A stretch of DNA of 24,512 bases from a virus (lineage: Duplodnaviria > Caudoviricetes). A program made the position numbers and the translations under genes. Shown piece after piece: positions 1-24,512 of the stretch. The stretch covers positions 1 through 24,512 of IMG/VR virus record IMGVR_UViG_3300032608_000576. One strand, given 5' to 3'. The notes beneath the pieces were generated by a model. The model was not told where the DNA came from. It made no database searches and saw only the letters and a program-made list of their open reading frames with translations. Each line of letters starts with the position of its first letter. Positions within the stretch are counted from its first letter, which is position 1.

Positions 1-1
1 G

Positions 2-100
2 AGCTTGTTGCTAGATGTAATGAGTGTGGTGGTCATAGGCTGGGCGGCGGCCGGGGCGGTACTGTGTGTTCTCATGATAGTGCGAGCAAGGCGCCGATGA
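2..100 (+). CDS. 3' end of a small membrane protein (partial, runs off window start)
   Basis: Frame 2 reads SLLLDVMSVVVIGWAAAGAVLCVLMIVRARRR-stop (hydrophobic helix plus basic tail); its TGA (98-100) overlaps the ATG at 97. Confidence 0.5.
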   Translation, partial: SLLLDVMSVVVIGWAAAGAVLCVLMIVRARRR

Positions 101-291
101 ACTGGGCAATGGTGACGCGGGTGGGGCTGTGGACGTTGGCTGTTGAGGCGGGGCTGTTGGGACTTTGCATGTGGCTGGCTGTGCTGCTCACTGGCCACCG
201 GTGTGCCGCGCTCGTGATGATAGCGGTCATGTTGGTGGCGGTGGCCATTGTAGGCTTGGTGGCTGGCGCTGCTGTGGGCTGGGGGGGATGA
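97..291 (+). CDS. small hypothetical membrane protein (about 2 TM helices)
   Basis: ORF 64..291; ATG at 97 preferred because of the ATGA overlap with the upstream stop; two hydrophobic stretches. Confidence 0.55.
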   Translation: MNWAMVTRVGLWTLAVEAGLLGLCMWLAVLLTGHRCAALVMIAVMLVAVAIVGLVAGAAVGWGG

Positions 292-353
292 TGGGCACAT
301 TTGAGGTGACGGAGTGTCCGTACTGTGGGGCAGAGCTGGGGAGGGATGAATGA
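288..353 (+). CDS. 21-aa micro-ORF with CPYCG motif
   Basis: MMGTFEVTECPYCGAELGRDE; ATGA overlaps at both ends (288-291 and 350-353). Confidence 0.4.
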   Translation: MMGTFEVTECPYCGAELGRDE

Positions 354-721
354 CACCCGCGGATCTTGTGTTTCATGATGTGAGCGGCGCTCGAGTCTGC
401 ATGCTTATGGTTGCGGATCAGCTGTCCAGGCTGGCCTATTCTGATGGTGAGGGGTTTGGCCCAGCTGAGTTTGGGGGGCTCAAGGAGTTGCTCATGCTCG
501 CGTTTGACGAGCTTGGGCATCCCTCGGATACCGAGGAGGGCCTAGATTATTTTATTGCGATGGTATGGGAAGCAAACGAGCCCCAGGAGGGGTTGCGGAG
601 TCTAGCCCAGAGTTTGGAGGGGCTTGGCCGGGCATTCCGGCGCATGAGCGAGATGTCCTATGAGGCGAAGCGGGCCCGCGTGGTGCGCATGAGGGCCAAG
701 TGGCAGGAGGGGAAAGGATGA
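350..721 (+). CDS. hypothetical protein (123 aa)
   Basis: GGAGG upstream, coupled to neighbours by ATGA overlaps; no motif recognised. Confidence 0.7.
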   Translation: MTPADLVFHDVSGARVCMLMVADQLSRLAYSDGEGFGPAEFGGLKELLMLAFDELGHPSDTEEGLDYFIAMVWEANEPQEGLRSLAQSLEGLGRAFRRMSEMSYEAKRARVVRMRAKWQEGKG

Positions 722-1431
722 CCTTTGACATCTCGATCTATGACCACGTGCAGGCTGCCCTGGGGCCTGACGACAAGCGGGCTCTGCTGACTGTGCTGGA
801 CGCGGTGCGCCAAGGCCAACGCACGTACACGTATCTGGAGATCGGCTCGTGGCAGGGGGGTAGCCTGCAGCCCATAGTGGCAGACCCGGCGTGTGTCGAG
901 GCCTACTCGTTCGACGCGCGCAAGGGCGGGCCAAAGTATAACACGCTGAACGCGGGCATTATGCGCGAAAACCTGAGGCGCGTTCCGGGAGCAGATATTC
1001 GGAAGCTGAGGTGCTGGGACAGTCCGATGGGTGTGGCCGACGAGATCCTGCTGGCCGACGTGGTGTTCATCGATGGGTGGCATACGCCAGAGATGGCATG
1101 GCGGGACTTTTGGGCCTGTCGCTGGATGGCGGCGGATGTGTTCCTTTTCCACGACATCGACATGATAGCCTCGGCGTTCAAGCGCGCGCAGCGTGCTCTG
1201 CCGGGGAGCGTGGGCTATCGCCTCTCCGACAAGGTAGGGCTGATCTACAACGGTGACTGGGGCGCGTTCGCTACGCCCGAGTTGCGGGCGCTATGCCGGC
1301 CGATGCGCTGGACGCGCGGGGCGACCTGGTGGGCGATACAACGGCGCTGGCGGCGCTATACGCCCGTGGGGCTGAGGCGGCTGTTATCCCCGGTGATGAC
1401 GAGGTTGCGCCAAAAGGTGATCGGGCTGTGA
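718..1431 (+). CDS. class I SAM-dependent methyltransferase (Methyltransf_24-like)
   Basis: YLEIGSWQGGS motif I and DVVFIDGWH / FLFHD motifs; start moved to ATG 718 (ATGA overlap with upstream stop). Confidence 0.85.
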   Translation: MTFDISIYDHVQAALGPDDKRALLTVLDAVRQGQRTYTYLEIGSWQGGSLQPIVADPACVEAYSFDARKGGPKYNTLNAGIMRENLRRVPGADIRKLRCWDSPMGVADEILLADVVFIDGWHTPEMAWRDFWACRWMAADVFLFHDIDMIASAFKRAQRALPGSVGYRLSDKVGLIYNGDWGAFATPELRALCRPMRWTRGATWWAIQRRWRRYTPVGLRRLLSPVMTRLRQKVIGL

Positions 1432-2123
1432 CTGTGAAAACGACGGACACCTATCGAGCCGCGTTGTTCGAGGAACTGTGTCAGGTTGCCGGGGCGGAGC
1501 GGTTCGCAGGCGGGCGCATCCTGGAGGTGGGGCCGAAGGATGGCCTGGACAGCCTGCGGTTATCCAGGCTGGGGCCTCGTCAGCTCGTGCTGCTGGACCT
1601 GCCCGAAAAGCGAGAAAGCTATGAGCGCTGGCGTACGACGATCGGCCCGAGCTGGTACGTTGAGGGGAATCTGCTCTATCTGTCGCACGCAGAGTTTGCC
1701 GCGCTGGGCACATGCGACCTGATCTGGTGCACGGGCGTGCTTTACCACAACGCGGAGCAGCTCAGGCTGCTTCGCAAGCTGTACCACCTACTGGCCGTCG
1801 GCGGGTATCTCGTGTTGGAAAGCGCCACGGCGCGGGGTCGTCGCTGGTTGCGGCGGGGGTGCTTTGTTGAGATTCACTACCCGGAGACCTATCGAGGCGT
1901 TGAGACGATCACACACCTGCCCTCCGCGGGGGCCGTGCGTGCCTGGCTGATGATGGTCGGGTTCGCTGAGATTCACGACTCGGACTGCTACCGACGGCAC
2001 AACGCGGATCTGATCGGGCAGCGCGCGGCGTGGATTTGTCGGAAGGGCGAGATGGACCAGGCGGACGCCTATTATGTGCGGACGGGTTTGAACCCGCCCT
2101 ATCGCTACGGGGACAGCACGTAA
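1428..2123 (+). CDS. class I SAM-dependent methyltransferase (CmoB/DUF1698-like)
   Basis: ILEVGPKDG motif I, CDLIWCTGVLYH, GGYLVLES; start at GTG 1428 (GTGA overlap) rather than 1293. Confidence 0.85.
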   Translation: MTVKTTDTYRAALFEELCQVAGAERFAGGRILEVGPKDGLDSLRLSRLGPRQLVLLDLPEKRESYERWRTTIGPSWYVEGNLLYLSHAEFAALGTCDLIWCTGVLYHNAEQLRLLRKLYHLLAVGGYLVLESATARGRRWLRRGCFVEIHYPETYRGVETITHLPSAGAVRAWLMMVGFAEIHDSDCYRRHNADLIGQRAAWICRKGEMDQADAYYVRTGLNPPYRYGDST

Positions 2124-2153
2124 GATGCCAGGAGATAAGGGCATCGCGGGGCT

Positions 2154-2423
2154 GTGAAGGCCCGGCTGACGACCGGTCTCGCGCTCGGCATTCTGGGGCT
2201 CGGCGCTGTTCTGTACTGCGCCCTGGCCTACCACGTGTGGGGGGATGACCTTTCCCTTGGGGGAGCCGTGCGGTGGACCGTATGGGCGCTGGTTGCCGGC
2301 GAGTGGGTGCTGCTGTGGATCGTGAGGAGGAGGGCTAGAGGAAAGCGGAGCCGCTTGATGGTTGTGGCGATGGTGTGTGTGTTCGTGGCCGTACTACTGG
2401 ACATGCGGGAGCTGTTCTCGTGA
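2154..2423 (+). CDS. small membrane protein (about 3 TM helices)
   Basis: 89-aa ORF with three hydrophobic segments and a basic RRRARGKRSR loop. Confidence 0.65.
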   Translation: MKARLTTGLALGILGLGAVLYCALAYHVWGDDLSLGGAVRWTVWALVAGEWVLLWIVRRRARGKRSRLMVVAMVCVFVAVLLDMRELFS

Positions 2424-2518
2424 CCGCCCTAGCTTATTTGGGCGGGATATGCGCTGCGTGGCTGGCCGCCTGTGGGCTGGCCTGGTGGCTGGTGGGTGAT
2501 GAGGAGTGGGAACCGTAG
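2420..2518 (+). CDS. 32-aa single-TM peptide
   Basis: GTG 2420 overlaps upstream TGA; MTALAYLGGICAAWLAACGLAWWLVGDEEWEP; below the ORF-track length cut-off. Confidence 0.45.
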   Translation: MTALAYLGGICAAWLAACGLAWWLVGDEEWEP

Positions 2519-2529
2519 AGAGGGATCCG

Positions 2530-2685
2530 ATGGACATTCTTTGTGCGCTTTTGAGTGGGGCCGTTGTGCTGTTGTGGTTGGGGGTGTTCCTCGCGTGCTT
2601 GTTTGTGGTACCGATAGTCGCTGTTGGTTACGCCGTTTACCAAGACGGGAAGGTAGACGACGACGAGTTTTGGATGGGCTGGTGA
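2530..2685 (+). CDS. 51-aa membrane peptide
   Basis: GAGGG upstream; MDILCALLSGAVVLLWLGVFLACLFVVPIVAVGYAVYQDGKVDDDEFWMGW; its TGA overlaps GTG 2682. Confidence 0.55.
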   Translation: MDILCALLSGAVVLLWLGVFLACLFVVPIVAVGYAVYQDGKVDDDEFWMGW

Positions 2686-3296
2686 ACCTCTGGACAGGCA
2701 CTCGCGTGGCCCTGATCTGCGACTATTATGACCCGGTCTACGTCGGCGGGGCGGAGTGGAGCGTGCGCCACCTGGCCGAGTGGCTGGCGGTCAAGGACAC
2801 TGGCGTCGTGGTCGTTACCCCGAGCTTTGGCGAGACGGGGGACGATCGCGAGCCCGTCCTGATCCGGCGCTACCCCGTGCCGTTCAAGTCCGCGCCCGTC
2901 CCTTACTGGCAGCTGGCCAACCCCTGGTGGTACCTGTACTCGGCGCGGCACATCACGCGTATCTGCCAGCGCGAGAACGTGAGCGTGCTGCATTGCCAGG
3001 GCAAGCACAGCCTGGTCGGCACGTGGCTGGCAGCGCGGTGGATGCTGCGGCCCTGCGTGGCCACGTTGCGCGACTATCAGGCGCTGTGCCGGTACGGGGT
3101 GACGTTTGACAAGGCCGCGTGCCAGTGGCCCAGGACCCCGGCGGGGCTGTACCATCGGGCCGATGCGGCCCTCAAGCGATACGTGCTGAGGGACTATGAC
3201 GAGGTGGTGGTGTTGTCCGAGGCGATGCGGCGGATCTATGCGCAGTATGGGGTGGAGGCAAGGGTGATTCACAATACGGTGGAGGCGGGGACGTGA
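2682..3296 (+). CDS. GT-B (GT4-like) glycosyltransferase, N-terminal acceptor domain only
   Basis: RVALICDYYDPVYVGGAEWSVRHLAEWL, VVVVTP, VLHCQ, VATLRDY, VVVLSEAMR; ends at ARVIHNTV, matching the usual VIxNGVD interdomain linker; start GTG 2682 rather than 2472. Confidence 0.85.
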   Translation: MNLWTGTRVALICDYYDPVYVGGAEWSVRHLAEWLAVKDTGVVVVTPSFGETGDDREPVLIRRYPVPFKSAPVPYWQLANPWWYLYSARHITRICQRENVSVLHCQGKHSLVGTWLAARWMLRPCVATLRDYQALCRYGVTFDKAACQWPRTPAGLYHRADAALKRYVLRDYDEVVVLSEAMRRIYAQYGVEARVIHNTVEAGT

Positions 3297-3499
3297 GCGA
3301 GAAGGTGTACGTGCTGAAGGGGGTAATGAATATGGAAGTGACTATTTTGGCAGTGGTACTTTTTCTTATGTTTCTCTTTTCGGTGCCTGTGCTGGACCGG
3401 TTTTTCGGGAACCTGGAGCGGGAGACGTATCTGAGGTATCGAGAAATGCTGCAGGAAGCGGACGATGCCTGGCGCGCGGCACACCCCGACGCGCCGTGA
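3293..3499 (+). CDS. 68-aa single-TM protein between the two GT halves
   Basis: GTGA overlaps at both ends; TM segment VTILAVVLFLMFLFSVPVL; visibly more T-rich than flanks. Confidence 0.6.
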   Translation: MSEKVYVLKGVMNMEVTILAVVLFLMFLFSVPVLDRFFGNLERETYLRYREMLQEADDAWRAAHPDAP

Positions 3500-4074
3500 G
3501 CACCATCCTCTACGTCGGCAAGCTGAGCTATGGCAAGGGCGTGGACCTGCTGGTGGATGCGCTGCCGGAGATTATCGAGCAGATAGGGGAGGTGGAGGCG
3601 GTGTTCGTGGGCGAGGGGCCGCTCCTGTGGCAGTTGCGAGAACAGATCTGTGGGTGGGGGCTAGACTACTATGCGGCCAAGGTGGGCTTTCTGGGCCAAG
3701 TCCCCCACGCCGAGGTCTGTGCTCTCTATCGCGACGCCGACGTCACCGTCATCCCCTCGCGCTGGCAGGAGCCGTTCGGGCGCGTGGCCCTGGAGGCATT
3801 GTGGTACGACTGCCCCATCGTGGTCACGAACCGGGGCGGCCTGCCCGAGATCGCGGCCTATGGCCCGAGCGAGATCGTGGAGCCGACGGGAGAGGAGTAC
3901 TCTCCTCTGGACATCGCCGCAGGCGTGGTGCGCATGCTGAGGCGGGAGAGGGGGGAAGAGAAGTACTCTTCTCCAGAGTACTCGTCTCGCCACGTGGACC
4001 GGGACTTGCTGCGCTGGGTGTTCGGGGACGTAGTGCGGGACAAGCACATGGAGATGTATGAGGGGTTGACGTGA
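3496..4074 (+). CDS. GT-B (GT4-like) glycosyltransferase, C-terminal nucleotide-sugar-binding domain (Glycos_transf_1-like)
   Basis: ILYVGKLSYGKGVDLLVDAL, FVGEGP, ADVTVIPSRWQEPFGRVALEA (E-x7-E), PIVVTNRGGLPEI. Confidence 0.9.
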   Translation: MSTILYVGKLSYGKGVDLLVDALPEIIEQIGEVEAVFVGEGPLLWQLREQICGWGLDYYAAKVGFLGQVPHAEVCALYRDADVTVIPSRWQEPFGRVALEALWYDCPIVVTNRGGLPEIAAYGPSEIVEPTGEEYSPLDIAAGVVRMLRRERGEEKYSSPEYSSRHVDRDLLRWVFGDVVRDKHMEMYEGLT

Positions 4075-4271
4075 AAGGGATCGCTGCTGGGGCGACTGGC
4101 CTGCCGATACGGATCGCGCTGATTCCAGAGGATTGCCCGCGGAGCCCCGCAGAGATGCGCGGCAAGCCCTGGGAACAGACCGGCGTCCTTGAGGGAGCGA
4201 TGGGTATGCTGCCCTTCCATCCTCGATGTCGGTGCGCGTGCGCCGTGGTGTTCTGGCCACAGAAGGGATGA
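4071..4271 (+). CDS. 66-aa protein resembling the C-terminal tip of Mu gpF/SPP1 gp7 head morphogenesis proteins
   Basis: DCPRSPAEMRGKPW...LPFHPRCRC matches the PxHPxCRC terminal motif; GTGA-coupled. Confidence 0.5.
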   Translation: MKGIAAGATGLPIRIALIPEDCPRSPAEMRGKPWEQTGVLEGAMGMLPFHPRCRCACAVVFWPQKG

Positions 4272-4274
4272 TGT

Positions 4275-4541
4275 ATGACCGAGAATGCGCCGGAGTATGG
4301 AGGTGCCGCCTGTGATTATCGGACGGCTAGGCAGCGCCGGGAGAAGATACGCCATTTGCTTGAAAGAGAGGCGTGGACGCGAAGCGAGCTGGCCATAGAG
4401 CTTGGCGTTTCAGAGCGAACGGTCTCTCGGGACTTGGCTATTCTACAGACAGAGTTCCCGCGTCTGCCCGTGATGATCTCAATAGAGCAACTGCGCACAC
4501 ACCGCTATATGCTGTTTGACCCAGACGGTGACGAGAACTGA
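4275..4541 (+). CDS. HTH DNA-binding protein (HTH_11/DeoR-like winged HTH)
   Basis: RREKIRHLL...TRSELAIELGVSERTVSRDLAIL. Confidence 0.85.
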   Translation: MTENAPEYGGAACDYRTARQRREKIRHLLEREAWTRSELAIELGVSERTVSRDLAILQTEFPRLPVMISIEQLRTHRYMLFDPDGDEN

Positions 4542-4550
4542 GAAAGTGGC

Positions 4551-4592
4551 ACCGTCTACCATGACGGTCTAGACCGACGCGCCTGCTACAAT
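4551..4592 (+). promoter_or_regulatory. candidate late promoter: extended -10 TGCTACAAT preceded by inverted repeats
   Basis: TG-C-TACAAT at 4584-4592; ACCGTC-N6-GACGGT at 4551-4568; perfect palindrome CGGTCTAGACCG at 4565-4576; no consensus -35. Confidence 0.45.
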
Positions 4593-4613
4593 GGACTGTA
4601 GCGGGCGCTTTTT
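4579..4613 (+). terminator. intrinsic terminator
   Basis: 12-bp stem GCGCCTGCTACA / TGTAGCGGGCGC (one G-U pair), 6-nt loop, then TTTTT. Confidence 0.7.
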
Positions 4614-4692
4614 GCGTCCGGAGATCGGCAACGCCGTCTCGGGGTGCTCGTGATAGGGCGGGTGGGGGAGCACGTTGTCGCTAGGAGGAGTA

Positions 4693-4869
4693 TTGACGCT
4701 GAGAGCACAAGGCAGAGGGCGAGGACGACGCAGTGGGCCGTATGCTGCTGGGCCTGGTGGGCAGTGCGTGTGCCCAAGTTGTGGCCACAAGGTGGCGCAC
4801 GGGGCAGGTACGCCGTGCACGAGCAGGACGTGCCCCAAGTGTGGCGCGCAGATGATGCGGGTGCTTTGA
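4693..4869 (+). CDS. 58-aa Cys-rich zinc-ribbon-like protein
   Basis: AGGAGG just upstream of TTG 4693; GRGRGR...AAGPGGQCVCPSCGHKVAH...PC...CPKCGAQM. Confidence 0.75.
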   Translation: MTLRAQGRGRGRRSGPYAAGPGGQCVCPSCGHKVAHGAGTPCTSRTCPKCGAQMMRVL

Positions 4870-5093
4870 TGGTCCGGCCGGGGGAGGGGCTGGACGCCGT
4901 TCGCAGAGTAGGGCTTTGCGCCCTGGGGTGCGCTGCCTATCTCCGGGGGTGTGCGCAATGCCTTGACGAGGTGCTTTTCGGTGTTGGCCCTGAGCGTCCC
5001 GTAGGGATCATAAGGTGCGGCTTGACACTGCTCACCCCGGCAGAGCGCGAGCAATCACGCCGCGCATCACTGGATAGAGCGAGGCGCAGGTGA
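4869..5093 (+). CDS. hypothetical Cys-containing protein (74 aa)
   Basis: ATG 4869 overlaps upstream TGA (TGATG); stop overlaps GTG 5090; 3' part of ORF 4644..5093. Confidence 0.5.
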   Translation: MVRPGEGLDAVRRVGLCALGCAAYLRGCAQCLDEVLFGVGPERPVGIIRCGLTLLTPAEREQSRRASLDRARRR

Positions 5094-5443
5094 CCCTACG
5101 CGAGGCTGCGGACCGCCATGCGCTGCTGTTCGCCGGCATCCTGATCATCGCGGGCGTTGCCTGGCAGGCCACCGCCGTGCTTCAGGAGGAGCAATTGCCG
5201 CCGGGGCTACCTGAGGTGGTGCTGCAGGGGCGCGCCATGGCGGAGCTGGCCGTGCTGCGACGCAACGTGGCAGAGCAGGAGTTGTACCTGGCCGCGATGC
5301 GCAAGGGCGAGGCGCTGACGCGCGAGGAGTATGTAGACGCGCTGGGCCAGTGGTATGCGCTGAATGAGATGGCGACGGGTCGGGTGCTGGACGGGGCCGA
5401 CCCGACGGATCCGGAGACGAGACTGTGGACGGTGGGGGAGTGA
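5090..5443 (+). CDS. hypothetical protein with N-terminal TM/signal anchor
   Basis: ALLFAGILIIAGVAWQATAVL followed by a helical domain; GTGA-coupled. Confidence 0.65.
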   Translation: MTLREAADRHALLFAGILIIAGVAWQATAVLQEEQLPPGLPEVVLQGRAMAELAVLRRNVAEQELYLAAMRKGEALTREEYVDALGQWYALNEMATGRVLDGADPTDPETRLWTVGE

Positions 5444-5450
5444 GCGGAGC

Positions 5451-5888
5451 ATGGCAGAGACGATCCAGGAAAGTCCGGCGAAATCCATATCTGACCAGTT
5501 GCAGGACGCGCTGGCCCAACTTTCCACAGATCAGATCAGATACATCGTTGTGCGGCAGGGGTATACCTCAGACAAGGATGCGGCTGATGCGCTAGGGATG
5601 AAGCCGGATACGGTGTACCACTGGCCAGACGTTGTGCGCGAGGCCTGTCGCTTGATGGCCGGGGATGGCATCGTTGTGGCGCGGCATGTGCTGCGCAAGA
5701 ACCTAGCCAAGGCCGCGCTGATCAAGGCGGCTGGCCTGGACAGCGACAGCGAGCGCATTCGCCAGGACGTGGCCGCGGAGATACTAGACAGGGAGCTGGG
5801 CAAGCCGACGCAGCGCCAGGAGCTAGGCGGCCCTGACGGCTCGCCGCTTGTGGTCAACATTGTACGGGCAGAAAAGCCGCAGGAATGA
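5451..5888 (+). CDS. terS: terminase small subunit
   Basis: HTH-like SDKDAADALGMKPDTVYHW and C-terminal EILDRELGKPTQRQELGGPDGSPL; directly upstream of terL; GGAG before ATG 5451. Confidence 0.75.
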   Translation: MAETIQESPAKSISDQLQDALAQLSTDQIRYIVVRQGYTSDKDAADALGMKPDTVYHWPDVVREACRLMAGDGIVVARHVLRKNLAKAALIKAAGLDSDSERIRQDVAAEILDRELGKPTQRQELGGPDGSPLVVNIVRAEKPQE

Positions 5889-5891
5889 GCC

Positions 5892-7985
5892 TTGGAGGTA
5901 ACGCGCCAACTCTACGGAGCCCAGCACGACTTTGTGGCCTGTACCGAGCGTTTTACGGCGTTCATCGGCGGCATTGGCTGCGTCGCCGCCGAGACTATCG
6001 TTGAGGGCGTCCCGATTGCCGAGCGAGACTCGGCGGGGCAAGTTACGACGCTGCACGGGCCAGCGATGGCGTCGAGGGCTTTTCGGAAGGGGCGAGCTGA
6101 TCTGTATCGTGTTCAAACACAATCGGGCGCGGCGGTTGTGGTAACTGAACAGCACCGCTTCCTAACGCCAGAAGGGTGGCGTCCGCTTGCGCGCCTGTCC
6201 GCTGGGTCTTTCGTAGCTGCTGATGGAAGCGGGCATGATCATTCTGTGAGCGGAACACCACGAGGTTGGTCGGAGCGTTGTGCGTCGCGTCCTCATCCAG
6301 GTGGTGGATTATCCATCCCTGTGGGAGCGGCTGGCCAAAGCAGATTGCGGCGACCTCATAACACTGGCGGCGATAGTAGTGCAAGGTCGTTCTCTGACTC
6401 TTTCCGCCCTTCCACTGGGCATTCTTGGGGCCAGTTGCGCGCGACTCAACTAGCCCGCGGCGACTTGTACCGTGAGAGCGTAGGCGTCGGCGGATTACCT
6501 CGGGTGACACGCCATAGGCCTGGCCGAGATCAATGGTGGACTCGCCCGTCAGATAGCGGTCTGCGATCTCATCCATCGGGAGTTGATGAACAGGTAGGCG
6601 GCCCTTGCCAACTCGGATTCCCTGCGAAATCAGAATCTTGGATACGGTTGACTGGAGCATCCCGAGTTGCTGAGCAACAAGGCGCTGGTTCCCGAGTTCC
6701 TGAAAGGTGTGCACAATCAGAGCATAATCATATTGGCGGGCCCGGCCCCGATGGTTCCCGGACTTGTTCATGGCCTTATTATAGCACATTTTGGGACAGA
6801 ATAACAACTATATCCTACTCACGGCACGGTGACTTCTACGATTTGTCAGTGCCGGATGGCAACCACTACCGAGCTCATGGCTTGTGGCACCACAACAGCG
6901 GCAAGACGTATGCGGGGGCCATCAAGCTGTTGGTCCAGTGTGGCGAGAATCCAGGCCTCTACGGTGTGATCTCGCCAACCTATCCCATGCTCCGGGACGC
7001 AACGCTGAGGTCTGCCCGGGAGGTGCTGGGCCGGGGCCTTACGGGATTCAACAAGGCCGAGATGGTGGCCACGGTCCAGGGGGGCAGCGAGATCCTGTTT
7101 CGCAGCGCAGACAACCCCGAGCGACTGCGCGGGCCAAACCTGAGCGGCGTTTGGATCGACGAGGCCGCGCTATGCCATCGCCAGACGTGGGACATCCTCA
7201 TAGGCCGACTGCGCGCCGGGGGCAAGGCTGGGCCGTGCTGGATCACGACAACACCCAAGGGGCGCAATTGGCTATGGGAACGCCGCGATCAGATGCGCAT
7301 ATTCAAGGCCAGGACGCAGGACAACTGGTACCTGTCCCCCGAGTTCGTGGCCTCGCTAGAGAGGGCCTACAGCGGCGACTTTGCCCTCCAGGAGCTAGGC
7401 GGCGAGTTCGTGGCCTTCGAGGGCCTGATCTATGGCGAGTACGACCGGGACGTGCACACACAGCGCCGTAAGGCGGCAGAGTTCTCGCGCGTCGTGGTCG
7501 GGGTCGACGAGGGCTACACCAACCCAGCGGTGGCGCTGGTCATCGGGGTGGACGGTGACGGCAGGGCGCACGTGCTCGAAGAGTTCTACAAGCGCCAAGT
7601 GCGCCAAGAGACGTTCGTCACCGAGTGCGTGGGTATCCATGAGCGCTACACCGTGGAGCGGTTCTACGTGGACCCCTCGGCGGCGGGCCTGATCGGAGCG
7701 ATGGCCCACGCGGGTCTGCCCGTTATGCCGGCGAACAACGCGGTGACGGACGGCATACAAGCCGTCAAGGCGCGGCTGGCAGTGCAGGGCGATGGGCTGC
7801 CACGGCTGACGCTGGACCCAGCCTGCGCGAACACGGCGAGTGAGTTCGAGAGCTACGTCTGGGCCAAGACGCGCGATGGCCAGGCCCTCGACAAGCCGGT
7901 GAAGGACAATGATCACTCCATGGACGCCATCAGATATGTTTCAAGCGCCCTGGCACAAAAGAGACGAGGCTGGCGATCCTGGTGA
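5892..7985 (+). CDS. terL: terminase large subunit, intein-containing (391 aa after splicing)
   Basis: Walker A GGIG|SGKT restored after intein removal; LRGPNLSGVWIDEA Walker B; TTTPKG motif; nuclease domain GVDEG, YVDPS, NDHSMDAIRY. Confidence 0.95.
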   Translation: MEVTRQLYGAQHDFVACTERFTAFIGGIGCVAAETIVEGVPIAERDSAGQVTTLHGPAMASRAFRKGRADLYRVQTQSGAAVVVTEQHRFLTPEGWRPLARLSAGSFVAADGSGHDHSVSGTPRGWSERCASRPHPGGGLSIPVGAAGQSRLRRPHNTGGDSSARSFSDSFRPSTGHSWGQLRATQLARGDLYRESVGVGGLPRVTRHRPGRDQWWTRPSDSGLRSHPSGVDEQVGGPCQLGFPAKSESWIRLTGASRVAEQQGAGSRVPERCAQSEHNHIGGPGPDGSRTCSWPYYSTFWDRITTISYSRHGDFYDLSVPDGNHYRAHGLWHHNSGKTYAGAIKLLVQCGENPGLYGVISPTYPMLRDATLRSAREVLGRGLTGFNKAEMVATVQGGSEILFRSADNPERLRGPNLSGVWIDEAALCHRQTWDILIGRLRAGGKAGPCWITTTPKGRNWLWERRDQMRIFKARTQDNWYLSPEFVASLERAYSGDFALQELGGEFVAFEGLIYGEYDRDVHTQRRKAAEFSRVVVGVDEGYTNPAVALVIGVDGDGRAHVLEEFYKRQVRQETFVTECVGIHERYTVERFYVDPSAAGLIGAMAHAGLPVMPANNAVTDGIQAVKARLAVQGDGLPRLTLDPACANTASEFESYVWAKTRDGQALDKPVKDNDHSMDAIRYVSSALAQKRRGWRSW
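6043..6771 (-). CDS. HTH-containing HNH homing endonuclease encoded antisense inside the intein (242 aa)
   Basis: Two HTH-like segments (QRLVAQQLGMLQSTVSKIL; STIDLGQAYGVSPEVIRRRL), GPKNAQWKGG motif, HNH core IIHHLDEDATHNAPTNLVVF...HARFH; ATG 6771 lies just downstream of a consensus -10. Confidence 0.85.
   Translation of the reverse strand: MNKSGNHRGRARQYDYALIVHTFQELGNQRLVAQQLGMLQSTVSKILISQGIRVGKGRLPVHQLPMDEIADRYLTGESTIDLGQAYGVSPEVIRRRLRSHGTSRRGLVESRATGPKNAQWKGGKSQRTTLHYYRRQCYEVAAICFGQPLPQGWIIHHLDEDATHNAPTNLVVFRSQNDHARFHQQLRKTQRTGAQADATLLALGSGAVQLPQPPRPIVFEHDTDQLAPSEKPSTPSLARAAS
6778..6807 (-). promoter_or_regulatory. sigma70-type promoter for the antisense HNH gene (probably leaderless)
   Basis: Minus strand reads TTGTTA (6807-6802), 18-nt spacer ending in TGC, TATAAT (6783-6778), AAGGCC, ATG (6771). 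Confidence 0.75.
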
Positions 7986-10330
7986 ACATCATCCAACGCC
8001 TGGGGCGGGCATACAAGGCCGCTAGCGCGGCCATGCGCTGGCCGGGGGCGGGGTCCTTTGCTTCGTGGATCATGCCGCGGAGCGACATCGACTATCAGAC
8101 CGAGGTGGGCACGGGGCGCAAGTCGTCCGTGGTCATGGCCTGCGTGGGCTGGGTGATGCGGACGTTCCCCGAGGCGCCGGTGCAGGTACTCAGGCGCAAC
8201 GCTGAGGGGGCCATGGAGGCCGTGGAGCAGCACAAGCTGCTGGCCCTCCTGGAGAGGCCGAACCCGTACTATCCTGGCGAGTTGCTGTGGCAGGCCACGA
8301 TGGGCGACCTGGAGACCATGGGCAACGCCTACTGGCGCAAGATTCGCAACGGCTACGGCGCGCCCGTGCAGTTGTGGTGGATGCCCCAGGCCACGACGGA
8401 GCCCCGTTGGTCACAGCATGGCACCGACTATATCTCGCACTATGACTATACCGTAGACGGCCAAACGGAGCACCTGGCGCCCGAGGACGTGGTGCACTTT
8501 CGATGGGGCCTGGACCCCGAGAACGTGCGCAAGGGCCTGGCCCCGCTGCAGTCGCTGTGGCGCGAGGTGTTTACCGATGACGAGGCGGCGGCGTTCAGCG
8601 CCGCGCTGTTGAAAAACATGGGCGTGCCGGGGGTGATCCTGAGCCCGAGCGGCGCGGACCTGGGCACACCCGGGCCAAACCCTGACGAGCAGGACGCGAT
8701 CAAGGAGAACTTTAGGCAAAAGTTCACCGGGGACAAGCGCGGCGAGCCGCTGGTCATGGAACAGCCGATGAATATGCAGATCGTGTCGCTGTCGCCGCAG
8801 CAGATGGACCTGGGCCAGCTGCGCGAGATCCCTGAGGAGCGCGTCTGTGCCGTCATGGGCATCCCGGCGGCGGTTGTGGGGCTGGGCACGGGCATGCAGC
8901 AGACCAAGGTCGGGGCCACGCTGCGCGAGCTGCGCGAGCTGGCCTACGAGTCACACATCATTCCGATGCAGCGCCTTACGGGGGGGCAGGTCGAGTCGCA
9001 GCTGCTGGTAGACTTTGAGGACCCGGCCAAGGCGGCGATCGGCTTTGACGACAGCAAGGTACGCGTACTGCAGGAGGACGAAGACGCCAAGTGGACGCGC
9101 ACGGACACAGCGGTGCGCGGCGGCTGGATGACCATTCTGCGTGCCAAGGAAATCGTGGGCGAGACGCCCGAGGACGGCGACAACATCTACCTGCGGCCGA
9201 TCAACGTGGTGGAGGTGGGACCTGACGCCCCCGAGCCGGAGCTTACAGAGCCGACCAGCGACCAGGGCGAGATCGCCCCCGGGGACTTACGCGGCGAGGA
9301 AGAGGACGAAGAGCCAGACGATGACGGCGAGGACGAAGGCGAAAAAGCAGCGAAGTCGCCCGGAAGGGGGGCGGCGGGCGCCGAGACGGCGCGCCCTTTT
9401 GAGGGCGCCGCGACCAAGACGCTGTGCTCGGATGAGCGCATCTGGGCCGGCAAGGCCCGGTACCCAGACGAGACCAAGGCCAGCAACGCGGATCGCATCT
9501 ACCTGCAGCGTACCGAGCGCGAGGCGCGGAGTCTGGCCAAGCGATTCCAGATGGACGTCAGCCGGGCGCTGGTCAAGCTGGCTGACGCCGTAGAGATCAC
9601 GGTGCGCGAGGCGGCAAAGGAGGCCGTCCCGAAGCCTGACCCAGACGAGGCCTGGGCTACCAGCATGACCCTGGACGGCGGCGAGGTGGTCACGGTCGAG
9701 GTGCCCGAGGAGCTACTGGAGCAAGCGGGGCTGCGCACGCTGTACGAGGCCAACTATGAGCAGATCATCAACACGACGCTGGGCACGGTAGCGCAACGGC
9801 TAGCCATGCCGGTCAACGTGATGCTGCCCGACCCCGTGGCCCGGGACATGATCCGGCAGGGCGGCCAGAGGATCACGCGCATCGGGGATCAGACGCGGCG
9901 GGCCATCACCGGGGCACTGGCCGACGGGCGCATCGCCGGCGACGGAGCCAAGGCCCTAGAGAGACGCATCCGGTCCTATGTCGAAGGTCGGCACATGTAT
10001 CCCGGCATCTTTGCGCGCGCCGAGGCAGCCGGGCGAGACGGCGACAGGGCAGCGCGGATGTACCGCGGGGAGACCATTGCCAGGACAGAGACCAAGAGGG
10101 CGCAGAACCTGAGCGCGATCAAGAGCTTTCAGGGGAACGCGCAGTGTTCGGGGATCAGGGTGTGGGACGGCGAGGGTTGCGGCTGGACGTTCCACGATGA
10201 CCCGCTGGTGGCCAACGGGCGGCTGGTGAGCTTCCAGGAGGCCGCGGACCAGCCATTGTCGCACCCGCGCTGCGTGCGGTCGATGGGGCCGGTGGTCAAG
10301 GGCGAGGGGCCGGTGGCGCCCGCCCCATGA
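7982..10330 (+). CDS. HK97-family portal protein fused to a Mu gpF/SPP1 gp7-like head morphogenesis domain
   Basis: Portal motifs LLERPNPY, GNAYW, EDVVHFR, GLAPL, GVPGVIL in about aa 1-410; acidic linker; C-terminal RGETIARTET...HPRCVRS. Confidence 0.9.
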   Translation: MNIIQRLGRAYKAASAAMRWPGAGSFASWIMPRSDIDYQTEVGTGRKSSVVMACVGWVMRTFPEAPVQVLRRNAEGAMEAVEQHKLLALLERPNPYYPGELLWQATMGDLETMGNAYWRKIRNGYGAPVQLWWMPQATTEPRWSQHGTDYISHYDYTVDGQTEHLAPEDVVHFRWGLDPENVRKGLAPLQSLWREVFTDDEAAAFSAALLKNMGVPGVILSPSGADLGTPGPNPDEQDAIKENFRQKFTGDKRGEPLVMEQPMNMQIVSLSPQQMDLGQLREIPEERVCAVMGIPAAVVGLGTGMQQTKVGATLRELRELAYESHIIPMQRLTGGQVESQLLVDFEDPAKAAIGFDDSKVRVLQEDEDAKWTRTDTAVRGGWMTILRAKEIVGETPEDGDNIYLRPINVVEVGPDAPEPELTEPTSDQGEIAPGDLRGEEEDEEPDDDGEDEGEKAAKSPGRGAAGAETARPFEGAATKTLCSDERIWAGKARYPDETKASNADRIYLQRTEREARSLAKRFQMDVSRALVKLADAVEITVREAAKEAVPKPDPDEAWATSMTLDGGEVVTVEVPEELLEQAGLRTLYEANYEQIINTTLGTVAQRLAMPVNVMLPDPVARDMIRQGGQRITRIGDQTRRAITGALADGRIAGDGAKALERRIRSYVEGRHMYPGIFARAEAAGRDGDRAARMYRGETIARTETKRAQNLSAIKSFQGNAQCSGIRVWDGEGCGWTFHDDPLVANGRLVSFQEAADQPLSHPRCVRSMGPVVKGEGPVAPAP

Positions 10331-10440
10331 CCCTGCACAGCATCCTGGGTCTAGCCATGGTCCTGGCTATGGTGGCGTTCTGCTGGCTGTGCGGCGAGGC
10401 GTGGTTCATAAGCTGGTGGCTGAGTCTGGGAGGGGGATAG
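10327..10440 (+). CDS. 37-aa hydrophobic peptide
   Basis: ATGA overlap with portal stop; MTLHSILGLAMVLAMVAFCWLCGEAWFISWWLSLGGG. Confidence 0.45.
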   Translation: MTLHSILGLAMVLAMVAFCWLCGEAWFISWWLSLGGG

Positions 10441-10441
10441 G

Positions 10442-10660
10442 ATGACGCTCTGTAGCAGTGCAGCCTTTACGACAGCGGTGACCAAGGCGCTTGGCATCAA
10501 GGCGCCCGTATACCATTTGGTGATCGAGGCCAGGGTCGGCGACGTTGTGAGGGTCTATGTGTCGCTGTACGGCACGCGGGACTTGATCGAGGTGACAGAG
10601 GGGCTAGACGGTGCAGAGGTGACGATCTTGGGTGGTGCCGACGAGGTCGCCGATGCCTGA
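10442..10660 (+). CDS. hypothetical protein (72 aa)
   Basis: GGAGGGG upstream; tiles with neighbours. Confidence 0.55.
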   Translation: MTLCSSAAFTTAVTKALGIKAPVYHLVIEARVGDVVRVYVSLYGTRDLIEVTEGLDGAEVTILGGADEVADA

Positions 10661-10781
10661 GCTGTGGAGCTGTATGGGGCTGGTGTTGGGGGTAGCGTTG
10701 CTCATGTGGATCATTAACGAGCTGGGCGAGCGCAGTAGCCGGCGCTTTATGCGTCGGTGGCAGGACCCCTTCGATGACTGA
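10653..10781 (+). CDS. 42-aa single-TM peptide
   Basis: GAGGT upstream; MPELWSCMGLVLGVALLMWIINELGERSSRRFMRRWQDPFDD; 8-nt overlaps with both neighbours. Confidence 0.45.
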   Translation: MPELWSCMGLVLGVALLMWIINELGERSSRRFMRRWQDPFDD

Positions 10782-11136
10782 CCTGTGGGGGCTGTGGGGG
10801 ACGTGGGGAATAGGCGGAGACGACGAAGAGCCTATGTGGTGCAGCGACGGTGATTCGGCCGTGTTTGCATTGCCGAGGCCATTGGCCATGGCGCAAAAAG
10901 TCTACTGGGAGCACCTGTATCCAGATTGTCATTGGTGCGTCGCCCGCATCGGGGACGACGGCCTGCCCAAGCCAGGCGCCGACCCCGAGCATGCCGTGGT
11001 GGGGGATCTCGTCTGCGTCGGGACCGACGAGGCTGGCGATGACTGGATGCCGCTCGAGGCGGCAGAGTACGACGACTTGGCCGCGTACCTGGCGACGCGC
11101 AAGCCTGGCGACCAGGTGGGCGATTATGCGTGGTAA
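10774..11136 (+). CDS. hypothetical acidic, Trp-rich protein (120 aa)
   Basis: ORF track; GC-rich third codon positions; tiles with neighbours. Confidence 0.6.
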   Translation: MTDLWGLWGTWGIGGDDEEPMWCSDGDSAVFALPRPLAMAQKVYWEHLYPDCHWCVARIGDDGLPKPGADPEHAVVGDLVCVGTDEAGDDWMPLEAAEYDDLAAYLATRKPGDQVGDYAW

Positions 11137-11152
11137 TGCAGGAGAATAGACG

Positions 11153-11407
11153 ATGCCGGACAACGAAGATGCCGGGGTGTACGATTCGCAGGACGACGCG
11201 GAAGAGGAAGAGGGGCCCGGGGCAGAGCCTGAGGTCGTAGAGACCTCGCCATCCGAGGTGGACGACTGTGACGGTGCCGCGATGGACGCCGCGCGTCAGG
11301 GCGACGTGGTGGGGATCTGGGAGCTGCACCTGGTGCTCAACGGATACAAGCTCTGGCGCCGCATTGGCGACAAGGGCAACGTGATGCGGCGGGAGACCGG
11401 TGGCTGA
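11153..11407 (+). CDS. hypothetical acidic protein (84 aa)
   Basis: AGGAG upstream of the ATG. Confidence 0.55.
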   Translation: MPDNEDAGVYDSQDDAEEEEGPGAEPEVVETSPSEVDDCDGAAMDAARQGDVVGIWELHLVLNGYKLWRRIGDKGNVMRRETGG

Positions 11408-11442
11408 CGGTAGGTCGGTGTAGGATGTGTGAGGAGGGGGAC

Positions 11443-11742
11443 ATGAGGGGCTACGTCTGCGTGGACGATGGTTCGGTGTGGGTCAAGGACGAGCCGCCGG
11501 AGTACAAGGACATTGATGCGTACCTGCATGGGCGCGTCATCGGATCACGCATAGGGGACTGGGAACTTGAGCTCTATCGCTGGGGCTGTGAGGCCGACGC
11601 GGGGTATGTCAGGCAGATATGGCGCCATACGCAGGATGGGCGCAAGGTTACTCACTCGCTGGCGGCTCCCAAGCAAGGATGGCCCAAAACGCCTTTCGGA
11701 TGTCCGGTGCGCACGTGGGGTTGGCAGGGTGCCGGTGGCTGA
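11443..11742 (+). CDS. hypothetical protein (99 aa)
   Basis: GAGGAGGGG before ATG 11443, in frame with ORF 11425..11742. Confidence 0.6.
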   Translation: MRGYVCVDDGSVWVKDEPPEYKDIDAYLHGRVIGSRIGDWELELYRWGCEADAGYVRQIWRHTQDGRKVTHSLAAPKQGWPKTPFGCPVRTWGWQGAGG

Positions 11743-11842
11743 CCGGCTTTCCGACGCGACGCTGCGCGAGTTCATGCTCGTGCTGCGTCAGGCCATGTTG
11801 CTCGTTGTGGGGTGGATTAACAAGAGGTACGGCTTGAGGTAA
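11735..11842 (+). CDS. 35-aa amphipathic peptide preceding a structured leader
   Basis: GTG 11735 overlaps upstream stop; MADRLSDATLREFMLVLRQAMLLVVGWINKRYGLR. Confidence 0.5.
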   Translation: MADRLSDATLREFMLVLRQAMLLVVGWINKRYGLR

Positions 11843-11936
11843 TCGACAGCCATTATCTGACAACATCATAGGCAGTGCGGTCAAGGCGAGTGCGCTCGCC
11901 CACCGCCCCGCCCCGTTTCCTGGGCAGTGCCCCTCG

Positions 11937-11964
11937 GCCCCGCTCAGTAGGCGGGGCTTTTTTT
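11937..11964 (+). terminator. intrinsic terminator just upstream of the protease RBS
   Basis: GCCCCGC-TCAGTAG-GCGGGGC followed by T7. Confidence 0.75.
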
Positions 11965-11982
11965 GTGACAAGGAGACGACAC

Positions 11983-12768
11983 ATGCCAGAAGCACAGATT
12001 AAGCAGTTCAAGGCCCTGGTGGACTTGCCAGACGCGGACGACAACACGCCCGAGGGCACCATAGTGGCCCGCTTCAGCGTGTTCAACGTGCGCGACGAAG
12101 AGGACGACGTGGTCTTGCCCTCCTTCTTCGTCGAGGGGCAAGAGATGGCCATGGCGGCGTGGGGGCATGACTGGGGGTCTCTGCCGCCGGCGAAGGGAAA
12201 CATCCACGTTGACGCTGAGGGCGCGACGTTCACCGGGCGCTTTTTCATGGACACCGATAGCGGCGTCCAGCACTACCGGACGGTGAAAAACATGGGCCCC
12301 CTCCAGCAGTGGTCCTTTGGTTTCCGCGTGACAGAAGCCAAGGACGACGAATGGACGGACGGCAAGCCTGCGCGGTTGCTGGTCCACGGTGAGACCTACG
12401 AGGTCTCGCCGGTGCTACTCGGGGCCAACCAACAGACGCGCACCGAGTACGTGAAGGGGCGCAGCGAACCGATGACCTACGCAGATGAGGCAACGAAGGC
12501 GCTTGCTACCTTTGCTGCACTCATCGAGCGCACCAAGGCGCTTACTGCCTTGCGCGCTGAAGACGGTCGTCAGCTGACCGACGCCCACCGCGGCTACATC
12601 GCCGAGATGAAGAGGGATCTGGACATCCTCGAAGCCCTGGCCGAGCCGGCACCGGAGCCAGAAGAGCCCGAGGCCGCGCCCGAGCCCGAGGACTATGACC
12701 CCGAATCGGCACAGCTGCACACGGCGTTTCTGAGCATTCTGAGCAACTACGCAGAACAGGAGCTATAG
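11983..12768 (+). CDS. HK97-family prohead protease
   Basis: AAGGAG then ATG 11983; WGHDW, QWSFGF, YEVSPVLLGAN motifs; directly before the MCP. Confidence 0.9.
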   Translation: MPEAQIKQFKALVDLPDADDNTPEGTIVARFSVFNVRDEEDDVVLPSFFVEGQEMAMAAWGHDWGSLPPAKGNIHVDAEGATFTGRFFMDTDSGVQHYRTVKNMGPLQQWSFGFRVTEAKDDEWTDGKPARLLVHGETYEVSPVLLGANQQTRTEYVKGRSEPMTYADEATKALATFAALIERTKALTALRAEDGRQLTDAHRGYIAEMKRDLDILEALAEPAPEPEEPEAAPEPEDYDPESAQLHTAFLSILSNYAEQEL

Positions 12769-12770
12769 AC

Positions 12771-14084
12771 ATGGGAGCGACACTGAGAGAGATGCGGAAG
12801 ACGCTGGAGGCCAAGCAGAACCGGCTCCAGGCGATCTTTGACCAGGCCACGGCGAACAGCGAGGTCGACACAGCTGATGGGGCCAAGGGCCAGAAGCGAT
12901 ACGACTGGGACGCGGTGAAGGAGTTTGAGAACCTGGCCGACGGCGCGGCCAAGATGAAAGAGGTCAAGCGCCTCAACCTGGAGCTCAACGATCTAGCCGA
13001 TGAGGCCAAGGGCCTGGCCGAGGTTGAGGCTGCGGACCGCAACGTCAGGCGCATAGGCGAGGACATGGACAAGCCTGACGCTGGGCACGCCCTGCCCCGA
13101 AACCAGCCCGGCGACGTGGAGCCGAAGAGCCTGGGCGAGCTGTTCACCGACAGCAAGTCCTATCAGGATTGGACGCAGCAGGAAAAGGGCGCGGAGTACG
13201 AGCTAAAGGGCGTCGATCCTCGGCCTTTACTGCAGACCAAGACCCTGTTTCAGACGAGCGACGGCTGGGCGCCCGAGACGACCCGCACCGGCAAGGTAAT
13301 CGGCGCTGCGACGGCGCAGCCCGTGCTGATGGACGGGATTCCACGCAACACGACCAGCCAGGCCGCCGTGGTCTTTATGTACGAGGACACCTTCACCAAC
13401 GCCGCCGCCGAGGCCTCGGAAGGCGAGGCGTTCGGCGAGGCTGCGATCGGCCTGACCGAGCAGTCGCTGACCATCCGCAAAGTGGCCACGTTTCTGCCGA
13501 TGACCGACGAGCAGCTAGAGGACGTGACCTACGCGCAACGGTACGTCACCAGCCGACTCACCCTGATGATGAACCAAAGGGCAGAGCAGCAGGTGCTGGT
13601 CGGCGATGGCAATGCGCCCAACATGCTGGGTGTGCTGAACTGGAACGTGGGGCAGTCGTCCATCCAGACACAGGCCCTGGGCACTGACAATGTACCTGAC
13701 GCGGTGCACAAGGCTATGACGCTGGCGCGCGTCACCGGGCGAGCGGAGCCGAGCTTGGCCGTGTTCCATCCGAACGACTGGCAGACCGTCAAGCTGCTTC
13801 GGGACGGCGAGGACCGCTACCTCTACGGCGGCCCGGCCGATCCTGGGCCAAACCGCATTTGGGGTCTGCCCGTGATCCAGACGACCTATGAGACAGAGAA
13901 CACCGGGCTGGTCGGCGACTGGGCCGGGTACTCTGAGTTCGTGATGAAGGCGGGGATCACGTTCAAGATCAGCGACTCGCACGATGACTACTTTACCAAG
14001 GGCAAGCAGGCTTTGCGCTGCACGTTCCGTGCTGTGCTGGTGATCTACCGCGGCTACGCGTTCGCCAAGATCACAGGAATCTGA
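12771..14084 (+). CDS. HK97-family major capsid protein
   Basis: N-terminal coiled-coil delta-like region, IRKVATFLPMTDEQLED, QVLVGDG, FHPNDW, RIWGLPVI, LVGDW, AFAKITGI. Confidence 0.93.
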   Translation: MGATLREMRKTLEAKQNRLQAIFDQATANSEVDTADGAKGQKRYDWDAVKEFENLADGAAKMKEVKRLNLELNDLADEAKGLAEVEAADRNVRRIGEDMDKPDAGHALPRNQPGDVEPKSLGELFTDSKSYQDWTQQEKGAEYELKGVDPRPLLQTKTLFQTSDGWAPETTRTGKVIGAATAQPVLMDGIPRNTTSQAAVVFMYEDTFTNAAAEASEGEAFGEAAIGLTEQSLTIRKVATFLPMTDEQLEDVTYAQRYVTSRLTLMMNQRAEQQVLVGDGNAPNMLGVLNWNVGQSSIQTQALGTDNVPDAVHKAMTLARVTGRAEPSLAVFHPNDWQTVKLLRDGEDRYLYGGPADPGPNRIWGLPVIQTTYETENTGLVGDWAGYSEFVMKAGITFKISDSHDDYFTKGKQALRCTFRAVLVIYRGYAFAKITGI

Positions 14085-14108
14085 GCAGCAGGAGATAGGA
14101 GGCATGAA

Positions 14109-15908
14109 ATGACGAAGCGAACAAGAACGCTCCTGCTGACCATGGCTGTCATCGCGGCGGTGTTTGCCGCCGTGAGCTGTGCGCCGAGCTATATGGGCCC
14201 GGTGTATCGCACGTCTGGCAAGCTCACCGTGGACTCTGGCGGCGAGCTAGAGGTGAAGAGCGGTGGCATCGTTGACCTGCAGAGCGGGGCGTTCATCACG
14301 AACGCATCCGGGCTGTTGCTCGACGGTGGCTCCGACGAGGTACAGCTGACGGTCCAGGGGTACGAGGCGCAGACAAACGCCATCATGGTGGTCGAGAACC
14401 AGCTGGGCACAGACATCCTGACCGTGCACAGCACGACCATCACGACGGCCGGGACCCTGGTGTGTTCGGGCGCAATTGACGCTAACAGCGGCGTAGATGT
14501 GCTCACGGACCTGACCGTGGCGACCACGGCGTTCGTCGCCAGCGCCTCGGGCTACGTGACCTCGACTGTGCAGGTGCAGTCGGCGGACCTGAAAAGCACG
14601 GACGATGTGCTGGTCGGCGACGATCTAAACGTCGGCAGCAGCGCGGTCGTGGCCAGCGCCAGCGGGTACCTGACGACCACGGCGCAAGTGCAGTCGGCGG
14701 ATCTCAAGTCGACTGACGACGTGATCGTGGGCGATGAGCTGACGGTCAATACCACAGCGGTTGTGGCCAGTGCCTCGGGCTACGTGACGAGCACGGCCAG
14801 CCTGTACTCGGCTGCGCTGGAATCCACCGCCGGCACGACTGTGGGCGATGCCCTCGTGGTAACCACGGGCGGCATTGACCTACAGGACGGGGACTTGACC
14901 CTCGCCGAGGGTGAGTCCATCGGGAACAGCGTCGCCACCCAGATCGACATCACGGCCACGACCGTGTCCCTGTCGGGGGCTCTGGACGTGACCGGTGGCG
15001 ATGTCATCCTTCAGAACGACAGCTTGATCGACAACGGCGTGGCCGGAACGATCGGGTTGTCAGCAACGAACGGCGTCGTGGTCACGGACACCCTGACAAC
15101 CATCGGCGACATCACAGCTGGCACGGGGATCACGGTTACCGCTGGCGGAGTCCTGATCTCGGCGGGCGGTGCGACAGTAACGGCCGGCGGGGTGGACATC
15201 CAGGACGGGGCCCTAACCCTGTCGGAAGATGAATCCATCGGCCAGCTAGGAGATGGAATCGTCGCGATCACGGCCACTACGACCTCGCTGTCAGGGAGCC
15301 TGGATGTGACCGGCGGGGACGTCATCCTCGAAAACGACGCCTGGATAGACAACGGCGTGGCCGGAACGATAGGGCTCTCTACCACTCTAGGCAACGTGGT
15401 AATTTCGGACTCGCTGACCACGGTGGGCGACATCACGGCCGGGACAGGGATCACGGTTTCAACCGGTGGTCTCCTGGTATCGGCAGGCGGCGCCGTCGTC
15501 ACGACGGGCGGCATCGACCTACAGGATGGGGACTTGACCCTAGCCGAGGGTGAGTCTATCGGAAACAGTGCCGACGGGACTATCGCCATGACCGCGACCA
15601 ACGTTCTTCTGTCCAACTTCTTGCAGCTGACGGCCGTTGAGCAAATCTTGACGTTCAACGACGAGCCCATAACCCCGACCGCTACGCTGATGGAGATCAC
15701 GAACGGCGGGAATATCTGGACGGACAGCGTTGTGGCTGGCACAGATGGGCAGCTTCTGATCATCCGTAACACGGCGAACAACAACCTGGTTCTCACGGAC
15801 ACAGCGACGCTCATGCTTTCGGGCAACCTCACGTTGGCTCAGTACGACACCGTTGTGCTGCTCAGTGATGGGACCAACTGGGAACAGCTCGCGACAAGCA
15901 ATAACTAG
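14109..15908 (+). CDS. putative head fibre/decoration protein with lipoprotein-type signal peptide and internal repeats
   Basis: AGGAGG SD; KRTR + hydrophobic helix + AVS-Cys24; Thr/Gly/Val/Asp-rich beta repeats; C-terminal GTDGQLLIIRN...LLSDGTNW fibre-like domain; first gene after the MCP. Confidence 0.6.
   Translation: MTKRTRTLLLTMAVIAAVFAAVSCAPSYMGPVYRTSGKLTVDSGGELEVKSGGIVDLQSGAFITNASGLLLDGGSDEVQLTVQGYEAQTNAIMVVENQLGTDILTVHSTTITTAGTLVCSGAIDANSGVDVLTDLTVATTAFVASASGYVTSTVQVQSADLKSTDDVLVGDDLNVGSSAVVASASGYLTTTAQVQSADLKSTDDVIVGDELTVNTTAVVASASGYVTSTASLYSAALESTAGTTVGDALVVTTGGIDLQDGDLTLAEGESIGNSVATQIDITATTVSLSGALDVTGGDVILQNDSLIDNGVAGTIGLSATNGVVVTDTLTTIGDITAGTGITVTAGGVLISAGGATVTAGGVDIQDGALTLSEDESIGQLGDGIVAITATTTSLSGSLDVTGGDVILENDAWIDNGVAGTIGLSTTLGNVVISDSLTTVGDITAGTGITVSTGGLLVSAGGAVVTTGGIDLQDGDLTLAEGESIGNSADGTIAMTATNVLLSNFLQLTAVEQILTFNDEPITPTATLMEITNGGNIWTDSVVAGTDGQLLIIRNTANNNLVLTDTATLMLSGNLTLAQYDTVVLLSDGTNWEQLATSNN
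14535..14860 (+). repeat. three tandem 114-bp (38-aa) repeats
   Basis: VASASGY(V/L)T units start at 14535, 14649 and 14763. Confidence 0.85.
14862..15570 (+). repeat. two full units and one partial unit of a 106-107-aa repeat
   Basis: T(T/A)GG(I/V)D(L/I)QDG units at 14862, 15180 and 15501 (318 and 321 bp apart). Confidence 0.85.
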
Positions 15909-15916
15909 GAGGCGAG

Positions 15917-16360
15917 ATGCTAGGCACCCGCTTCCTGGAACTCGCTCACAAGGCCCGCCGCACAGCAGCGGCGGGCACCTCGGAGGCCATCAACGGAGAC
16001 GCCACGTTTCTCGGGCAGATCACGCGCGCGCTGGTGGTGCTGGACATTGCGTCCAGCGCCACCGACGCCGGCGATGTGCTGGACGTATACGTCGACGTGT
16101 CGCTGGACGACCGAGTGACGTGGCTGAATGCGATCCACTTTACGCAGCAAGCTGGCAACGGTTCGGCTGCGAAGCAGTACGCGTTGCTGGCCCTGGATAC
16201 CGGCGCCGCGACGGTGGTCACGGTCACGGCAGATGCGGCGTCTGGCGTAGTCAGGCCAACGCTGCTGGGGCCGCAGATCAGGGCGCGGTGGACAATCACC
16301 GACGGCTCAGCTGACGGCGATCAGGCACACACGTTCCGCGTGTTCGCTTTCGTTTGGTAG
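15917..16360 (+). CDS. putative beta-sandwich capsid decoration/cement protein
   Basis: AGGAGG SD; VVLDIASS...LDVYVDVSLDDRVTW...FTQ...IRARWTI...TFRV pattern; position in head module. Confidence 0.55.
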   Translation: MLGTRFLELAHKARRTAAAGTSEAINGDATFLGQITRALVVLDIASSATDAGDVLDVYVDVSLDDRVTWLNAIHFTQQAGNGSAAKQYALLALDTGAATVVTVTADAASGVVRPTLLGPQIRARWTITDGSADGDQAHTFRVFAFVW

Positions 16361-16379
16361 AGAACAAGAACTGGAGGAC

Positions 16380-16829
16380 ATGATGCAGAAAAGACAGAGG
16401 CTCGCGGCGCTGTTGATGGTAGCGGTGGTGGTCGGCCTTGTGGCGATGTTGCTGGTTGCGCCCGCGCCCGTGATGGCGGCCCAGACGGTGACGCCCCAGG
16501 ACATCGGCACGACCAGCTTCATCAGCATGACGTTGACGACTGAGGACGGCACCGGCTTTTCGTTCGCGAACAACGGCCGATGCTTGCTGGCGATCCAGAG
16601 TGCGGTGAGCACGACCTGTTCGCGAACGCACTACATCACCGTGACGACCGATGCGACGTTCCACGGGTTCGCCGTAGCGGACCTGACGGACACCATCTAC
16701 AGCTCCTCGCCAAAGATCATCGGGCCGTTCAATACCTCGCTGTTCAACGACAGCTCGGGGAATGTCACCGTGGACATAGACCCATACGGCTGGACGGGTG
16801 ACTATAGCGTGACGGTGCTGAGGTACTGA
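16380..16829 (+). CDS. putative head-associated beta protein with Sec-type signal peptide
   Basis: GGAGG SD; QKRQR + about 20 hydrophobic aa + PVMA|A; mature part FANNG...ITVTT...AVADL...IGPF...N...GNVTV resembles proteins encoded next to phage MCP genes. Confidence 0.55.
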   Translation: MMQKRQRLAALLMVAVVVGLVAMLLVAPAPVMAAQTVTPQDIGTTSFISMTLTTEDGTGFSFANNGRCLLAIQSAVSTTCSRTHYITVTTDATFHGFAVADLTDTIYSSSPKIIGPFNTSLFNDSSGNVTVDIDPYGWTGDYSVTVLRY

Positions 16830-16880
16830 GCATGAGGCGCCCTATCGAGGACAAGGCGCTGAGACCGGCGGAGGACAAGG

Positions 16881-17414
16881 ATGGGAACCGCGACGCTGTT
16901 GACGCCAAGCGAGCTACGGGGCCACGTCGAGACCGATCTGTCCGAGGGCGTGCTGCAGAGCATCCTGGATGCCGAAGAGACCGAGATCATCCGCCGGTAC
17001 GGCGCGCACGCAACACAGACCGACCTGTTACCAGGCGGCGAGCTTTGGCTTGTGCTTCGGCGCACGCCAGTGTCCTTCACTTCGGTGACGGAGACGGTCA
17101 ACACAACTAGCACGGTGCTGGCCGCAGACGACTATCGCCACTGGGGCGGTGGGCGGCTGGAGCGCCTGGGCACCGGGACCAACGCACGCTCCGAGTGGGG
17201 CGACCGCGTGTCTGTCGTCTACGTGCCCGAGGCACGCAGCGACCAGCGCAAGCTGGTCCTGGTGCAACTGGCCCTGCTGGCCATCCAGTACCAGGGCGTG
17301 CAGCGAGAGGCCATCGGCGGCAACGACTATAACGTGGAGTACCTGGACCACCTGCGAGAGCGCGAGCGCCTGATGCGGAGCCTCGCGCCTCGCGGCGGGA
17401 TGGGGTTTGCATGA
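16881..17414 (+). CDS. head-tail adaptor (gp6/gp15-like)
   Basis: LLTPSELRGHV...LQSILDAEETEI N-terminus, LVLRRTPVSFTSVTE; synteny. Confidence 0.75.
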   Translation: MGTATLLTPSELRGHVETDLSEGVLQSILDAEETEIIRRYGAHATQTDLLPGGELWLVLRRTPVSFTSVTETVNTTSTVLAADDYRHWGGGRLERLGTGTNARSEWGDRVSVVYVPEARSDQRKLVLVQLALLAIQYQGVQREAIGGNDYNVEYLDHLRERERLMRSLAPRGGMGFA

Positions 17415-17773
17415 GCCCGACGATTCGGCAGCGCATGGCGTACAGGGCGGCGATCTGGAGAGCGACCGAGACCGAAGACGCCTGGGGGGCGCCCAAGAAG
17501 GGCACCCCGGAGGTGCACATCGCGTCGCAGCCGTGCTACTGGTATCAGCCGTTTCTGCGCACCTACGGCGCCGGTGAACAGCAGGGCCAACGCAACGTGA
17601 ACATCTACACCTACCAGCTCATGGTGCCTTTGGGCACCGACATCACAGAGCGCGACCAGGTACAAGGCGTCGTGGACCGACGCGGCACGGCGCTGACCAG
17701 CGCGACGATGGAAGTGATCCAGGTCGCGCGACACAAGACGCACCTGATCCTGACCCTGGAAGAGGTGTCGTAG
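17411..17773 (+). CDS. head closure/stopper protein (SPP1 gp16-like)
   Basis: DAWGAP...VPLGTDITERDQV...HLILTLEEV; synteny. Confidence 0.7.
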   Translation: MSPTIRQRMAYRAAIWRATETEDAWGAPKKGTPEVHIASQPCYWYQPFLRTYGAGEQQGQRNVNIYTYQLMVPLGTDITERDQVQGVVDRRGTALTSATMEVIQVARHKTHLILTLEEVS

Positions 17774-18102
17774 TGGCGAGGCTGCTGACCTGGCACGGCA
17801 ACGAGGTCGTGAAGAAGGTCCTGGACGCGACCAAGGCCGGCATCGACGAGACGACGCTCAAGTGCACGGAAGCGGCACAGAGCCAGCTCTATCCGGGGCA
17901 TGGCGTCATCACGGGGATTCTCAAGGGCTCCATCAAGAGCGACGCCGCCGTCGATGAACCTGGCGGCATCGTGGGTCGCTGGGGCAGCCATGACGTGAAC
18001 TATGCACTACCGATCGAGGCCCGCTACGGCTACCTGCGCTACGCGGTGGACACCGAGTACCCGGGGCTGGCCAAGCGCATCCAGGAGCACCTCGACAAGT
18101 GA
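17773..18102 (+). CDS. HK97 gp10-like tail completion protein
   Basis: GVITGILKGSI...DVNYALPIE...YLRYAVD. Confidence 0.75.
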   Translation: MARLLTWHGNEVVKKVLDATKAGIDETTLKCTEAAQSQLYPGHGVITGILKGSIKSDAAVDEPGGIVGRWGSHDVNYALPIEARYGYLRYAVDTEYPGLAKRIQEHLDK

Positions 18103-18518
18103 CCATCCAGAACCCGCTCACATCGCTGGCCACGTACCTCAAGGCCGACCCTGCGGTGGCCGCGTTGGCCAGCACGCGGGTGTACGTCGCCGAGACGCCA
18201 TGGGACGAGGCCACGAACCAGCCACGCTACGCGGTGGCGATCTGGCCTACCGGCGGGCGCCATGAGCACTATGTGCCACTGCAGCCGATCCGGGTGGACA
18301 TCATCTGCTATGGCGCGACGCACCTCCAGGGACACACCCTGTTCCTGGCGGTGTACGAGGCGATGAAGAACATCGCCAGAGAAGACAACAACGACACCCT
18401 GCTACACGTGGCCACCCAGAGCGCCGGGCCGCTGACGGAGCGCGATCCGCGCACGCACTGGCCCTACACCTGGTCCTCGTGGCTGGTGACGGCAGGGGAA
18501 GAGACGACAGATGTATAG
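18099..18518 (+). CDS. tail terminator protein
   Basis: YLKADPAVAALASTRVY and RVDIICYG motifs; precedes the major tail protein. Confidence 0.75.
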   Translation: MTIQNPLTSLATYLKADPAVAALASTRVYVAETPWDEATNQPRYAVAIWPTGGRHEHYVPLQPIRVDIICYGATHLQGHTLFLAVYEAMKNIAREDNNDTLLHVATQSAGPLTERDPRTHWPYTWSSWLVTAGEETTDV

Positions 18519-18524
18519 GAGGCA

Positions 18525-19106
18525 ATGATGGCAGGGTTTCAGCCGTTCCGGCTGCAAATCGGGACAATGGACGTGTACCTGGGGCCAGTCGGCGAGGCCG
18601 ACCCAGGGGCAGACGTGGCCACGCCGGCGGGCAACTGGCTCACCATCGGGCAGGCAGACGGCCCGGTCACGTTCGCGCCGAACAAGGCCACGATGAACTT
18701 GTTCGACAACTCTAGCCTGGGGCCACTCAAGGTGGCGACGACGGCGTTCGAGCCGACGGTGGCCTTCACCCTGGCGAACATGACCCTCGAGAAGGTCGCC
18801 GAGTTCTACAGTGACATAACGGTGACGGACGCGGCCGCTGGCGGCGGCACCAAGGGCTACCGGCACTATAGCGTGGGGGAGCCCGACGACGACCAGTGGG
18901 CCATGATCTTGCAGAACATCACGGCTAGCCCGTACATGTCCGACCTGTTCCGCATCCTGATCTATGCCGTGAGCGTGAAAGAGCTGGGCGAGCAGGCCTG
19001 GACCAAAGAGGACAAGACGGTGCAGCCGGTGACCATGCAGATCCTCAAGGACCCGAGCACGGGGAACTTTTACAAGGTCTACGCAGTGGACGCGGCTGCG
19101 GCCTGA
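18525..19106 (+). CDS. major tail (tube) protein
   Basis: AGGAGG SD; IGTMDVYLGP...WLTIGQADGPVTF...FTLANMTLE; synteny. Confidence 0.8.
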   Translation: MMAGFQPFRLQIGTMDVYLGPVGEADPGADVATPAGNWLTIGQADGPVTFAPNKATMNLFDNSSLGPLKVATTAFEPTVAFTLANMTLEKVAEFYSDITVTDAAAGGGTKGYRHYSVGEPDDDQWAMILQNITASPYMSDLFRILIYAVSVKELGEQAWTKEDKTVQPVTMQILKDPSTGNFYKVYAVDAAAA

Positions 19107-19143
19107 GCGTAGCGGATGACTGACACCATACGGGAGGGGGAGT

Positions 19144-19611
19144 ATGGCACGAAAGGAGCGACTGGCGGGCGAGCAGGTGCTAGAGCTGTCAACTCTAGCG
19201 CCTATCGCCCGTCGCTATGTGACAGTCGATGGCAAGCAATACGACCTGCTAGACCGGGACGAGATCGACGCCGTAGGCGTGGCGCGGCTTTCGCAGGTGC
19301 AGCAGCTGGCGCAAGCGGTGGACGACGTCGACTGGAATGATCCCAGCGACGAGGACATCGGCAAGGCAGAGTCCTTGAACCGCATGGCTGACGTTGTGGT
19401 GCGGCTCGTGCTCCCAGCCCTCCCCGACGCGGCACGTAAAAAACTGAGCTTCTTGCAGAAGATGCAGATAGCCCAGGTTTTTCGAGTGACCCCGGAGGAG
19501 ACGAAGGAGAGCCCGACGCCGGGGGAGAACCCGGAAAGCCCATCGACTGGGGAGAGTGGTGCCCCAAGCTCCAGCGATTCTACGGTGGCAGCGACCCCGG
19601 ATGTTGGCTGA
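19144..19611 (+). CDS. tail assembly chaperone (gpG-like)
   Basis: VTVDGKQYDL motif; lies between tail tube and tape measure genes. Confidence 0.8.
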   Translation: MARKERLAGEQVLELSTLAPIARRYVTVDGKQYDLLDRDEIDAVGVARLSQVQQLAQAVDDVDWNDPSDEDIGKAESLNRMADVVVRLVLPALPDAARKKLSFLQKMQIAQVFRVTPEETKESPTPGENPESPSTGESGAPSSSDSTVAATPDVG

Positions 19612-19841
19612 GACAGCCGCTGTGGTTGGTGCAGGCCTATATCACCATGCTGCCCCGACTGCAGGCTGAGGAAGCGCTGCAGGGCGTGAACGTCCTGCAC
19701 GCGGGTGACAGCATGATCAGCGCGGGGTCGCGACAGCGCGTGATCGACGCGTGGCAGGAACAGGCGCGGCCCGGCGACAACAGGACACGGACGGTCGAGG
19801 ACGTGGCTCGCGGCCTTCGGGCAGCGCTCGGGCAGCTATAG
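19479..19841 (+). CDS. -1 frame extension of the tail assembly chaperone (gpGT-like)
   Basis: -1 frame is open from 19440 to TAG 19841 and encodes IDWGEWCPKLQRFYGGSDPGCWL...VQAYITMLPRLQAEEAL; candidate slippery sites G GTT TTT (19476-19482) and G GGG GAG (19521-19527). Confidence 0.7.
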   Translation, partial: FSSDPGGDEGEPDAGGEPGKPIDWGEWCPKLQRFYGGSDPGCWLRQPLWLVQAYITMLPRLQAEEALQGVNVLHAGDSMISAGSRQRVIDAWQEQARPGDNRTRTVEDVARGLRAALGQL

Positions 19842-19856
19842 CGCGGAGACGAGACA

Positions 19857-22800
19857 TTGGCAGGCAGTGAAAAGCTAGGGACCGCGGTCCTAGAACTGAA
19901 AACGGATAGCACGGGCCTGAACGCGGGCATCGCCTCGGCCAAGACGCGCGTCGGGGGACTGGGCGCTGTACTGGGCAGCGTCGGCGGGATTGCGGCCGGG
20001 CTGTTCGCTGGCCGCGCCATCGTGGGCGGCATCAAGGAGATGGTCGACGTCTCTGCCGACTTTGAGACGCAGATCAAGTTGCTGGAGGTGGCCGCCAAGG
20101 GCTCGGGCGTCAGTTTCGACGACCTGAGCGACGTGGCACTCCAAACGGGTGCTGACACCAGCCTCATCGGAATCAGCGCAAGCCAGAGCGCCGATGCCCT
20201 GACCAACTTTTACAAGGCTGGCCTCAAAACGTCTGACATCTTCGGCGGAGCCGGTGGCCTCAACGCCTACATGGAAGAGGGCGCGGAGCTCTCCGGGGCT
20301 TTCCGCGCCGCCATTGACCTGCAGGCCGCATCAGAGCTGAACCTGGATCAGGCCTCTGATCTGCTGGCCACAACCATGAGTACGTTTGGCATCAGCGCGG
20401 AAGAGGCCACCAAGATCACGGACAATCTGGTGCAGTCCGCTGACGCCTCGGTGACCAGCGTTCCCGAGCTGGCCGCTGCCATGGAGACTGTGGGGTCGAC
20501 GTTTGCCTCGTTCTACGGCGAATCGTTAGGGGGCATGGGTACCCTCGAGGAGTTGAACAATCTGCTCGCCGTGCTGTCGTCCCGTGGCATTCGGGGGGCT
20601 GAGGCGGGGACGGCGCTTAAGTCGATGATGATGCAGCTACTAACCCCCGCCTCCGCAGCCAAGGACGCTCTGGCCGCGGCGGGGTTCCATGCCTTTACTG
20701 CGACAGGTGACATCCGCGGCATGGGCGAGATGATGGATGAGCTGGGGACCATCCTGCTCAAGAACGCTTCGACCTCGGGTCTTACGGTAGGCATGACCCT
20801 AGCTCAGTCAAGGGCGTTTCACAAGTTGCAGGAAGAATACGACGGGCTGGTTGCATCTTCCACAGAACTCACGGAAAAGGTAGAGGGCGGAGCAGGGGCC
20901 ACCGAGGAAGAGGTGCGGCAGTATTGGGCTCTGCAAGACACGCTGGCCCAGACGGCCCGCGCTCTCAATGATATGACCAAGGTCCAGTATGACGCGGCCA
21001 CTGGCATGGCGATCATGACCGACGAGGCCTCCACTTTTCTCAGCAAAAAGGCCGCAGGCTCCTACGGCATCAAAGCGCTGACCACGCTGATGGCCGAGGG
21101 GCAGACGGGGCTGGACGAGATGACCGCGGCCACCGCCGAGGCCTCGACCGCCGCCGACGTGTCTGCCGCCCGTACCTCGGGCCTGAACGGTGCGATGGAG
21201 GCCCTAGAGGGCACCATCGAGACGTTCATGATCAAGGCCGGGACGCCGCTGATCGAAAAGTTTTTCACTCCGCTGGTGAGTTTCGCGGCCAAGGTCGTAG
21301 AGAGCGTCATCCCCATGCTGGATGGCTTTGGGCCAGCGCTTGACAGTGTGGGCAGCGTCGTAGGAGGGCTTCTGGAAAAGACCCAGGGGCTAGGTGACGT
21401 AGAGGGGCCCACCGTTGGGGCCCCCACGGCGGGATCCGTGGGTGTAAACGCCACAGAGCTGGCCACAACTATGATGTCTGGCCTGGCGGATGCCATCACC
21501 ACGCACCTTTCCGCGAACTCGGCCGCCTATGCCACTGCTATCACCACAGGGATGCTCGACATACTCAAGGCCGTGCCGCCCAAACTGTTGGTAAAGGTGC
21601 CGGACCTTGCCGGGGCACACGCCGGCGTGTTTGGAGCGGTGATAGGAGCGGGCATCAAAGGATTGTCAACGTTGGTTGGCGGGTTCGCCACGACTCTGTG
21701 GGATTCAATAACGGGCATCTTCGACAAAGCAGGTGAAGATGCGGACGCGGACGATGCAGGGAAGACAAAAAGCAGCGCCAATATTCTAGGGTTCTTCAAC
21801 GGGGTCATGAAGAAGTTTATGGACGGGCTTACGGGCAATACAGAGTGGCCCAAGGCGATAGGCGACTGGATACTGGGGTTGGTGACGGGGCTAGAAGATT
21901 TTAGTGTAGCGGAAACAGACAAGTTCATCGCCTTGTTTACGGGCGACCCGGACGGGATCATCACAAAGGGGATACAGTCTATCGAGGATGAAGTAGAGTC
22001 CATCAAGCAGGCTGGCCGCGACCTGTTGTCAGGGTTCTTTGAGGGCCTGGGCGACAGCAAGATAGCCCAAACTGGCAAATCGGTCTGGGAAAAAGCCACT
22101 GGGTGGTTGCCCAAGAAGACCAAGGACGAATACGACGCCCACTCGCCGTCGAAAGTCATGATGGCGATTGGCGGGGACATCGTTGAGGGCTTGGGTATCG
22201 GTATCAGCAATGGCATTCCCCAGGTCGAGGGTAGTTTTAGCGGCGTGATGGATGTCTTCGACTCCATCGTCGGATGGCTGACCCGGTTCGCCATGGTCGC
22301 TGGCAGCAGTGGCATGGAGGCTGCCGGCGAGACCTTTGAGGACATCGCCGACGGAATCGAGGATATGTCGACCGCGTTCATGCAGTTCGCCCAAGGCGCC
22401 AAGGCCGTGAAGGAGGGCGAGCTGGATCGCGGCGGCATGATCGCTTACCTGGACGAATGGGCCTGGGCAGCCGGCCAAGCGGTGATCCGAGTGCAAGAGG
22501 TGGTCAAGAGCGTCGGCTCCGAGACCATCACCAAGATGAAGGGCAGAGCGACACGCCTGGGTACGATCCTCCAGAGCCTGGTCACCGATTTCTCCAAGTG
22601 GAAGCCGGGCGACATGACCCAGATGCGGGCCTACCTGGACCAGCTTGGCGTGTTTCTCCCCGAGATCGTGCGTAGCCTGGTGAGCATGGTGACCGATCCC
22701 GAGACGGGCCTGGGCAGCATCATCCTCGACGATGTAGTTGTCTGGTCTGGTCAGCTGGCCTCCACGTTCCAGCTCATGGGCGCGAACCTGGCGGGGATCA

Positions 22801-24461
22801 AGCCAAGCGGGGCAAAGAACTTTCTGGACGACGCCTCGACCTACCTGGACCAGGTGTTCGGGTTCGCCAGGCTGGTCAAGGACAAGATTCTGGGGTTGGT
22901 GGATGACCCGCTGGCACCCGACGCCTACAAGGCCTACGAGGACACGTCCAAGGCGGTGCCCTTCATCACTGGGCTGCTGGGCCTGATGGGCAAGGACCTG
23001 AAAGCAGAGCTCCCCGAGGACGGCTTTGAGGAGACGCTGCCCGAGTACCTGCGCCTGGCCGAGTGGGCACTGGATCAGATCATGCCATCCGTGGAGAGCA
23101 TGATTGGGGAGTGGGGGCAAGTCGAGGGCGATGCCAAGTCGGCCCTCGAGGTCGGCTCCGGTGCCGTCGGCTGGATCACCAGCCTGCTGGGACTGGGTGG
23201 TCAGAAGCTGGCCGCCGAGTTGCCTGAGAAGGGCTACGAGAAACGCCTCCCCGAGTACCTGCGCCTAGCCGAGTGGGCCCTGGATCAGATCATGCCCATT
23301 CTTGACGACATCATTCTCGCCTACGGCCAGGCCGCGACGGACGCCAAGAGCGCCCTGCAAATCGGGTCCGAGGCTGTGGGCTGGATCACGAGCCTGCTGG
23401 GCCTGGGCAGCCAGGAACTCAAGGCCGGGGAGATCGGCGAGGGCTTTGTCGAGAACCTGCCCGTAACCCTCGCGGCCGCAGAGTGGGCCGTTGACCAGGT
23501 CATGCCCGTCATAGATGACATCATCATCGCGTGGGGGCAGGCCGAGGAAGGCGCCAAGTCGGCCCTGGAAAAGGGCGGCGAGGCCGTCGGGCATATCACC
23601 GGCATTCTGGGCCTGGCAGGGCTGGACCTCAGCGTCAAGACCACGGCGGGCGACTTTCAGGCAGGGCTGGCGAACCTGCTGGCCAACGCCAAGCTGGCCA
23701 TGGCCTCGTTGATGCCCTTTTTGTCTCAGCTGCGCAGCACCTACATCACCGAGTTGGCCGGGGTCGAGACGGACACCCTGGCCCTGAACGGCGAGATCGC
23801 CGAAAAGCTCGGGCCGATCATGGACCTCATGGGCCTGGCCTCGACGTTCGAGGACCTACAAACGCGCAAGGCCGACCCAACGGTGCGGCGGTTCGCTTTT
23901 GAGGTCGTGATCGCCCGGTTCATCACGCAGATGAAAGAGGCCAGCAAGCAACTCAAGGTGGCCCTCCCCGAGATCGAGACCATCTGGGACGGGGCCCTGG
24001 ACACGGCTGTCACGCTGGTCGAAAAGATCGCGGCCTTTTTCGGCCACATTGCCACAGCGCTGAAGAGCGGCGAGGAGATCGCCCTGAGCAAGGGCCTCAA
24101 GCCGCAGGCGGTGCTCGACAGCCTGGGCGTGTTCACCGAGATGGTCACCGGCGTGCAGACCATGGGCGGCTGGCAGGGCATCCTCGGCGGCATCCAGGGC
24201 GGGGGCATCGGCGCGGCAGGCACATTCGGCGCCCCGACGGTGCTCAGTGGCCTGACGGTGCCCGAGGCAGCGTACACCAACCCGGACCTGGGCGGCGGCG
24301 GCACTGGGGGACTGGCCGCCGCGTTCCGCAAGGCCCTAGACGAGAGCGGGGCGAGGGTGACGGTGGATCTGTTCTATGAGGGCGAGAAACGGGGCGAGAC
24401 GACAGTGAAGCTCAAGCGGGCGGGCAATCAGTCCGTGCGCCTAGCAGCGGGGATAGCATGA
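19857..24461 (+). CDS. tape measure protein (TP901-like core) with long C-terminal extension
   Basis: KLGTAVLELKTD N-terminus, ADFETQI, GIRGAEAGTALKSM, HSPSKVM; 1534 aa, follows the chaperone genes. Confidence 0.92.
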   Translation: MAGSEKLGTAVLELKTDSTGLNAGIASAKTRVGGLGAVLGSVGGIAAGLFAGRAIVGGIKEMVDVSADFETQIKLLEVAAKGSGVSFDDLSDVALQTGADTSLIGISASQSADALTNFYKAGLKTSDIFGGAGGLNAYMEEGAELSGAFRAAIDLQAASELNLDQASDLLATTMSTFGISAEEATKITDNLVQSADASVTSVPELAAAMETVGSTFASFYGESLGGMGTLEELNNLLAVLSSRGIRGAEAGTALKSMMMQLLTPASAAKDALAAAGFHAFTATGDIRGMGEMMDELGTILLKNASTSGLTVGMTLAQSRAFHKLQEEYDGLVASSTELTEKVEGGAGATEEEVRQYWALQDTLAQTARALNDMTKVQYDAATGMAIMTDEASTFLSKKAAGSYGIKALTTLMAEGQTGLDEMTAATAEASTAADVSAARTSGLNGAMEALEGTIETFMIKAGTPLIEKFFTPLVSFAAKVVESVIPMLDGFGPALDSVGSVVGGLLEKTQGLGDVEGPTVGAPTAGSVGVNATELATTMMSGLADAITTHLSANSAAYATAITTGMLDILKAVPPKLLVKVPDLAGAHAGVFGAVIGAGIKGLSTLVGGFATTLWDSITGIFDKAGEDADADDAGKTKSSANILGFFNGVMKKFMDGLTGNTEWPKAIGDWILGLVTGLEDFSVAETDKFIALFTGDPDGIITKGIQSIEDEVESIKQAGRDLLSGFFEGLGDSKIAQTGKSVWEKATGWLPKKTKDEYDAHSPSKVMMAIGGDIVEGLGIGISNGIPQVEGSFSGVMDVFDSIVGWLTRFAMVAGSSGMEAAGETFEDIADGIEDMSTAFMQFAQGAKAVKEGELDRGGMIAYLDEWAWAAGQAVIRVQEVVKSVGSETITKMKGRATRLGTILQSLVTDFSKWKPGDMTQMRAYLDQLGVFLPEIVRSLVSMVTDPETGLGSIILDDVVVWSGQLASTFQLMGANLAGIKPSGAKNFLDDASTYLDQVFGFARLVKDKILGLVDDPLAPDAYKAYEDTSKAVPFITGLLGLMGKDLKAELPEDGFEETLPEYLRLAEWALDQIMPSVESMIGEWGQVEGDAKSALEVGSGAVGWITSLLGLGGQKLAAELPEKGYEKRLPEYLRLAEWALDQIMPILDDIILAYGQAATDAKSALQIGSEAVGWITSLLGLGSQELKAGEIGEGFVENLPVTLAAAEWAVDQVMPVIDDIIIAWGQAEEGAKSALEKGGEAVGHITGILGLAGLDLSVKTTAGDFQAGLANLLANAKLAMASLMPFLSQLRSTYITELAGVETDTLALNGEIAEKLGPIMDLMGLASTFEDLQTRKADPTVRRFAFEVVIARFITQMKEASKQLKVALPEIETIWDGALDTAVTLVEKIAAFFGHIATALKSGEEIALSKGLKPQAVLDSLGVFTEMVTGVQTMGGWQGILGGIQGGGIGAAGTFGAPTVLSGLTVPEAAYTNPDLGGGGTGGLAAAFRKALDESGARVTVDLFYEGEKRGETTVKLKRAGNQSVRLAAGIA
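22965..23620 (+). repeat. about three tandem 210-bp (70-aa) repeats in the tape measure C-terminal half
   Basis: LP(EY/VT)L..AEWA(L/V)DQ(I/V)MP units at about 23041, 23251 and 23461. Confidence 0.85.
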
Positions 24462-24512
24462 GCGCTGGCTGGTGGAACGACAACCTGCTGTGGATGACCG
24501 GCGGCGTAACGC
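24458..24512 (+). CDS. 5' end of the next tail gene (partial)
   Basis: ATGA overlap with the tape measure stop; MSAGWWNDNLLWMTGGVT... Confidence 0.55.
   Translation, partial: MSAGWWNDNLLWMTGGVT

Follow-up and report, generated by a model that had tools for sequence, protein, structure and literature searches.

The large terminase gene (terL) in the window, by which we mean the whole 24,512-nt stretch of viral DNA analysed here, carries an intein that is predicted to splice and that most probably spreads by homing, the endonuclease being an HNH protein encoded by a conserved gene on the opposite strand; we give this reading a probability of roughly 85%. A two-strand element whose sense frame merely has to stay open had been proposed in the first-pass annotation of this DNA, and the proposal was borne out by a low dN/dS in the HNH frame together with the lack of any stop in the intein frame. 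The features are arranged as follows (+, terL strand; -, opposite strand).

5451..5888, +, probable terminase small subunit (PHROG terminase small subunit, E 2.4e-4; weak HTH)
5892..5978, +, TerL N-extein, ending in the Walker A sequence ...FIGGIG
5979..6896, +, predicted class 1 intein, 306 aa, in the TerL frame (Pfam Intein_splicing, E 1.2e-7)
5979..6224, +, N-terminal splicing region (block A, C1; block B, T56-x-x-H59 at 6144-6155)
6043..6771, -, predicted HTH-HTH-HNH_3 endonuclease gene, 242 aa (ATG at 6771, stop at 6045-6043)
6133..6222, both strands, 90-nt zone constrained in both frames (HNH residues 184-213 over intein residues 53-82, block B)
6223..6306, -, HNH nuclease core, H156-H157...N165...N169...H179...H183 (conserved residues)
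6225..6788, +, stop-free unstructured filler in the TerL frame, on the back of the HNH gene (pLDDT, pN/pS, stop counts)
6457..6732, -, two tandem helix-turn-helix units, residues ~14-53 and ~59-105 (model, fold matches)
6778..6807, -, sigma70-type promoter-like site, TTGTTA, 18 nt, TG-C-TATAAT (10/12 match with TG)
6789..6896, +, C-terminal splicing region (block F, D288 and H296; block G, H305-N306)
6897..7985, +, TerL C-extein, first residue +1 Ser of SGKT (Terminase_6N, Terminase_3, Terminase_3C, TIGR01547)

A predicted class 1 intein in the Walker A loop of TerL

TerL and its intein form a single 697-aa ORF that leaves the host gene unbroken, with the junctions GGIG/CVAAET...HHN/SGKT in the Walker A loop and no stop in the TerL frame. 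Contigs assembled from three of four sequencing runs, all belonging to one study that is possibly the source of the window, cover positions 5400-8200 without a break and contain an identical intein, so that an assembly artefact is improbable. Block B reads T56-E-Q-H59. In an alignment with 27 relatives, C1, T56, H59, H304 and N306 were invariant and D288, H296 and H305 nearly so, in agreement with the earlier claim that splicing blocks A, B, F and G are intact. The AlphaFold model of the intein adopted the Hint fold, with pLDDT values >90 in both splicing halves (residues 1-80 included) and mostly <50 in the middle. Its best Foldseek match was the Ssp DnaB mini-intein (E 1.2e-6), and among the 16 PDB matches at E <=0.001, those listed were all inteins. 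By its motifs and its modelled fold the element is thus classed as a class 1 intein, and protein splicing is predicted.

The middle 180 aa (6230-6770) contain 29 Gly, 25 Ser, 22 Arg and 15 Pro, which together make up 51% of the residues. Unlike what is expected of a canonical full intein, a Pfam search of the intein frame returned Intein_splicing alone and no endonuclease family. This stretch had been described as Ser/Arg/Gly/Pro-rich and devoid of motifs and stops, as we also found, and no recognisable domain emerged when its fold was checked.

An HNH endonuclease gene on the opposite strand

The minus-strand ORF matched HNH_3 with an E value of 7e-5 (22.8 bits, slightly below the cut-off), the same family above the cut-off in a second profile search (25.6 bits), and the PHROGs HNH endonuclease group with an E value of 1.8e-10. 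HNH_3 was found in 38/38 relatives, and H157, E160, N165, N169, H179 and H183 were invariant in 38/38. In the model of the protein, the helices of the HTH units reached a pLDDT of ~90, with HTH fold matches up to Z 6.5 (VIA). The annotated 242-aa product with two HTH-like segments and an HNH core was thereby recovered, and so was its phase, codon position 3 of the HNH gene coinciding with codon position 2 of the intein. Foldseek with the whole HNH model yielded HTH matches only, none of them at E <=0.001, and a single-sequence PDB search with the HNH protein gave nothing useful. At the level of sequence only, there was a weak match (E 0.034) to PDB 1u3e, which we take to be an HNH homing endonuclease of the I-HmuI / I-BasI type; the His...Asn spacing is identical in the portion that aligns. 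In enzymes of this type the order of domains differs from the HTH-before-core order seen here. Profile match and conserved His/Asn core together identify the product as a putative HNH_3 (I-HmuI-type) endonuclease. ATG 6789 and TTG 6807, located upstream, were rejected as starts because both fall within the promoter-like site.

Selection acts on different frames along the intein

Of 351 pairs, aligned by guidance of the HNH protein, the 22 closest gave a dN/dS of 0.12-0.42 in the HNH frame versus 0.98-2.80 in the intein frame; distant pairs approach saturation at their synonymous positions. Region by region, pN/pS was 0.40 and 0.32 for the two HTH units and 0.22 for the HNH core in the HNH frame, 0.26 for the C-terminal splicing region in the intein frame, and 1.6-3.6 for the filler in the intein frame. 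When the HNH protein was held fixed and its synonymous codons were shuffled, 329 stops were expected in the intein frame of 55 non-redundant ORFs of the family and none was observed, while the remaining two antisense frames of the same ORFs hold 695 and 429 stops. For the gene studied here (L105), 5.2 stops were expected and 0/300 shuffles were stop-free. The avoidance was also visible as a forbidden codon pair: Phe followed by an A-starting codon occurred in 0/207 cases in the HNH genes of the family (50 expected) and in 66/263 cases in a comparison set (75 expected). The missing stops and the Phe rule indicate that the TerL frame must be read through. These results show that the filler is under stop avoidance only and that purifying selection sits in the HNH frame, which is the pattern that the first-pass annotation had foreseen for a comparison of dN/dS per frame. 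A split intein or fractured gene was rejected, since there is one 697-aa ORF and stops are selected against.

In the 90-nt zone around block B both frames are constrained, with a pS of 0.19 in the HNH frame and 0.22 in the intein frame; elsewhere, the frame that codes has a pS of 0.36-0.71. It had been suggested that the tail of the HNH protein overlaps block B and that there the sense frame is the constrained one. The constraint on the sense frame was found, and the last ~29 HNH residues are indeed the only stretch that is free under intein constraint, but residues 184-213 of the HNH protein are constrained as well, so that the burden is not on the sense frame alone. This 90-nt stretch, needed by either gene, ties the two to each other.

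The antisense HNH gene in a family of phage inteins

Searches with the HNH protein led to 37 loci that were examined (the best 8 of 75 viral, 27/27 metagenome and 2/2 genome loci; 32 are distinct and one is the present record). In all of them the gene runs antisense to an intein whose sense frame is stop-free, and the phase is the same. The HNH gene was intact rather than disrupted in 35/37, which answers the check on homologues proposed at the outset. A set of 37 relatives of the HNH protein showed 38-62% identity to it, and the nearest relatives are ~55-65% identical. Starting from the splicing motifs, an antisense ORF with HNH motifs in the same phase was found in 41/41 parsed large inteins, HNH_3 being listed for 40 of them, and in none of the 41 did the sense frame contain an endonuclease family. 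The size of the family is a lower bound. Its hosts comprise several types of TerL, an AAA_25 ATPase and DnaB. Among 54 weaker HNH loci that were examined, 7 had no stop in the antisense frame, and each of these can be read as a TerL intein of a more divergent kind; an HNH tree bearing on a single or a repeated origin of the intein-borne HNH, with 88 columns and weak support, wrongly includes these 7 loci in its "free" set. In 50,697 GenBank phage records neither protein was matched at E 1e-5, and two other family members gave weak splicing-domain matches only. A search of viral contigs with the C-extein revealed no close relative (best, 42%). Judged from these sequences, an antisense HNH gene is the normal state of a large intein family in uncultured phages.

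Mobility of the element and alternative explanations

None of the 120 TerLs nearest by C-extein contains the intein and 116 have a clean empty site, intein-free relatives reading GGIG/SGK[ST] at the insertion point. Such a patchy distribution is as homing predicts. Over 43 loci, whose pairs are not independent, the nuclease correlated more closely with the splicing domain (Spearman 0.63) than with the host (0.40). Host switches were noted in the family, but no divergent host was seen to carry a near-identical intein. On a quick tree of the splicing domain, mini-inteins required 8 changes for 11 rows, and they appear from this tree to have arisen several times by loss of the nuclease. In one relative (L080), the HNH gene has a mid-gene stop.

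These data bear on whether the antisense protein still homes. It might have been domesticated in an intein that continues to splice, and be kept as an HTH regulator or as a nuclease directed against competing phages. The purifying selection on the tandem HTH units would suit such a role, as would the lack of evidence for a very recent transfer of this copy among the relatives compared. We nevertheless consider domestication unlikely, given that the nuclease residues are invariant, that the element is missing from the 120 nearest TerLs, that reduction to mini-inteins was repeated, that L080 has its stop, and that the same element occurs in unrelated hosts.

Far less probable is a function as packaging cofactor, in which the antisense HNH protein would aid DNA cutting by terminase like the terminase-adjacent HNH genes of cos phages. 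Its gene does lie within terL, and HNH genes have been described beside terminase genes (PMC3592412). However, relatives are also found within DnaB and AAA_25 genes, intein-free TerLs lack an HNH gene at this site, and the cos-phage type is described in that paper with [CxxC]2 zinc sites, whereas no CxxC is present in the 242-aa sequence, which matches HNH_3 instead. If the insert were removed from the RNA, as a group I intron whose endonuclease is antisense, or if the gene were a split intein, the filler would never be translated. An intron would be compatible with the antisense orientation and with a sense frame that is not conserved, but no Rfam family matched in the window at the gathering score, the frame is held open and the splicing blocks are under purifying selection, so that we give this idea hardly any credence. 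That the minus-strand ORF is a mere shadow of GC-rich coding sequence, as could be suspected in a window of 64% GC with many spurious ORFs, is refuted by the HNH_3 and HTH matches, by the 37 relatives, and by selection in the HNH frame of a gene that is also present in family members of 35% GC.

A candidate antisense promoter and a model for homing

The extended -10 TGCTATAAT of the promoter-like site ends 6 nt upstream of the HNH ATG, a leaderless spacing, and the site overlies intein codons Y267-T270 and block F. Among 30 distinct loci, a -10 of at least 5/6 match was present at the same offset in 20 and an ATG at +6 in 11. The site was found in 34/53 large inteins versus 2/15 mini-inteins, and it is weak or absent in 19/53 large members. 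No terminator-like site was detected in 5800-7100. The nuclease gene is likely to have its own candidate promoter and thus to be expressible separately from terL.

In the homing model that we favour, TerL would be translated through the whole insert, and the Hint domain would excise itself along with the ~185 aa of filler, restoring GGIG-SGKT. Host RNA polymerase would probably start a leaderless antisense mRNA at the extended -10 before block F, so that the nuclease would be made independently of terL. As the family suggests, the two HTH units would recognise and bind Walker A DNA without the intein in a co-infecting phage, and the HNH core would nick or cut this empty allele; the element would be copied in as a whole when the allele is repaired on the intein-bearing template. 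The filler is only kept open, at the price for the nuclease of having no A-starting codon after Phe, and loss of the nuclease leaves a mini-intein.

More tentatively, and at somewhat less than even odds, these inteins may constitute a large, unrecognised lineage in which homing has been uncoupled from the host gene by the antisense promoter beside block F. The leaderless HNH message would then be made while the phage DNA replicates and not at the late stage together with terL, possibly tuned by the tandem HTH units or by collision with terL transcription. If so, antisense coding would be a stable, regulated design and not a rare intermediate, and many "decayed" inteins would be active.

Comparison with known systems

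Separation of endonuclease and splicing domain is known from fractured genes, which also have terminase among their hosts (PMC2677866). There, split inteins surround a free-standing endonuclease, the host gene is broken in two and all three ORFs share a strand, whereas the present element combines an uninterrupted host frame with an antisense nuclease. The ShiLan domain (PMC11855218) is likewise an out-of-frame HNH in a stop-free insertion, in that case of phage DNA methylases, but it is described without a splicing domain and as translated from the host transcript, not antisense; a hidden insertion of this type was rejected because a Hint domain is present here. HNH homing endonucleases of the I-HmuI / I-BasI type (HNH_3) are nicking enzymes (PMC3017599) that sit in group I introns, while the HNH gene described here is in an intein.

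Another known case is the cyanobacterial dnaX intein with an out-of-frame LAGLIDADG (Phillips, DeSimone, Gogarten; bioRxiv 10.64898/2026.09.14.751524), which shares a disordered host-frame filler, a dN/dS that is low in the endonuclease frame and high in the host frame, and the co-existence of mini-inteins and empty alleles. It differs in that the LAGLIDADG is described as a +2 ORF with Shine-Dalgarno motifs, HNH and a promoter going unmentioned in the available text. The same intein is called anti-sense in bioRxiv 10.1101/2025.01.02.630785.

That second preprint (Gosselin, Arsenault, Gogarten) assigns 63/784 actinobacteriophage inteins to four non-canonical kinds, including anti-sense LAGLIDADG or VSR-like endonucleases, so that the out-of-frame phage enzymes mentioned in the first-pass annotation are indeed published. 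As in our case, these are full inteins in which a separate ORF of the other strand encodes the endonuclease, and terminase large subunits are frequent hosts. The preprint sees signs of continued mobility in them and proposes invasion by a free-standing endonuclease as their origin. The antisense layout is therefore already known, and what sets the present case apart is the HNH type, LAGLIDADG and VSR-like being the types described. An antisense HNH in an intein was not found in the literature searched, in which a case given solely in supplements would be missed.

Inteins whose middle lacks a recognisable domain are usually scored as decaying. As this family shows, many of them encode an intact nuclease on the opposite strand, and surveys consequently undercount active elements. 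The family further offers a clean natural example of overlap between antiparallel genes, in which selection can be seen to pass from one frame to the other over 900 nt and one codon pair is forbidden. The published model regards antisense endonucleases as an infrequent stage that follows invasion and precedes in-frame fusion, and according to the available text of the survey the layout is rare and HNH occurs in frame only, the words "promoter" and "leaderless" not appearing in its main text. Here, in contrast, an antisense HTH-HTH-HNH_3 gene was present in all parsed large members (41/41), along with a conserved promoter-like site. A deep lineage that has kept both makes an advantage of separate expression, namely the timing of homing relative to a late structural gene, a testable proposition.

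The intein in TerL and the gene antisense to it

The record has 24,512 bases, 64% GC and a completeness of 61% by its own estimate, with the gene order terS-like, terL, portal, protease, capsid, major tail and tape-measure. The features under study are:

5892-7985, plus strand: TerL, a single ORF of 697 aa
5979-6896, plus strand: intein of 306 aa (TerL residues 30-335) between GGIG and SGKT; first residue Cys, last His-Asn, then Ser
6771-6043, minus strand: HNH gene, 242 aa, from the ATG at 6771 to the stop at 6043; its third codon positions are the intein second positions
6807-6778, minus strand: sigma70-type promoter-like site, TTGTTA, 18 nt, TG-C-TATAAT (10/12 match)

The first-pass annotation had described a TerL intein with splicing blocks and an S/R/G/P-rich middle without a domain. 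Both descriptions held: besides its Cys start and His-Asn end, the intein matched Pfam Intein_splicing (E 1.2e-7, under the curated cut-off), and an AlphaFold model built from 27 aligned relatives reached pLDDT >90 over residues 1-80 and 271-306, with values mostly <50 in between, one short helix excepted. G, S, R and P make up 51% of the middle 180 aa. Structurally, the model came closest to mini-inteins of DnaB and RecA (E 1.2e-6). Third-position GC was 0.70-0.90 in the exteins versus 0.33-0.63 inside the intein.

The proposed minus-strand HNH ORF was also borne out by matches to Pfam HNH_3 and to PHROG HNH endonucleases (E 1.8e-10). Its 37 relatives are 38-62% identical, HNH_3 was matched in 38/38 sequences including the window copy, and H157, E160, N165, N169, H179 and H183 are invariant in their alignment. 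The two HTH-like segments noticed earlier appear in the predicted structure (mean pLDDT 84.8) as two HTH units N-terminal to the nuclease core, and the phase read from the sequence indeed places the HNH wobble base on intein codon position 2. Fold matches of the model covered its HTH units and not the core; compared by sequence, the solved HNH homing endonuclease 1u3e was a weak match (E 0.034).

Several other observations were made in the window. Contigs of four runs showed ~30 clustered differences from it in the 5' portion of the terS-like gene (5462-5762) and none within 5763-8160; it looks like the DNA-binding end of terS is exchanged between alleles. A family-4 glycosyltransferase is split into an N-domain ORF (2472-3296), a 68-aa ORF without PHROG match (3293-3499) and a C-domain ORF (3496-4074), adjoined by two methyltransferase-like genes (700-2123). 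Upstream of terS, a 64-aa ORF (4675-4869) with a GRGRGR run and a zinc-ribbon-like CVCPSCG...CPKCG motif had no PHROG match, and a 599-aa ORF directly after the capsid gene (14109-15908) had none in Pfam or PHROG.

Distribution and mobility

A search with the HNH alignment gave 37 loci for examination (the 8 best of 75 viral, 27/27 metagenome and 2/2 genome), 32 of them distinct and one the window's own record. All 37 had intein blocks and a stop-free antisense frame, in the same phase, across the HNH match, two ending at a contig edge ahead of block G. The HNH frame was intact in 35, the exceptions being L080 (mid-gene stop) and L103 (late stop). A splicing-motif search returned 80 loci, 67 distinct, of which 52 could be parsed into 11 mini-inteins and 41 large inteins; the 15 unparsed rows were excluded (such an ORF in 6, short or partial in the others). 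An antisense HNH-motif ORF of >=130 aa in the same phase was found in 41/41 large inteins, a count for the lineage of the window's intein and not for inteins generally, since matches were confirmed against that intein and near-copies and the window record were counted. HNH_3 was listed for 40 of these ORFs, and the sense frame matched Intein_splicing alone in 39 and nothing in 2. Among 54 weaker HNH loci, the corresponding antisense frame had stops in 47; the seven without (L009, L011, L013, L021, L023, L026, L029) are interpreted as TerL inteins of greater divergence whose antisense HNH keeps this phase. One of these, L023, is a single TerL with three intein-like inserts. The lineage holds at least three nuclease subfamilies, which cluster on the splicing-domain tree. 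Locus L097:352-3844 (minus strand) encodes a TerL with a Walker A intein of this lineage and, towards the C-terminus, another intein-like insert. In L101, TAG occupies extein position +1 (101-103 of the locus, minus strand), which is Ser or Cys in relatives, and an intact-looking TerL lies downstream: a pseudogene, a sequencing error or recoding.

The intein is absent from all 120 TerL proteins closest in C-extein (identity up to 76%): in 116 the Walker A site is cleanly empty, and in the other 4 the motif varies. Over 43 loci, whose pairs are not independent, HNH identity correlated more strongly with that of the non-overlapping splicing segments (Spearman 0.63) than with that of the exteins (0.40), and the exteins were <=25% identical in 9/60 pairs with HNH identity >=50%. 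Scanning 18 exteins gave terminase families in 9, AAA_25 in 1, SNF2 in 1 (a mini-intein), a weak zinc-finger family in 1 and nothing in 6; the host protein is DnaB in P0043 and L091. On a quick tree, 8 changes were needed to explain the 11 mini-intein rows, and strongly supported branches impose at least 4 of these.

The TerL intein would splice itself out, and the HNH nuclease, probably expressed from the antisense strand, would cleave DNA and allow the intein to spread by homing. The distribution and the mini-inteins fit homing and repeated nuclease loss. Present homing activity we only infer, since the relatives found include no almost identical element in a distant host. A domesticated passenger, in which the intein splices and the antisense protein is kept for a phage function and no longer homes, is unlikely; that the antisense HNH serves as a packaging cofactor assisting terminase DNA cutting is more doubtful still.

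Selection in both frames

The purifying selection anticipated for the minus frame was observed. For 27 loci aligned by HNH protein, nucleotide identity in the HNH core was 0.61 at the first, 0.66 at the second and 0.43 at the third position of HNH codons, amino-acid identity was 49% in the HNH frame versus 30% in the intein frame, and in the 22 closest of 351 pairs dN/dS was 0.12-0.42 in the former (one not computable) versus 0.98-2.80 in the latter, values >1 in the intein frame being an echo of constraint in the HNH frame. That the minus-strand frame is a mere shadow of GC-rich coding sequence is extremely improbable.

Regional pN/pS, pooled over seven disjoint close pairs, located constraint in the intein frame at block F/G (0.26), in the HNH frame over 6732-6223 (0.22-0.40) and, along the HNH tail, once more in the intein frame (0.51). 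Across 6222-6133 both frames were constrained (0.70 and 0.56; pS ~0.2 in each), so the earlier claim that the sense frame is the constrained one where the HNH tail overlaps block B stood for the tail and failed for this stretch.

Even so, stops are kept out of the intein frame, as had been predicted for a filler free to vary: 55 non-redundant of 63 ORFs contained 0 stops versus 329 expected by synonymous-codon shuffling, and the other two antisense frames 695 and 429. In this phase, Phe followed by an A-starting codon is necessarily a stop on the opposite strand; the pair occurred in 0/207 chances in antisense-HNH inteins (50 expected) and in 66/263 in the weak-match set (75 expected). Therefore, the filler is translated and its sequence immaterial, which argues against an intron or split gene with a never-translated filler, a very improbable reading that also found no Rfam match.

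The promoter-like site

The site at 6807-6778, absent from the first-pass annotation, is the top sigma70-type match within 5800-7100 (3 sites versus 0.4 expected), and the HNH ATG begins 6 nt past its -10 hexamer, a distance typical of leaderless starts. At the identical offset from block F, a hexamer match of >=5/6 was present in 20/30 distinct loci (background 0.4% per position), with TG in 14 and an in-frame ATG exactly at +6 in 11; in 5/30 the leader was longer and contained a Shine-Dalgarno-like run. With a slightly wider search window and intein codons resampled, the site occurred in 34/53 large inteins versus 13.6 expected and in 2/15 mini-inteins versus 1.5 expected. It fell below match in 19 of the 53, and is thus common, not universal, among large inteins. 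The MCYN at the start of several database gene calls is this site read as protein. In L081 and L083, the block F codons upstream of the HNH gene spell a perfect TTGACA -35, 18 nt ahead of the -10. As a speculation, a housekeeping-type promoter might have the nuclease made during replication, ahead of terL.

Comparison with known systems

Anatomy, selection in both frames, a conserved promoter-like site and a patchy distribution are established here, and the antisense-HNH intein layout is well supported as real. Neither of the element's two proteins matched cultured phage records. Intein endonucleases outside the intein frame, mentioned for some phages in the first-pass annotation, are described in 10.1101/2025.01.02.630785, which presents anti-sense LAGLIDADG and VSR-like endonucleases in full phage inteins, many of them hosted by terminase, traces the first to Gorbalenya 1998, gives HNH solely as an in-frame type and warns that such inteins are mistaken for decaying ones. 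The same frame-split dN/dS is reported by 10.64898/2026.09.14.751524 for cyanobacterial dnaX, whose LAGLIDADG is out of frame; that preprint argues likewise that values >1 echo other-frame constraint. The out-of-frame HNH insertions of PMC11855218 lack a splicing domain, and the split inteins of PMC2677866 have endonucleases on the same strand, unlike the antisense HNH of the window. The literature searched, with preprint supplements and most subscription papers outside its scope, contained no antisense HNH intein. An antisense endonuclease in a full intein is already known as a kind, of which the HNH version is a variant. Four points go beyond the literature covered: that the nuclease is an HNH, how large and deep its lineage is, the conservation of a promoter-like site linked to nuclease presence, and the stretch overlapping block B where both frames are constrained.
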